Assembly: GCA_965238005.1 (NCBI GenBank)
Contig: OZ250165.1
Span: 1,696,001-1,760,000, forward strand
From: Longimicrobiales bacterium
Lineage (GTDB): Bacteria; Gemmatimonadota; Gemmatimonadetes; Longimicrobiales; Gaopeijiaceae
Reading direction: 5' to 3'
DNA length: 64,000 nucleotides
In this document: positions 1 to 64,000 of the stretch, piece after piece
Layout: each line of letters opens with the position of its first letter
Position numbering within the stretch: position 1 is the first letter of the stretch
Notes under the pieces: generated by a model
What the model saw: the letters and a program-made list of their open reading frames with translations, nothing else
Databases searched by the model: none
Told to the model about the DNA's origin: nothing
Translations under genes and position numbers: made by a program

Positions 1-184
1 GGACATGATGCACCTGTTTCGGGCTTTATTCGGTATCCTGGGTAGGCTGGGGCGTTCTCGTGGTTTAGAGGGGCGCTAATGGCTTGCTGATCTGTAAGCG
101 ACTACAGCAGCACCATACGCCATCTCGCGCACCTCCCTTGGGTTGGTTAGTCTATCTCAGGTTCACTCGAAAGGAGCGTGAAAC

Positions 185-2416
185 ATGTCAATCAGAAGAA
201 GTGCATCATCATGTCTCCGTCTGGCTGGCTTCCTGGCTTTCCTTGCAGTTCACGCCGTGGACGGTTCAGCGCAGGTCCCCGCTGAAACTCAGAATCGGTT
301 GCGGGCGATCTTCGAACAGGGTGAGTTGAATGCCAAGTCCTTTAGCGCGACCTGGCTCCGAGATGGCTCGGGTTACGTCGTGCGTGAACCAGTTTCCGGA
401 TCGGGAGAACCGGCGCTTGTGCGCTATGACGCTGCAAGTGGCGATCGCACTGTGGTGGCTTCACCGTCACAGCTCAAACCTCAGGGGGCGGACACGCCAC
501 TCGAGGTCGTAGACCACGCATTCTCACCGGATGGTAGTTGGCTGTTGCTGCAGGCGTTCCGGGATGAGGCCGGAAACCGTGTCGTTGATTACTGGACGCT
601 GGAGAGGTCATCGGGAGCGCTTCGAAGAGTGGTTGCCGGGGTGTCTTCCTCATCCAGCAACAGCATTGCCCCCGACGGGCAGCGTTTCCTCTATTCCGAT
701 AAGGGAAACCTGCACGTGTACGATCTGCGCCGTGACCAGACGATTGCTCTCACGAAGGACGGGGTCGTCGGCTCGGTTTCGAACGGTCGCTCGGTCTGGA
801 GCCCAGATGGAAAGCGGATCGCTTATGTGCGGTCGGACAGGTCCGACGTCCGGTTGCGATCAATGCTTGTCCCGGGGGATCCAACGTATCCCGAGGTTAG
901 AGAGGTCCGCTATGCCAGAATAGGCGGGACCATCGCGACACTTGGTGTCGGCGTCGTCGCTGCCGAGGGCGGCGAGACAAGCTGGCTCTCCATTCCTGCG
1001 CCGGCGGAGGGTTTCTATCTCGGACAGATCGGCTGGGCCGGAAATTCCGATGAGCTGCTGGTGGAGCAGTGGAGCAGATTCAGGGACAAGCGGGAGTTTC
1101 TCATTGCCGACGTCCGCACTGGTAAGATCACCAGTATGTACGAGGAATCCGATCCGGCCTGGGTCATCGCGAGCTACCGTAAGAATGCCGGACTGGAGTG
1201 GATCCGCGACCACCGCGCATTCATTGTAATGAGCGAAAAGGATGGCTGGCGGCATGCCTATGTCTACTCACGCAAGGGCGAGGAGCAAGCCCTGTTGACA
1301 CCAGGCGCTAGCGATATCATCGAACGTAATATGGTGGACGAAGCAGGAGGTTGGTTTTACTACAACGCATCCCCTGACAACGCGACCCAGAAGTATCTCT
1401 ATCGTGTGCGGCTGGACGGCAGCGGAGAGCCCGAACGGGTCACACCCATGAACCAGCCCGGTACGCATGACTACGTCTTCTCCCCCGACGCTAAGTGGGC
1501 GTTCCATACCTACTCCACCTTTGACACGCCTCCGGTCACCGAACTCGTGGAACTACCCGAGCACCGGGTTGTGCGTGTGCTTGAGGACAATCATGAGGTG
1601 CGCGCCAAAATGGAGTCCCTTGCCGCCCGGCCAGCCGAGTTTCTTCAGCTTGATATTGGCAACGACGTGGTGATGGACGCATGGATGCTCAAGCCCAAGG
1701 ACTTCGACCCTTCGCGGAAGTATCCCGTCTTCATTTATGTGTACAGTGAGCCACACGCACAGACCGTGCTGGACCGCTGGGGGGGCAGCCGAAACGATTA
1801 CCATCGCGTGATCGCCGACCTCGGTTATCTCGTCGTGAGCATGGACAGCCGTGGCACACCGGCGCCGAAGGGCGCTGCATGGAGGCGGGCAGTGTTCGGT
1901 AGCCTTGGCCCGATTTCTACCGAGGAGCAGGCATCGGCTCTGCAGGAGCTTGGCCGTACCCTGTCCTATGTAGACTTGTCCCGGGTCGGGATCTGGGGCT
2001 CGAGCGGTGGAGGTTCGAACACCCTCAATGCCATGTTCCGGAAGCCGGATGTCTATCACGTAGGGATCGCCAAAGCAGCCAAGCCGCAACCGCACCTCTA
2101 CAATGCATCTTTCCAGGAGATCTACATGAATACCCCGGAGGTGAATCCGGATGGATACCGTGAGTCTGCCCCAATCAACTTTGCCGAAGGCCTCAAGGGC
2201 GACCTCCTGATCATCCATGGCACGGGAGAGACCAACACCCATGTCCAAATCATAGAGGGTCTGGTAGATCGCCTCATAGAACTGGGCAAGCAGTTTGATT
2301 ACATGACCTACCCCAACCGTAACCATGGTATCCGGGTGGGTAAGGGCACATCGCTACACCTGCACAATCTTATGGCACGGTATCTGTTCACGCATCTGCC
2401 GGCCGGTCCCCGGTAG
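185..2416 (+). CDS. S9 family (DPP-IV-like) dipeptidyl peptidase, secreted
   Basis: Signal peptide, beta-propeller WSPDG repeats, GIWGSSGGG nucleophile elbow, IIHGTGETN and YPNRNH catalytic motifs. Confidence 0.9.
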   Translation: MSIRRSASSCLRLAGFLAFLAVHAVDGSAQVPAETQNRLRAIFEQGELNAKSFSATWLRDGSGYVVREPVSGSGEPALVRYDAASGDRTVVASPSQLKPQGADTPLEVVDHAFSPDGSWLLLQAFRDEAGNRVVDYWTLERSSGALRRVVAGVSSSSSNSIAPDGQRFLYSDKGNLHVYDLRRDQTIALTKDGVVGSVSNGRSVWSPDGKRIAYVRSDRSDVRLRSMLVPGDPTYPEVREVRYARIGGTIATLGVGVVAAEGGETSWLSIPAPAEGFYLGQIGWAGNSDELLVEQWSRFRDKREFLIADVRTGKITSMYEESDPAWVIASYRKNAGLEWIRDHRAFIVMSEKDGWRHAYVYSRKGEEQALLTPGASDIIERNMVDEAGGWFYYNASPDNATQKYLYRVRLDGSGEPERVTPMNQPGTHDYVFSPDAKWAFHTYSTFDTPPVTELVELPEHRVVRVLEDNHEVRAKMESLAARPAEFLQLDIGNDVVMDAWMLKPKDFDPSRKYPVFIYVYSEPHAQTVLDRWGGSRNDYHRVIADLGYLVVSMDSRGTPAPKGAAWRRAVFGSLGPISTEEQASALQELGRTLSYVDLSRVGIWGSSGGGSNTLNAMFRKPDVYHVGIAKAAKPQPHLYNASFQEIYMNTPEVNPDGYRESAPINFAEGLKGDLLIIHGTGETNTHVQIIEGLVDRLIELGKQFDYMTYPNRNHGIRVGKGTSLHLHNLMARYLFTHLPAGPR

Positions 2417-2486
2417 GTGTGGTTAGTGTCTGACCGATACTCGAGTGGGTGTGGTGGTTCAACTATCACCGCCTCCTAGGAAGGCG

Positions 2487-2527
2487 ACTGTCGGTAGGTA
2501 CTGTCGGTTACTGTCGGTTTACTGTCG
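2487..2527 (+). repeat. Direct repeats of ACTGTCGGT (probable integrase arm-type sites)
   Basis: Copies at 2487, 2500, 2510, 2521 (partial) and ~2753, on both sides of a tRNA 3' fragment. Confidence 0.6.
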
Positions 2528-2634
2528 ATTCGAGGCGGCAGATGCCGACATTGGCTGAGGCGGATGACGGCATACCGTGCAGCCCGCCAACGGTTTATGC
2601 GGTCTAATGTCGGAATCCCGTACCCGCTTGAACT

Positions 2635-2680
2635 TGCCTCCTAAGCAGTAGGCCGCAGGTTCGAATCCTGCCGGGGACGC
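2635..2680 (+). pseudogene. 3' half of tRNA-Arg(CCT); att-site remnant
   Basis: TGC-CTCCTAA-GCA anticodon arm, GCAGG-TTCGAAT-CCTGC T arm, CGGGGACG acceptor strand; no matching 5' half upstream. Confidence 0.75.
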
Positions 2681-2928
2681 TTAGGTAAGTGAAGGCCCTG
2701 CTTGGACTTAGATTGTCTGAGCGAGGCTTCGTCGTAGGTGCTGACTCACCGTACTGTCGGTGGGCTGCTGATCAAGCGGGAGAAAGCCACCGGAAGCAAA
2801 CTCTCTACTCTGCTCCCCCTCTCTTCCAAACGGGACCGACGCCGCAGGGCCGTTGAGGGGCCTTATTCTTTTATCCTTTCTATTGCTGGCATACCGGTTC
2901 CGGTTTGCTGGACAAGTCGGCGGCCTAA

Positions 2929-3864
2929 TCAAGCCGCCTTCAGGGTGAGCTCCTGACGGACCTGGGCCGGGGTCCGATACCCATGCCGCTCTAGGAGCCA
3001 CCCGCGGTTGTAGCGTTCGATAAACGCGTCGATCTCCTGTCTGGCCTCCTCGAGACTCTTGAAGTCGTGGAGGTACAAGCACTCCTCCTTCAGCGTCCGC
3101 ATGAAGCGCTCTGCGACGCCGTTGCACTCCGGCTCTCCCACGTACGAGGCCGTCGAGCGGATCCCGAGCCAGGCCAGCTCCCCCTGGAACTGATGCGCCG
3201 TGTACTGCGGTCCCCAGTCGTGCCGTAGGCCGAGCCCCAGAGCGATCTTGGGCGCGTAGTCGTCCATGTGGGTCCGTACGCCCTGGCGGATCGGCTCGAG
3301 CGCTGCCCACCGATCGCCCTTCTTCGCCACGTGCCAGCCCACCACGTCCGTGACGCAGTGATCCACCGCCACGAAAAACCAGCACCACCCATCCTCCTTC
3401 GTGTAGAACCGCGTCGCGTCCGTGCCCCACAGCTCGTTCGGCACGTCCGTCGTGATCCGGCCACTGTGGCTCCGGTCCCCATGCGGATGCTTCCCGCGTC
3501 GTACAGGGGCCAGCAGCCCATTCTCCCGCATCAGCCTGAGCACGCGGTTCTTGCCCACATGGATCCCCTTCGGCCTCAGGCGCGCCCTCACCTTTCGATG
3601 ACCCTCGCCCAGGAAGTCGCTCTGCTTCAGCACCTGTCGGATCTCCTCTACCAACTCCTCGTCGCTCAGCTTCGTCTTCGGTCCTCGTTTCTTCGGCTCT
3701 GCCGGCCCCTCGCTCTCTTCTCGATCCCGGGCCGCATAGACCGTCGAGCGCCCCACCCGCCAGGCCTCGCAGATCATCGTCAGAGGGTAGGGCCGCCCGG
3801 TCCCCGGACTCACTCGCGTCCACGCTTCAAGAGCGTCCGTAGCTCGTCCCCGTACCCCCTTTTT
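2929..3864 (-). CDS. IS3-family transposase OrfB (DDE/rve), probably expressed by -1 frameshift
   Basis: WGTD, LRHDWGPQY, ERFMRTLKEE motifs; start set at the slippery site (approximate). Confidence 0.85.
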   Translation of the reverse strand, partial: KKGVRGRATDALEAWTRVSPGTGRPYPLTMICEAWRVGRSTVYAARDREESEGPAEPKKRGPKTKLSDEELVEEIRQVLKQSDFLGEGHRKVRARLRPKGIHVGKNRVLRLMRENGLLAPVRRGKHPHGDRSHSGRITTDVPNELWGTDATRFYTKEDGWCWFFVAVDHCVTDVVGWHVAKKGDRWAALEPIRQGVRTHMDDYAPKIALGLGLRHDWGPQYTAHQFQGELAWLGIRSTASYVGEPECNGVAERFMRTLKEECLYLHDFKSLEEARQEIDAFIERYNRGWLLERHGYRTPAQVRQELTLKAA

Positions 3865-4172
3865 TCCAGGAGCTCTCTCGCAAGCTCCAGTCGCATCGTC
3901 AACTCTCCCAGCTTCGCCTGGGTCCGGGTCAGCTCTCGTTCTCCAGGGTCCCGGCCCCGGCGCCTCAGCCCCTGCTGACCGGTCTCCAGAAACACCCGCC
4001 GCCATTCCTCCAACTCCGGTGGTGAGACCTGCACCTCGCGGCTGACCTCCACCAGATCCTCCCCCCGCAGCAGGCGCAGCACCACCTCCGTCTTATGCTG
4101 TGCGCTCCACCGCTCGGGTACCTTCTCACGACCTTCGGTCGCCTTCTTTTCCCTCGGCTTCTGGGCCATCAC
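3810..4172 (-). CDS. IS3-family transposase OrfA (HTH)
   Basis: RWSAQHKTEVVLRLLRGE HTH followed by a coiled coil. Confidence 0.85.
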   Translation of the reverse strand: MMAQKPREKKATEGREKVPERWSAQHKTEVVLRLLRGEDLVEVSREVQVSPPELEEWRRVFLETGQQGLRRRGRDPGERELTRTQAKLGELTMRLELARELLEKRGYGDELRTLLKRGRE

Positions 4173-4235
4173 GTCCCTTTCTCTCTGGACCCGCTCTCTT
4201 TGCCAATCTACTGTCCAGAGAAACCGGGGGCGCTA

Positions 4236-4579
4236 AAAGAGGGTCTGTCGCGCTCTCCGACCTCAAGATCGAGGATAAAGTTGCCGGTGGAGTTGAAGGT
4301 CTTGGATCGGCTGATCGCCCAGTTGATGTGGGGCTTGGGTTTTCTGCGGTCGTCGAGCACACAGTAGACTCTCTGATCCGTAGCGACAAGCCAGGTGCGT
4401 TGCTTCCTAGTTTGGAAGAAGAGTAAGGTCGCCGCACCCTCCAACTGCTCCTCCCCGGATCGGAAGTTCTTGGAGTGAACCACATAGCCAGCGATATCCC
4501 CGGGATCCATGAAGTCGCGAAGTCCGAAGAGAGGTTCATTCCTCAACCTCCTCCGGAGTCGAAGTCTGTACAACCGCAC
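4236..4579 (-). pseudogene. Hypothetical protein truncated at its 3' end by the IS3 element
   Basis: Protein-like ORF runs into the IS terminus. Confidence 0.45.
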
Positions 4580-4778
4580 TACTGCCTTCGAGAAGGTTGT
4601 TCAGGATCATCGGCCATCCGACCGCTACGGCGATGGCGGCCTGGATATTCGGCTGGAGGATCTGGGCCGCCGCACTAATGAGACCGACAATGCCTGCCGC
4701 GACTGCCCACCCTAGTAGGACCGCGTAGCGGTTCTTCTCCCCGTAGCTGATGTCGAGGAATGATCGTCCTTCCCGCAC
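4536..4778 (-). CDS. Small two-TM hypothetical membrane protein (possibly 5'-truncated)
   Basis: Two hydrophobic segments; overlaps the start of the next ORF. Confidence 0.4.
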   Translation of the reverse strand: MREGRSFLDISYGEKNRYAVLLGWAVAAGIVGLISAAAQILQPNIQAAIAVAVGWPMILNNLLEGSSAVVQTSTPEEVEE

Positions 4779-4813
4779 GGGAACTCACGCTTCAACCCAC
4801 TCTCTCCAATGGC

Positions 4814-6838
4814 CTAGGCTTCTCGGGCAAACTCACTCTTGGGCATTGAGCGAGCGATCTCCACTCGGGCATCGTTGAAACAGGCGCCCCCACCGACCAC
4901 GTTCAAATGGGTCGGGCAAAGCGCGGTTGAGGTCTTGCCGTTCATCGAGGACTTTCGCCACGCGCCTTTGGGCATCGACACCACCCCCTCCCGAACGCGT
5001 TCGTCGACCCGCGCATGGCAGATTACCTCACCCAGCTCGTTGAAGACCCGGACGGTCTCGCCGTCGACGATCCCCCGACGCTCGGCATCGGCCGGATGGA
5101 CGGAAACCGCCAGCACCGGATAGTTGAACTCGCCCAGCGTGCTCGACACCATCTTGGTGCTCGCCGGACTGATGAGCGCGAGGGGATACCGTGCGTCCCT
5201 ACCAGATTCGTAACGGTACGGATGCGGACCCAGCTCGGGCGGGGTGAGGTGGATCTTTCCGTCATGGGTTCGGGGCATGATGGTGCGGAGCTGGATCGCG
5301 CCGTCGGGAAAGTCGAGGACGTCCAGGCGCCCGGCTGACAAGGCCTCCACGTTCGCCGCACGGCCCTCCATGCTGACGCCGTCGGCGACCTTCCGCAGAT
5401 GGGTCTCGCTGTCCCAGGCGAAAGGAGCGTCGTCCCAGCCCATGGCCCGCGCCAACAGGGCGAACACCTGGTCGTTGGGCTTCGCTTCCCCCATGGGGTC
5501 GATCACGGGACGAATGCCCCCCACCACGTAGTTGCCATAGCCGACCCGTATGTCCCGCTGCTCCAGAAACGTCGTTGCGGGCAGCAGGATGTCGGCGTAG
5601 CGCGCCGTATCGGTCATGACCTGCTCGAAGACGACCGTGAAGAGGTCCTCCCTGGCCAGTCCCCGAAGAACCGCATTCTGGTCGGGCACAGTGACCGCCG
5701 GGTTGCAGTTGTAGACGAAAAGACCCTTGACCGGCGGGTTCGGGTCGCCCGTGAGCACCTCTCCAAGCCGGGTCATGTTGATGACGCGGGTCTGCCAGTC
5801 GCTGTCTCCGTAGACGCGACTGGTGTCCAGCTTGACGGCCCCGCCGTTGCTCATGGTGTACCCGCCACCCAGGACACCGAACTTTCCCATGATCGCGGGC
5901 ATGGCCAGGATGGCCGCCACCGCCTGACCACCGTTGCGATTACGCTCCAGGCCTCACCCACACCGGATGACCGCGGGACTCCCACCCGCATAGGCGCGCG
6001 CCAGCGTCTCGATGTCTTCGGCGGGGACCCCGCTCTCGCTGGCGGCGGCGTCCAACGTCCAGCGGTCCGCCTGTTCCAGGAGTAGCTCGATTCCATCCGC
6101 GTGCTCCGCCAGGAACGTCTCATCGAGCTCTCCCGCCTCGTGCCACAGCCGAATCATCGCAAGCGCCAAGGGCAGGTCAGCCCCCGGAAGAACCGGTAGG
6201 TGAAGGTCTATCTCGTTGTCGGAAAAGCGGTTCCAGGGGTCGACCACGGCGATGAAGGCACCGTTGCGCTTCGCCTCGCGAAGGTACGGCACTAGATGGA
6301 TGTTGGAAGCCTTGGGGTTCGCCCCCCAAATGATGATCGTTCGGGCACTCGGATAGGCCTCGAACGAGACCCCTGGCATCTTGCCGTACATCCCGACCAC
6401 CTGGGTGGTCGGGACCGCACAGATGGTCTTGCCCAGGCGGGACGCACCCAGCCGTGCGAAGTAAAGTCCGTCCAGGCCTCCATCGCTCAGGAGTCCGTTT
6501 GAGCCACCATAGTGATAGGGGAGGATGGCCTCGCCGCCCCATTCCCGTCTGATCCCCTCGAACCGTTTCGTGATCTCGCCGATCGCCTCGTCCCATGAGA
6601 TGCGGACGTACTCGTCAGAGCCCTTGGCGCCCCCGCGGCGCATGGGGTGGAGCACGCGGTCGGGATGATAGGCTCGCTGACCGTATTGGCGGACCTTGTC
6701 ACAGATGAATCCGTTGGTCACGCTGTCGTCGCGGCTGCCGGTAATCCTCTGCACCTTGCCCCCCTCTACGCTCACCTCGAGGGCACAGGTGTCCGGGCAG
6801 TCCATGATGCAGGTCGTGGCCAAGGTTTTCGGCACCAT
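4814..6838 (-). pseudogene. Molybdopterin (bis-MGD) oxidoreductase interrupted by an in-frame TGA at 5954-5956
   Basis: N-terminal CxxDCPDTC Fe-S motif, ADILLPATTFLE, C-terminal dinucleotide-binding domain; both ORFs share a frame and read IRCG*GLERNRNGG. Confidence 0.85.
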
Positions 6839-6939
6839 CGGTCTCCCCTAGTGGTACGCAGGCCTGACTGACGGGGTCACGTCGTTCATCCCCGGTATTC
6901 GGACGCCTCGACTCGAACGCCGAAAGTTAAGCCAAGCGT

Positions 6940-7221
6940 CTACTCCATGCGCCTATAGCGATAGAGTCGGTATCCATCCCGCTGCTCGAAGGCGTCGGGT
7001 TCGTAGCCTTGCGCAAGTATGGCGTCGAGGACCATCGCCATCCCCGCACCCATGAGATCCTGATCGCCGGCGAAGGTCATCCTGTCCGCGATCGCGAGCT
7101 CGAAAGAAGGACCTTCAAGTTTGGTCGCTACGACGTGGGCGTGAGCCGATTGGGCCGACTCAAAAATAGTCATCGTGCTCAGCTGCGAAAGAACATCAAG
7201 AGTTACTCTTTGGAGAGCCAT
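6940..7221 (-). CDS. Hypothetical protein
   Basis: Protein-like 93 aa segment from MALQRV to the stop. Confidence 0.45.
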   Translation of the reverse strand: MALQRVTLDVLSQLSTMTIFESAQSAHAHVVATKLEGPSFELAIADRMTFAGDQDLMGAGMAMVLDAILAQGYEPDAFEQRDGYRLYRYRRME

Positions 7222-7272
7222 ACGTATCTCTACGTCGCAAATATACGTACGAGGCCGTGCTGCGGCATGTAG
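7220..7272. repeat. Dispersed palindromic element (TACGTAT...ATACGTAC), copy 1
   Basis: Similar copies at 9264-9321 and 59897-59937. Confidence 0.65.
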
Positions 7273-7315
7273 TTTTGCCACGAGGCGACAGCCGAGCAGC
7301 CCTTCTGCATGGCGG

Positions 7316-8644
7316 TCATGGCGTCGCCTCCAAAGAACTGTGGACGCTGTCGGTGGGTCTGGGGCGTAGAGCCTCGAGGTCGCTGCCTGCCGGCTCCTGG
7401 AAGGCCTGGAGCCCGAACTCCGGGAGGCTCGCGATGAGGTGGTCGAAGATGTCCGCCTGCAGTCCCTCGTAGTTTCCCCAGTCCGTGTCATTGGAGAAGC
7501 AGTAGATCTCCAGGGGCAGGCCCTGGGGCCCAGGCTGGAGCTGCCGCAGGAGGAGCGTCATCCCCTGGTGGATCTTGGGATGGCTGCCCAGATAGTGCCG
7601 CACGTACGCCCGGAACGTGCCCACGTTCGTGAGGCGTCGTTGGTCCGGAATGAGGTCATCGCCCGGCACTTCCCGGGCATTGGCGACCTCCAGCTCACTC
7701 CGCTTGGACTGCAGGTATTCGTGCAGGAACTCGAAGCAGGAGAGCCGGGCCACCTCCTCGTCCGACAGGAAATGGATGGAGTTCATGTCCAGGTGGATCG
7801 CGCGCTTGATGCGCCGGCCGCCGGACTCACTCATCCCCCGCCAGTTCTTGAACGACTCGGAGATGAACTTGTGGGTGGGGATCGTGGAGATGGTCTTGTC
7901 CCAGTTCTGGATCTTCACCGTATGCAGCGCGATGTCGATGACGTCGCCGTCGGCGTCGGCCTGGGGCATCTCGACCCAGTCCCCGATGCGGATCATGTCG
8001 TTGGACATGATCTGGACGCTGGCCACCAGCGAGAGGATCGTGTCCCGGAAGACCAGCATCAGGACCGCCGTGAGCGCTCCGAGACCCGACAGGAAGACCA
8101 CCGGCGAGCGATCCCCCAGGATGGAGATCACCACGACGCCCGCGATCACATAAAGGAAGAGACTGATGACCTGGAGATAGCCCTTGATGGGGCGGTTCCC
8201 GGCCTCGGCGTAGGTCTCGGCGTAGATGTCGTTCAGGGCGTTCAGGAGGCCCCCGGCGGCCGTGGTGAGGGCCACCACCACCCATGCCAGGGACACCCGG
8301 CGCACCAGGATCGCGCCGGCGAGCATGAGTCCCTCCCGACTCGTGGACTGAAGGTCCACGGCCGGGGCGTCAACCAGGGCGTCAGGACCGACCCCCAGCG
8401 CCCATCCAATTCCAGCGTAGGTCACGAGCGCCGGCGCGATGTTGGCCAGCCGGTGGAAGACCCGTCGTTCGATGATGCGATCGTCCCATGTGGACCGGGT
8501 CCTGCTCGCCACCCGGTGGGCCAGCCCCAGGAATACGCGGCGGGCCACGACGTTGGCGGCCCACGCCAGGATGGTGAGTGAAAGGAGCCCGCCTACAGCC
8601 CGAAGCCAGTCGTTCGCGGCTATGCTCGACAGCAAGTCCTGCAT
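7316..8644 (-). CDS. Mechanosensitive ion channel, MscS family (YbdG/MscM-like)
   Basis: GLGALTAVLMLVFRDTIL, IGDWVEMP, VKIQNWDKT, GGRRIKR, LTNVGTFRAY motifs. Confidence 0.92.
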   Translation of the reverse strand: MQDLLSSIAANDWLRAVGGLLSLTILAWAANVVARRVFLGLAHRVASRTRSTWDDRIIERRVFHRLANIAPALVTYAGIGWALGVGPDALVDAPAVDLQSTSREGLMLAGAILVRRVSLAWVVVALTTAAGGLLNALNDIYAETYAEAGNRPIKGYLQVISLFLYVIAGVVVISILGDRSPVVFLSGLGALTAVLMLVFRDTILSLVASVQIMSNDMIRIGDWVEMPQADADGDVIDIALHTVKIQNWDKTISTIPTHKFISESFKNWRGMSESGGRRIKRAIHLDMNSIHFLSDEEVARLSCFEFLHEYLQSKRSELEVANAREVPGDDLIPDQRRLTNVGTFRAYVRHYLGSHPKIHQGMTLLLRQLQPGPQGLPLEIYCFSNDTDWGNYEGLQADIFDHLIASLPEFGLQAFQEPAGSDLEALRPRPTDSVHSSLEATP

Positions 8645-8780
8645 GGTCTTTCCCTTTCAGGCTGTGCGGGGGCGGGCCTCATGCCGCAGCATTTTCGCCC
8701 AAGAAATAGTGTAAACCGCGCGCCCGCCTCAAGACAGGCACGGCAAGCTGTCATGCCAGGATTCGTGTAGTAAGTCTCCA

Positions 8781-9216
8781 ATGGCTGCACCCTTTAGCGA
8801 GATGTCTTCGAGACCGCCCGAGCGGCTGACGCCCGAGGTGGTGCGCGAGGACTCGTGGCGGCTGTACCAGCAAAGACTGGACCAGGAGCGTGCCGCTCCA
8901 ATCGAAGGTACGGAGGGTGGCTGGTTCCCGTTCTTTTCGCCGGACGGTGCCTGGATCGGTTTCGCGGTCGGAAGGTCGCTGAAGCGAGTCTCACTGGCTG
9001 ACGGCGATGCGGAAACAATCGCCCCGGACATTGAGAGTGGGCTACGACGTCTTCGCTGACGGCTCGTTCGTCATCACCGTGCAGGATGATGACAACAGCC
9101 AGACGGGTGGGGATGGAGAGTCGATTGTCGCGAGGAGGCTCGAGCGGTTCGGGGCTACTGAGTTGCACGTCATCCTCAACTGGTTCGAGGAGTGGAAGGA
9201 GCGGGTGGGGAACTGA
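8781..9216 (+). pseudogene. Fragments of the TolB-like C-terminus of a Ser/Thr kinase-type protein
   Basis: PFFSPDGAWIGF, YDVFADGSFV and VILNWFEEWK pieces in different frames. Confidence 0.6.
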
Positions 9217-9263
9217 ACCGTCAGATCTCGCTTGCTAGGAAGCTCGCCGAGTCGCTCTTCGAA

Positions 9264-9321
9264 GAAGCGTACGTATCTTTATCTCGTGAGTATACGTACG
9301 AGGCGCGGCTGCGGCATGTAG
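9264..9321. repeat. Dispersed palindromic element, copy 2
   Basis: CGTACGTATCTTTATCTCGTGAGTATACGTACG...CTGCGGCATGTAG. Confidence 0.65.
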
Positions 9322-9326
9322 ATGCA

Positions 9327-10166
9327 TCAGCCTATCCGCCCCACGAGCTCGTCCACCGGAATCAGAATCTCGCCGGCCTCGGCCTTGAGCCGCTCGAACA
9401 TGCGGCTCACCTCGTCCGCCGCATGCCGCGCTTTCTCGGGATCGGCTCCGGCGGCTAGATCGAGGGCGCTCTTGAGCCTGACCTCGAAGTCTTCCTTTGC
9501 CGCCTCGTTCCCGACCTGAGTGCTCAGAACGTCCCACTGCGTCGCAATGTCGGTCAGCTTGTACCCTGCCCGCACCTGTTGGCGCTTCCGCTCCTCCACC
9601 ACGGTGTAGCGGGCCGCCCGGGGCAGGACAGCGAAGAGCATCTCCTCGAACTTATCCCCCAAGCCGTCCATGGCTCGTTCGACCCGGAGGATGAAGAACC
9701 CCACCAAAAACCCGAGGATGTTGGGTCGGATATAGGTGCCTTCCAGCCCACCGTCTGCGGTCACCTTGGACCACGCCCACCACACGACGAAGAGGTAGGC
9801 GAATGCCTGTGCCACGCGGTACGAGTGCTCACCCCAGTAGCCGCCCAGATCCCAGTCGTCGCCCTTCAAGCGAGCCGTGCCCATGATGAACAAGAGGACG
9901 CCGGCCAAGCACGTGAGATATGGGATCAAGTACGATTGGGCCGGTGCCGGCTGCGCTGAGGTCCCAGGGGTCGGGGAAGCGAAGAACTCGTCTCCATAGA
10001 TCACCGACAGGGGGACGATGATGAGGATGACCGCCACGGAGACTCCGAACAGAAACCAGTTGCGTCGTAGGATCTTGGCCTGCTCGTTCTTCGCCTCTTC
10101 CTCTTCGGTCTCGTGCGTGGGGGTGCCTGTGGTCCTTGGATCTTCCACCGGATTGTCTGCTGCCAT
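9327..10166 (-). CDS. Hypothetical membrane protein (about 4 TM) with a helical C-terminal domain
   Basis: 279 aa ORF with hydrophobic segments; starts 9 nt after the upstream stop. Confidence 0.7.
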   Translation of the reverse strand: MAADNPVEDPRTTGTPTHETEEEEAKNEQAKILRRNWFLFGVSVAVILIIVPLSVIYGDEFFASPTPGTSAQPAPAQSYLIPYLTCLAGVLLFIMGTARLKGDDWDLGGYWGEHSYRVAQAFAYLFVVWWAWSKVTADGGLEGTYIRPNILGFLVGFFILRVERAMDGLGDKFEEMLFAVLPRAARYTVVEERKRQQVRAGYKLTDIATQWDVLSTQVGNEAAKEDFEVRLKSALDLAAGADPEKARHAADEVSRMFERLKAEAGEILIPVDELVGRIG

Positions 10167-10175
10167 CTGAGGCTC

Positions 10176-11114
10176 CTATTTCTCGAAGGCTCTCACGTAG
10201 AGCTTGCCCTGTCTGCGCGTGATGCGGACCAGGTCCTTCTGCCTCTTGTAGAGCGGTCCGAGCGGGCCCGTGAATCGGGCCGAGCTACCGACTGCTCCCC
10301 ACGCACCGGGAAAGTCCCGCCAGGGTTCCTTCACGATGAGACGCATGTCGGACTTCCAAGTGCGCCACTCGTAGGTGTACTTGCCCGGGTTGCCGACGCT
10401 GGGATGCGTGGGGTGGGCGTTCTTGTTGACGAAGACGATGCGATGTCCATTCTCGAACTGCTCGAGGCTGGTGAACCGAAGGACATTGCCCGTGTTGTGC
10501 TGGGCGAAGTAGACGTGGCTCGGAGGCTTCTTCTTCTTAAGGGCGTTGCTGCTCACGATGAACGAGAGATGCTCCCAGTCCCCCTGGTGCGTGTGGATGC
10601 CCCACCACTCGTTCAGCTCGTAGAAGAACCAGTAGAGAACCCGGTAGGAGTCGGCGGCCGGGTTGTATTGCGCGTCCAAGAAGACCGGCGCGGACACCTC
10701 GCTGCCCACGGGTGGTGGCCCGCTCGTGTCCTTGGGCAGTCTCTCGTCCCTCTGAAGAAAGAGCCCGGTCGGTGTCGTGCGGCCCGGCGTGGCGTGGATA
10801 CTGCGACCGTCGAAAGGACGAATGTTGCGGCTCATCCAGGGCTGCAACGTCCACGGTCCGGGCAGACGGTCGAGAGATTCATCGCTGATCACGTCCCAAT
10901 CGACCGCGAAGTAGGGGTCCGTCTCGTCCTTCGACTGGACCCACTCGTCACGGTCCCTGTTCCAGCCCCGGTCCTTCTTCAGATAGAGGGACTCACGAAA
11001 GCGCGACGCCTTTCTGAACTCCTCGGGATCGGACGGAAAGTGGACCTCACTGCGGTCGAACCGGACCAGCGGTGCATACCGTGTGGCCCAGTCGACGATA
11101 TTTCCTTCGGTCAC
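10176..11114 (-). CDS. Vps62/NPP1-like domain protein
   Basis: YAPLVRFDRSE, YWFFY, HQGDWEH, YFAQH and GPLGP motifs. Confidence 0.65.
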   Translation of the reverse strand: MTEGNIVDWATRYAPLVRFDRSEVHFPSDPEEFRKASRFRESLYLKKDRGWNRDRDEWVQSKDETDPYFAVDWDVISDESLDRLPGPWTLQPWMSRNIRPFDGRSIHATPGRTTPTGLFLQRDERLPKDTSGPPPVGSEVSAPVFLDAQYNPAADSYRVLYWFFYELNEWWGIHTHQGDWEHLSFIVSSNALKKKKPPSHVYFAQHNTGNVLRFTSLEQFENGHRIVFVNKNAHPTHPSVGNPGKYTYEWRTWKSDMRLIVKEPWRDFPGAWGAVGSSARFTGPLGPLYKRQKDLVRITRRQGKLYVRAFEK

Positions 11115-11163
11115 CCGGGACCGGGGAAGAGCCCCTGAAACGACTCTTGCACGTCGGGCTCCG

Positions 11164-12348
11164 CTAGTCGCTTGACCCCGCCTCCATCACGGACGCCGGG
11201 AAGATCTCCTTGAACGCCTTCATGAAGCGCCCCATGTCCTCCTCGTTGCCCACCGAAACGCGCAGGTGCTCCAGCATGGGCGGGAAGGGGCGGCCGACGA
11301 GGACGCCTTTCTTTCTGAACTCGTCCCGAACTGCCTGGACCGGGCGGCCGATGTGGACCATGAAGAAGTTCGTCTCCGACGGGATCACGCTGTGACCCAT
11401 GGCTTCGAGTTGTGCCGCGGTCTTCTCTCGCAGCTCGCGATTGACCTTCCGGACCCAAGCCTCCCGCTCCCTGTCCTTGAGACACGCGACCGCACCCCAT
11501 TCGGTGGCGACGCTTGTGCTGCCGGTCATGTAGGGGCGCATCCGGCGAAGCATCTCCGGTGACGCGATGGCGTATCCCAGGCGTACGCCGGCCATACCGT
11601 AGATCTTCGAGAACGTGCGCGTGATGATGACCGGGCGCCCCTCGAGAACGTGAGGGATGGAGGTGGCGTATTCCGGGTCCTCCACGAAGTGGTGATATGC
11701 CTCGTCGATGAGCACGGGCACGTCCTCCGGGATCCCGTCGAGCAATTCCTGAACCTCGGACTTGCTGACGGTGCGACCCGTGGGGTTGTTCGGGTTGCAG
11801 AGGTACACCAATCCCACATCCCGGTAGTTCGCCCTGGTGGCCTCGATGATCGAGGGAATGTGCTGACGGTAGTCGTCGAGCAGCGGCACCTTGATGATGT
11901 CCACCTTTAGACCACTGGCGTGGCGGTAGAATGAGTCATACGAAGGATCGACGCCTATCAACTTCTTGTCCGGCAACAAGAAGGTCAGGCCCGCGACCTT
12001 CAGCGCCTCCCCGGAACCCGCTGTGGTGAGGATGTTCTCCGGCTCTACGCCGTCGCGCTCGGCGATGGCCGCACTGAGGTCTTCCCCGGGATCGCCGTAG
12101 GTGTGGGCGTACTTGAAGGCACGCGTCATGGCCTCGATCACCGGCTCCGACGGGCCATACGGGTTCTCGTTGCTGCTGAGGCGAACGAACGAGTCGAAAT
12201 CGAATTCTTGGGCATCGAGGGGAGGTGAGTTCCAATCCCCGAGTCCCTGGGCCCATAGGTCGGCGCCCGGCTTGATGCTGAGGTAGCCCAAGGCGGCGGC
12301 GGCTCCACCCACGAAACCACGGCGCGAAACTCTGTTCTTCATGATCAT
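11164..12348 (-). CDS. Tat-exported class I/II PLP aminotransferase (HisC-like)
   Basis: SRRGFVG twin-arginine signal, LSSNENPYG, CNPNNPTG, DEAY, RTFSKIYGMAGVRLGY; GGAGG upstream of 12348. Confidence 0.88.
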   Translation of the reverse strand: MIMKNRVSRRGFVGGAAAALGYLSIKPGADLWAQGLGDWNSPPLDAQEFDFDSFVRLSSNENPYGPSEPVIEAMTRAFKYAHTYGDPGEDLSAAIAERDGVEPENILTTAGSGEALKVAGLTFLLPDKKLIGVDPSYDSFYRHASGLKVDIIKVPLLDDYRQHIPSIIEATRANYRDVGLVYLCNPNNPTGRTVSKSEVQELLDGIPEDVPVLIDEAYHHFVEDPEYATSIPHVLEGRPVIITRTFSKIYGMAGVRLGYAIASPEMLRRMRPYMTGSTSVATEWGAVACLKDREREAWVRKVNRELREKTAAQLEAMGHSVIPSETNFFMVHIGRPVQAVRDEFRKKGVLVGRPFPPMLEHLRVSVGNEEDMGRFMKAFKEIFPASVMEAGSSD

Positions 12349-12453
12349 GAGGACCTCCGTTAGCCAACGTCCGCACAGTCCGGTGGGTGTCGGACGGAAC
12401 ACCCGACTTCGCAGTCTTGGCCACGGACCGGGAGTGCGCAAGCCTGCGGGGAG

Positions 12454-12506
12454 GAGGTGTGGGGTGAGCTGGCAGGGACTGAGGTGTGGGGTGAGCTGGC
12501 AGGGAC
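12454..12506 (+). repeat. 27-bp tandem duplication in a divergent intergenic region
   Basis: GAGGTGTGGGGTGAGCTGGCAGGGAC present twice. Confidence 0.85.
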
Positions 12507-12663
12507 GAGGCTCGAGGCGGTCCCCCAGGGCTATGTTTCTTTCTGGTTCGCTTGGGCCACGTTCGTACCGGGCACGGAGATCTGGGCAGGCTGAGCTGAC
12601 CCACTCGCGTCCCCAGGACGCGCTTCTCGCACGCAACTTCCTGACGTCATATCTTTGGACCCC

Positions 12664-13572
12664 ATGCGCACCGTGCTCTTCCTCGTGCTGGCCGCGTTCG
12701 GCGTCACCTACACGGTGCGATGGGTGCAGAGCGCCCGGGACAGAGATCACGCCGGGGCCGGAAGCCACGCGGGCGGGGGGGGCGGCGGCCTAACTTCGCC
12801 TCTCCTGGCCAGCATCGGCTTCGTCACCAACTTCTTCGACACGCTGGGCATCGGCTCGTTCGCGCCGACGACCTCCTGGTACAAGCTTCAGAAGCTGGTC
12901 CCCGACGAGCGCATTCCGGGGACCATGCACGTCGGTCATACCCTTCCTGTCATCGTGCAGGCGTTCATCTTCATCGCCATCATCGAAGTCGACATGGCCA
13001 CGTTGACCACCCTCATCGGAGCCTCGGTGCTGGGGGCTTGGCTGGGAGCGGGCGTGGTGGCCCGCTGGCCCCGCCGACGTATTCAGATCGGTATGGGCAT
13101 CGCCCTGTTGCTGGCGGGAGCGACCTTCGTCATGGCCAACCTGGGATTGGCGCCTGTGGGTGGCGAGTCCATCGGCCTGGCGGGCGTGGTCCTCGTCTTG
13201 GGCGTCGTCGGCAACTTCATCCTCGGTGCGCTCATGACCCTGGGCATCGGCATGTACGCCCCATCGATGATCATGATCAGCTTGCTCGGGATGAACCCGG
13301 TGGTGGCGTTCCCGATCATGATGGGATCATCGGCGTTTCTCATGCCGGTGGCGTCCGTCCGTTTCCTGAAGGCCAACGCCTACAAGCATCGCCCGGCCCT
13401 GGGTCTCGCTCTGGGTGGAGTGCCTGCGGTTCTCATCGCCGCCTTCATCGTGAGGTCGCTTCCGCTGACCACCATGCGTTGGCTGGTGGTGATCGTCGTG
13501 ACGTACGCCGCGTTGGCCATGTTACGGTCCGCCTGGGTGGAGCGCCTGGTTCCGGTACCCGAGGCCACCTGA
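12664..13572 (+). CDS. TauE/SafE (TSUP) family membrane transporter
   Basis: Multi-TM protein with FFDTLGIGSFAPTT and LMTLGIGMYAP motifs. Confidence 0.8.
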   Translation: MRTVLFLVLAAFGVTYTVRWVQSARDRDHAGAGSHAGGGGGGLTSPLLASIGFVTNFFDTLGIGSFAPTTSWYKLQKLVPDERIPGTMHVGHTLPVIVQAFIFIAIIEVDMATLTTLIGASVLGAWLGAGVVARWPRRRIQIGMGIALLLAGATFVMANLGLAPVGGESIGLAGVVLVLGVVGNFILGALMTLGIGMYAPSMIMISLLGMNPVVAFPIMMGSSAFLMPVASVRFLKANAYKHRPALGLALGGVPAVLIAAFIVRSLPLTTMRWLVVIVVTYAALAMLRSAWVERLVPVPEAT

Positions 13573-13578
13573 GGGACG

Positions 13579-14088
13579 GTGACGGAGCCCGGCGCAGTGA
13601 CCGTATCGGTCACTCATCATCCCATCGACGACGCCCGCCCGCCGGCCCCTATCCACCTGACGGCCCGTGGCTGTGATCCCAACACACGCACGCACGTGAT
13701 GGTGGGCATGGGCGGCGAAGCCGAAGTCAGCGTGGACTGGGAGCAAATGGAGTTTGTGGCGGAGCGGTTCGATCACCTCCTGACCTCGGAGGGCACGCTC
13801 TTCCTGGCGGCGGGCACCCTGTGCGCAGCCGTGGCGCTGGAAGCGCGGGCAGTCCGGCACGAGTCGGAAGAGCTGCTCGTTTGGCGGCTGGAGCGTCGAG
13901 GGCCCTACGTGCTGCTCCTCGGCGAGGTGGGCTGCTCTCTCTTCACCCCGGAGGGCCTCCACATAGACTCGGTTCCGGTGGACCCTCCGTACGAGATGCA
14001 GGACTCCGACGAAGGCATCGTGTTCGAGTCGCCGGTGGAGGGGACGCAGGTGCTCAGATACCCGAGGCCCTTGGGCGAGGCCGAATAG
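13579..14088 (+). CDS. Hypothetical protein
   Basis: 169 aa ORF directly after the TSUP gene with an SD-like GAGGG. Confidence 0.6.
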   Translation: MTEPGAVTVSVTHHPIDDARPPAPIHLTARGCDPNTRTHVMVGMGGEAEVSVDWEQMEFVAERFDHLLTSEGTLFLAAGTLCAAVALEARAVRHESEELLVWRLERRGPYVLLLGEVGCSLFTPEGLHIDSVPVDPPYEMQDSDEGIVFESPVEGTQVLRYPRPLGEAE

Positions 14089-14104
14089 CACTGGCTCTCC
14101 TGTC

Positions 14105-14351
14105 GCACCGTGCCCTCGACTGGCCGAGACACTTTGGTAGCGGGACGCTAGCCCCTAACTTGGAGCTTTCGCGGCGAGTCGCGGGCTGTGGTTCGAGACA
14201 AGCGGAGGTGGTCCAGTGTCTGGAGGTGGTTCGGTGACATCTCGACCACGGCCCGGACGGCGTACAGAGGCCGATCTCCTGAGGGCTAGTGTTCCGTTTC
14301 GGATGCACCGCGCCCTCGACTGGCGGAGACACTTTGGCAACGGGACAATAG
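14105..14351. repeat. Two copies of a ~65-bp MITE-like element (14105-14151 partial; 14286-14351 complete)
   Basis: Shared core GCACCG.GCCCTCGACTGGC.GAGACACTTTGG; complete copy has TGTTCCGTT/AACGGGACA inverted termini beside CTAG-like sites. Confidence 0.6.
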
Positions 14352-14353
14352 GG

Positions 14354-15676
14354 ATGAAAATCGTATCGAAGTCGAAGCTCGCTCTCTACCTGGCGGGATT
14401 GCTGCTCCTTACGGCGTCCACGACGACGGCGCAGGTGACGGCCATTCGGGCGGGGCGTCTCGTCGACCCCGAAGCGGGTACGATCGCTGCCAATCAGATC
14501 ATCCTGGTGGAGGGAGGGACCTTCCAGGCCATCGGTGCGGACGTGCCGATCCCCTCGGGCGCAGAGGTCATCGATCTGTCGGAGCTCACGGTTCTACCAG
14601 GCCTCGTGGACGCCCACAATCACTTGGCGCTGACCTATAAGGAAGAGCCCGAGAGCAACATCTACTACCTGACGTACGTCATGGAGAGCACAGCTCTCAG
14701 GGCCATCCAGGCGGCCTCGAACGGCATGCAGATGCTGTCGTCGGGCTTCACCATTGTCCGGGACATGGGCAACAGCGGGAACTACACCGACACCGCGCTT
14801 CGCATGGCCATCGAGCAGGGGTGGATTCCGGGACCCGTGATCATCAATTCGGGCATCATCATCGGCGGTATGGGTGGACAGTTCTCGCCCACGCCCGAAA
14901 TGGCCATGGACAAGAACATCGTCTATCCCGAGTACCTCGACGCCGACACACGGGACGAGATCATCAAGGCGGTCCGCCAGAACGCCCTCTTCGGCGCCAC
15001 CGTCATCAAGATCTGCGTGGACTGCCAGCCGTGGGGGTATTCGGTGGACGACATCCGGCTCTTCATCAGTGAGGCGGCGCAGATCGGGCTCAAAGTGGAG
15101 GGTCACGTGCAGTCGGAGCGGGGAGCGGCCCGGGCCATCGAAGCCGGCATCTGGTCCATCGCTCACGACTCGGGGCTGACCGACGAGCTGCACAAGCGCA
15201 TGGCCGAGAAGGGGATCTTCCGTGCCGGCACCGAAACACCCATCACGCTGGTGGGCCACACGACGGAGCGGCGCTACGAGCGGACGCTGGCCGGGCTCAG
15301 GAATGCCTACGAGAACGGCGTGCCCCTCACCTACTCCACCGATGCGGACTACTACATTCCCGGGATGACCCGGGGCGAGGTGGCCATCGAGTTCATCCGG
15401 ACGTGGCACGATGCCGGCATCCCCGACGTCGACATCCTCCGGGCCATGACCGTGAACGGCTACAAGGTCAGTGAGACCGAGAACGAGCGGGGCCCCATCA
15501 GGACCGGTCTGGTGGCGGACCTGATCGCGGTGTCGGGCAACCCCCTGGAAGACATCGACGCGCTACGTGACGTCCGGTTCGTGATGAAGGACGGCGTCGT
15601 GTTCAAGCAAAACGGGATCATGACGCCCGAGAAGTTCTTCCACGGCGGGCCCGTGAACGGCTGGAATATCCGGTAG
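14354..15676 (+). CDS. Secreted metal-dependent amidohydrolase
   Basis: Signal peptide, LPGLVDAHNH, GFTIVRDMG, ADLIAVSGNPLED. Confidence 0.9.
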   Translation: MKIVSKSKLALYLAGLLLLTASTTTAQVTAIRAGRLVDPEAGTIAANQIILVEGGTFQAIGADVPIPSGAEVIDLSELTVLPGLVDAHNHLALTYKEEPESNIYYLTYVMESTALRAIQAASNGMQMLSSGFTIVRDMGNSGNYTDTALRMAIEQGWIPGPVIINSGIIIGGMGGQFSPTPEMAMDKNIVYPEYLDADTRDEIIKAVRQNALFGATVIKICVDCQPWGYSVDDIRLFISEAAQIGLKVEGHVQSERGAARAIEAGIWSIAHDSGLTDELHKRMAEKGIFRAGTETPITLVGHTTERRYERTLAGLRNAYENGVPLTYSTDADYYIPGMTRGEVAIEFIRTWHDAGIPDVDILRAMTVNGYKVSETENERGPIRTGLVADLIAVSGNPLEDIDALRDVRFVMKDGVVFKQNGIMTPEKFFHGGPVNGWNIR

Positions 15677-15706
15677 ACGCGAGTGTAGAGTCAATCGGAA
15701 GGCCGC

Positions 15707-16073
15707 GTGAGGGACCAACCATTGAGCCCTGAGTTCGAAGTCGCCGTTATTGGCGGTGGGCCGGCTGGCGCCGCTGCGGGACGACTCCTCGCTCAGTGGG
15801 GGCGAAAGTCCACAGTCTCGGATCTTCTGGCCCGTCACTTGGACCTGGATTCCGGTCGGGTCTTGCTCGACGGTCGCGATCTCCGGGATCTGCCCCTGGC
15901 TGACATCCGGCGACACGTGGTCACGGTGGATTAGCAGCCTTTCGTCTTCAACGCTTCCATCGCCGAGAACATCGGAGAAGGCGCCCGAGGCGAAGATCTA
16001 CGCGATCAAGGTGTTCGGACGGACCCTGTCGACATCCACCGGCGTTCTGGTACAAGCCATCGACGATCGGTAG
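15707..16073 (+). pseudogene. Fused gene scraps: FAD-binding start, ABC ATPase piece with in-frame TAG, S8 peptidase-like piece
   Basis: VAVIGGGPAG; SGRVLLDGRDL..VD*QPFVFNASIAENI; APEAKIYAIKVF. Confidence 0.55.
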
Positions 16074-16209
16074 AGCAGGGGGCCCGAATCGTGAATCTGA
16101 GTCTTGGAACGGCCAGGCCCGAGCACGAGTCGGCGACAGACATCGTAGAGCTACTGGAGGGAGAGGGTGGCTTCCGGTAGACTTGAGGCCCACCACATGC
16201 ACCTCAGCC

Positions 16210-16875
16210 ATGACCTTTCAGACACCCCCATCTCCAGAGGAAGAGCCACCCCGCCAGCTGCCCGGTGTGCCGTGGGTTGCCCTCATCGTCGTCGGCGCCC
16301 TGCTCATCGCGGCGGTTCTGTTTGTGATGTCGAGCCTTCAGAGCCCCGAGCTCCAGTGGTATCCGGTCTCGGCCGTGGAGCCAAGGGAGGTGGGGGACAG
16401 CCTCGCAGGTCCCGCGGTCTATACGGTGGACGGTAGGGCAGACCGACTCACCTACTTCGATTTCTCGAGGGGATCCGTGATCCAGGACGATCCTGATCCT
16501 CTGGGATGGGACCTGGCGTTCCGTCGATTCACGGTTCTGGTCAACGGCGGCTCGGGCCTGAGCGGGCAGGGCGGCATTCGCGACCTGGGAGAGGTGTCGT
16601 TCGACTCGGTCACCAGCGTTCCTGCAGACGGGTATGCCGTCAATGACGCCATGCCGGAGTTGGGCAACCCGGCCATGGCCCAGTGGTACGATTACAGTTG
16701 GACGAGCCACGTTCTGAAGCCCAAGCGGAAGGTCTTCGCGGTGCGCACAGCCGACGGACGCTACGGCATCTTCGAGATTCTGAGCTACTACTGTCCGGGA
16801 GCTCAAGCAGGCTGCATCACCATCCGCTACGTGTACCAAGGGGCCGGCGGCACCAGCTTCGAACGTGGACTCTAG
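16210..16875 (+). CDS. HmuY family protein
   Basis: N-terminal TM, WDLAFRRF, WYDYSW, VRTADGRY and ILSYYC motifs. Confidence 0.85.
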   Translation: MTFQTPPSPEEEPPRQLPGVPWVALIVVGALLIAAVLFVMSSLQSPELQWYPVSAVEPREVGDSLAGPAVYTVDGRADRLTYFDFSRGSVIQDDPDPLGWDLAFRRFTVLVNGGSGLSGQGGIRDLGEVSFDSVTSVPADGYAVNDAMPELGNPAMAQWYDYSWTSHVLKPKRKVFAVRTADGRYGIFEILSYYCPGAQAGCITIRYVYQGAGGTSFERGL

Positions 16876-16917
16876 TAGCCGGTGGCTGCCGGATCTGAAC
16901 CGCACTAGACTAGCCCC

Positions 16918-17889
16918 ATGAGCACGGCACTGGACCTTGAGGCCGCCCGGAAGGCCGTGGCGGGATTCATCACCCGGACGCCTCTGCTGTGGGCCCCGGA
17001 CCTCACGGCGCGGGCGGGATCGGACATATACCTGAAGCTCGAGAGCCTTCAGGTGACGGGCTCCTTCAAGATCCGTGGAGCGGCCAACCGCATGACGGCC
17101 CTGACCGAGGAGGAGCGCACTCGGGGGGTGGTTACCTGCTCGAGTGGAAATCACGGGAGAGCCGTGGCCCACGTGGCCGGCATGATGGCCATTCCGGCCA
17201 CCATTTGCGTTCCGGACTGGGTAGATCCGGTGAAGCACAGGGCCATGGAGACCGCCGGTGCTCAGGTGTTTCTCGCAGGGAAGACGTACGACGAGGCCGA
17301 GGCACGGGCCTGGGAGCTCGAGAGCGAAGAAGGGTTCACCTTCGTGCACCCGTTCGACGATGAGTGGGTGATCGCCGGGCAGGGGACGGTGGGGCTCGAG
17401 ATCCTCGAAGAAATGCCTGACCTGTCGGAGGTGCTCGTGCCTCTTGCGGGTGGTGGCCTGGCGGGCGGCATCGCTTATGCGGTAAAGGAGGCCCGTCCGC
17501 AAGCGATCATCACGGCCGTGTCCGCGGAGCGCGCGGCCGTCATGTTGGGGAGCCTCGAGGCCGGCCGGCCCATCGAGATGGAAGAGGAGGAGACCCTGGC
17601 GAGGGCTCTTTCAGGCGGGATCGGACTCCAGAACCGACACAGCTTCGAAACCGTCCGTGACTATGTCGATCGGCACGAGACGGTGTCGGAGGAGGCCATC
17701 GCGGGAGCCATGGGTTACGCCGTGCGAGAGCTCCACCTGGTCGTGGAGGGAGGGGGGGCGGTGGCACTGGCTGCTGTTCTGACGGGAGCATGGAAGCCCA
17801 TGCGCCGCGGGGCGCCCGTGGCCATCGTGGTCAGTGGGGGGAACGTCTCTGCGGAACGGATCCGCGAAGTGGCGGAAGGTGCCGGCTAA
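16918..17889 (+). CDS. PLP-dependent threonine/serine dehydratase family
   Basis: LKLESLQVTGSFKIRGA, SSGNHG, GQGTVGLE, VSGGN. Confidence 0.92.
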   Translation: MSTALDLEAARKAVAGFITRTPLLWAPDLTARAGSDIYLKLESLQVTGSFKIRGAANRMTALTEEERTRGVVTCSSGNHGRAVAHVAGMMAIPATICVPDWVDPVKHRAMETAGAQVFLAGKTYDEAEARAWELESEEGFTFVHPFDDEWVIAGQGTVGLEILEEMPDLSEVLVPLAGGGLAGGIAYAVKEARPQAIITAVSAERAAVMLGSLEAGRPIEMEEEETLARALSGGIGLQNRHSFETVRDYVDRHETVSEEAIAGAMGYAVRELHLVVEGGGAVALAAVLTGAWKPMRRGAPVAIVVSGGNVSAERIREVAEGAG

Positions 17890-17968
17890 CGACCTTTCGC
17901 CAATCCCAAGCCTCGGGGATCCGCGCCCCCCTCGAAGCTGACGGGCCTGCCCCCGGAGTCGTACTCGA

Positions 17969-18238
17969 TCATGAGGCCGTGGGCGTTTCCGATCCCGCCG
18001 ACGATCCGGAGGGAATGTCCCATTGCCGCGAGGGCGTCCCGGGCACGAGCCAAGGACGCCCGTCCTTCTTACGGATGCGGCCGCTGGGGTTGAGGAAGCG
18101 TGACCGGCGGGAGGCGGCATCGTAGACCAGGATGGTCCCGTAGCCGCCCACGCCCGACATCATGGGCTCCACCACGTTGAGGGCGGCGGCCACGGCGACG
18201 ACTGCCTCCTGGCACCCTATTTCGTTCGCACCACCCAC
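17969..18238 (-). pseudogene. Gamma-glutamyltransferase N-terminal fragment
   Basis: AVAAALNVVEPMMSGVGGYG. Confidence 0.7.
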
Positions 18239-18273
18239 ACCTGAATGTCCGAGCCGAGCGCCTCACCGCCGCT

Positions 18274-18662
18274 CTGAACAGCGCACCTGATCGTTGACAC
18301 AATGGTGCCAGCTGATGGTTAACAGATTGGGTTACGTCCTGTGTTACCGTGGGTGTCGCAAATGACGAAGAGTTCTTCGTCAAACCACCCGAGGGTAGTG
18401 GGTCCGAAGTAGACCTGCCACAGAGCGGGACCGATGGGTTCGAGCCCGATGAAGTCGTTGCCCAGAGCTGAGCTGACGTTGATCCAACGGGAGTGCCAGC
18501 GGATCCCTCCGTTCGTAGAAACCTTTCGGACCTCGAAGTGCTCGGGGTACTCGAGCGGAGGAAGGGTCTCAGGGTAGGCTTTAGAGGCAGATCGGTAGAC
18601 GGAGTCGGGAGTCGCATCGTCGAGAGCCTCGTGCGGCCGGATGTGATTGAAGATGTGGAGGA
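18274..18662 (-). mobile_element. IS481-like transposase 3' remnant truncated by IS3
   Basis: FNHIRPHEALDDATPDSVY...VRKVSTNGGIRW; near-identical remnant at 44220-44414. Confidence 0.7.
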
Positions 18663-18720
18663 TGGAGTTGACCCGCTTTGGTGGACACCTCAGTAGTGAG
18701 GGAGACAGGAGGAGTCCACG

Positions 18721-19035
18721 ATGCCAAGAACACATGCGCCGTACCCGCCGGAGTTTCGGCGGCAGATGGTCGAGTTGGTCAGGTCGGGCCGCTCCGTGGA
18801 GGAGCTGGCCCGGGAGTTCGAGCCCTCAAACGGGGCGATACGGAACTGGGTCAAACAAGCTGACTTGGATGAAGGCCGTCGCAGTGACGGGCTGACGACG
18901 GAGGAGCGTGGGGAACTCAGGCAGCTTCGGCGTGACAACAAGCGTCTGCGCATGGAGCAGGAGATTCTAAAAAAAGCCGCCGCCTGGTTTGCTCGGGAGA
19001 GCAACTCGATCCCGGAACGGGGTTCGAGTTCATGA
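18721..19035 (+). CDS. IS3 transposase OrfA
   Basis: YPPEFRRQMVEL HTH, EILKKAAAWF. Confidence 0.92.
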   Translation: MPRTHAPYPPEFRRQMVELVRSGRSVEELAREFEPSNGAIRNWVKQADLDEGRRSDGLTTEERGELRQLRRDNKRLRMEQEILKKAAAWFARESNSIPERGSSS

Positions 19036-19883
19036 AGACGAATCAGGCCGACTTCCCTGTGCGGGCGATGTGCCGTGTGCTGGATCTCTCCCCCAGCGGC
19101 TACTACGCCTGGTTGGATCGCGAGCCTTCGGCTCGGGCGAAGCGAGATGAGGAGCTCACAGAGCGGATCGAGACGGTCTGGCGCGAGAACCGAAGGGTCT
19201 ATGGCCGGCCCCGCATCTACGCGGACCTCAAGGAAGCTGGCGAGCGGGTCGGTGAGAAGCGGGTGGGCCGGCTCATGAAGCAGGCCGAGATTGTGGGAGC
19301 TAGCCGGAGGCGGCGCGGCCCGAAGACGACCAGGCGCAACGAGGACGCCCGTCCCGCGCCGGATCTCATCGAGCGGGACTTCAGCGCAGACGGGCCAGAC
19401 CAGTTGTGGGTGGCCGACATCACCTACATCCCGACCTGGGCGGGGTTCTTGTACCTCGCGGTTGTGCTCGACGTCTGGAGCAGGCGGGTGGTCGGGTGGT
19501 CGATGGCTACGCACCTGCGCACCGAGCTCGTCCTGGACGCGCTGAACATGGCGACCTGGCAGCGCCGGCCCGAATGCGTCATCCATCACAGTGATCAGGG
19601 AACCCAGTACACCTCGATCGCCTTCGGCCTACGCTGCAACGATGTCGGTGTGCGGCCCTCGATGGGCTCCGTGGGCGACGCCTACGACAACGCGATGTGC
19701 GAGAGCTTCTTCGCGACGCTCGAGTGCGAGCTACTCGACCGGCAGCGCTTCCGGACCCAGGCCGAGGCGAAGATGGCCGTGTTCGACTTCATCGAGGGCT
19801 TCTACAACCCCCGGAGGCGACACTCGGCACTGGGTCAGCTGTCGCCCATCAACTTCGAGCGTCGCCACGGAGCGGCAGCATGA
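19032..19883 (+). CDS. IS3 transposase OrfB (DDE)
   Basis: WVADITY, HSDQGTQY, ESFFATLECE. Confidence 0.92.
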   Translation: MKTNQADFPVRAMCRVLDLSPSGYYAWLDREPSARAKRDEELTERIETVWRENRRVYGRPRIYADLKEAGERVGEKRVGRLMKQAEIVGASRRRRGPKTTRRNEDARPAPDLIERDFSADGPDQLWVADITYIPTWAGFLYLAVVLDVWSRRVVGWSMATHLRTELVLDALNMATWQRRPECVIHHSDQGTQYTSIAFGLRCNDVGVRPSMGSVGDAYDNAMCESFFATLECELLDRQRFRTQAEAKMAVFDFIEGFYNPRRRHSALGQLSPINFERRHGAAA

Positions 19884-20007
19884 GAAACCTGCGTGGCCAA
19901 GTTGCCCTTTACTCCCCCGCTGCGCGGGGGAAGCTTTCCTCTCCCCAGCGAGGGGGACAGACTATAAACCTCAGTGTTCACCCGTCCACTGAAACGGGAC
20001 AGCTCCA

Positions 20008-20310
20008 ACTGTCAGGAGCCCGGTGACCAGCGCCGTGTTGATCGCGTGGAGAGCCACGTTGAAGGCATGGAACGGGAAGGGACCACCGTCGCCCATGGTC
20101 CAGCTCACCGCGTAGCTCAGTGAGGTGATCGGCCTATAGGGTGAGCGACCCGGTGGGACGTGCCCCCGGTACGGTGAGGAGAGGATCTCCGCCGTATTGC
20201 CGATGCCGTGGACGGCAGTGTTCTCGACAATGTCGCCAACGTCGTCCAAGGCATGGCCGTTGCCCAGCGAGGGCAGATAGACGACGAGCGCCAGCAGGGT
20301 TGCAAGTCCG
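20008..20310 (-). pseudogene. N-terminal fragment of a TMTC-like membrane glycosyltransferase, cut by IS3
   Basis: LDDVGDIVEN, YRPITSLSY, FHAFNVALH. Confidence 0.6.
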
Positions 20311-20429
20311 GCTGCACCGAGCGAGGACAGCCGGCCGAGGGGGCCAGCAGGGGGATTGGACTCTTCGCTCGAGTCAGGATAGCGCAGGTCAGGACTCCCA
20401 AGTTGGGGGTGGCTCTCCCCTCGGACGAC

Positions 20430-20870
20430 TCAGCCTGTGGATGACTCGGCCTCCCCGGACTTGAACCCGATCTCGTAGTGACTGTCATCGCAGAACGGCT
20501 TGATCTTGGAAGCGCCGCATCGACAGAGGGCGACGCGGGCGTCTGTGGTGACGACCCGGCCCTCATGATCGACGATCTCCACTCCGCCCCGGACGTAGAG
20601 GGGGCCGTCTACGACGAGCGAGATGCCCGGGTCCGCAGGCGCCTCCTGGGGTCCTCCGTCCGTGCGCTCGAAGCTGAGGGCACCGGTGGGGCAAGTAGCG
20701 ACTACGGCTGCGATCTCGTCAGGCGGGGCCGCCGTGGCGTCGATCCAGGGGCGCCGGTCGGGATCGAATACGGCTCGGAGGCCGTGAACACACTCCTCGG
20801 CGTGAATGCAGCGTCGCACATCGTACCGGACTACGATGCCTTCGCCTTCGTATTCCCTGATCTTGGCCAT
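20430..20870 (-). CDS. Divergent 4Fe-4S domain plus CDGSH-type iron-sulfur protein
   Basis: CIHAEEC, CPTGAL, LCRCGASKIKPFCDDSH. Confidence 0.9.
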   Translation of the reverse strand: MAKIREYEGEGIVVRYDVRRCIHAEECVHGLRAVFDPDRRPWIDATAAPPDEIAAVVATCPTGALSFERTDGGPQEAPADPGISLVVDGPLYVRGGVEIVDHEGRVVTTDARVALCRCGASKIKPFCDDSHYEIGFKSGEAESSTG

Positions 20871-20954
20871 GGCAGTCTCCGAGAGAGTGTGGGCTCGTAT
20901 GATGGATCACGCTGATACACCTAGGCAACTTCGGTAACCCGACCACGTCTGTCC

Positions 20955-21338
20955 GTGCGCCAGTGCCGGGCGGGCCCGCGGGAGGGAGCCGGCCAGTTGC
21001 GGCGGCTCGTCGCATCGGGTGCCCTGGGTCCTGGCGTTGCGCTCCCTTCCGTGCGCCGGCTCGCGGGCGACCTGGGCGTGAACCTGAACACGATCGCCCG
21101 AGCGTATCGACTGCTGGAGGGCGAGGGCTTTCTGGTCATCCGCGACCGTGCAGGTGTGACGGTTGCCGCTCCGGCGGACGAGCTCGAGCACTCCGTGCGC
21201 GCCGGGTTGCTGGATCAGATGCGGGCCACCCTCGCTCGGCTTCGCCAGGCGGGGATGGGAACCGAAGAGCTCCTCGGAAGCGTACGATACGAGGTCCAGG
21301 CCATGGACGGTGGATATACGGAGGTCCGTGATGACTAA
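20955..21338 (+). CDS. GntR (YtrA-like) regulator, N-terminus probably damaged
   Basis: LPSVRRLAGDLGVNLNTIARAY. Confidence 0.75.
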   Translation: MRQCRAGPREGAGQLRRLVASGALGPGVALPSVRRLAGDLGVNLNTIARAYRLLEGEGFLVIRDRAGVTVAAPADELEHSVRAGLLDQMRATLARLRQAGMGTEELLGSVRYEVQAMDGGYTEVRDD

Positions 21339-21600
21339 AGCAGCCGTAGTAAATGCGTTCCTCACGGCACGGGTGCTCTTGGTGGGTGGGTTCCTTTTGG
21401 CGCTTCCACATATCACCCGCAAGGGACTGCTCTTCGGCGTGTGTACGTCGGCGAGGACCTTGCCGCGGGAGACGCCGCGCGCCGGCTCCGGCAGCGCTGG
21501 AATCGCGGTTGCGTGGCGGTGATGGTGATGTCACTCGCTATCGGCCTGGCGATCAGTTTCGCGGGTTGGCCGGTCACGGGTAACCTCACCGGTACGCCCA
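21331..21600 (+). pseudogene. Frameshifted membrane protein fragment coupled to the GntR gene
   Basis: LPHITRKGLLFGV continues in another frame as YVGEDLAAG... Confidence 0.5.
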
Positions 21601-21745
21601 AGGTCTGGCACGGAACAGGTGGAGGGATAACTTGGGCGTGTGAGGGGACCGCCCCTTCCTTGCACGACAGTTCTACCGGCCGCATTCGCTTTCGCCGGGG
21701 TCACGGTCATCTTAAAGGACTAGGGTGACGACTGGAGGTTCAAAG

Positions 21746-23098
21746 ATGACAGGTCGCACAGGCGTACCCGGTGGGTTGGAGCTCGGCATGCTTGCAATCG
21801 TCCTCTGCGCCCCACATCCCGGTTCGAGCCAAGACGTGCAGCAAACCTCTTGCTCGGATATCAGCGTGTTGAGATCGGTGGAAATCCTGGTCTCGTGTGC
21901 CACCACCGGGGACGAGCTCGCTCAGTTCCGCCTCGGGCTGATGTACGATCACGGTTTGGGGGTGCCCGAAGACGATGTTGAAGCAGTCCGCTGGTTTCGG
22001 CTAGCGGCAGAGCAAGGGCTTGCTGAGGCTCAACACAACCTCGGATTCCACTACGCAAACGGTGAGGGCGTTTCCGAAGACGATGTCGAAGCAGTTCGCT
22101 GGTACCGATTAGCGGCAGAGCAAGGCGACGCTAGGGCTCAAAACAACCTCGGATTCCAATACAGAAACGGTTATGGCGTCCCCGAAGACGACGCCGAGGC
22201 CATTCGCTGGTATCGATCAGCGGCAGAGCAGGGCGACGCTATGGCTCAATACAACCTCGGGAACATGCACGCCATCGGGGAGGGCGTTCCCGAAGACGAC
22301 ACCGAGGCAGTCCGCTGGCTTCGGCTAGCCGCAGAGCAAGGCCATGCTCGAGCTCAGTCGAATCTCGGGATCATGTACGCCGACGGTGAGGGCGTTCCCG
22401 AGGAGGCTGCCGAGGCAATCCGTTGGCTTCGGCTGGCTGCTGAGCAAGGGCTTGCTCGGGCTCAATACAACCTCGGGCTCATGTACGCCAACGGGGAGGG
22501 CGTTCCTGAGGATGATGCCGAGGCAGTTCGGTGGCTTCGGCTGGCCGGTGAGCAAGGCTATGCTAGGGCTCAATACAACCTCGGGAACATGTACGCCAAC
22601 GGTGAGGGCGTTCCCGAGGATGATGCCGAGGCAGTCCGTTGGTATCGGCTGGCCGCTGAGCAAGGGCTTGCTCGGGCTCAATACAACCTCGGGCTCATGT
22701 ACGCCAACGGGGAGGGTGTTCCCGAGGACCATGCTGAGGAAGTTCGGTGGCTTCTGTTGGCTGCTGAGCAAGGCTATGCTCGGGCTCAATTCAACCTCGG
22801 GAACATATACGCCAACGGTGCAAGTGTGCCCGAGGATGATGTTGAGGCAGTCCGTTGGCTTCGGCTGGCTGCTGAGCAAGGGCTTGCTCGGGCTCAATAC
22901 AACCTTGGGAACATGTACGCCAACGGGGAGGGCGTTCCCGAGGACTATGTCCTCGCATATGAGTGGTACGACATCTCCGCGGCCCAAGGAAATGAGCTCG
23001 CGCAGAAGAACAAAGAGATAATCGTGCAGCGGATGACCCGCGAGCAGATCGCCGAGGCCCAGAGGCTTTCCCGCGAGTGGCTCGAACAGCATCGCTGA
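21746..23098 (+). CDS. Secreted Sel1-like repeat protein (10 repeats of 36 aa)
   Basis: AQYNLGxMYANGEGVPEDxxEAVRWxRLAAEQG repeated. Confidence 0.95.
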   Translation: MTGRTGVPGGLELGMLAIVLCAPHPGSSQDVQQTSCSDISVLRSVEILVSCATTGDELAQFRLGLMYDHGLGVPEDDVEAVRWFRLAAEQGLAEAQHNLGFHYANGEGVSEDDVEAVRWYRLAAEQGDARAQNNLGFQYRNGYGVPEDDAEAIRWYRSAAEQGDAMAQYNLGNMHAIGEGVPEDDTEAVRWLRLAAEQGHARAQSNLGIMYADGEGVPEEAAEAIRWLRLAAEQGLARAQYNLGLMYANGEGVPEDDAEAVRWLRLAGEQGYARAQYNLGNMYANGEGVPEDDAEAVRWYRLAAEQGLARAQYNLGLMYANGEGVPEDHAEEVRWLLLAAEQGYARAQFNLGNIYANGASVPEDDVEAVRWLRLAAEQGLARAQYNLGNMYANGEGVPEDYVLAYEWYDISAAQGNELAQKNKEIIVQRMTREQIAEAQRLSREWLEQHR

Positions 23099-23280
23099 GT
23101 TTGGAATCTGCGTCCTAAATGGGTCGGGCGTACTGCCCGACCTCGTCGGAGCCGACCTCGGCCAGACGAAGCTAACTGAGTGCGAATCTCGGCGAGGCGA
23201 AACTGGGAAGTGGATCCGGGGACGTATAGATTGGACTTCTTCGTAGCGCACGATTAGGGGGTTGCCTTGTGGCTTCTCCC

Positions 23281-23308
23281 TTGACAGGGGGCTTCTGGCG
23301 ATTAGCGT
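23281..23308 (+). promoter_or_regulatory. Putative sigma70 promoter
   Basis: TTGACA (23281-23286), 16-nt spacer, TAGCGT (23303-23308). Confidence 0.55.
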
Positions 23309-23360
23309 TGTTCTTTGGAGGATGGGTCACAAAACAGATGTGCGTAAAAGGACGCTGGTC

Positions 23361-23432
23361 GTGATACTCAACAGTTGTTGTTGCCGATGTTCTTGTCCGA
23401 GCCCGGTGGGGTGTCGGGGAGACGTCGTATAG
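23361..23432 (+). CDS. Cys-rich leader peptide 1 (VILNSCCCRCSCPSPVGCRGDVV)
   Basis: GTG start 8 nt after AAAGGA (alternative in-frame ATG at 23322); 6 Cys codons; TAG at 23430. Confidence 0.75.
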   Translation: MILNSCCCRCSCPSPVGCRGDVV

Positions 23433-23460
23433 GCATACACGCGACTGGATTCCCTGAAGC

Positions 23461-23488
23461 GCCACCGGAGACATTCGGTGGCTTTTTT
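23461..23488 (+). terminator. Attenuator terminator 1
   Basis: GCCACCGGA-GACA-TTCGGTGGC plus T6; 5' arm can alternatively pair with leader sequence 23403-23420. Confidence 0.85.
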
Positions 23489-23509
23489 GTGAGGATTATT
23501 TCCCAGATC

Positions 23510-23542
23510 AAAAAGGCCATCGGGTTTCGCCGCTGGCCTTTT
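23510..23542. terminator. Hairpin with A and U tracts between the two attenuators
   Basis: AAAAAGGCCA...TGGCCTTTTT. Confidence 0.55.
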
Positions 23543-23639
23543 TGTTCGAACCGGGTAGGACAGGCAGCGGAAGAACTGGAAAACTTAGGACGAGGTATTC
23601 GAAGGCGTGCGGTTCCATGAAGATCTGGAGGTTTTGGAG

Positions 23640-23720
23640 ATGACTCCACGGACGGCCATGTGTTGTTGTTGTTGTTGCACGGTAACGCCTAGAGAGGGGC
23701 GCGTTCCGACGAGTCGTTGA
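23640..23720 (+). CDS. Poly-Cys leader peptide 2 (MTPRTAMCCCCCCTVTPREGRVPTSR)
   Basis: GGAGG 8 nt before ATG; six consecutive Cys codons at 23661-23678; TGA at 23718. Confidence 0.85.
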   Translation: MTPRTAMCCCCCCTVTPREGRVPTSR

Positions 23721-23744
23721 GAAGAAACCAAGACTCAAGCGAAC

Positions 23745-23777
23745 GCCGCGGCCCCTCGAGGGTCGCGGCTTTTTTTT
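23745..23777 (+). terminator. Attenuator terminator 2
   Basis: GCCGCGGCCC-CTCGA-GGGTCGCGGC plus T8; 5' arm can alternatively pair with 23694-23706. Confidence 0.9.
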
Positions 23778-23829
23778 GGGTCTCAACTCTGGAAGAAAGC
23801 ATGTTGAAATTGAAATCGGAAGGCAGCAG

Positions 23830-24528
23830 ATGACTGCGGCGACAGCGGGTATCGAAGACGTGAGATGGATCAACGAACGGCTCGAGGGAGCACATCCTTC
23901 GGACGCCATTCGCTGGGCCGTCGAGAACGTAACGCCCGGGCGGCTGATCGTGGCTTCTTCGTTCGGGTCCACGGGGATGGTGAATCTTCACCTGCTCGCG
24001 GAGATCGCGCCTCAGGTGCCCGTTGCATTCGTGGACACGCTGTACCACTTCCCTGAGACCCTGGAGCATGCCGAGCGGGTGAAGGCACACTATGGCCTCG
24101 ATGTGCGCGTCTACCGGCCCGCCGCGTCACGTGCGGCGTTCCAGGCGAGGTACGGGGAGCGGTTGTGGGAACGTGACTTGGAACTCTTTCATCGACTCAC
24201 GCGGGTCGAGCCCATGAAGCGGGCCCTCCGTGGCGTGGAGGGATGGATCACCGGGCGGCGCCGGGACCAGGCAGCCAGCCGTGCCGCTCTGGCCCACGTG
24301 GAGGTTGGGGATCGCATCAAGATCAACCCGCTGGCCTCTTGGCCGGCCGAAGAGGTTTGGTCCTTCATCCGCGCGAACGGGGTGCCGTACAACCCGCTCC
24401 ACGACCTCGGCTACCAGAGCCTCGGCGACCAACCTCTGACAACGCCCGTTTCCGAGGAAGAGCACGAGCGGGCCGGTCGGTGGAGGGGGAGCCAACGTTT
24501 GGAATGCGGCATACACGCCCTGACGTAA
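23830..24528 (+). CDS. cysH: Phosphoadenylyl-sulfate (PAPS) reductase, copy 1
   Basis: SSFG, VDTLYHFPET, GRRRDQ, ERAGRW, ECGIH; GGAAGG before ATG 23830. Confidence 0.92.
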   Translation: MTAATAGIEDVRWINERLEGAHPSDAIRWAVENVTPGRLIVASSFGSTGMVNLHLLAEIAPQVPVAFVDTLYHFPETLEHAERVKAHYGLDVRVYRPAASRAAFQARYGERLWERDLELFHRLTRVEPMKRALRGVEGWITGRRRDQAASRAALAHVEVGDRIKINPLASWPAEEVWSFIRANGVPYNPLHDLGYQSLGDQPLTTPVSEEEHERAGRWRGSQRLECGIHALT

Positions 24529-24556
24529 AGCCTCATGCGGCACACGACTCAACGTC

Positions 24557-24607
24557 GCCGACCGGCGACCTGGATTCTCATAGCCGACCGGCGACCTGGA
24601 TTCTCAT
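24557..24607 (+). repeat. 25-bp tandem duplication just past the cassette end
   Basis: GCCGACCGGCGACCTGGATTCTCAT present twice. Confidence 0.85.
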
Positions 24608-24728
24608 TTGGGATGGGAGTTGAAAAGGAAAATCGATGAGCGCGAATAAGGTTGAGCCATCGGAGCCACGGCATTGGAAGGGAAGGCTCAAGTGGCCCGA
24701 CTCGCGGTGACCGCACATCGGGGGAAGC

Positions 24729-25031
24729 ATGGCCCGGCTAGCCTCAAGAGCCGGCCAGGAAAAGTACATCGTCGACGGGACGCGGGGCGAGTACTGGCTC
24801 CCCGAGGAGATCTGGAACGAAGTCTGGGGTGTCATTGACGCAATAGCGAGGAATCACCGCTGGACGACGGCCGTGAAACCCGCACAGCGGGCCGCCATCG
24901 AGAGGCTGAGAGAGGTCCTGCTACACGTCGAGCAGAGCGGACTCGATCTCGCCACGATCGATAACCAGCAGCTGATCCGAGAACACCCGGGATGGCAGCA
25001 GGCCCGCGCTGCGGCCCCCGTAGGCCTTTGA
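24729..25031 (+). CDS. Hypothetical protein
   Basis: 100 aa ORF with protein-like composition. Confidence 0.5.
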   Translation: MARLASRAGQEKYIVDGTRGEYWLPEEIWNEVWGVIDAIARNHRWTTAVKPAQRAAIERLREVLLHVEQSGLDLATIDNQQLIREHPGWQQARAAAPVGL

Positions 25032-25329
25032 TTTTCCTTCCCTATCCTCACCCGAGTATGGCGTCCACTCTGCTCGTGAAGCCCACGATTGGTTCCTGCG
25101 CATGATACGCGACCACGAGGAATTCGAGGTGGTGACGGATGAGCCTGGGGAGTGGCCGATGCCGTTTTGTGGTGAGACGGTCAGGAAAGTCACGAGTCTG
25201 TGACGCGAATGATCATGCAAGAATCTGGGTCGATAAGGGCGATTACTTGACATAATAGTGATTATAGGCACGTCAGGAAGCCGAGGAACATTATCACTAC
25301 GAAGAGGGCGATTCAGGGACCGCTGTCCG

Positions 25330-25692
25330 CTACGAGCCAACCGCGAAACTCCATGTCTCTGTTATCAACCCATCAATCATCAGTACGGCCACGTACGACC
25401 CACGGGGGAGGCTGGGGAAGGCTACGGCAACGTTTGTGCCCGCCTGGATATGGCCAGTATCTGTACCGGCTACCCGGCCTGATAGCTGCTGTAGAATGTT
25501 CACGGTGTATATCTTACCGCCGTACCCGACGATCTTCACGGCCACCACCTGACCGGTGCCGAAGTTGTGCATTCGTGGTGCTGATAACTCCGCCCAACGA
25601 GCCCGGTCGGTCGTGAACATCGCCTTCGTCGCACAGCCGGTGACCAAGAATACACTCAGGAACACGACTTGCCATCCAGCATGCCCTTTCAC
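25330..25692 (-). CDS. Putative lipoprotein
   Basis: Hydrophobic signal ending in a VTGC lipobox. Confidence 0.55.
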   Translation of the reverse strand: MKGHAGWQVVFLSVFLVTGCATKAMFTTDRARWAELSAPRMHNFGTGQVVAVKIVGYGGKIYTVNILQQLSGRVAGTDTGHIQAGTNVAVAFPSLPRGSYVAVLMIDGLITETWSFAVGS

Positions 25693-25889
25693 GTCGCCTC
25701 GCTGCTCTTGGGTCGGAATCTCGTGCCGGAGTGGAAGAGCGTACCGATAGATGTAGAAGCGGCTTTCCCATCCTGCACTCTACGCTCCACGCCTCTGTCT
25801 CTTGTTGTGTGTCAAATTACGTTACCGACCCTAGGAGCCACAACAGGGCCACCCATCTCGAGGAGGTACCGCGATCAGGGCGGCTCCGT

Positions 25890-26011
25890 CAGACTGGGCG
25901 AACTCCACCATCCGCGCCTTGAACTCCGGCGGGTACCGTCCTCGGGTCCTTGGCATCGTGACACCTCCTGTACCTCAGTGTGGAAGTGTCCATCAAACCG
26001 GGCAAACTCCA
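25890..26011 (-). mobile_element. IS3-family left end with an orfA stub
   Basis: TGGAGTTTGCCCGGTTTGATGGACAC terminus; MPRTRGRYPPEFKARMVE. Confidence 0.75.
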
Positions 26012-26264
26012 CTCCAGGCACCTCGCCGACGCGTGGCTGCGGAGGGTAGAAGGGATTGCCGAGCTTGAGCCTCAGAAGGGAAGCCTCTGGCATGCATACA
26101 GGCGCAAGTGGGCCACTGAGAGAAAGCACCTTCCCGATGTAGACGTAGCTGCGGCTGGCGGCTGGAAGGGCACTGAGAGCCTCAAGACCGCCTACCAACA
26201 AGCGGACGAGGCCACTATCTTGCGTGTCGTCCTTGAGGCGGCTGAGTTGAGGGAAGCGAAGTGA
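26012..26264 (+). pseudogene. Tyrosine integrase C-terminal fragment next to tRNA-Pro
   Basis: HAYRR box, GGWK...AY catalytic region; 5' part removed at the IS end. Confidence 0.75.
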
Positions 26265-26361
26265 GAGCTTCCCCAACGTACACAGTAACGTACACACCCT
26301 CAGGTGAGGCCGGGTCTCCCAAGCCAGTCACATGGCTTCATTGTGGGAAGAAGGACCCTTA

Positions 26362-26435
26362 CGGGGCGTGGCGCAGTCCGGTAGCGCGCCTGCTTTGGGA
26401 GCAGGAGGTCCCCGGTTCGAATCCGGGCGCCCCGA
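26362..26435 (+). tRNA. tRNA-Pro(TGG)
   Basis: Complete cloverleaf CGGGGCG...CGCCCCG-A; anticodon arm CCTGC-TTTGGGA-GCAGG. Confidence 0.96.
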
Positions 26436-26526
26436 CTGATGTAACTGGTTGCTAGTATCAGCGTTACAGGAAACTCCTCTACGAGATTCTCGAGAGGGGT
26501 CTCTATGTTTCTCTCTTCGGCTGACG

Positions 26527-27936
26527 CTAATGCCCCCCCATGCCACCGTGGGAGCCCAGGGGCCCCGACCTCGAGCGGATGCGGTCCAGGAACTCCTGCT
26601 GTCGAGCCTGGAGCTGGGCCAATCCGATGAGGGCGACCAGATCGCCCTCGTTCAAGCCGCTCACGACCTGAGTGTAGTCCCAGTCATTCCAGTCGGTCAT
26701 CACCATGCGTGGCTCGATGGCTCCGTCCTCGCCCACCACGAACGCCACGGCGCGCCTCGCCCCCCGCATGGGCCCAGCCGCATTCGGGCCACCCCTGTGC
26801 CGCGCCGCCGCTGCGCCATCGCCGGACTGGTGAAACGCCCTACTCCGGCCCTCGCCGTCGCGTGAGTAGCCTCCCTCGTCCCCGTGATTCGCACCAGCCG
26901 GACGACCACCTTCGGGCCAGGCTCCAGAGCCGCCACCACGCTCGCGACCACCCGCCAACATGCTTTGCATGTCGATGGCATCGGCGTCGAGGCCGAGCAC
27001 CATCGCTGCGGGAATCGCATCCTGCGGCATGACCACGGCGTTGTTCGGAATCAACAGTACGTCGGGGACCTCAGCGATCTCGATCCCAACCTCGGAGTTC
27101 ATCCCGGGCCTGAGGAGCCGTGAGGCGTTGTCGAGTCGAACGATGACCGGGAACATGGTCACGTTCTGCTTGACAACGGCCTGGGGCTCAATCTTGTTCA
27201 CGACTCCGACGAACGTTCGATCAGGATACGCGTCGACCTTCACCATGGCCGTCATGTTGTCCAGGATCTCGCCCAATTCCGACTCGTCCACCAACGAGCG
27301 CACCTGCATAACCTCCAAGTTGGCCATGACCAGGAGTGTGGTTCCGCTAGAGACGTTCTGGGAAGCGGACTGGATGACCTGGCCCTCCTCCACGTTCTTT
27401 TCGAGGATCGTACCGGCAATGGGTGCACCGATCGTCACGTCCTCGAGGCGGAGCTGAGCCAACTCCATGTTGGTCTGGGCCTTTATGAGCGTAGCCTGGG
27501 AATTAGCGAATTCTAGGTTCCTGCTCTCGTGCTCCTGGGCCGAGATCACACCGGAGGCCATCAGCTCCTCTGAGCGTTTCAACTGCGCCTTCGAGATGTC
27601 GAAGCGCGTCTGGGCCACCTCGAGATCGGCTTTCGCTTGATCGAATTCGTTTCGAACATCCCGGGGATCGATCTCGGCCAGAAGGTCTCCTGGCTCTACC
27701 TCATCGCCGACGGCGACGTAGAGACGAAGAATCTCACCCGACGCCTTGGACTTGACCTCGACCTTCCGGATGGGCTCCACGTTACCGGTGGCGTCCACCG
27801 TGATCATGAGATCTCCACGTACCACGGCCGCGGTCTGGACTCCCGGAGCCTCTCCAGCTTCACCGATTCCGCAAGCAGCCAGGACCGGAAGCAGAAGAGT
27901 CGCTCCCCAGAGTCCAATCATTCGAGTCGGAGTCAT
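26527..27936 (-). CDS. Efflux periplasmic adaptor subunit (MacA/HlyD-like), lipoprotein
   Basis: LAAC lipobox, VEVKSKASGEI, APIAGTI, LRPGMN. Confidence 0.9.
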   Translation of the reverse strand: MTPTRMIGLWGATLLLPVLAACGIGEAGEAPGVQTAAVVRGDLMITVDATGNVEPIRKVEVKSKASGEILRLYVAVGDEVEPGDLLAEIDPRDVRNEFDQAKADLEVAQTRFDISKAQLKRSEELMASGVISAQEHESRNLEFANSQATLIKAQTNMELAQLRLEDVTIGAPIAGTILEKNVEEGQVIQSASQNVSSGTTLLVMANLEVMQVRSLVDESELGEILDNMTAMVKVDAYPDRTFVGVVNKIEPQAVVKQNVTMFPVIVRLDNASRLLRPGMNSEVGIEIAEVPDVLLIPNNAVVMPQDAIPAAMVLGLDADAIDMQSMLAGGRERGGGSGAWPEGGRPAGANHGDEGGYSRDGEGRSRAFHQSGDGAAAARHRGGPNAAGPMRGARRAVAFVVGEDGAIEPRMVMTDWNDWDYTQVVSGLNEGDLVALIGLAQLQARQQEFLDRIRSRSGPLGSHGGMGGH

Positions 27937-28513
27937 ACTTCGACCCTCCTATCTCCGATCAAGACATCCCCCATGATCGTTCCATCCCCAATTATGACGG
28001 TAAGGGTAGCCAGAACAAAAGCCCTTTCACGGGTCGGGGGATAACTTGAGGGGGAGGACCAAGGCGGTCAACATAAAGCCTTACGCCAGCGTTTGGGGGT
28101 CAAGGGAAGACAGCTGGAGCCGTTGGAGGACTGGGATCGCGATCTCTGAGCCGGAGGGGGCCTGCTGGGGCAGGCGGTCTCTATGTTTGTCTCTATGTTG
28201 GGGACGAGATTGGTGGTGTTTGGAGGCTCGTCTGACCGATGAGAGGATGACTAGACTCCATCCTCTCGAATCGTGAGCTGGCGGTCTCTGGCGCGACAGG
28301 AGCTGAAGCCACCAAGACCAGGGGCCAATGCCATGATCCAGCTGAGACAGCTAGCCCGGTGGGTTCTCGGAACGGACGAGGCCATCAGGAGACCGGCAGC
28401 GGATCGGCTTGCCCCTCTTTGGGAGCGATAGAATCGGGTTGCCCCCCCCGGCCGCTCCCCCCGGCGGTCTGGCATCAAGTATCTGCGGGAATTCGTTAGG
28501 GTGCGTGCCCTAG

Positions 28514-30115
28514 GAGTCTGCGCCGCAGAAGCACAGCTGACTGAGCCGAATGGTCATCGAGCCGTCCGCGGCGAGGCGGATCCGGGTGATTGGGAGGTTG
28601 AGGACTTGTGTCTGCGACGGATCGGGAGAGCGGAATGGATGCGTTGGGGGGGGCAAGAGAGCTACGAGAGCCCTCGCGCCGGCAGATGCGGGTGAACCCT
28701 CGTGCAGTCATGCCGCCTGAAGGGTGTGCAGCCGCTTCACATTGAGTGCCAGGCACACGAGGGTCCACTCGGCCCGGACCTTCTCGAGGCCCCGGAAGCT
28801 GAATCGTCGAAAGCCCATCACTTCCTTGATCCAGCCGATGGGCGCCTCGGCCTGCGACTTTCGCCGTGCGTAGCGTCTGCGGCCATCTTCGCTCGCCAGC
28901 TTCTCCGCCATGCGGACTTTCGCCGGATATTCCTCCTTGTCAACCGTGGGGGCGGCCTTGCCCTCCCGGGCCAGCGCCACATACCCGTCGATGTCTCGCT
29001 CTTCCAGTTCCTCGAGATCCCGCTCGTTGCAATAGCCCGTGTCCGCCAGCACCTGCGCCGGCGTCTCGCCGTACGCTTGCGCCACCGCGTCGACCATGGG
29101 CACCAGCTGGCCCTGGTCGCTCGCGTTGTCCGTCACCTCGGCCCCGACCACCAGCTGGTTCTCCCCCTCCACGACCGTCTGTGCGTTGTAGCACTGCTGG
29201 AACCCCTCCGAACTCGTCTTCATGATCCGGCTCTCAGGGTCCGTGAAGTTGCTCTGCGCCGCCTCGTCCGGCTCTCCGTACTCCCGCTTGTAGGGCCTGC
29301 CGCCCTTCGGGTTGCGCGTCTGCCCCGGCTTGCGGCCCCGTGCGTCGTCCGCCGCTCTCTGCTCGGCTTCCAGGCGCGCCTTCGCCTCCCGGATCGCCGC
29401 CAGCCGGTCCTCGCGCCGCTTGAGCTCCTCCGGCACCTCGTCTCCGCATGCTTCCTCGCCGTAGCGCTCGTCTTCCGCTTCGTCCACCGCCTCGGCCCTC
29501 TCCAACAGCCCCCGGATCTCCGCCTCCAGCCGAGGCTCCCCGGTCACCATCCGGCCGTAGCTCATCGCCTTGCGCTTGTTCGCGTTCGCCCGAACCTTCG
29601 TCCCGTCCACCGACACCCTGCCAAGCCCCGCCAGCCCCAAGGCCCGCGCGAGCATCACCACCTCCACAAACACCGCCCGGAAATCCCCGAGATGGCGCTT
29701 GCGGAACTCGCACAGCGTCCGGTGCTTCGGGAAGTTCTCCGCCGCCAGCATCCGAAACGCGACATCCTCCTCCAGCTTCCTCGCCATCTTCCGCGACGAG
29801 AAGGTGCCCGTCGCATACGCGTAGATCAGCACCTTGACCATCATCCGAGGGTCGTACGGCGAGTTGCGCCGCCCGTCCCCCCGGTACCGCCCGTAGAACG
29901 CGCTCAGCTCCACCGCGTCCACCAGGTCGCTCACATGGTGCGCCAAATGACCCTCCGACACCCACTCCCGAAGATCCGGAGGCAGCAACAACATCTGCTC
30001 CGGATCGTACGGTCGAAATGTCGTTCCCATTCACCCCCCTCGGTGATCCGCAAGCCTTCCCAATGCCTTCGCTACCACCAAAGATAGCCGCCGCAGGGTT
30101 CTGCGGCGCAGACTC
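28514..30115 (-). mobile_element. IS1182-family element, copy 1
   Basis: IR GAGTCTGCGCCGCAGAA; CTAG duplicated on both sides. Confidence 0.92.
28708..30030 (-). CDS. IS1182-family transposase
   Basis: YDPRMMVKVLIY, VDGTKVRAN, NFTDPESRIM, LADTGY. Confidence 0.92.
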   Translation of the reverse strand: MGTTFRPYDPEQMLLLPPDLREWVSEGHLAHHVSDLVDAVELSAFYGRYRGDGRRNSPYDPRMMVKVLIYAYATGTFSSRKMARKLEEDVAFRMLAAENFPKHRTLCEFRKRHLGDFRAVFVEVVMLARALGLAGLGRVSVDGTKVRANANKRKAMSYGRMVTGEPRLEAEIRGLLERAEAVDEAEDERYGEEACGDEVPEELKRREDRLAAIREAKARLEAEQRAADDARGRKPGQTRNPKGGRPYKREYGEPDEAAQSNFTDPESRIMKTSSEGFQQCYNAQTVVEGENQLVVGAEVTDNASDQGQLVPMVDAVAQAYGETPAQVLADTGYCNERDLEELEERDIDGYVALAREGKAAPTVDKEEYPAKVRMAEKLASEDGRRRYARRKSQAEAPIGWIKEVMGFRRFSFRGLEKVRAEWTLVCLALNVKRLHTLQAA

Positions 30116-30128
30116 CTAGGGGAGAGAT

Positions 30129-30398
30129 ATGCCCTCGCCGCGTCAGCGAATCTTGAAGGCCGTGGTCTCGGAACCGCCTTCTCAGTTCGTGTCGGACCAC
30201 CTTATAGAACGGATCCCATACCTGTTCTGGCGGCACGTCGGGTCCGGTCAGTACGATACCGTGCGTCTCTCCGAGGAAGCAGCCGAATACTTCCAGCGGC
30301 GGGACGTGGAGGTACAGCTGATGTCCACTCCCGAGGCGCTTACCGTGTGGAACGACGCGCCGAAGAAGAGCATCGGGCTCTTCCATGTGACATGCTGA
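30129..30398 (+). pseudogene. Mth938-like domain protein, C-terminal part
   Basis: VGSGQY...TPEA...GLFHVTC. Confidence 0.65.
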
Positions 30399-30449
30399 TG
30401 CCCGAGGACAGCGGCGCCGCGTGGGGAGTGACGCCGCCTCGGTAGGGCG

Positions 30450-31376
30450 TCAATTCAACCCGTCGAAAAGCTGCTCCATGCGCCTTCGCATCCGCTCATC
30501 CGGCAGCCGCCCGAGCCCGGCCCCCATGTTATCGGCCAGATGCTCGGGGTCCGAAGTCGCCGGGATGACCGCCGTCACAGCCGGATGGGCCAGGATGTAC
30601 TTCAGGAAGAACTGCCCCCAACTGTTACAATCGAATTTGTCCGCCCACGCCGGGAGTTCGTGTCCCTGTACTACGCGGAATAGCCGGCCGACGTTATAGG
30701 GCTCGTTGACAAGGACCGCGAGTCCCTTGTCCTGCGCCAGCGGCAGCAGCCGCTCGGCGGCCTGCCGCTCCCCAATGGAGTAGTTGAGCTGCACGAAGTC
30801 CAAGGGCTCACTCCGCATCACCTGCTCCATTCGCTCGAACTGACGGGCGAATGATGTGGTGATGCCCACATACCGGGTGCGGCCCTCCTCTTTGGCCTTG
30901 CGGATCGTGGGCAAATGAATTTCCACCCCACGGAGATTGTGAACCTGGTTCAGATCGATGATGTCACGGCCCCAGGCGCGCATCGACGATTCCTGTTGTT
31001 GCATTCCGGCCTCGCGGCCGCCACGAGTCGAGACCTTGGTGGCGAAGAACAGCTCGTCCTGAATCCCCAGTTCCTGCACCAAAGCACCCGCCACTTTTTC
31101 TGAAGTGCCATAGGTGGGAGCCGTATCGAAGACCGTCCCACCGGCCTCCCGAAAGAGCCGGAGCACTTCCTTCAGGCGCGCGCGTTCGGCAGCCGACTCA
31201 CCCACGTTAAACGTTCGTGCGCTGCCGAGGCCCACGGCTGGAACGACTTCGCCCGACGACGGGATCGTGCGGGTGAGGATCGCGGGTGATTGGGCGAAAG
31301 CTGGGAAGCGGTTCAGGAACAGGGCCGCGCCGGTCCCGGCGCTGACCTGCAGCATTTCTCGACGGGTGATTTTCAT
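30450..31376 (-). CDS. Tat-exported aldo/keto reductase
   Basis: TRREML signal, DTAPTYG, ATKV, QLNYS, VIPATS. Confidence 0.9.
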   Translation of the reverse strand: MKITRREMLQVSAGTGAALFLNRFPAFAQSPAILTRTIPSSGEVVPAVGLGSARTFNVGESAAERARLKEVLRLFREAGGTVFDTAPTYGTSEKVAGALVQELGIQDELFFATKVSTRGGREAGMQQQESSMRAWGRDIIDLNQVHNLRGVEIHLPTIRKAKEEGRTRYVGITTSFARQFERMEQVMRSEPLDFVQLNYSIGERQAAERLLPLAQDKGLAVLVNEPYNVGRLFRVVQGHELPAWADKFDCNSWGQFFLKYILAHPAVTAVIPATSDPEHLADNMGAGLGRLPDERMRRRMEQLFDGLN

Positions 31377-31498
31377 ATTGATCGCTCCAAGTCGGCACGC
31401 ATAACCCACGTCCTCCCGGGAGCATCCCACATGTAAGGGCAGCATCGGCGGGCGCGAGTCAACGTGCAGCCAAGTGTCTGGCCGCCGCAAGCAGGCTT

Positions 31499-31572
31499 AT
31501 GGAGCGGATCTGGCGGGAGGAGGGGCTCAAAGTGCCCAGACGGCAACCGAGACGGGGCCGACTGTGGCTCAG
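31499..31572 (+). mobile_element. Short IS3 OrfB scrap
   Basis: ERIWREEGLKVPRRQPRRGRLWL. Confidence 0.6.
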
Positions 31573-31754
31573 CAGCACCAGCGGCCGCTCGCGCTGGGGC
31601 TGCCGGTTTTGTTGTAGCGGTCAATTCGCGACGCTTCGTTTGCGTCGCCCGGCGGGAGACCGTAGCGTGTCGTACTTGCCAGATGGAGCCGGGGACGCCC
31701 CCCAAGCTTCGTCGCACTTCATCGCCGTAGCAGCGTAACCGTAAGGAGACCCTG

Positions 31755-32201
31755 ATGCCGGAATTCACGATCACTCGTCAGATCGCGGCTCCGGTGGAGA
31801 GAGTGTGGGAAGTGCTCGATGACTTCGGGGACATTCAGCGATGGAGCCCCGGCGTCACCAGCTCTGAACTGACATCCGACGGCCCGGTGAGCGAGGGGTC
31901 CACCCGACACTGCGACTTCGCACCACTCGGCGGCGTCAACGAGCGCATCGATAAGTACGAGCCGAATCGGCGCATGACGGTCAATCTCTATGAAACGTTC
32001 AAACTGCCGATCTCTGGTGCCATGGCCGACTTCAACATCGGCCCGCACGACGGGGGCACAGAGTTGACCATTCACTACAGCTACACGCCCAACCTATTAG
32101 GGCGTTTCTTGAAGGGTTTCACCGACAAGCAGATGCGGAAGGGGATCGGCGGCATGGCCAAGGGTCTCCAGCGAGAGAGTGAGCGCATCGCCGCCAGCTG
32201 A
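31755..32201 (+). CDS. SRPBCC/polyketide cyclase family protein
   Basis: IAAPVERVWEVLDDF..WSPGV; AAGGAG SD. Confidence 0.85.
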   Translation: MPEFTITRQIAAPVERVWEVLDDFGDIQRWSPGVTSSELTSDGPVSEGSTRHCDFAPLGGVNERIDKYEPNRRMTVNLYETFKLPISGAMADFNIGPHDGGTELTIHYSYTPNLLGRFLKGFTDKQMRKGIGGMAKGLQRESERIAAS

Positions 32202-32991
32202 GGGCTTGCTTGAGCCTCGGTCCTCACCGGCGACTTCGCCCCCTCCTCGGGCGTGCAGGTGACAGTAGAGTACGCCGACTCCAGCGCGTGGAGGGCACAA
32301 GCGACGCACCGGGGGGTGCCCGAGAAGTGCACGATCGACGGGCGTGTGCCTACTCGACGCTGGCGCGTCAAGCCTGGAGGAGGGCTAGGGCTGGGCGCCG
32401 GAGTGGCCGAAGTGAGCGAGGCCCGCTGTCAGTGGACCTGGTCCCAGGCGCTGGCAGTCATTTTTACCGCGTGGCAGATCGTCTTGGCCTCACTCCCGTG
32501 ACAATCGAGAAAGGATAGGCAAAACAAAAGCCCTTTCACGGGTCGGGATAACGTGAGGGGGAGGACCCGACCGGTCAACATGAGGTCTCACGCCCGGCGT
32601 TCGGGCGTCAAGCGGGCGCTGATTCGTAGGTCCCATCGAGCCATCGCCCAACCTCAGCATCACCCATAGCTTGAGCACATGGTCCTCTCCTCCTTTGGCA
32701 GCTTTGCATCACCCTCGCTGACTCGGAAGGGTCTGCCGGGGCAGGGGGGTCTCTATGTTTCTCTCTATGTTGGGCAATAACATACTTGACGCACCCAATT
32801 TTCGCCTTAACTTCGGGTGCGTCAAGTGCTAGATTATAGGAGTAAGCGAAAGGCCCGAAGCCGGGGTGCACTCCTGACTCCAGGCCCGCTCGCCGTGACC
32901 GCTCAGCGGTCGAAACGGAGCAACCTTGTTGTCATGTCAACGCTATGGCGGCATGTTGATCACCCCCTTCCTTCACCGGTTGTGGGGAGAA

Positions 32992-33062
32992 GGTGGAGCG
33001 CCCGGAAATCGAATCCGGCGGGCCTGGGTCTAAAGTCCGGCACCGGCGAACCTGCGCGCCCC
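32992..33062 (-). ncRNA. tRNA-like RNA lacking a D-stem, G3:U70 acceptor stem, possible UUA anticodon
   Basis: GGGGCGC/GCGCTCC-ACC acceptor, CCGGA-TTCGATT-TCCGG T arm, GCCGGA-CTTTAGA-CCCAGGC arm. Confidence 0.55.
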
Positions 33063-33110
33063 CATCTTCTGGCCCCCGTGCTCGACCTCAACTACCGTCG
33101 GGTGCGGGGG

Positions 33111-33833
33111 TTATTCATTCTCGCCACCCAACATGTCCGTCATGCGGCTGAGAGCCTCAAACCACTTGGTTTGAACCTCCGGAGTCCATTCGGGATTGAA
33201 CTCGGGGAGCTTCCCGAGGAGCTTGTCGGCCACGACCTGGATGATCGCAGGGTCGGGCGGGTGTTGTTCCTCACTCTCGCTGCGACCCTTGCCACCATGG
33301 CCGTTGGTCGAAGCTTGTCCGGTCTTGCTGCCATCCTCCCCGTTGTTGTTCTTCGCCCTCGGCTTCCGCGGCACCGAGGGGGGCGTGAAGTGGGGCGAAT
33401 ACGCAAGGCCCGCCGACTTGAGGGCGTGAAGATAGAACCGCACGGCCTTGCTGAGGGTCTCGCCCGTCACGTTGTATTCCCTGAATCGGGCAGAGAGTTG
33501 TTTGCCGGTTCCCGAAGTGAGATTGAGATCGCCGACGAGATCCGCGTAGGCATCCCCAATGACCTCGCCCAGTGTGTCCTTCCACTGGGGTGTCCCGTGA
33601 GCGCCTACAAGGGCCTCCATCACATCGGTGGTGCTATCACTCTCGGTCACAAGTCCGAGCCACCGGAATGTTGTTCGCAACTGGCTGCGGACAGGACCGG
33701 ACAGTCCCTTCATGACGCTGGAGTCCATATCCGGAGGAATAGCTGTTTCTTTGAGTTTTCCAAGGAAGGAGTAGAAGGCATTCCACGAAACGTAGGCTGG
33801 TTTCTTGGTGCCGTTGTCGTTGTCTGCGGCCAT
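33111..33833 (-). CDS. Passenger protein, DUF5343-like
   Basis: PAYVSWNAF...LRTTFRWLGLV N-terminal pattern recalled as DUF5343-like; low-complexity linker. Confidence 0.6.
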   Translation of the reverse strand: MAADNDNGTKKPAYVSWNAFYSFLGKLKETAIPPDMDSSVMKGLSGPVRSQLRTTFRWLGLVTESDSTTDVMEALVGAHGTPQWKDTLGEVIGDAYADLVGDLNLTSGTGKQLSARFREYNVTGETLSKAVRFYLHALKSAGLAYSPHFTPPSVPRKPRAKNNNGEDGSKTGQASTNGHGGKGRSESEEQHPPDPAIIQVVADKLLGKLPEFNPEWTPEVQTKWFEALSRMTDMLGGENE

Positions 33834-33871
33834 TGTCGCTCACCTCTCATCTGGAACACAGGAGATATAAG

Positions 33872-34144
33872 ATGATATCCACGGAGATTGGCGCAGTCAA
33901 TACCGACGCGGTAATTCTGGTTTACGGATACGGCGGTCGGCCGACAAGAATGCAAGCGGTCGGCATTGAGGACGGGGTGCTGATTGTGCGAAGCCATGAA
34001 ACAGGTACTACAACTGGCTTTCCGGGGAAGTACGTCTACGTGTTCGAGCAGGGCCTGTATGAGAGAATTACCGAAGCGCACCGGAAGGGACGCACAGAAA
34101 TACTGAGCGCGTTATGGGCAGAGGCAGAACCATACAGTGCGTAA
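33872..34144 (+). CDS. Small hypothetical passenger protein
   Basis: AGGAG upstream of ATG 33872; divergent from the DUF5343-like gene. Confidence 0.55.
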   Translation: MISTEIGAVNTDAVILVYGYGGRPTRMQAVGIEDGVLIVRSHETGTTTGFPGKYVYVFEQGLYERITEAHRKGRTEILSALWAEAEPYSA

Positions 34145-34153
34145 CGCGCGTGT

Positions 34154-34330
34154 TTACGTAGCGTTTGGTGGGCTCTCAGTGACCCGATGCTTAGGCACCT
34201 TGAGTAGTTGCCGCATGGCCTTGGTTAGACGGGCCAACCCCGAACGGCCCTCAACGATCTGTTCGGGGCTTGGGTCCACGTCTGAGGTAGGGGGCGGACC
34301 TGTCTTCGTCTCGCTCTTCTTGTCCGTCAT
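34154..34330 (-). CDS. 58-aa ORF translationally coupled to the IS1595 transposase
   Basis: ATGA overlap with the transposase stop; ...LTKAMRQLLKVPK...; below the ORF-track cutoff. Confidence 0.55.
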   Translation of the reverse strand: MTDKKSETKTGPPPTSDVDPSPEQIVEGRSGLARLTKAMRQLLKVPKHRVTESPPNAT

Positions 34331-35286
34331 AGGTTGGCTCCGGTCAACTCGGCATAGGTCAGGCGCTTCCCGATGACGGAAGTGATCGCCCGTACGAAGC
34401 GGCCCCGGTCGTTGTCGCCCCGGTTGTTGAATCTGAACGCCTGTTCATCGAGGTAGCGGAAGACATGGAACGGTTCGATGCTCACGTAGGTCCCGTGGAT
34501 CGCACGCTTCACCAAGGACCAGAAGTTCTCTATCCCGTTGGTGTGGACGCGGCCCCGAACGTACTCCATGGCGTGGTCAACGATGTCATGGATGTAGTCG
34601 GACTTGAGCCCGTAGTATCCCCAATGGCGGTCGGTGTAGAGATTGGCCCCAAGCTCGACGTTGTCGCGGACATGGCCCTGCATGGTGCGCTGAGTAACGT
34701 CCTTGAGGACGTGAGTGCGGACCAGGGAGTGCGGGGCGTTACGGGGCCGCTCCAACAGGCCCAAGACGGCGGTTTTGTCATGTCCGCCGGTTCCCTTGAT
34801 GATCCGTTTACGGCGGGCGATGTGCATGTTCTTGGCTTTGCCGCCGATGTACGTCTCATCGGCTTCGACTTCTCCGTCCATCTTACCGAAGAAGCCGTCC
34901 TTGTCCTGCAAGGCGAGCCGGATACGGTGGAGCATGAACCAGGCGGTCTTTTGGGTCACGCCGAGATCGCGGGCCAATTCGTAGGAGCTGATCCCGTTCT
35001 TGCAGTTCACCAGCATCCACACGGCAGGCAGCCACAAGGACAACTTGATCGGGGAGTCCTCGAAGATCGTACCGACTTTGATCGAGAACTGCTTGCGGCA
35101 GTCCCGGCACTTCCAGACCCGGCGGGACTTGAGGAAATAGTGTTCTCCAACGCTCCCACACTTCGGGCAGGCTTGCTCCCCGGAGGGCCAGCGAAGGTTG
35201 GCGACGAAAGCCAGTGCAACGTCCTCGTCTGCGAAGTACTGGATGGCTTCAAGCAGAGTCTCGGGAGCATCGTGTTGAGTGTTCAT
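34327..35286 (-). CDS. IS1595-family transposase
   Basis: CPKC/CRDC zinc ribbon, VEADETYIGG, LYTD, HTNGIENFWS, YLDEQAFRFN. Confidence 0.95.
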   Translation of the reverse strand: MNTQHDAPETLLEAIQYFADEDVALAFVANLRWPSGEQACPKCGSVGEHYFLKSRRVWKCRDCRKQFSIKVGTIFEDSPIKLSLWLPAVWMLVNCKNGISSYELARDLGVTQKTAWFMLHRIRLALQDKDGFFGKMDGEVEADETYIGGKAKNMHIARRKRIIKGTGGHDKTAVLGLLERPRNAPHSLVRTHVLKDVTQRTMQGHVRDNVELGANLYTDRHWGYYGLKSDYIHDIVDHAMEYVRGRVHTNGIENFWSLVKRAIHGTYVSIEPFHVFRYLDEQAFRFNNRGDNDRGRFVRAITSVIGKRLTYAELTGANL

Positions 35287-35450
35287 AAGGTAGAATATAC
35301 ACCCAAATCATGGGTGTGTCAAGTATGTTATTGCCCTATGTTGGGATGCATCAAGATGGTGAAAACCAGGGACACACTTACCGCAGAATAGCGAAAATCT
35401 CCCCAGAAATACGCGAAATCAGCGAAAATGGGGGTCCTCGAGGTATGCTC

Positions 35451-35490
35451 TGGGAGCAGGAGGTCCCCGGTTCGAATCCGGGCGCCCCGA
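35451..35490 (+). repeat. tRNA-Pro 3'-half duplicate (att site)
   Basis: Identical to 26396-26435; no 5' half present. Confidence 0.9.
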
Positions 35491-35714
35491 CTTGTGTAAC
35501 TAGTTGTCACGATTAGCGTTACAGGAGACCGCTCCAGGAGATTCTCGGAAGGGGTCTCTATGTTTCTCTACATGCTGAGCGGCGATTCGGCAGGAGATTC
35601 CGCTTGGAGGGGCTATCAGCAGAAGATCGGGCGATGGGCAATCCCCATACCTCTTGCATTGGGGAGGCTGAGTCTAAGCGAGAGAGGACCACCCGTACGC
35701 CTGGCTCCTGTCCC

Positions 35715-37010
35715 TCAGGACACCTCCTTGGAGCAGTCCATCGCCTCCGTAGCCGGCCCTGAATCGGACGCCGTCGGGTCTTCCACGAGTCCCATGAAGA
35801 GAATCGTGCCGGAGAATCGCTCCCGGATGGCGAAGACGAAGGGGCGGTCGGCGACGATCGCGGTGAACGAGACGGGCCCGACCCCCACGGCGGTTACTGC
35901 CGCAGCCCGCGTACCCTCCTCGTCCACCTCGATGAAGGTCTTCTGACGGACGAAGTCGATGCAGAACTGGCTCCCTACGGGGGACATCCCCGTGAAGTCG
36001 GCCCCGGGGTGGAACGCGATGTCCATCCCCATGTCCTTCAGTGGCTCGTTCAGGAGGGCGTCGTACGAGAGTGTCAGCTTCGGTATGGACAACAGGTCCA
36101 AACCACCGGGCGTGAGTGCTCCCAGGATCGATTCCCACTGCGTCTCGTCCAGGGCTGCCAGGAAGCTCCGGGCGTCGGCGGGGGGTTGAGGTACCACCAC
36201 GACCATCGAGTAGGCACCACCGCCGTAGGGGAGCTCGACGACTGAGAAGTCCCCGGTCCTGACGAGGGGTAGCGTCTCGTCGACGAGAGACATCATCTCT
36301 ACGCTCACCACCGAGCCATCGGCTCGCTTGAAATCCCCGGGCCGCGTCTTGTCCGGATCGAAGCGCGTCGTCCAGGCACCGTCGAAGTAGATGGCGTTGA
36401 GGAGGAGCATGACGAGTTGCGGGTTGAGCTGATCCAGAATCCGGCTGATCCGGCCGTTGGTCTTCTCGTTCACCCAGCCGTTGATCTCTCCAAGGGTCGA
36501 GGCGGCTCCGAAGTCCCTTGTCTCCACGCGGGCGTCGAACGCTGCGGTCACGGACTGGAAGAAGGAGTCGTGGAAAGGCACGTCCGCGTTCGCCCACACC
36601 GAGTTCGCGATCGTGAACTCCACCTGGGGATCCAACTCCACCAGCAGGTCGATGAGGCTACGGTAGGAGTCGTTGATCTCCTCCAGTGAGAGCCCACCGA
36701 AGCCGAGCGTCGACCGCATCGCCTCGAGGGTCTCGCCGGCGGCGCCGTTCATCGTCATCCCGAGTGCCATGGATGCGCTTAAGGGCGAGAGTACGATGTT
36801 CGGTCGATCGTCCCTCTCGACCACCTCCCGGGCCAACTCCAGCCCGAAGGCGTTGGATCTGGCGATCAGGGAGACCTCGGTGGTGGTCAGAGCTCGGGGC
36901 AACTCGAGGATGGGGTCGTCCTCGCCGGGCCCAGTGGAGTCGCTGCAGCCGCCTGCGTGGAGGAGGAAAACGACGACGAGGGCTTCAACGGGCCTACGGT
37001 GGAGGAACAT
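35715..37010 (-). CDS. Serpin family lipoprotein
   Basis: NIVLSPLS, LLNAIYFDGAW, EVDEEGTRAAAVT hinge, ADRPFVFAI. Confidence 0.93.
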   Translation of the reverse strand: MFLHRRPVEALVVVFLLHAGGCSDSTGPGEDDPILELPRALTTTEVSLIARSNAFGLELAREVVERDDRPNIVLSPLSASMALGMTMNGAAGETLEAMRSTLGFGGLSLEEINDSYRSLIDLLVELDPQVEFTIANSVWANADVPFHDSFFQSVTAAFDARVETRDFGAASTLGEINGWVNEKTNGRISRILDQLNPQLVMLLLNAIYFDGAWTTRFDPDKTRPGDFKRADGSVVSVEMMSLVDETLPLVRTGDFSVVELPYGGGAYSMVVVVPQPPADARSFLAALDETQWESILGALTPGGLDLLSIPKLTLSYDALLNEPLKDMGMDIAFHPGADFTGMSPVGSQFCIDFVRQKTFIEVDEEGTRAAAVTAVGVGPVSFTAIVADRPFVFAIRERFSGTILFMGLVEDPTASDSGPATEAMDCSKEVS

Positions 37011-37545
37011 GGGCTGCGTCTCGGCGAGGAAAGGCCGCGGAACGTCTCTAAAGGATAACGAAGCAGAGGGCCGCTCTGTGACAAGGAGCCGCCACCGGGG
37101 CATCTTCAATTTGGTGCGGCTGGGGCGACTCTACGACAGAGCCAGCCAGCATCAAAAGGAATCCCTCAGGCACCGGTGGCCGCACTCCAGGCCTCGCGGG
37201 AGCGGGCACGCAAGAGTATACGCCAGTGGATCGGCGGGGTGTATCAACAACTCGGTAGTTCAGTTTGTGCGCCGCTTGCTCGCAGCCAGCAAGGCACAGA
37301 ACGACAGCGGGCATCAATCCTCGCACTCACCGCAGCATCTTGGGCAACACGCCATTCCCCATACCTCGTGCATTGGGCGGGCTGAGTCCACGTTGCTCTA
37401 GGTGGACGGGAGGTAATTGCTGACGTCGCGGTAGACATCTGGCTCGCGCGCTTCGCCCGCCGGTCGGCATCTTGGTCGCACGCATCACGGCCCAACTGAT
37501 CGACGCTGTTGCCGACACATGCTGCACCAACGCCCCCCCGAGCCG

Positions 37546-37710
37546 TCAGCTCTTCTTGGAGGTCTTCACGTTCACGGCTGTGAAAACCCGCTCGACCTTC
37601 TTGCTCTTGCACTCCGGGCACTTCGGCTTCGCCGCCTCGTGCGCGGACAGGGACTCGATGACTGTGAAGTCGTGGTCGCACGCCTCGCAGTGGTATTCGT
37701 AGATCGGCAC
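37546..37710 (-). CDS. FmdB-family zinc ribbon protein
   Basis: PIYEYHCEAC...CPEC; own GGAGG SD and GTG start. Confidence 0.8.
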   Translation of the reverse strand: MPIYEYHCEACDHDFTVIESLSAHEAAKPKCPECKSKKVERVFTAVNVKTSKKS

Positions 37711-38577
37711 TGTGGGCTCTCCTCCCATCGAGGGCTGTGAGTCGGATCGACCCTCCTCGGGACATTTCGTCGCGCTAGTGCGTCCCCGTGGACGAGCCCC
37801 GACGGGCGTCCGAGTAATCACGTACATGATGTTCTCGTCGCGCCACGTGACGGTTTCCGGGTCCTCGTAACCGGCTTCCAAGTTGCGGGAGAATCGGTCC
37901 AGCGCGGCCTCAAACTCGAGGTCGCCGTACAGGCTGAAAGTGGAGTAGTGGCGTGTGCGCGCCAGATCGACCAGGCGATCGGGTCTTTCCGCGCGGTCGT
38001 ACCGGAACATTTTGAGGTTTGTCAGCTCCATCCCTCTCGTCCTAGAAACAACGCTGGCTACGTGGTCAACCGTGTACAGTCGCGTTTCTTTTTCTGAGAA
38101 CGACAGAAAATGGACACCCCAGACACTCCCAGCGTTCTGCGCGCGGGTCCGCGTGTACATGAACAGCCTGCCACCGGGTTTCAGGGTGCGGTGCGCGTTG
38201 GTGAAGAAGCCGAGAAGATTGAAGTGGTGACAGGCGTTGAAGCTAAAGATGCAATCCAGGCTGTCGGCATCGAATGGGAGGTCGTCGGCGTCCGCGTCGT
38301 GTGTCTCGAAATTCTCGAAGCCGAGGTCCGCGAGATAGGTGTCCAGTTCACCGAGCATCGCGGGGGTGACGTCTACGCAGTGCAGGAACAGCTTTTGTCC
38401 CAGAAGACGGAGCAGAACTTCGTCGTACCGGCCCGCACCGCATCCGACGTCAGCAGCGACGATGTCGAGCGTCGAACCCAGCTGATCGATGATAAACCGT
38501 ATCGGTTCGAGATCGGTGGTCCTGGCGGCACGGTACTCGCGCGCAATCTGAGAGAAGTGCTCATGCACCTGGGTCAT
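37546..38577 (-). CDS. Class I SAM-dependent methyltransferase, reading in frame into the FmdB ORF
   Basis: DVGCGAG, LPFDADSLD, LKPGG. Confidence 0.8.
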   Translation of the reverse strand: MTQVHEHFSQIAREYRAARTTDLEPIRFIIDQLGSTLDIVAADVGCGAGRYDEVLLRLLGQKLFLHCVDVTPAMLGELDTYLADLGFENFETHDADADDLPFDADSLDCIFSFNACHHFNLLGFFTNAHRTLKPGGRLFMYTRTRAQNAGSVWGVHFLSFSEKETRLYTVDHVASVVSRTRGMELTNLKMFRYDRAERPDRLVDLARTRHYSTFSLYGDLEFEAALDRFSRNLEAGYEDPETVTWRDENIMYVITRTPVGARPRGRTSATKCPEEGRSDSQPSMGGEPTVPIYEYHCEACDHDFTVIESLSAHEAAKPKCPECKSKKVERVFTAVNVKTSKKS

Positions 38578-39309
38578 TCACGGCCTCCCCCGCTCCACGT
38601 CAGCAATCGCGCCTGACCACGGGTCCACCTTGCACTGACCGCATATCGGGATCGCGCGCAACGACCCCGGGGTCCGGCCAATGTTACGGAGGGTGAATCT
38701 TCCCCGGAGCGTTGCTGCATGGCTCGGGGTTGAGGTCGGAGTTCCCCCTAATCCCCGGTCATAAGGATCACTTCAGTCGGTAGCTGTCGGGCCTTTAGAG
38801 ACGGGTCATCGTGTTGAGAATCCTGTACCCGAGCTGCACCTCCATCGGTTGCCCTTTCAGAGTGCGACTCCTCATGCCTTGGAGTTGCCCCGGCGATCTC
38901 AACCGGTCATCGCAAGGGAGGTTCTGGGGTGTCTCGGCCCGCTCAAGGAGGGTGCCGGACTCGTAACAGGACCTCTTAGGTCCTTGTCCCTGTGCCGGCT
39001 CCTCGACGCGGGGCCTGGTCGGCCTTCTTCACGTACGCGTTCTGGTCGTGCTTCAGTGCCCCCTCGGGCAGACTCCCAGAACGGTCCGAGCTCGCGCCGG
39101 ACGCGGTTCACGTAGAAAGGCGGAATCTCGTCGGTCTCGCCCTCGAAGAAGTCTCTCACGTGGCGATCCTCCCCCAACATGCGGCGGATCGTCTTGTGAT
39201 ACTTGATGCGGCCGTAGCCCTCCGATCCGCTAGTGACGTGGCGCGGGAGGTCATATAGTAGAAGCGCCCACGTTCTATAGCGCGCCGCGGAGGGGACAGG
39301 AGGTGCCTC

Positions 39310-39592
39310 GTGGCTCGTGAGGAAGTATCGGAAGCGCGGTTGCTAGCGATCCTGAACGAGAAACTCGCGGAGAGCGACCGCTGTTAAGGACTGCACCTTC
39401 CCCGGTCCGATCCATCGGCTCAAGGAGCCGAACGAGGACGGCTGCAACTGGGACCAGCTCCCCATCCTGAGCTGCGAAGGCCGAAGCACCTACCGCTGTG
39501 CCGCGTGGGCGCTGCGGGTCGTTCAGGAAGCGAGCAAGCAGTACAACCTCGCCTGGACTGGGAGTACCGCTAGGTTACGGTCATGGACTTGA
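39310..39592 (+). pseudogene. Small Cys-containing hypothetical protein with an apparent +1 frameshift near 39385
   Basis: GGAGGTG SD; ...SDRC then KDCTFPG...GCNW in the next frame. Confidence 0.4.
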
Positions 39593-39994
39593 CGCCTGAT
39601 GAGCAACCCGTCGTCCGTCGTGCTGTGGCGGCCTACCTCGCAGCGAAGAAGAAGCACAAGGGCCAGTTCAGAGGCACTACCGCTTCCGAGATTCTCGAAG
39701 AATTGAAGCCGTCTCCCGTCCGCTGGGCTGAACTCGCCGCGTTCGTGATCCGAACGGCAGAAGGGCCCAAACGAAGGAATCGATAACGTCGCGTGCCAGC
39801 TCGCGTGCGGTCCACATCTTGATCGCGCAGTAGCATCGCGAGACGTTCTATGAAAGAGAGTGTCAAGAGCGGGCTCCGCCCCGGCTGGATGCGAAGCCGT
39901 GTTGGGCTTGGCACTCAGCCCCTTGGTTGGATTAGCCGGATCGTCATTGATCGTTATCGTCCGAGACAACCATCGTTCGAAGGAGGCCAAAGAG

Positions 39995-40288
39995 ATGGCT
40001 AAGTACGCGACACTCTACAATTTCACGGACCAGGGCATCCGGGCCGTGAAGGAATCTCCGAGCCGGCTCAAGGCTGCGATTGAAGCTGCGGAGGGAGTCG
40101 GAGTGAGAATGCTCGGCGTTTACTACACCGCGGGCCCGTACGACCTGATCGTGATCTCCGAGGCCGAAGACGAGAAGGCCGCGACCGCATTCGCGCTGGC
40201 TACCGGTGCCCAGGGGAACGTGAGGAGCACCACTATGCGTGCCTGGAGCCCGGACGAGTTCGAGGAAATCGTAGCGTTGATGCCGTAG
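39995..40288 (+). CDS. GYD domain protein
   Basis: FTDQGIR, GPYD, GNVRSTTMRA. Confidence 0.88.
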   Translation: MAKYATLYNFTDQGIRAVKESPSRLKAAIEAAEGVGVRMLGVYYTAGPYDLIVISEAEDEKAATAFALATGAQGNVRSTTMRAWSPDEFEEIVALMP

Positions 40289-40465
40289 GGCGAGGCGCTG
40301 GCCCGGGTCACCGATGACCCGGCAGATCCCCCGGCCGCGCGTCGCTGAATGAGGTCGGAGGCGCCGCCTAGGAGGATGTGCCTGCAGAAGTGGTCCATGG
40401 CTCCTTCTGATCCTCAGGACTCTAGTGCTTGACTCTGAGTTAATAATGCCGATATAATCAGCATT

Positions 40466-40819
40466 ATGACGAAAGCCACACTTGGTGAATTGGAGACGCT
40501 GGTACTCCTGGCCGTCGCACGGCGACCGGAAGACGCGTACGCCGTCACGGTGCGCGAGGAGATCCAGCACCGGGCAGGCCGCGAGATGACAAGGGGCACC
40601 GTGTACGTGACCCTGGATCGGCTGGTCAGGAAGGGGTTCCTGGAGTCGACCATGGGTGATCCGACCCCTCGGAGGGGAGGCAAGGCCAGGAAGTACTTCC
40701 TGGTCACGGTGGCGGGTCGCGCAATTCTCGGCGAGTCGCTGGGGGCGCTCCGCCAAATGGCCGACGGTGTCGACCTCGCGAGCGAGATGATCGGGCAGTC
40801 GTCGGCCGTGGGCCATTGA
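40466..40819 (+). CDS. PadR-family regulator
   Basis: LGELETLVLLAV, GTVYVTLDRL, RGGKARKYF. Confidence 0.9.
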   Translation: MTKATLGELETLVLLAVARRPEDAYAVTVREEIQHRAGREMTRGTVYVTLDRLVRKGFLESTMGDPTPRRGGKARKYFLVTVAGRAILGESLGALRQMADGVDLASEMIGQSSAVGH

Positions 40820-40883
40820 GCGCGTCGGCGAACGCGCTCACGCTCGCGAAGCTCAAGCGATCTTGCGGACGCGCGCTAACCCC

Positions 40884-43115
40884 CTAGAGCCCGCCCGATC
40901 TGCCCTCTCCCGCCGGCATGTTCTCCTCCAGGAACCAGAGGTAGAGGTCGTATAGGTGGTACCGGTCGGGGATGCCGTGGGGTCGGTTGGGATAAGGCAT
41001 GATGGTGAAGCGCTTCTTCGCAGCGATGAGGGCGTTGCTGAGCGCTTCGGCATTCTGAAAGTGCACGTTGGGATCTCCGGTCCCGTGGATGATGAGTAGG
41101 TTCCCACGGAGGTTGTCCGCCACGTTGACGGGGGCCGTGGCCTCGTAGGCGTCTGGGTTGTCTTGGGGCAGGCCCAGGAAACGCTCTGTGAACGAGGCAT
41201 GGTAGTACTTGTGGTGACTCAGACCCGCGCCCGGCATGGCCGTGGAATAGACGTCGGGGTGACGAAAGATGGCGTTCATGCTGACGTTGCCTCCACCGCT
41301 CCATCCGTAGATGCCGATGCGGGACGGGTCCATCCAGGGCCAGCGGGCCTCGAGGGCCCTCACCGCCGCCGCCTGGTCCTGGGCCGGGAGAACCCCATGC
41401 CGCAGGTAGATGATCTTGCGGAAGTCTCGCCCTCGGGGCGCAGGCGTCCCCCGATTGTCCACACTCATGACCACGTACCCCCGCTGGGTGAGGAGGTGGT
41501 GGAAGAGGTGTCGATCACCGCCCCAGCGGTCTAGGACCGTCTGTCCAGCGGGCATGCCATACACGTAAAACAGCACGGGGTAGCGTTTGCCCGGATCGAA
41601 GGTCGGAGGCTTCATGACCCAACCGTCCAGCTCCACCCCGTCGCCAATATCCACGCGAAAGAACTCAGTGGGGCCAATGTCGAGAGCCACGAGCTGCGCC
41701 CTGAGTGCGGCGTTGTCCACTCCTACGCGGACAGGGCGGTGGTCGGGGAGAGAAACGAGCCCCGTTACCGGCGGCTCATCGATCGTCGACGCCGTGTGCC
41801 AGGCCGAGCGGGCGCCGGGCGCGATGTCGTACCCGTTCGTCCCTTCAAAGTCCTCGGGGGTGACCCGCTCCACGGCTCCATCGCCGTCCAACCTGGCGCG
41901 ATAGAGATAGCGCTGCACCGGGTCGTCCGGTGAGGCGATGAAGTAGACCCATCCCCCCGCCTCATCCACAGCCTCGACCGACAGGATGTCGAAGGCGCCG
42001 GGGGTGAGAAGAAGTGCGTTTCCACCGTCTCGGTCGATCCGGTAGACGTGCCGCCAGCCGTCCCGTTCGCTGACCCAGAGGAAGGCCTGCCCTCCGCCCA
42101 CCCACTCGACGGGGTGGAGATCGAGCCAGGTCTCCTCTTTCTCCACCAGGGTCTCCAGAAGACCACCCCCCTCCGGGTCGGCCATGAAGAGACGGACGGT
42201 GTTCTGGGGCCGGTTGAGCTGCTGGACGAAGAGCTCGTTCGCGTTCGGGACCCACTCGAAGCCCCTCACGTAGCGCATGCGCGGATCGCCCGGGAGTTCG
42301 AGCCACGTGACGTCGCCGCCATCGGCGGCCACGATCCCGACCCGTGCCGCGGGGAGCGTCTCACCGGGTTTCACGTGGGGACGGCTTTGCACCGTCGAGT
42401 AGACGGAGTCGGTGTAGTTGATGATGTGGAACTGCCTTACGCCCTCGGCTTCGAACCGGAGGAAGGCGATGCGGGTCCCGTCCGGGCTCCACCGGAATCC
42501 CCCGGCATTCAACCCGACGTACACGCCCTCCGTCGTCCCGTTTAGGATGGTGGCCGACCCGTCGGTGGTGAGGCGAACAACCCGGCTGGTTGCCAGATCC
42601 TGAACGTAGAGGTCGTTTCTGACCACATAAGCGATCCGGTCCCCCCCGGGAGAGAGAGTGGCCCGCGAAAGCTCCTCGTCATGGCCGTCCTCCACCATCG
42701 CCAAACGGCCCGTTGGGCGGTGAAGCGTCCACCACTCGCCGGTAGCCGTCCGCAGCAGCCAGGTAGAGCCGTCCTCGGACCACGAGTAGGACTCGAGCCG
42801 CGGTGGCTCACCCCCTCCGGCCCGGACCAGCCGTTCGGCCGAAACGATAACCTCCTGCTCGACGCCAGAGGCCGCGTCGTACGCCACGACCGCATCCCCA
42901 CCGTCCCGCTCCTCCACCCTCACATAGCCGCTGCCATCCGGCGACCATGCCCCGATGGCCTGCCGTTCGGGAGCGAACTCGCTGGCTTCGAAGATCCGCT
43001 CCAGCGTAAGGAGGGACGGGTCCGATAGCGCCTGAGGAGCCAGCGGGACGGGTGCCAAGGCGAGCAGTGCCAGGGCGGCCAGTCCGCCCCGGTGGGGATG
43101 ATGTCTCGTCGTCAT
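40884..43115 (-). CDS. S9 family (DPP-IV-like) peptidase
   Basis: Signal peptide, GWSGGG, HGTGDPNVH, YPNRPH. Confidence 0.9.
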   Translation of the reverse strand: MTTRHHPHRGGLAALALLALAPVPLAPQALSDPSLLTLERIFEASEFAPERQAIGAWSPDGSGYVRVEERDGGDAVVAYDAASGVEQEVIVSAERLVRAGGGEPPRLESYSWSEDGSTWLLRTATGEWWTLHRPTGRLAMVEDGHDEELSRATLSPGGDRIAYVVRNDLYVQDLATSRVVRLTTDGSATILNGTTEGVYVGLNAGGFRWSPDGTRIAFLRFEAEGVRQFHIINYTDSVYSTVQSRPHVKPGETLPAARVGIVAADGGDVTWLELPGDPRMRYVRGFEWVPNANELFVQQLNRPQNTVRLFMADPEGGGLLETLVEKEETWLDLHPVEWVGGGQAFLWVSERDGWRHVYRIDRDGGNALLLTPGAFDILSVEAVDEAGGWVYFIASPDDPVQRYLYRARLDGDGAVERVTPEDFEGTNGYDIAPGARSAWHTASTIDEPPVTGLVSLPDHRPVRVGVDNAALRAQLVALDIGPTEFFRVDIGDGVELDGWVMKPPTFDPGKRYPVLFYVYGMPAGQTVLDRWGGDRHLFHHLLTQRGYVVMSVDNRGTPAPRGRDFRKIIYLRHGVLPAQDQAAAVRALEARWPWMDPSRIGIYGWSGGGNVSMNAIFRHPDVYSTAMPGAGLSHHKYYHASFTERFLGLPQDNPDAYEATAPVNVADNLRGNLLIIHGTGDPNVHFQNAEALSNALIAAKKRFTIMPYPNRPHGIPDRYHLYDLYLWFLEENMPAGEGRSGGL

Positions 43116-43613
43116 CGGACTCCTCCGGTTCTCCAATGGCGGGTTGCGTCTTCTCCCGCTCCACCAGCACGTGGTGCCGTTCTTGGAGGTTCCGGGCGAC
43201 CGTCCCCCGGGTGCTGCCCCCAATCCGGCGACCGTCCCACACACATCAAAGGGATTATACCGACATGGGTACCCGTGATGAAAGCCACGTCGGCGCTGTA
43301 GACCGCGGTGAAGCTGAAATCTATCTCTGGGCACCGCACCCGGCCTCCCGGGCGACGTCGATGGCGATTCTCCGAGTGATCCCCTTCAGGCAGTACCGCC
43401 CGGTGGAGGTCCAGGCCTCCGTAGGGTTCGGCGATCTCCGGCCATGGTCAGCTGCCGTGACCAGGTGTCTCGGGCATCGGCTGCGGGTGAGAGGCTGGCA
43501 AGGACATCCCTGCGCTCTACCTACGCCAGAGCTATTTTCCCCCGACGCTCGGAAACTCGGCCCGCCACCTACGGATGCATCGGCCACCGGACCAACGAAC
43601 GAGGGGAAACACC

Positions 43614-43832
43614 ATGCTGGCTCGTCGACCACGGATCCTCGCAACCGGCACCGCGATTGTCGCCGCCCTCATGCTGACCACCCCCGTCCTGGCCCAACGG
43701 GGCGGCCAAGAGCAGAGCGATGGTGGCGACTCCGCACCAGACCTCGCCTCGACGGCGCGGAGCCTAGCCTGGCGCTCGATCGGCTCCGCGGTGATCAGCG
43801 GGCGCATCTCCGACCTCGCCATCCATCCGTGA
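43614..43832 (+). pseudogene. N-terminal stub of a VPS10/BNR-repeat glycosyl hydrolase-like protein
   Basis: Signal peptide, then LAWRSIGSAVISGRISDLAIHP and a stop. Confidence 0.6.
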
Positions 43833-44219
43833 CGCTCGGTCTCAAGCACACGCCGATCTGGCGGTCGCTGGTGCGACGCGATCTGATCCCACCGACACCA
43901 GGCGCCAAGGATCACCGGTTGCAGCACAGGGTTTGGTCGTTTGGCGGCCGAGGAACTCGCCGCGAGGGGCGACCGCGTCTATGCGACCATGCGTGACCCA
44001 GAACGAAAGAACCGCGCGTCAGCAGACGCGCTCGGCTCGTCACATTCATCGAGGTCTTCGAGAAAAATGTGACACTTGATGCTCTACTGTGGCGTTGGAT
44101 GTAATCCAGAGAAGCTTGTCCGGGCAGACAGCGGGAGGCTCGGCCTCAGGGGGATCGACTGACGGCCAAGAGTCTGCTCCCCCATTCATGAGTGGGGTCC
44201 TAGTCGCTGGAATGGGCAA

Positions 44220-44414
44220 TCTGAACAGCGCACCTGATGGTTGACACAATGGTGCCAGTTGATGGTTAACAGATTGGGTTACGTCCTGTGTTGCCGTGGG
44301 TGTCGAAAATGACGAAGAGTTCTTCGTCAAACCATCCGAGGGTAGTGGGTCCGAAGTAGACCTGCCACAGAGCGGGACCAATGGGTTCGAGCCCGATGAA
44401 GTCGTTGCCCAGGG
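44220..44414 (-). mobile_element. IS481-like 3' remnant, copy 2
   Basis: Near-identical to 18273-18467. Confidence 0.7.
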
Positions 44415-45496
44415 CCGAGACGCTCCAGAGCAAGGCCCTGCGCGGGATGTTCCACGCCTGGTTGGGGATCTGCCTGTATTTCACGCAACGATTGGAGGAA
44501 TCCTACCGCACGTTACAGCAGGCCCTGGTCCTGGGCGAAGAGGCCGCCGACAAGCGCGTGATCGGCTACGCCCACACCTGGCTGGCCATGACCTGCTCCA
44601 ACCTGGGCCGGTTGCGCGAAGGACTCGCGCTCGGGAAGCGGGCCCATGAGATCGCTCAGACCATGCCAGAAGACGACTACCTGCATTTCAAGTCCCTGGC
44701 CACGACCGGCATGAACTACTACTGCATGGGCGAGGTGACGCACACCCTGCAGGTGGGTCGGCAACTGGTGGAATACGGGGAGCGGCACGGGAACCCGCGC
44801 GGCCTCCTATTCGGCCACTGGATAATCGCCACCGGCCATTGCAACGCCGGGGATTTTCCAGGGGCGATAGCCGCCTCGAAGCAGGCCATCCAGGTCTCCA
44901 GAGACCCCTTCTATCTCCTGCTCGGCCAGGCCACTCATGGGATTAGCTGCACCTTGAACGGTCAGGTCGATCCCATGTTCGGGGAGGTGGTCAGCCGCCT
45001 CAGAAACCAGGGTCTCGAATTGTCCCTCAGTTGGGCGGGCGGATTCCACGGACTTGGACGGATCATCGAGGGACGGATGGGTGAGGGCATGAAGATGATC
45101 GAGGAGGCCTCCCGAAATAGCTTGGTAAGTGGAAACAGGTTTTTCCATCACGTAAACGAGATGCTCAAGGGCAACGTGTACCTGAAAATAGCGACCGGGG
45201 AACCCCCGCCACCGGCCTTGCTGCTGAAGAATCTGGGCTTTCTCCTCCGGCACCTGCCCTTCGCCGCCCGCCGGGCGGAGACCCTGCTCGGAGGGGCCGC
45301 CGAGTACTTTGCAGAGGTAGAGGCTCACGGTTTCCGCGCCCAGGCACTGTTGGGTTTAGGACTCTTGCACAAGGCCAAGAAGCGCAGGGGTAAGGCCAAC
45401 GAATGCCTGGCCGAGGCCGAGGGCCTGTTCGAGCGCATGGGGGCCGAGGTGTTCCTCCGACAGACCCGGGAGACGTTGGCAGAGTTATCCCCGTGA
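44415..45496 (+). pseudogene. TPR-rich C-terminal part of a larger ATPase/cyclase-type protein, 5'-truncated
   Basis: Helical repeats; ORF starts inside the IS remnant. Confidence 0.6.
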
Positions 45497-45565
45497 TTTG
45501 CTACGCGCTCAAGGCAGATCTTACTCCATCCCAGCAGGCTTTGGATGAGGCCTTTGAGTCGTTCC

Positions 45566-48232
45566 CTATCCCTCCCTCAGAGCCTCCATCGGCCGGATCC
45601 TCAAGCCTCTGAGAGTCGGCGCAAGGCAAGCGACCATGCCGACCAAGAGCATGAAACCGGCAAAGGTCGCGAGCATCACGGTCCAGTTCGCCCCACGGGC
45701 CGAGGCATCTCCGCCGGTCTCTCTGATCAGCCAGACGCCTAGGCCCACGCCGGCGACGATGCCTGCCACGAGTTGAAGGAACGCCCGCCTCGCAATCGCG
45801 GTCACGATGCTGCCGGGCCGAGCTCCCAAAGCCGTGCGGATTCCGATCTCTCGGGTCCGCTGAGACACGGTGAGGGACATGAGCGCGTAGAGTCCGGCGC
45901 CCGAGAGCACGATGGCGATCGCGGAGAGGAAGACGAGGAGGATGGTGCCGTATTGGGTTACCTGCCGAGCGCCGTTGGGGGCGTTGACCAACGCGGCGGG
46001 ATACTGGATCATCGCCTCGGGGTCGACCTCACCCGTGATCTCCCGGAGCCGGGGCGTGAACGACAGCGGGTCTTCTCCCACGTGGACGGCCAGCCATATA
46101 GGATGGATCTCGCCGGGCGCCGCCGGATGGTACAGGCCCTCGTCGCGCTCCGGGTTGAGCTCGTTCATTCCGAGGTGACCCACGACGCCGATGATCTCGT
46201 ACCACGGCCCGGGCTCTTCACCCTCGGGAGGCACGTACCTCACGCGCCGTCCGATGGGATTTCGGCCTCCCAGGACATGCTCCACGAACGCCGTGTTCAC
46301 AATGACCGCCGTCCGGTCCTCGTCGATGGTGCCGATCAGGTCGGCCGTGGTAAAGCCCCGTCCGTCCAGGATCTTCTGTCCGAGACCCTCGAAGAAGCCT
46401 ACGTCGACGCGGGCTCGCATGACGAGGTGACCCCTGAAGTCCTCACCCCCAACCTCGCCTTCGAGCTCGACGCGCCGTCCCCCGTGCTGCATCCCGGGTA
46501 AGTTGGTCCCCATGGCCACTCCGCGCACGCCCGGCTCGGCGTTGAGGCGCAGAGCCAGCGCCTCGTGGGTCGCGATCACCTGCGTACGGAAGTCGGCGAC
46601 CGAGATGTCGTTCTCGACGGCGCTGTGATCGGTCCACGGGATCCGGAGCAGCGCCATCATGTACTCCTCCGGCTGGATCTCCATTTGAGCGGAAGTGCTC
46701 GACAAGAGGCTCCGGGACATGGTGCCACCCATGGTGAGGAAGCCGATGGCGAGCGCGACCTCTGACACGATCAGGAGCGTCGCCCCCTTCCCGAAGCGGA
46801 TGCCCGATCCTCCCGTGGCCCGTTGGAGGTTCTGTTGCACTCGGCGTCCCGTCGCCTTGAGGGCCGGGAAGACCCCGGCGATCACGGCGCAGAAGACCGC
46901 TAGGGACATCGCGATCGCGACGGTCTTGGGTGTCACCCCGAAATCCATCCAGAAGGGGGCCTCGAGAAACACCCGACTAGTGAACTCACGGGCGAACCGA
47001 TCGCCCAGAACGAGCCCGAGGCCGGCCGACACGACGGCGAGCAGCAGCGACTCGACGAACAGCTGAGAGACGATCCGGCCGCGACTCGCGCCCAACGCCG
47101 TGCGTACGGTGATCTCCGTGGACCGGGTCGCCGTCCGCGCCAGGATGAGGGTCCCCACGTTGCCACAGACGATGGCGAGAAGGGCCAGGATGACCAGCTG
47201 AATCAGGTACATCTCCGACATGTCGCTGGGGTCCAGCCCCACAGCCATTGCGGTGTAGCCCATGATCTGGGGGCGGAGCCGCTGATGCGTGTCCGGGAAC
47301 TCGTTCGCCATGCGAAGGCCGATTGTCGACAGCTCGGCCTGGGCCTGTTCCACCGAGACGCCGTCGGCCAGCCGCCCGAACATCAGAATGTCGGGCCCCA
47401 TGCCCCGCTCGTAGTCGGTGGGCTGGTCGCGAAGCGGCAGCCACAGGAGGTCGCTGAGCGGAAACTTGAAGCCCTCCGGCATGATCCCCACGACCTCGTG
47501 CGGCACCGGGCCTATGCGGATCGTGCTCCCCACCGCGTCCGGGTCTCCGGCGAGCCGCGACTGCCAGACGTCGTACCCGATCACGACCACGTCCGGTGCC
47601 CCGGGAATCTCGTCCGCGTCGAGCAATACGCGCCCCATGAGCGGGCGCACGCGGAGGATCTCGAACGCCGAAGCCGTGATCTCGGAGCCGCGGATCGGCG
47701 CCGCACGTCCGTCCTCCGAGATCACGTTGTACGGGTCGGAGCGGGCGGCGCCGATTGCCTCGAAGGTCGTCAGCTCCTCTCTCCAGATGAAGAAGTCGTG
47801 GAGAGCTCGGACCTCCGTGCGCCGCTCCGCCACGTTCCGGTTTCGGAGCCCGACGATGCGATCCCCCTCGTCGAAAGGAAGCGCGACCTGCAGCGCGTCG
47901 AAGACGTGGAAGGGAATCAGGCTGGCGGGAATCCCGATCGAGAGCGCGAAGACCGTCACCAGCGTGAGGCCGGGCTGCTTGAGGAGCATGCGGAGGCCGA
48001 GCTTCACATCGAGCCACGACGTCCCCACGCTTGGAAGGCGAATGCTCGTTCGCCACAGGTTGAGGGCGGATGCGAACACGTTCATGGCGTATCTCAGTCG
48101 GGCCCTGCCGATCGGGAGGCCGCGCTCGAGCTCATGCTCGAACGTAGCGTCCAACTCGGTCAGGATGAACGGGGCGTGCCGGCCCCGGATGAGGAGTGCG
48201 GCGATTCTGCGGAGCAGGCGAGGCGCGGACAC
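45566..48232 (-). CDS. Duplicated orphan ABC permease (ADOP; MacB/FtsX domains)
   Basis: VRTALGASRGRIV and QRTREIGIRTALGA repeats; coupled to PadR. Confidence 0.9.
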   Translation of the reverse strand: MSAPRLLRRIAALLIRGRHAPFILTELDATFEHELERGLPIGRARLRYAMNVFASALNLWRTSIRLPSVGTSWLDVKLGLRMLLKQPGLTLVTVFALSIGIPASLIPFHVFDALQVALPFDEGDRIVGLRNRNVAERRTEVRALHDFFIWREELTTFEAIGAARSDPYNVISEDGRAAPIRGSEITASAFEILRVRPLMGRVLLDADEIPGAPDVVVIGYDVWQSRLAGDPDAVGSTIRIGPVPHEVVGIMPEGFKFPLSDLLWLPLRDQPTDYERGMGPDILMFGRLADGVSVEQAQAELSTIGLRMANEFPDTHQRLRPQIMGYTAMAVGLDPSDMSEMYLIQLVILALLAIVCGNVGTLILARTATRSTEITVRTALGASRGRIVSQLFVESLLLAVVSAGLGLVLGDRFAREFTSRVFLEAPFWMDFGVTPKTVAIAMSLAVFCAVIAGVFPALKATGRRVQQNLQRATGGSGIRFGKGATLLIVSEVALAIGFLTMGGTMSRSLLSSTSAQMEIQPEEYMMALLRIPWTDHSAVENDISVADFRTQVIATHEALALRLNAEPGVRGVAMGTNLPGMQHGGRRVELEGEVGGEDFRGHLVMRARVDVGFFEGLGQKILDGRGFTTADLIGTIDEDRTAVIVNTAFVEHVLGGRNPIGRRVRYVPPEGEEPGPWYEIIGVVGHLGMNELNPERDEGLYHPAAPGEIHPIWLAVHVGEDPLSFTPRLREITGEVDPEAMIQYPAALVNAPNGARQVTQYGTILLVFLSAIAIVLSGAGLYALMSLTVSQRTREIGIRTALGARPGSIVTAIARRAFLQLVAGIVAGVGLGVWLIRETGGDASARGANWTVMLATFAGFMLLVGMVACLAPTLRGLRIRPMEALREG

Positions 48233-48235
48233 GGC

Positions 48236-48568
48236 TTACTGCTCCGCCAACTCTGTGAGCTTCGGGATCAGGCCACCGGCCATCGCCTGGATCGTCGAGT
48301 ACGTCGCCTGCAACGCCCGCGCGCCGGCGGACTCGAGCGTGTAGTACTTGCGGGGGCGGCCGACTCGGCCCTCGGTCGATTCCTCGACCGTGGCTGAGAC
48401 GAACCCTCGCTCCTCGAGGCGGCCGAGCGCGGTGTAGATCGCTCCGGAGGAGACGACCTTACCGGTCCGCTCTTCGATCGTCTCGCGGATGGTCACGCCG
48501 TACGCGCGATCTCCGAGCTCGAGGACGGAGAAGAGGATGAGCTGTTCGAATTCGCCAAGGTAGGACAT
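48236..48568 (-). CDS. PadR-family regulator
   Basis: LGEFEQLIL, GAIYTALGRLE, GRPRKYY. Confidence 0.9.
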   Translation of the reverse strand: MSYLGEFEQLILFSVLELGDRAYGVTIRETIEERTGKVVSSGAIYTALGRLEERGFVSATVEESTEGRVGRPRKYYTLESAGARALQATYSTIQAMAGGLIPKLTELAEQ

Positions 48569-49168
48569 CGTGTCGTCTCGGTTCGGTAAGCCCTCAGGCG
48601 TCGTATACAGCATTATGCTACAGTGTGGTATAACTGTGCAAGGCGTGCGACTGGCCGATGGTCCTACCATCGAGGTCTACATGTTTTTCTGCATGTTGGC
48701 CGGGAATCAGTCTCGGATCCGGTTTGTGAACTTTTTCCGCGCTTGCGCATCTCGCCTCGCGACCCAAACTGTGCTCAGAAACAAAGTTTAGGAAACGGTA
48801 TGGGCAGTCGAGAGTACTTGGGTAGGGGCTAGTCGCTTCCGAGGTGACAGATCCGTCGAGCGGGCGACGTGCCACGCACAACTACCGCGTCCTGCCCGCG
48901 GGTGACGATGCCCTGGCGCGATCTTGGGTCTTGCTTGAGCGCCTTTGGGCTGGGCTCGCGAGGGAGCCGGCATGAAACCGCCCGCCGTTGCACGCGCGCT
49001 GGTCCGGCTCATCTCGAACCCTGAGGACCGTGCCGCGCTGATCCAGTTGACCACGGGCCCCGTAGGGGGTTGCCTTGTGGCTTCTCCCTTGACAGGGGGC
49101 TTCTGGCGATTAGCGTTGTTCTTTGGAGGATGGGTCACAAAACAGATGTGCGTAAAAGGACGCTGGTC

Positions 49169-49240
49169 GTGATACTCAACAGTTGTTGTTGCCGATGTTC
49201 TTGTCCGAGCCCGGTGGGGTGTCGGGGAGACGTCGTATAG
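49169..49240 (+). CDS. Cys-rich leader peptide 1, copy 2
   Basis: Same sequence as 23361-23432. Confidence 0.75.
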   Translation: MILNSCCCRCSCPSPVGCRGDVV

Positions 49241-49268
49241 GCATACACGCGACTGGATTCCCTGAAGC

Positions 49269-49296
49269 GCCACCGGAGACATTCGGTGGCTTTTTT
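49269..49296 (+). terminator. Attenuator terminator 1, copy 2
   Basis: Same hairpin plus T6. Confidence 0.85.
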
Positions 49297-49447
49297 GTGA
49301 GGATTATTTCCCAGATCAAAAAGGCCATCGGGTTTCGCCGCTGGCCTTTTTGTTCGAACCGGGTAGGACAGGCAGCGGAAGAACTGGAAAACTTAGGACG
49401 AGGTATTCGAAGGCGTGCGGTTCCATGAAGATCTGGAGGTTTTGGAG

Positions 49448-49528
49448 ATGACTCCACGGACGGCCATGTGTTGTTGTTGTTGTTGCACGGTAACGCCTAG
49501 AGAGGGGCGCGTTCCGACGAGTCGTTGA
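49448..49528 (+). CDS. Poly-Cys leader peptide 2, copy 2
   Basis: Same sequence as 23640-23720. Confidence 0.85.
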   Translation: MTPRTAMCCCCCCTVTPREGRVPTSR

Positions 49529-49552
49529 GAAGAAACCAAGACTCAAGCGAAC

Positions 49553-49585
49553 GCCGCGGCCCCTCGAGGGTCGCGGCTTTTTTTT
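49553..49585 (+). terminator. Attenuator terminator 2, copy 2
   Basis: Same hairpin plus T8. Confidence 0.9.
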
Positions 49586-49637
49586 GGGTCTCAACTCTGG
49601 AAGAAAGCATGTTGAAATTGAAATCGGAAGGCAGCAG

Positions 49638-50336
49638 ATGACTGCGGCGACAGCGGGTATCGAAGACGTGAGATGGATCAACGAACGGCTCGAGGGAGCA
49701 CATCCTTCGGACGCCATTCGCTGGGCCGTCGAGAACGTAACGCCCGGGCGGCTGATCGTGGCTTCTTCGTTCGGGTCCACGGGGATGGTGAATCTTCACC
49801 TGCTCGCGGAGATCGCGCCTCAGGTGCCCGTTGCATTCGTGGACACGCTGTACCACTTCCCTGAGACCCTGGAGCATGCCGAGCGGGTGAAGGCACACTA
49901 TGGCCTCGATGTGCGCGTCTACCGGCCCGCCGCGTCACGTGCGGCGTTCGAGGCGAGGTACGGGGAGCGGTTGTGGGAACGTGACTTGGAACTCTTTCAT
50001 CGACTCACGCGGGTCGAGCCCATGAAGCGGGCCCTCCGTGGCGTGGAGGGATGGATCACCGGGCGGCGCCGGGACCAGGCAGCCAGCCGTGCCGCTCTGG
50101 CCCACGTGGAGGTTGGGGATCGCATCAAGATCAACCCGCTGGCCTCTTGGCCGGCCGAAGAGGTTTGGTCCTTCATCCGCGCGAACGGGGTGCCGTACAA
50201 CCCGCTCCACGACCTCGGCTACCAGAGCCTCGGCGACCAACCTCTGACAACGCCCGTTTCCGAGGAAGAGCACGAGCGGGCCGGTCGGTGGAGGGGGAGC
50301 CAACGTTTGGAATGCGGCATACACGCCCTGACGTAA
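49638..50336 (+). CDS. cysH: PAPS reductase, copy 2
   Basis: Identical to copy 1 except for one Q/E change. Confidence 0.92.
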   Translation: MTAATAGIEDVRWINERLEGAHPSDAIRWAVENVTPGRLIVASSFGSTGMVNLHLLAEIAPQVPVAFVDTLYHFPETLEHAERVKAHYGLDVRVYRPAASRAAFEARYGERLWERDLELFHRLTRVEPMKRALRGVEGWITGRRRDQAASRAALAHVEVGDRIKINPLASWPAEEVWSFIRANGVPYNPLHDLGYQSLGDQPLTTPVSEEEHERAGRWRGSQRLECGIHALT

Positions 50337-50721
50337 AGCTTCATGCGGCACACGCCCACCAAATGACAGGCGCATGCTTGTCGTTACGCAAGAGACAGCC
50401 AGCTCGGTAGGTTAGGGTGGGGAACACGGCCACGCCCTGTAGAGAAGGGCACGCCAGTGGTTGCTTGCTCCGGCTACCGGCACCGACCTACTGCGAGCCC
50501 CGCTGGCTAGAGCTCGCGACTTCAGATAACGCCGCGCTCCCACTCGGGCCCTCGGGTACGCTTCGCTGGTTGGGCGAGTAGGTAGCAGAGTAGGCTGCGG
50601 GCCTGGCGCTTTGGGGCACCGTGTCTCGCTCTTCACTCGACGCGCCGCCGGGCAAGTGTTCGCTCCTCGCGTGCGCGGCGTTATAGATTGACCACCCCCT
50701 TGTGAATGCTGGCAGGTGGCC

Positions 50722-51813
50722 ATGACGACAATGACGGACATCGAGTGGGAGGAGTGCCTGCTGGAGCCGAGAGCGAGCCCCGAGCTCGAGCAGCGCTTCA
50801 TACGCGAGGTCGGCCGTTCTGGTCGGACGCTCCGATTCCTCAAAGGCTGCAGTTGGCTCGGTGATGCCGTGATTCGGCTGTCGGTCGAGCTCCAAACCCG
50901 CGTGTTTCTGGAGCCGGACCTCGCGGACCAAGTGGGGCTCGTGGTGAGTCAGGACAACTCCTGCCGATACTGCTTCGGCGCCCAGCGCGCGTTTCTCCGC
51001 ATTCTCGGCATGAAGGAGGCCCGCATCGCTCGCCTCGAGCAGGATCTCCTCACCGGTGACTTCACGCCTCAGGAGCGCGCGGCGATCGAGTTTGCAAGAC
51101 GTGTTTCACGGTCCTCTCCCCTCGCGTCGCAAGTCGATCTCGAGGCGTTGCGAAGGGGAGGCTTCTCGGACGCCGAGGTCTCCGAGCTCGCAGGTCTGAT
51201 CGGGCTGTACCTCTTCTTCAACAAGCTCTCCACGATGCTCGCGCTGGCGCCGGGACCCATAGAGCAGCTTCCCGATTCTTGGTGGGTGTGCATCACGCGA
51301 CCGTTGATGGCCATCAAACTTCGTCGGATTCGGAAGACGGCACGGCGGGTCGACCTCAGGGCGGAGGAGAAGACCGGGCCGTTCTCCGCAGTCGTCGTCG
51401 GTCTGGACGGCCTGCCGATGGCTCGCCAGCTGAGAATCGTGCTCGACCGGATGTGGTCGTCCAACGCGATCACCCCCCGGGCCGTTCCTCTCGTCTTCGC
51501 GGTCATCGCACGCGCCCTTGGCTGCGCGGCTTCGGAGCGGGAGGCCACACGGCTACTCGTGGAGCGAGGGCTCACCGTGGAGGAGGTGCAAGAGATCCTG
51601 ACCCACCTCGCATCCCCGGCTCTCGACGAGATCGAAGGCGAGATCGTCCCTCTCGCGCGCGAGACGGTCTGGTACCAGCCCGCACAGATTCAAAGGAGGT
51701 GTCGCGAGTTCCAAGCCCTCGTGACCCGCGAGCAGATGCTCGAGTTCCTCGGCGCGGCATCGCTCGCGAATGCGGTCTGCAGGCTCGGCGTCGTGAGCGA
51801 CGCCTTCGAGTGA
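50722..51813 (+). CDS. AhpD/carboxymuconolactone decarboxylase-like two-domain protein
   Basis: VSQDNSCRYC CxxC motif, ERAAIEFAR, GFSDAEV. Confidence 0.75.
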   Translation: MTTMTDIEWEECLLEPRASPELEQRFIREVGRSGRTLRFLKGCSWLGDAVIRLSVELQTRVFLEPDLADQVGLVVSQDNSCRYCFGAQRAFLRILGMKEARIARLEQDLLTGDFTPQERAAIEFARRVSRSSPLASQVDLEALRRGGFSDAEVSELAGLIGLYLFFNKLSTMLALAPGPIEQLPDSWWVCITRPLMAIKLRRIRKTARRVDLRAEEKTGPFSAVVVGLDGLPMARQLRIVLDRMWSSNAITPRAVPLVFAVIARALGCAASEREATRLLVERGLTVEEVQEILTHLASPALDEIEGEIVPLARETVWYQPAQIQRRCREFQALVTREQMLEFLGAASLANAVCRLGVVSDAFE

Positions 51814-52637
51814 CCTTCCTCTGGATCGCCCTGCTCGGCGCTTTGGCGTTAGGCCTCGGGGTCTTCGCCTGGCGCAGCGAGCGGGAGGCCCGGCGGCTGA
51901 GGGACAGGCTGGAACGCGCGGCCGTCGAGCTCGAGAACTTGCAGATGAGCTTCAGTCGGTTCGCTCCGGACGACGTGATCGAGAAGATCATCGCGGACGG
52001 CACGGCGGACATCGGAGAGAAGAAGGAGGTCACGGCCCTGTTTGCCGACCTCGTCGGATTCACGGCCATGAGCGAGAGCACGCCGCCGACGGTCCTCGTG
52101 AGAGTCCTCAACGGCTATTTCGAACGCATGAGCCAGGCGATCACCAGCCATCGCGGCTATGTGTCCACGTTCATCGGCGATGGCATCCTAGCCCTCTTCG
52201 GCGCGATGGTGCCGAATCCGTGGCAGGGCAACGATGCCGTCCACGCGGCGCTCGCCATGCGCCGCGCTCTCACGGCCTACAACGAGGAACTCGCTGCCGA
52301 GGGGCTTCCAGGGCTGACGCTGGGGATCGGGCTGCAGCGTGGCACAGGCGTCGCTGGGTTGGTCGGCAGCCGGCAGCTGAAAGAGTTCACCTTCGTAGGG
52401 GGCACGGTGAACGTGGCGGCGCGCGTGCAGGACCTGACGCGAGTCCACCCAGCGGACATCATCGTGACGCAGACGCTCCGGGATTCGCTCGATCCCCGTT
52501 TCCAGCTACGCGCGCTTCCGGACACGCTCGTGAAGGGAATCGAGAAGCCCATTGCCATCTACGCTGTCGATGGCTTCGATAAAGATGGGAGTGTGTCTCA
52601 AGCGAATCAAAGTCGCGCGAGCCCACGTCCCGCGTGA
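51810..52637 (+). CDS. Membrane-anchored class III nucleotide cyclase
   Basis: TM plus coiled coil, FADLVGFT, FIGDG, VNVAARVQ, VKG; GTGA overlap with the upstream gene. Confidence 0.9.
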   Translation: MTFLWIALLGALALGLGVFAWRSEREARRLRDRLERAAVELENLQMSFSRFAPDDVIEKIIADGTADIGEKKEVTALFADLVGFTAMSESTPPTVLVRVLNGYFERMSQAITSHRGYVSTFIGDGILALFGAMVPNPWQGNDAVHAALAMRRALTAYNEELAAEGLPGLTLGIGLQRGTGVAGLVGSRQLKEFTFVGGTVNVAARVQDLTRVHPADIIVTQTLRDSLDPRFQLRALPDTLVKGIEKPIAIYAVDGFDKDGSVSQANQSRASPRPA

Positions 52638-52861
52638 CGGGCGGGAATCGCCGCGGGCTGTCCCCCCGTAGAGGGTTCGGTGGCCGAGTCGTTCCCGGTC
52701 ATGCCCCCCGTGCCGGGTTCTGCTCCCGACAGGGCACGAGGTGTCCCTCGCGGCCGCCAGTTGATCCCAGAGGAGTCAGGTCGAGTGACATCGGTCCCGC
52801 CATGGATGACTCAAAATCCCCCGAGAATCAGCGCGGATGGAGTTTTCGCGGAGCACGCCGC

Positions 52862-53446
52862 TCAGGTAATGTCGTGGATGCTCGCGGGCTGCGGCCTCGT
52901 TCCCTCCGCAACTTCTCGGATGATCTGCGACAGGTCTCCGGAGACTGGGTCGTGAGGCACCAGCTCCAGCGCCCTGCTCACGAAGCTCTCGGCCTCGGCG
53001 AGGTCGCCGCCCAGAAGATGGGCCAAAGCCAGGTTCGCCATGAGTCCAGGGTCGTCGGGGCGGGCGTCTAGGGCGGCCTGGCAGCACTGGAGCGCGAGCT
53101 CCGTGTTCTCGGCCTCGAAGGCGGCAAGCCCGGTGTCCCGAGCCACGTCGGGTTGATCCGGGGCGAGTGCCATCGCCTTCTTGAACCAGAAGAGGGATTC
53201 CGCCTGGCTTTCCATCCGTTGGTGGATCTTCCCCAGCATCCACATGGACTGCCACCCCTTGGGGTTGATCTCCAACGCCCCCTGGAAGCGCTCGATCGCT
53301 TTCTGCAGCTTGCGCCGTGCGAACATCCCCGGCCTTCCGGAGGGGCCGCTCCCGTCGAGGAAGACTTCGCCCTCTATGAGGGACGAGCCCTCATCGAAGA
53401 TCTCATCGTGCCGTGCCGCGTCGGCGGGCGAGATATCGTCCGACAT
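52862..53446 (-). CDS. Tetratricopeptide repeat protein
   Basis: ALEINP, AMALAP, ALDARP and ALELVP TPR caps. Confidence 0.8.
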   Translation of the reverse strand: MSDDISPADAARHDEIFDEGSSLIEGEVFLDGSGPSGRPGMFARRKLQKAIERFQGALEINPKGWQSMWMLGKIHQRMESQAESLFWFKKAMALAPDQPDVARDTGLAAFEAENTELALQCCQAALDARPDDPGLMANLALAHLLGGDLAEAESFVSRALELVPHDPVSGDLSQIIREVAEGTRPQPASIHDIT

Positions 53447-54759
53447 GCTCGCTTCCTTTCTTCCAAGAGATCGCTGATCCGCATGACTCAAAGCTTCCCG
53501 GCTCGGGAGTGGACCGCAAGAAGTTTGGCCGACCGCGTACCGGTGGTCACCTGATCGCGAAGCCAATCTCCCTCAGCCACTCCTCCGGCAGGGACCCCGT
53601 ACAGCGGCCCACGAGCGACTGGATTCGCTGGATCTCCGCCTCCGAGGGGCTCACCGCGCTACGGTTCGCTTTCTCAAGCCACTCGCCTACGGCCCGTCGC
53701 GCTGCGATGGCGACCGGCTCCTGTCCCTCAAGCACGCGTCCCACCCCTACACCGTCCCCACCTACCCTCGCTAGGCAGCGGTCGCCATGTGGTCTGGGAC
53801 TCGGAGACACCTGGGTTCGGCCTTCGAGTATATCCGAGTGATCGCAAGGCCTTCGTCCTCTCGTACCGATTCCAGGGACGGAAGCGGCTGCTCACGCTCG
53901 GGACCTACGGTGTTCTCACCGTGCAGCAGGGTAGGGAGGCGGCCCGGAAGGCTCTCGGCCAGGTAGCTGCGGGCCATGACCCTCTCGAGGGTCGGAAGGA
54001 CTCTCGGCGGCATCGGGTGACACTCAAGGAGCACGCCGAGGAGTGGTCTGAGGCGGAGGGTAGGGTGCGGCGGAGGTCCTGGTTTAGCGGGATGACGAGA
54101 GACGCCTGGACAAGCACATCCTACCAGCTTTGGGCTCGAAGGCGTTGGAATCCATCACCGAACGGGACTGCGAGCGACTCCACGCGAAGGTGACCGAGCG
54201 AGGTCCGGTAAAGGCGAACAGGACGCTCGAGCTCCTCCGCCTGGTCCTGAATGTGGCGATGAACGATGGGCTGATTGATAGGAACCCCGCCGCCCGATCT
54301 TGGCGTTCGAAGCGTGGAAATCGAGAGCGGAGCCGGACCCGCTACCTCAAGAAGGACGAGTTCCAGGCGTTCACCAAGGCGGTCGAAGAAGAACAGAACC
54401 CGTATGTGCGAGCCGTGGTCTGGCTCCTGCTGCTCACGGGCGCACGGTCACAGTCGGAGCTTCTACGACTACGGTGGGATGGCATCGATTGGGACGGTGG
54501 GCTGATCGCCCTCCACCGCTCGAAGACCGACGACGTACTCACTCTGCCGTTATCGGATGCAGCTCGCGAGATCCTCGCCTCGTTACCTCGCGAGGCATCG
54601 AATCCCTACGTGTTCCCAGGTAGGGCACCCGGGACACATCGGATGACGATCAGGAAGCCATTCGAGCGGATCCGTGAGAAGGCGGGGCTGACAGGCGATC
54701 GGTCTGTAACCCTGCATGACCTGAGGAGAACCGCCGGTTCGCTCATGGCCCAGGCTAGG

Positions 54760-56362
54760 GAGTCTGCGCCGCAGAAGCACAGCTGACTGAGCCGAATGGT
54801 CATCGAGCCGTCCGCGGCGAGGCGGATCCGGGTGATTGGGAGGTTGAGGACTTGTGTCTGCGACGGATCGGGAGAGCGGAATGGATGCGTTGGGGGGGGG
54901 CAAGAGAGCTACGAGAGCCCTCGCGCCGGCAGATGCGGGTGAACCCTCGTGCAGTCATGCCGCCTGAAGGGTGTGCAGCCGCTTCACATTGAGTGCCAGG
55001 CACACGAGGGTCCACTCGGCCCGGACCTTCTCGAGGCCCCGGAAGCTGAATCGTCGAAAGCCCATCACTTCCTTGATCCAGCCGATGGGCGCCTCGGCCT
55101 GCGACTTTCGCCGTGCGTAGCGTCTGCGGCCATCTTCGCTCGCCAGCTTCTCCGCCATGCGGACTTTCGCCGGATATTCCTCCTTGTCAACCGTGGGGGC
55201 GGCCTTGCCCTCCCGGGCCAGCGCCACATACCCGTCGATGTCTCGCTCTTCCAGTTCCTCGAGATCCCGCTCGTTGCAATAGCCCGTGTCCGCCAGCACC
55301 TGCGCCGGCGTCTCGCCGTACGCTTGCGCCACCGCGTCGACCATGGGCACCAGCTGGCCCTGGTCGCTCGCGTTGTCCGTCACCTCGGCCCCGACCACCA
55401 GCTGGTTCTCCCCCTCCACGACCGTCTGTGCGTTGTAGCACTGCTGGAACCCCTCCGAACTCGTCTTCATGATCCGGCTCTCAGGGTCCGTGAAGTTGCT
55501 CTGCGCCGCCTCGTCCGGCTCTCCGTACTCCCGCTTGTAGGGCCTGCCGCCCTTCGGGTTGCGCGTCTGCCCCGGCTTGCGGCCCCGTGCGTCGTCCGCC
55601 GCTCTCTGCTCGGCTTCCAGGCGCGCCTTCGCCTCCCGGATCGCCGCCAGCCGGTCCTCGCGCCGCTTGAGCTCCTCCGGCACCTCGTCTCCGCATGCTT
55701 CCTCGCCGTAGCGCTCGTCTTCCGCTTCGTCCACCGCCTCGGCCCTCTCCAACAGCCCCCGGATCTCCGCCTCCAGCCGAGGCTCCCCGGTCACCATCCG
55801 GCCGTAGCTCATCGCCTTGCGCTTGTTCGCGTTCGCCCGAACCTTCGTCCCGTCCACCGACACCCTGCCAAGCCCCGCCAGCCCCAAGGCCCGCGCGAGC
55901 ATCACCACCTCCACAAACACCGCCCGGAAATCCCCGAGATGGCGCTTGCGGAACTCGCACAGCGTCCGGTGCTTCGGGAAGTTCTCCGCCGCCAGCATCC
56001 GAAACGCGACATCCTCCTCCAGCTTCCTCGCCATCTTCCGCGACGAGAAGGTGCCCGTCGCATACGCGTAGATCAGCACCTTGACCATCATCCGAGGGTC
56101 GTACGGCGAGTTGCGCCGCCCGTCCCCCCGGTACCGCCCGTAGAACGCGCTCAGCTCCACCGCGTCCACCAGGTCGCTCACATGGTGCGCCAAATGACCC
56201 TCCGACACCCACTCCCGAAGATCCGGAGGCAGCAACAACATCTGCTCCGGATCGTACGGTCGAAATGTCGTTCCCATTCACCCCCCTCGGTGATCCGCAA
56301 GCCTTCCCAATGCCTTCGCTACCACCAAAGATAGCCGCCGCAGGGTTCTGCGGCGCAGACTC
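54760..56362 (-). mobile_element. IS1182-family element, copy 2
   Basis: Same IRs as copy 1; CTAGG on both flanks. Confidence 0.92.
54955..56277 (-). CDS. IS1182-family transposase
   Basis: Protein identical to 28708-30030. Confidence 0.92.
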   Translation of the reverse strand: MGTTFRPYDPEQMLLLPPDLREWVSEGHLAHHVSDLVDAVELSAFYGRYRGDGRRNSPYDPRMMVKVLIYAYATGTFSSRKMARKLEEDVAFRMLAAENFPKHRTLCEFRKRHLGDFRAVFVEVVMLARALGLAGLGRVSVDGTKVRANANKRKAMSYGRMVTGEPRLEAEIRGLLERAEAVDEAEDERYGEEACGDEVPEELKRREDRLAAIREAKARLEAEQRAADDARGRKPGQTRNPKGGRPYKREYGEPDEAAQSNFTDPESRIMKTSSEGFQQCYNAQTVVEGENQLVVGAEVTDNASDQGQLVPMVDAVAQAYGETPAQVLADTGYCNERDLEELEERDIDGYVALAREGKAAPTVDKEEYPAKVRMAEKLASEDGRRRYARRKSQAEAPIGWIKEVMGFRRFSFRGLEKVRAEWTLVCLALNVKRLHTLQAA

Positions 56363-56599
56363 CTAGGGTGCCCTTGTACCACATCAGGGCCGTCCTGGGG
56401 CACAAGAGCGAGGCTGTGACGCAGGTCTATGCGCGGCTGGGAGAGGACGACACCAAGGGAGCGGTGGACGTTCTCGGCTCGTCGGTTTCACGACTTCAGG
56501 AGGTGCCCGATTCTGTAGACACGGATGCCCTGGACTCGGAGGAGGCAGCGCTCCGGGCACGCCTCGCAGAGATTGAAAACACGCGTCAGGGGGCTACCG

Positions 56600-57941
56600 A
56601 TGGGTAAGTCATCCAGGCCACCAAGCGAGCCACCGCCAGACCTGAGCGTAAGCGGCCTGGAGCCTGAGTGGATTGGTCCCCTGATCGGGGACGAGGAAGC
56701 CTACGATCGCTAGCTCTTCGTAGAGTTGGTGGATGAGATGGTGCCGAAACTGAAGGAGAGTTTGGTTGAGGATGTCCTGTCGAAAGCCGAGGAGCTAATC
56801 GGTGACGTCCCGATCGGTGACGTCTCAAGTCCGGCCGAGCGAGGGCCGATGGAGCGTTTCCAAATGCTGCCTGGTCTCGTCGCGAGTGGGGACGACTTCG
56901 AAGATCTAGAGGTCCTGAAGGTGCAGCCGGACAAGAGTGTGGACGTCCCGCCGAAGGCAAGGGAGGTCCTGAAGACTCTAAGGTCCTGAAGCTCCCAGAA
57001 GAAGACCCGAAGGATCTGAATCTCCCGGACGACCTGAACGACTTGAACGAAGAGGAGCTCCTGGAAGTCAGGCACTCCTAGGAGCCCCGGACGACCTGAC
57101 CCGAGAGGCTGCCGAATTGGAGTTATCCGAAGCACTGGAGATCGCAGGGTTGTCAGAGGAGGGCGATGCCACGGCGTTCAAGGAAGCGTTCAGCGATTGG
57201 TGCAAACAGTGGCACCTAGACAACCGCTGGCAGCATGTCGCCGCCCTTCAAACCCTGGTCTCCATGACGCAGGGTTGGAAGTCGGAGGATCTCACCACTC
57301 TCGATTCTTGGACACTCCCGACAGAGAGGCTACGCCCGGCCCATCGCGAACTGAAGCTGACCCCCGTCCATCGCGAACTGCGGCTACCCCCCCTTGTTTG
57401 GATCCCGACGGAACAGGCTTGGGCCGCATTCCAGCGCGACGTCCGCAGCAGGGTCAAGGAGGAACTGGCAAGGTTCAAGAAGGAAGCAGAAGCTCAGTTT
57501 GAAGCAAGCCGGCTAGAGCGCATCAAGTCGAAGCGCAGCGACCCGAAGATGCGGGATGTGCTCCGCTTTCAGATTGAAGGAAAGACCAAGGAAGAGGCGG
57601 ACGCCCATTTCGGAAGAGACGAATTGGAGCGTATCGAGTCAAAGCCAACCGCCCTGCCCGTACGTATCCTCATTCGCTTTCAGATTGATGGATGGAAAAA
57701 GGCTAGGATCATTGATGAGTTTTGGTCAGATGAGCTGTGCAAGCTGACGGGCAATAAGAGGGTTGTCGCCGGGGAAAACCTGGATCGCCGAGTCCGCCGA
57801 TCAGATCACCTTGAGCATTGTTCTGAACGGAGCTGTGCCTCTGCCTCAGCTCCGATCAGGATGTCACCAACTTGGTCCGGAGGGTCTGTCCCGTCCCCCC
57901 TGTCACATTCGGGGCTCCTCATTCGTTTCCATACTCGATGA
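56600..57941 (+). pseudogene. Degraded hypothetical gene(s) coupled to the integrase 3' end
   Basis: ATG overlaps the integrase end, in-frame TAG at 56711, further stops, then a 274 aa ORF at 57117-57941. Confidence 0.4.
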
Positions 57942-57978
57942 GAACTTCTAGCCAAGAATATGAAATACGGAGTACCCA

Positions 57979-58344
57979 ATGAAATTGACAGAGTCCCTCC
58001 TTGTGGCGGTGGATATTGCCCTTGCGGTGATGGCTTTGGTGCTGGTGGGGTGCGGCGACGACCCGATCGGCCCTGAGATGGGAACCGTCGAGGTGGAGGT
58101 TACCATGTCAGGGGTAGCCTTCAACGAAGACGGATTCGTCGTCGATCTGGACGATGGCGCCCAGACCGAGGACGTCGACGTCTCAGGCAGCGTCACCTTG
58201 GAGGTGGAGGCGGGCGATCACACCGTGGAGCTGACGGATATCGCGGTGAACTGCATGGTGGATGTTGACAACCCCGTTCCCGTCACGGTGACGGCGGGAG
58301 AGACGTCCACCGCGAGCTTCGCGGTTACCTGCGTGTTGACGTAG
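57979..58344 (+). CDS. Putative lipoprotein with an acidic beta-sandwich domain
   Basis: LVGC lipobox, beta-rich mature part. Confidence 0.7.
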   Translation: MKLTESLLVAVDIALAVMALVLVGCGDDPIGPEMGTVEVEVTMSGVAFNEDGFVVDLDDGAQTEDVDVSGSVTLEVEAGDHTVELTDIAVNCMVDVDNPVPVTVTAGETSTASFAVTCVLT

Positions 58345-58379
58345 CTCACTAAGGAGTTGCAGCAGAAGCGCCAAGGAAA

Positions 58380-59207
58380 ATGGAGGGGGAAGGGAAAGGG
58401 CAAGCCGAAGGTCAAGAAGAAGGGCTAGGCGTCGTCTTCCTTCCGCCTCCTAGCTGCGAACCCGAGTACGGTTCAGTGGATCGGCACCATCTGGAGACGC
58501 TGCTCCTTAATCAGCTTCTGATCGCCGTTGAAAAAGCGGACGACCGCAACGGTCTCAATGCCTCTTTCGAGGGTGAGGTTAACGAGCGTCGGTTCAAGCT
58601 TGTACGCCGCACCAGTGATGCGGCCTTCCTTGAGCGAGATCAGGCCATCCAAGAAGCGCGCAATGGGAGGCCGGTGCTTTCGCTGGAGCCTCAGTCATAC
58701 GGAAAGATTGGCGACAAACGAACAGCAGATATTCGCGTCAGAAACAAGGGTGGCGCGGCCGAAGTCTATGGAGTGATTGACTATTTTCGGTTGGAGCTCA
58801 AGCGTCATGGCCGTTTCATAACCTCACAACCCATCGTATGGGCGAAAAAACAACCCGATGCGCGTGATCCGAGGAAGATACTTCTAGAGTTGGAGCAGTA
58901 TTGTGATTTCCGTATAGCCGAGATGGAACCTATGGATGGGGACACGTTCCTCTATGCCGCTGACCATTGGATCATGAGGGACGGTGCGCTGTGGAATGCT
59001 AGTCATCCGTCGAAGCTAAGCAACGGAGCGAGGGCGTTCCTGGTAAGGATCAGGATTGCATCGAATCCTGAACCCGTTGGTTCCACCCTGGCTCAATGGT
59101 TTGAAGTTTCACCGATTGTCGGGATAGAGCAGACTGATCCGCCGCAGTGGGTCGGGGAGATCGACGAAAAGAAGGCAGAACGCCTTCGAGATATGCGCGG
59201 TGTCTAG
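58380..59207 (+). CDS. Hypothetical protein (visibly lower GC)
   Basis: 275 aa ORF; no family recognised. Confidence 0.5.
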   Translation: MEGEGKGQAEGQEEGLGVVFLPPPSCEPEYGSVDRHHLETLLLNQLLIAVEKADDRNGLNASFEGEVNERRFKLVRRTSDAAFLERDQAIQEARNGRPVLSLEPQSYGKIGDKRTADIRVRNKGGAAEVYGVIDYFRLELKRHGRFITSQPIVWAKKQPDARDPRKILLELEQYCDFRIAEMEPMDGDTFLYAADHWIMRDGALWNASHPSKLSNGARAFLVRIRIASNPEPVGSTLAQWFEVSPIVGIEQTDPPQWVGEIDEKKAERLRDMRGV

Positions 59208-59390
59208 GAGGAGTGAGTCTCACTCCTCGGTTGCCTCCAGTAGCCCCACTACCTCCTCCACCGACCAAGAAGGTGCCACCTGGTGAGCTTCAGCACAGTT
59301 CACGGGTCAGCCCGAAGAACAGGCTCCCAAGTGGCGTCCCCTGCGGGACTGGATCGAGGGGCGATGAGAACGGTGGACGTCCCCCGCACC

Positions 59391-59777
59391 TTATGGACTA
59401 GGCCACCCACCCTCCGGCCCGTCGCCCGTGATGGTCAGCAGGAGCGCCGTGTCCTCGAGGGCCCGGATGTCCTGGGCGTGGCCCGGTCCGAAGAAGAGGA
59501 CGTCCCCCTGGCCGATCTCGAACTCCTCGTCGCCCACACGGTAGTGGAGGCGCCCCTGGAGAGCCTGAAGGGTCATGGGCGAGGCGGCGTGATGGGTGCC
59601 CACCTCTACGCCCTCGGCGATCAGCGTGAGGGTTAGCCTGAGCGGCCCCGCCTTGACCAGGGTCCGGCCGACCCGGCCGCTCCGGACGTAGCGCTCGTCC
59701 CGGCGGAGCTCGGCGATCTGCTCATCCAGGTCGAAGGTGAGGTTCTCTCCGGTGAGAGCACGGGTGATGGACGACAG
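59391..59777 (-). CDS. Cupin domain protein
   Basis: GRTLVKAGPLRLTL, HHAASPMTLQ, HAQDIRALEDTALLLT; start uncertain (CTG after GGAGGT). Confidence 0.75.
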   Translation of the reverse strand: MSSITRALTGENLTFDLDEQIAELRRDERYVRSGRVGRTLVKAGPLRLTLTLIAEGVEVGTHHAASPMTLQALQGRLHYRVGDEEFEIGQGDVLFFGPGHAQDIRALEDTALLLTITGDGPEGGWPSP

Positions 59778-59896
59778 CGAGACCTCCGGGCCGGAGAAGC
59801 GATGAGGTGGTGGTATGAACGATAGCCTGCCGGCTCGCTGGGCGTCAAAACCCGGCCTCGATCCGAACCGACGACGCCCGCTTCGCGGGGCTCGGT

Positions 59897-59937
59897 GAAG
59901 CGTACGTATCTTTACATCGTGAGTATACGTACGGAGG
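59897..59937. repeat. Dispersed palindromic element, copy 3
   Basis: CGTACGTATCTTTACATCGTGAGTATACGTACG followed by GGAGG and ATG. Confidence 0.65.
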
Positions 59938-60326
59938 TTTCCATGTCCAAGAGCGTCGAGCACCGGCACTGGGAGATCTTCACTCATGACTCCGGGAATC
60001 CCGACGAGCTCGAGCGGAGGGCCACGGGAGATAGAGACGACACAGCCGTTGACCGGGGCGGTGGCGATGGTCTTCTTCACGAGGCTACTTTAGACGCTCA
60101 TGCCGCTGGCCTTCCGATCGGAGGGCGCCCCAGGAGGTTGAGCTATGCACGACGCCGAGTCTCCCGCGAACTTGTCCGGGGCACAGGATCTCGCCAGGGG
60201 CTTCAACGCCTTCGGCCTTCGCCTGTAATGGTGAGTTGACACGGTGACGGCCACGTGATCGGTCGGAAGCAGAGCCACCCAAGACTGGGCTCCCGACTCT
60301 TCGCTGGGACTTCTGGATGAGCTGGG

Positions 60327-61142
60327 CTACGCCAACCCTCTCCGCACCCGGGCCGAGCCCCACTCCGCCACGACGACCGTGCCCAGGATCACGAACAGAA
60401 TGACGCTGACCCGTGACCAGGCGAGTGCATCGATCGAGGCCTGGAGCGCCATACCGATTCCGCCCGCACCAACGAGACCGAGGATCGTGGCTTCCCGGAT
60501 GTTGATCTCCCACCGGTAGACGCTGACACCCGCCATGGTCGGCAGAATCTGTGGAACCAGGCCGAATGCGAGCGCCTGCGCCCGTCCGGCTCCCGTGGTC
60601 TCCATCGCGGTGACGGGGAGCTCGTGGGCTTCCTCGATCGATTCGTAGACGAGCTTGCCCACGAAGCCGACCGACCGGAACGCGATCGCCAGGATTCCGG
60701 CGAGCATGCCGGGACCGATGAGCACGACGAGCATGAGTGCCCAGATGATCGAGTTGACCGAGCGCGACGTGACCAGCATGAGGAGCGCGACCGGGCGTAC
60801 GTAGAGCTGGGACGGCGTCGTGGGCCGCGCGGCCGCGAAGGCCAGGGGGACGGCGATGAGGACGCCGAGTGCCGTCCCGAGTGTAGCGATGTGGACGGTG
60901 TCGGCCAGGGGACGCGCGATCGCGATCGCGTAGCCGCTGTCCGGCGGGAACATCCGCATGCCCAGGTCGCGTAGCTGGATACCCGCGTCGAGAACGAAGC
61001 TCCACGTCGTCTGAGACGAGATGCTAGTCCATGCGGCAACGAGGCACGCGGTGACGCCCAGTGAGATCACGAACCGAACCCGACCTTCCGCTCGGGTGTG
61101 TCGGCGCCATGCCCGTCCGGCCTCAGTGTGCAGCACGGGCAT
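60327..61142 (-). CDS. phnE: Phosphonate/phosphite ABC permease
   Basis: GKLVYESIE, YRWEINIREATILGLVGAGGIG. Confidence 0.9.
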   Translation of the reverse strand: MPVLHTEAGRAWRRHTRAEGRVRFVISLGVTACLVAAWTSISSQTTWSFVLDAGIQLRDLGMRMFPPDSGYAIAIARPLADTVHIATLGTALGVLIAVPLAFAAARPTTPSQLYVRPVALLMLVTSRSVNSIIWALMLVVLIGPGMLAGILAIAFRSVGFVGKLVYESIEEAHELPVTAMETTGAGRAQALAFGLVPQILPTMAGVSVYRWEINIREATILGLVGAGGIGMALQASIDALAWSRVSVILFVILGTVVVAEWGSARVRRGLA

Positions 61143-61943
61143 CAGAGCAGCCTCCGTCGCAGCCGGCCCGAAATGACCTCCGCTGCGAAGACCATCGAGA
61201 TGATCAGGATCAGGATGGCGGCCACTGATTCGAACTCATAGCGGCTGAACGCGGTCGTGAGCGTAGCCCCGATTCCACCGGCGCCGACCAGACCGATCAC
61301 GGCGGACTCTCGAAAGTTGATATCGAGGCGGTACAGCGTCAGACCGAGAACGCGAGGCATGACCTGGGGCAGCACCGCGAACGCGACGCGGGACGGCCAT
61401 GCCGCCCCAGCGGTGGTGAGCGCCTCGAGCGGGCCGGGCTCGATCTCCTCGACGGCTTCGGCCAGCAGCTTGCCCAGGAAACCGACAGTGGCCACAACGA
61501 GCGTAACGACGCCTGCGAACGGACCGAAACCGAACATTGCCACGAAGAGAATCGCGACGAGGATCTCGTGGAACGCACGAAATACCGCCAGTGCACCTCG
61601 GCACACCACGTAGACGGGTCCCGGGACGAGGTTGCGAGAGCCACCGAGACCGAAGGGGATGGAGATCACGAGCCCGGCGGCAGTGGCGAGGGCGGTCATC
61701 GACAGGCTCTCGAGCAGGCCGGTCCGGATATCGGGCCAGCGCGTGACGAAGTCGGGCCGCAGCCATCCGCCGAAGAAAAGCGCCGGCTCGTGCCATCCCC
61801 TCCATGATCCGGGCAAGATCGACCTCGATGGTCAGGACCGCTGCCAGCGTGTAGAGCGCGACCGACATCCACAGGAGCGTCCGAAGGGCCCGGCTCCGGA
61901 TCCTCAGAGGCGGACGCCATTCCCGTGCCACGTCAGTCGCCAA
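61142..61943 (-). pseudogene. phnE: Phosphonate ABC permease with an apparent frameshift near 61777
   Basis: N-terminal TM is in the frame of ORF 61236-61994; the conserved body (GKLLAEAVE, YRLDINFRES) is in the frame of ORF 61142-61816. Confidence 0.75.
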
Positions 61944-62739
61944 CGCCCGCATCCTCCGATCTCGCGCCGACGTGCGATTCCAGCGCTTCCTCACCGTAGA
62001 CCTGCGTCAGGATCTCATCATCCAGCGCGGACGGGGGACCGTTGAATACGATCGCCCCCTCGTGCAGGCCGAGAATACGTGGGCAGAAGCGGCGGGCCAA
62101 CGGCACGTCGTGGAGGTTGATGATCGCTGCGAGGTCGCTCTCGGCGCACACCTCGGTGATCAGGCTCATGATCCGCGCCGAAGCGGCCGGATCGAGACTC
62201 GCCGTCGGTTCGTCCACCAGGAGGACATCCGGATGCTGAATCAGGGCGCGACCGATGCCGACCCGCTGCTTCTGCCCGCCCGAGAGCTCGTCGCAGCGCC
62301 GATCTTCGAGGCCGTCGAGACCCATCCGTTCGAGGAGTCGGAAAGCCTCCTCGACGTCGTCCGGGTCGAAGCGTCGGCGAACGCTCCGCCAGAACCCGGT
62401 CCGGCCGAGCGTCCCGCAGAGGACGTTCTCCATGACGGTCAAGCGCCCGACGAGTGCGTGCTCCTGGAAAATCATACCCATTCGCAGACGTGCCTGACGA
62501 AGCTCGCCGAGGGCTAACCCCGTGAGGTTCACTCCGTCGAGGATGACCGCGCCCGCAGTGGGCTCCACGAGCCGGTGGACCGCTCTCAGAAGCGTGCTCT
62601 TACCGGCGCCCGACGCCCCGATGAGGCCGACGACCTCTTTCTGCTGGACCACCAGCGATACGCCGCGCAGCACCGGCTCCCCGGTTCCGTAACGGACCAC
62701 GAGTTCCTGGATCGTGAGCACGGCCCCGTCCCCGCTCAT
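61933..62739 (-). CDS. phnC: Phosphonate ABC ATPase
   Basis: GASGAGKS, LSGGQKQRV, DEPTASLDP, NLH. Confidence 0.92.
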   Translation of the reverse strand: MSGDGAVLTIQELVVRYGTGEPVLRGVSLVVQQKEVVGLIGASGAGKSTLLRAVHRLVEPTAGAVILDGVNLTGLALGELRQARLRMGMIFQEHALVGRLTVMENVLCGTLGRTGFWRSVRRRFDPDDVEEAFRLLERMGLDGLEDRRCDELSGGQKQRVGIGRALIQHPDVLLVDEPTASLDPAASARIMSLITEVCAESDLAAIINLHDVPLARRFCPRILGLHEGAIVFNGPPSALDDEILTQVYGEEALESHVGARSEDAGVGD

Positions 62740-63812
62740 CGACAACCCCAACTGGTGCCCACCGCCACGTCGATCGTACGGATGACTTCCCAATGTTCCT
62801 GATACGTGATCTCGATGAATCCGTCCTCTTCCTGGAACTCCGCCTCGAGGGCACTACCGGCCCACTCGAAACTGCGGAACGCCTGACGAACGAGTTCGGC
62901 GAGGTCCGGCTCCAGGCGATTCGAGACTCCGTAGGCCGTCGTAGGGAACGACTCCGAGCGGTAGAGGACGCGGAGATCGTCCCGGCTTCCCACGCCACGC
63001 GCGAGGACCTGGTCGATGACCTGGTTGGCGACAGCCGCCACCTCGTAGTCGCGCTGTAACACACCGAGTACCGAGTTGTCGTGTCTTCCCGAGAAGACCG
63101 GCCGGAAATCACGGCCCGCCACCAGTCCGAATTCCGACTCGAGAAGGACAGAGGGTGCCTTGAACCCGCTGTTCGAGGTGGGGGAGGTGAAGGTGAGCGT
63201 CCGTCCGCGCAGATCTTCGACCTCCTCGATCCCGCTGTCCCGATGGGTGAGGAGCTCCATTTCGTACCCGAAGCTGCCGTCCTCGCGCGCCATCATCGTC
63301 AGGGGCACGAAACCGGCGCAGTTCACCGCGAGTGGCACACTACCGGTGTTGAAGCCACCGATGTGCAGCCGGCCCGCTCGCATCGCCTCGATCTGAGCTG
63401 CGTTCGACTGGACGGGAAAGAACCGAACCTCCCTGGAGACGATCCCCTCGAGGTGGTCCAGGAAGCCCCGCCATACGTCCCTGAACTGAGCCGGGTCTTC
63501 GACGGGAGTGTAGGCGAAGATCAGGACGTCCGGGTTCAGCCGGAGCCGGACATCCGACGGCGGGTCGGCAACGAGGTCTCCATTCCGATCACAGTAACGA
63601 AGGTCGAGGTCGCCGTGCGTGCAGTCCTCGACGAGTGGACCCGCGCACGCGGAGAGAATCGCCGCGATCGAACAGCAGCCGGTCGCCCTCCGGTGATCGC
63701 CTCCTCGGGTGGGTCGAGCGGGTCTGCTCACGAGATCACGGACCACCCTGCGGCGGCGGCCTGGGAAAGAGGTCGGGGTTGTTCGTGATGATCCCGTCGA
63801 CGAGCTGTGCAC
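62736..63812 (-). CDS. phnD: Phosphate/phosphite/phosphonate ABC substrate-binding protein (true start probably near 63700)
   Basis: YTPVEDP, AQIEAMRAGRLH, TSNSGFKAP, SGRHDNS. Confidence 0.88.
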   Translation of the reverse strand: MHSSSTGSSRTTPTSFPGRRRRVVRDLVSRPARPTRGGDHRRATGCCSIAAILSACAGPLVEDCTHGDLDLRYCDRNGDLVADPPSDVRLRLNPDVLIFAYTPVEDPAQFRDVWRGFLDHLEGIVSREVRFFPVQSNAAQIEAMRAGRLHIGGFNTGSVPLAVNCAGFVPLTMMAREDGSFGYEMELLTHRDSGIEEVEDLRGRTLTFTSPTSNSGFKAPSVLLESEFGLVAGRDFRPVFSGRHDNSVLGVLQRDYEVAAVANQVIDQVLARGVGSRDDLRVLYRSESFPTTAYGVSNRLEPDLAELVRQAFRSFEWAGSALEAEFQEEDGFIEITYQEHWEVIRTIDVAVGTSWGCR

Positions 63813-64000
63813 GTATCTCTCCGGAGGAATCTGTTCATCACCTGGCGATACCCTCTGCGGATGGGGAGGACGCGTCAGCGCTGGCGTTCGGTCGCGTCGA
63901 AGATGGGCGGTGCCCCGTCCCGGGGCTACCCGACCCGACCCGTCAACTCACGCAGCGCGCCCGTCTCGAGCGCGCCGACTTCTCGATGCTGTTCGAGCGG

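Follow-up and report, generated by a model that had tools for sequence, protein, structure and literature searches.

A predicted cysteine-sensing transcription attenuator with two leader open reading frames upstream of cysH in Gemmatimonadota

The window analyzed here, a stretch of 64,000 nucleotides from an uncultured bacterium of the soil/sediment type, carries a cysH gene that, judging from its surroundings, is apparently monocistronic; Pfam searches recovered no further cys genes in its neighborhood and assigned no family to the small ORFs that follow it (24729-25031, 25330-25692, and 25980-26264). The region 5' to this gene is predicted to comprise two Cys-codon-rich short ORFs and a series of three intrinsic terminators. 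The features are as follows.

23281 to 23308, plus strand: candidate promoter, putative in function, with TTGACA at 23281-23286, a 16-nt spacer, and TAGCGT at 23303-23308.
23361 to 23432, plus strand: leader ORF 1, with a GTG start, 23 codons, and a TAG stop; AAGGA lies 9 nt upstream.
23402 to 23420, plus strand: segment 2, the 5' strand of antiterminator 1, located within leader ORF 1, after the Cys codons and ahead of the stop.
23451 to 23468, plus strand: segment 3, the 3' strand of antiterminator 1, overlapping the 5' arm of T1.
23461 to 23488, plus strand: predicted terminator T1, a 9-bp hairpin (23461-23482) followed by T6 (23483-23488).
23474 to 23488, plus strand: segment 4, the 3' arm of T1 plus the U-run.
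23510 to 23543, plus strand: predicted terminator T2, with an A-run, hairpin arms at 23515-23524 and 23530-23538, and a U-run.
23510 to 23524, plus strand: segment 5, the A-run plus the 5' arm of T2, complementary to segment 4.
23640 to 23720, plus strand: leader ORF 2, with an ATG start, 26 codons, and a TGA stop; GGAGG (23627-23631) lies 8 nt before the ATG.
23694 to 23757, plus strand: candidate antiterminator 2, in which 23694-23706 pairs with 23741-23746 and 23751-23757.
23745 to 23777, plus strand: predicted terminator T3, a 10-bp hairpin (23745-23769) plus T8.
23830 to 24528, plus strand: cysH, encoding a phosphoadenosine-phosphosulfate reductase family protein of 232 aa (PF01507 PAPS_reduct, E 1.3e-46).
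49063 to 50354, plus strand: second copy of the unit, with the promoter, both leaders, the three terminators, and cysH (49638-50336).

The whole 1,292-bp leader-plus-cysH unit is thus present twice (23255-24546 and 49063-50354), the copies being 99.85% identical and differing at two positions, 24142 and 24532, which leaves the leaders unchanged. The duplicated unit is situated in an insertion-sequence-rich region.

An earlier note on this DNA had placed both short ORFs, their Cys codons, two hairpin-plus-U-run terminators, and the pairings proposed among them, and all of these placements proved correct to the base. Both leader frames fall within longer stop-to-stop ORFs in the ORF listing. A terminator scan of the plus strand returned exactly two hairpins, 23461-23482 and 23745-23769, against a mean of 0.9 in shuffles; both hairpins named by the note are real, but the total is three: the note had overlooked T2, together with the second copy of the unit and the helix between segments 4 and 5. 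The loop of T2 exceeds the length allowed by the scan, which is why T2 is absent from the scan output. T2 as the terminator of a convergent gene was considered and rejected, as the opposite strand carries no gene. The TTGACA that the note had taken as a promoter element is present, although a consensus promoter scan called no promoter there, since the −10 hexamer matches the consensus at only three of six positions. TTGACA, the 16-nt spacer, and TAGCGT are kept in nine related loci read (one has TAGTGT), and 23281-23308 is a probable promoter. Leader 1 starts about 50 nt after these hexamers and leader 2 more than 300 nt after them.

Leader 1 has Cys codons at positions 6, 7, 8, 10, 12, and 18, five of the six being UGU. 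It starts with GTG here and with ATG in 11 relatives. Conservation of the Cys codons in frame, on which the note had staked its proposal, is borne out in that codons 6, 7, 8, 10, and 12 are invariant in all 12 aligned genomes, and these five (23376-23396) are predicted to form the regulatory set; codon 18 is Tyr or His in four relatives and is therefore probably not regulatory. The leader 1 peptide is almost invariant in 10 of the 12 genomes. The strands of antiterminator 1 are complementary, as proposed (23403-23409 with 23462-23468 and 23414-23420 with 23451-23457), and the resulting 2:3 duplex has a computed energy of −32.9 kcal/mol versus −19.5 ± 3.2 for dinucleotide shuffles, none of 300 shuffles equaling it. 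In eight of nine loci, this duplex has a z score of −3.3 to −4.8, with 0 or 1 of 300 shuffles equal. Across the 12 genomes, 95.6% of the cells of antiterminator 1 are paired, as are 95.3% of those of the T1 hairpin (−15.1 kcal/mol). The antiterminator is far above chance and, in agreement with the note, displaces T1 in constrained folds in which a ribosome occupies the first Cys codons. When the ribosome is placed on the first of these codons, the minimum-energy fold contains the antiterminator, and terminator pairs have a mean probability of 0.05 in this genome and 0.75, 0.10, 0.00, 0.51, and 0.21 in the five relatives listed; when it is placed at the stop, the values are 0.73 for this genome and 0.66 to 0.99 for the five relatives listed. 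The note had also looked to covarying stems among relatives. Covariation in antiterminator 1 is thin (four pairs with double changes; 15 of 500 shuffles are as high) because the sequences are closely related, and the leader 2 elements have none. A separate, cruder test, based on how much of the terminator's 5' arm is paired before the 3' arm emerges, separated no leader from shuffles (35 of 100 did as well as leader 1 and 86 of 100 as well as leader 2); G+C-rich arms pair easily, and duplex energies were used instead.

The complementarity of segments 4 and 5 links T1 to T2. The 4:5 helix is computed at −24.7 kcal/mol here versus −8.5 ± 2.7 for shuffles (0 of 300 equal) and outweighs the T2 stem (−19.3). 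T2 is found in all 12 aligned genomes, and the 4:5 duplex has a z score of −3.4 to −6.0 in 11 of them. When the alignment is read against the two alternative structures, 92.6% of 418 cells are paired in the "on" structure (2:3 plus 4:5) versus 39 to 60% in slid controls and 87.3% of 252 cells in the "off" structure (T1 plus T2) versus 28 to 59%, a comparison biased toward the tested structures because they were derived from this genome's sequence.

Leader 2 has a run of six consecutive Cys codons at 23661-23678 (five UGU and one UGC). Homologs lie behind leader 1 in four other genomes, making five in total, with 4 to 8 Cys codons; the in-frame run is kept in all five, and its length varies by whole TGT units between genomes. 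In a blastn search of the genome (word size 7), neither leader had a match outside the two cysH units, so leader 2 does not duplicate the leader of another gene here. The pairing of 23694-23706 with 23741-23746 and 23751-23757 is complementary, as the note had claimed, and encloses a conserved 5-bp hairpin (23711-23715 with 23732-23736) across the stop codon. The note had seen here a second Cys attenuator: the ORF, Cys run, pairing, and T3 all stand, but the antiterminator is only moderately above chance and loses at equilibrium in this genome. Its duplex is computed at −27.4 kcal/mol (z score, −2.1), with 7 of 300 shuffles equal here and 45, 1, and 3 of 300 in three relatives; 97.8% of its cells are paired in the five genomes. 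T3 (−20.8 kcal/mol; 98% of cells paired in the five genomes) has a pair probability of 0.80 to 1.00 in every ribosome state in the equilibrium folds of this genome, and the leader 2 switch flips at equilibrium in one relative only, which has a weaker terminator.

These properties bear on the possibility that only leader 1, with T1 and T2, works, leader 2 and T3 being in decay, constitutive, or sensing by another route; T3 would then be an extra terminator lowering basal expression, or leader 2 would act via translation-dependent pausing. The persistence of T3 in all equilibrium states here, the weak to moderate standing of antiterminator 2 against shuffles, and its lack of covariation would all fit such a situation, as would the absence of leader 2 from 7 of the 12 genomes, which makes it dispensable, and its clean deletion remnants in 2. 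However, where leader 2 is present, it keeps its start, an SD-like purine run, the in-frame Cys run, the distal part of the ORF, and the terminator, with 89% mean column identity in the five genomes and a distal part more conserved than the N-terminal codons. Further, its Cys run changes by whole codons only, its stop-to-U-run distance of 49 nt is that of leader 1 and of the sulfite-reductase leader (see below), and its switch does flip at equilibrium in the one relative; moreover, cotranscriptional folding, which equilibrium folds ignore, favors the upstream helix. We regard an attenuator operated by leader 1 alone as unlikely.

By a strict scan, the leaders are specific to sulfur genes within this genome. 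Both strands of the 4.84-Mb genome were searched for ORFs no longer than 60 codons that have 4 or more Cys codons in 8 and a T6 within 160 nt after the stop, which gave five matches: both leaders in each of the two copies and one ORF before a siroheme synthase/sulfite reductase operon. When the U-run rule was dropped, the background was 135 matches in 9.7 Mb of strand, equivalent to 0.011 for each 800 nt. Cys accounts for 0.83% of codons in 2,222 long ORFs of this genome versus 6 of 23 and 6 of 26 in the leaders. UGU makes up 104 of 130 Cys codons across 23 leaders versus 27% in the long ORFs of this 65% G+C genome, a preference that fits selection on decoding rather than on the peptide.

A Cys-rich short ORF is found within 800 nt upstream in 17 of 17 Gemmatimonadota cysH loci versus 0 of 6 loci of other phyla, and a leader of the leader 1 class with a terminator precedes cysH in 12 Gemmatimonadota genomes, in 5 of which leader 2 lies behind it and in 2 more of which its deletion remnants are seen, with the proviso for these counts that related genomes are nonindependent samples. 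The peptides of the cysH leaders fall into at least five unrelated classes, to all of which a Cys-codon cluster followed by a terminator is common; a T-rich run lies 44 to 61 nt past the stop in 22 of 23 leaders. The siroheme synthase/sulfite reductase leader is kept in 10 of 10 full-length orthologous loci, with the T-rich run in 9. In this leader and in several of the peptide classes, no significant antiterminator was detected (z score, −0.07 to −1.4; 7 of 22 rows). No Cys-rich leader is present within 450 nt upstream of the gene for ATP sulfurylase (a 575-aa ORF at genome positions 3258232-3259959). The note's suggestion that the two attenuators gate sulfate assimilation would apply here to cysH only, the sulfite-reductase operon having a separate leader and the ATP-sulfurylase gene none.

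Two other accounts of these ORFs can be weighed against this distribution. In the first, a trans-acting factor (a protein, small RNA, or metabolite) selects between the hairpins, and the Cys codons are incidental or secondary. The distal parts of the leaders are indeed conserved at the nucleotide level beyond what the peptide needs, but the only feature common to the cysH peptide classes and the sulfite-reductase leader is the in-frame Cys cluster followed by a terminator, and UGU is favored against genomic usage. Comparison of 22500-24500 with the covariance models of Rfam 15 at E values of up to 10 likewise yielded no relevant family, the best matches (at most 20.7 bits, far under the gathering scores) all being terminator-like chance matches. 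We consider such a factor very improbable. A T-box or riboswitch was also considered and rejected, as the region lacks any conserved structure resembling a specifier or a ligand pocket, and the Cys codons are the only constant across classes. In the second account, the short ORFs are genes for functional Cys-rich peptides (metal binding, redox, or precursors of modified peptides), each followed by a terminator of its own, and cysH is transcribed independently. The near invariance of the leader 1 peptide would be expected of such a gene, but it is equaled by invariance of the nucleotides, including third positions needed for the helices, and the peptides of the other classes are unrelated except for their Cys codons. 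Further, such ORFs accompany only cysH and sulfite reductase, genes for modification or export are absent nearby, and there is no promoter-like site between T3 and cysH, where the consensus promoter scan called nothing. We regard functional peptides as the least credible of the explanations considered.

On the basis of these observations, we consider it likely that the cysH leader is a ribosome-mediated transcription attenuator that senses charged tRNA-Cys through two nonhomologous sensor ORFs and three terminators. This proposal is based on the anatomy, its conservation, the codon bias, the above-chance 2:3 and 4:5 complementarity, and the presence of a like leader on the sulfite-reductase operon. 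From these we infer translation of the leaders, stalling, termination at three sites, a relay between them, and a multiplicative (steep) response. When cysteine is plentiful, the ribosome would reach the stop of leader 1, covering the 3' half of segment 2 (23402-23420), whereupon T1 would form; polymerases that pass T1 would encounter T2, and those that pass T2 would encounter T3, which would form because the ribosome on leader 2 likewise reaches its stop. Full masking is here an assumption, since a ribosome at the stop would cover only the 3' part of each antiterminator strand. When Cys-tRNA is scarce, the ribosome would stall at Cys codons 6 to 10 of leader 1 (23376-23390), with its front edge upstream of segment 2; the free segment 2 could then pair with segment 3, removing the 5' arm of T1. 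Segment 4, thus released, would pair with segment 5, so that one stall would disarm two terminators. A second ribosome, stalled in the six-codon Cys run of leader 2, would let 23694-23706 pair with 23741-23757 in place of T3, and with the terminators disarmed, cysH would be transcribed.

A more elaborate version of this mechanism can be conceived, which we put forward tentatively. In it, the leader is a two-sensor, three-terminator cascade, in which one stall is relayed via the mutually exclusive helices 2:3, 3:4, 4:5, and 5:6 so as to disarm two consecutive terminators, and a second, unrelated Cys leader tests the supply again. Read-through would be the product of several conditional steps, and the response would therefore be very steep and low in leakage. 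The second sensor would be an evolutionary plug-in, retained by 5 of 12 lineages and lost from others by clean deletion, its (UGU)n tract changing length by whole codons between species, and the 1.3-kb switch-plus-gene unit would have been copied as a cassette within the insertion-sequence-rich region.

Leader-peptide transcription attenuators are classically known from the trp, his, leu, thr, ilv, and pheA operons of Proteobacteria, and in the leader of the his operon more than two alternative helices form a chain, as is predicted for the cysH leader here. Like the classical attenuators, the cysH leader combines a short ORF rich in codons for the end product with a terminator opposed by an antiterminator that depends on ribosome position. 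Unlike them, it would sense cysteine, its target is sulfate assimilation, and it is found in Gemmatimonadota; the 5' strand of its antiterminator is contained in the ORF, ahead of the stop, and two unrelated sensor ORFs are combined with three successive terminators. The cysH leaders have no sequence relationship to proteobacterial leaders (no Rfam match). Two leader ORFs are also seen in mgtCBR of Salmonella, where they respond to different signals, ATP and proline; in contrast, both cysH leader ORFs carry Cys codons, and the same signal would therefore be read twice. According to Lee and Groisman 2012 (PMC3641672), the long mgtCBR leader has two short ORFs, each of which is expected to govern stem-loops that determine whether the coding region is transcribed.

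Canestrari et al. 2020 (bioRxiv 10.1101/834739) set out the principle of leader-peptide attenuation in their introduction, and passages of that preprint concern leaderless polycysteine short ORFs of mycobacteria. The mechanism described there is translational, with pairing between the Cys tract and the Shine-Dalgarno region of the following gene, and a transcription reporter was insensitive to cysteine. As far as those passages describe the mycobacterial system, it resembles ours in that a Cys run in an upstream short ORF ties expression of the cysteine pathway to ribosome occupancy; the leaders here differ in having a 5' UTR, SD-like sequences, and a following hairpin with a U-run. By inspection, no complement of the Cys tract is present at the cysH ribosome-binding site (23800-23829). 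Candidate Cys leader peptides of cys operons were predicted in Actinobacteria by comparative genomics (Seliverstov et al. 2005, PMC1262725); according to excerpts of that report, conserved terminator hairpins are lacking, and its authors suggested Rho. The likeness to those leaders lies in runs of Cys codons in short ORFs before genes of cysteine metabolism, whereas here the intrinsic terminators are conserved and the Cys codons come early in the ORF, within its first half, and not in the vicinity of the stop. An attenuator upstream of cysS in Rhodobacterales, uORFC-8-2, with Cys codons in the uORF and an intrinsic terminator, was predicted by Brewer et al. 2021 (PMC8632094). As presented in sections of that paper, it is a single unit with two Cys codons at a tRNA synthetase gene in Alphaproteobacteria; the present system has 5 or 6 regulatory Cys codons, a biosynthetic gene, and a tandem layout and belongs to another phylum.

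In the literature searched, we found no cysteine attenuator with intrinsic terminators for sulfate assimilation, and within that literature the note's impression of an undescribed arrangement holds. The mechanism itself is classical attenuation, and no principle is overturned. By the same search, cysteine is the one biosynthetic amino acid without documented classical, terminator-based leader-peptide attenuation of its biosynthetic genes, the experimentally studied mycobacterial case acting on translation, and a complete classical anatomy is here conserved in an almost uncultured phylum on two separate transcription units of sulfate assimilation. The design would be uncommon in that a relay helix puts a backup terminator under the same ribosome signal and a second, independent Cys sensor follows in series. 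If this is true, the combination of clustered Cys codons in a short ORF and a U-run some 50 nt past the stop could serve as an annotation rule for sulfur regulation in Gemmatimonadota metagenomes, and the cysH leader would be a natural example of attenuator stacking to sharpen a response and a source of compact cysteine-responsive parts.

Used as a metagenome search pattern, the 15-base conserved core was unspecific, with a Cys leader in 1 of 80 loci fetched among the matches listed; this single locus is on the same contig as L018. Four metatranscriptome runs contain contigs that are 88 to 99% like the leader and cysH and therefore come from relatives. In one run, a leader 1/T1 contig has a depth of 17.2 versus 2.5 to 4.2 for pieces of cysH, though such contigs give no ends, strand, or level and may derive from DNA. 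One metatranscriptome contig joins 23511 to 23745 and represents a relative without leader 2.

The leader of cysH in the window, which was inspected by eye from 22900 to 24300, is made up of the following elements in 5' to 3' order.

23281-23286: TTGACA of a promoter-like site, followed by a 16-nt spacer and TAGCGT
23361-23432: leader ORF 1, GTG start, 23 codons
23461-23482: hairpin of terminator T1, followed by T6 (terminator scan)
23510-23543: T2, between the leaders, with an A-run, a stem and a U-run
23640-23720: leader ORF 2, ATG start, 26 codons
23745-23769: hairpin of T3, followed by T8 (terminator scan)
23830-24528: cysH, PAPS-reductase family (PF01507, E 1.3e-46)

An earlier note had described two cysteine-rich leader ORFs, each with an antiterminator pairing and a hairpin plus U-run terminator, upstream of cysH. 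On re-inspection, its coordinates for both ORFs and their pairing partners were exact to the base, a terminator scan of 22900-24100 returned the same two sites and only these (23461-23482 and 23745-23769), and the downstream gene was recovered as cysH by its PF01507 match. The T2 hairpin is a third terminator, absent from that note. The proposed TTGACA promoter is not called by a simple promoter scan, but both hexamers and their 16-nt spacing are found again in the nine related loci inspected. An Rfam search of the leader region returned no family.

Cysteine makes up 0.83% of the codons in 2,222 long ORFs of this genome. A search of the 4.84-Mb genome, covering both strands, was limited to ORFs no longer than 60 codons in which a stretch of eight codons contains four or more Cys codons and after whose stop a T6 run occurs within 160 nt. 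Only five matches were obtained, namely, the two leaders in each copy of the duplicated cysH unit (see below) and a leader of the sulfite reductase operon; in all five, the distance from stop to U-run is 48 to 50 nt. Dropping the U-run rule raised the count to 135 ORFs, a density of 0.011 per 800 nt on a single strand. A one-genome-per-species search identified 23 cysH loci, 17 from Gemmatimonadota and 6 from Cyanobacteria, Actinobacteria and Gammaproteobacteria; a Cys-rich short ORF lies within 800 nt 5' of cysH in all 17 of the former and in none of the latter. At least five unrelated classes of leader peptide can be distinguished, which have only the in-frame Cys cluster in common, and a T-rich run follows 44 to 61 nt past the stop in 22 of 23 leaders. 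UGU accounts for 104 of the 130 Cys codons across the 23 leaders and for 27% of those in long ORFs of the window's genome (65% G+C); such use of the less common synonymous codon is consistent with selection for slow decoding. Two Gemmatimonadota loci that are more distant (L024 and L031) have a Cys/Met-rich leader ORF 5' of cysH that starts about 8 to 10 nt past a TTGACG-17-TAnnnT promoter-like site, suggesting that these leaders, unlike those of the window, may be leaderless or nearly so.

Searching the DNA of 401 genomes from the order and adding the above cysH loci gave 12 genomes with the leader 1 class. Conserved in-frame Cys codons were sought in these related leaders and are evident: codons 6, 7, 8, 10 and 12 of leader 1 are invariant in the 12-genome alignment, with codon 18 varying among Cys, Tyr and His. 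Five of these genomes also have leader 2 behind leader 1, with a run of four to eight Cys codons whose length changes by whole TGT units. Two further genomes retain remnants of leader 2: in one, its ribosome-binding site, start and first Cys codons are joined to the sequence behind T3, and in the other, its 5' flank is joined to the 3' half of T3. This distribution, together with the remnants, shows that the tandem form is ancestral to the leader 1 group and that leader 2 was deleted several times. At one locus (L160, genome G372), leader 1, T1 and T2 are intact and are followed by sequence unrelated to leader 2 or cysH that runs into a different, 323-codon ORF, which looks like an insertion or rearrangement within the leader.

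The proposed antiterminator of leader 1 pairs segment 2 (23402-23420) with segment 3 (23451-23468). In folds where the ribosome was taken to protect 12 nt 3' of the A-site codon, this helix is part of the minimum-energy fold when the ribosome is on the first Cys codon and displaces T1, whose mean pair probability is 0.05 in that state versus 0.73 with the ribosome at the stop; four of five relatives among those listed switch similarly. Since a stall on codon 12 already covers the start of segment 2, the effective codons would be 6 to 10. The 2:3 duplex has an energy of -32.9 kcal/mol; shuffling the ORF part with dinucleotides preserved gives -19.5 ± 3.2 (0 of 300 as good), and z is -3.3 to -4.8 in eight of nine loci, the ninth being misparsed by the terminator finder. 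A cruder test, the paired fraction of the terminator 5' arm, did not separate real from shuffled sequences for any leader.

Segment 4 (23474-23488), which comprises the T1 3' arm and U-run, is in turn complementary to segment 5 (23510-23524), which comprises the A-run and the T2 5' arm. This 4:5 duplex (-24.7 kcal/mol) exceeds the T2 stem (-19.3) in the window; its z lies between -3.4 and -6.0 in 11 of 12 genomes. In constrained folds, the states 2:3 plus 4:5 and 2:3 plus T2 are isoenergetic (-65.5 versus -65.6 kcal/mol); as segment 5 is transcribed ahead of segment 6, the 3' arm of T2, the relay helix 4:5 would be the first to form whenever segment 4 is available. Across the 12-genome alignment, the "on" structure (2:3 plus 4:5) has 92.6% of cells paired, versus 39 to 60% when slid, and the "off" structure (T1 plus T2) has 87.3%, figures that denote compatibility rather than proof, as the 12 sequences differ little and the window's genome was the source of the structures. 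Four pairs of the "on" structure are changed on both sides, one of them, within 4:5, from U-A to C-G, a result equalled by only 14 to 15 of 500 shuffles.

In leader 2, 23694-23706 can pair with two stretches, 23741-23746 and 23751-23757, in a helix that encloses a conserved 5-bp hairpin spanning the stop codon. The 5' strand of this candidate antiterminator is still free with a ribosome on any of the six Cys codons. Five genomes have 97.8% of the cells of this pairing paired, and covariation is absent. The pairing proposed in the earlier note is exact and conserved, but the energy of its duplex stands out only moderately (7 of 300 shuffles as good in the window and 45, 1 and 3 in the other three of four genomes), and T3 is formed in every ribosome state at equilibrium here. 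The switch flips at equilibrium in one relative, whose T3 is weaker.

The attenuator interpretation of the earlier note is essentially right. From the observed anatomy and its conservation, we infer the dynamics of a classical attenuator: one stall on leader 1 would disarm T1 directly and T2 via the relay, and a second ribosome, on leader 2, would decide T3, so that three conditional terminators in series would combine low leak with a steep response. The finding is real; the mechanism is well known and the principle not new. Cys leader peptides without terminators are described in Actinobacteria (Seliverstov et al. 2005, PMC1262725), mycobacteria use a translational mechanism sequestering the SD sequence, in a study that gives uORF-mediated attenuation for cysteine as previously undescribed (Canestrari et al. 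2020, 10.1101/834739), an attenuator with two Cys codons and a terminator is predicted before cysS in Rhodobacterales (Brewer et al. 2021, PMC8632094), and tandem attenuators are known from Salmonella mgtCBR (PMC3641672). In the openly accessible literature, we found no publication on leader-peptide attenuation in Gemmatimonadota and no relevant one on a cysteine leader-peptide attenuator of cysH. The window's case adds the relay between two terminators, a documented history of gain and loss of the second sensor, and a leader-cysH cassette in duplicate.

The sulfite reductase leader has 27 codons, seven of them Cys, followed by a hairpin and T8, and precedes a siroheme synthase gene and then sulfite reductase. 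It is kept in all 10 full-length orthologous loci of the family, and no significant antiterminator was found in it (49 of 300 shuffles as good by duplex energy). A 95% complete genome of the same genus carries this operon, Cys leader included, but the query used detected no CysH homologue there. CysH homologues were found in only 7 of 41 near relatives, and the gene seems patchily distributed and possibly mobile in the group.

The 1,292-bp unit at 23255-24546 (promoter, leaders, terminators and cysH) is present again at 49063-50354, with two differing positions, neither in the leader; both cysH copies are apparently monocistronic and lie in a region that has integrase genes and an insertion sequence. 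A tRNA-Pro(TGG) gene (26362-26436) lies 1.8 kb 3' of copy 1, and an integrase gene 3' of copy 2 (53789-54786), apparently split into an Arm-DNA-binding ORF and a catalytic-domain ORF, adjoins a copy of the insertion sequence, so that both cysH copies reside in island-like, rearranged DNA. The 1.6-kb insertion sequence, at 28510-30121 and 54755-56368, encodes a DDE_Tnp_1 transposase on the minus strand; the 4.84-Mb genome contains 45 full-length copies of it at 99.8 to 100% identity, a recent and large expansion. A 200-nt repeat of 96% identity (18273-18472 and 44220-44419) has an offset of 25.9 kb, nearly that of the cysH units and insertion sequences, which may point to a larger and older segmental duplication whose copies have diverged over time. 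Directly 3' of cysH copy 1, just outside the duplicated unit, a 25-nt sequence is tandemly repeated with one base between (24557-24607); it is not present behind copy 2. On the 5' side, the leader adjoins a gene (21725-23098) for a 457-aa protein with ten Sel1 repeats, which as DNA comprises nine tandem copies of a 108-nt unit that are 61 to 76% alike.
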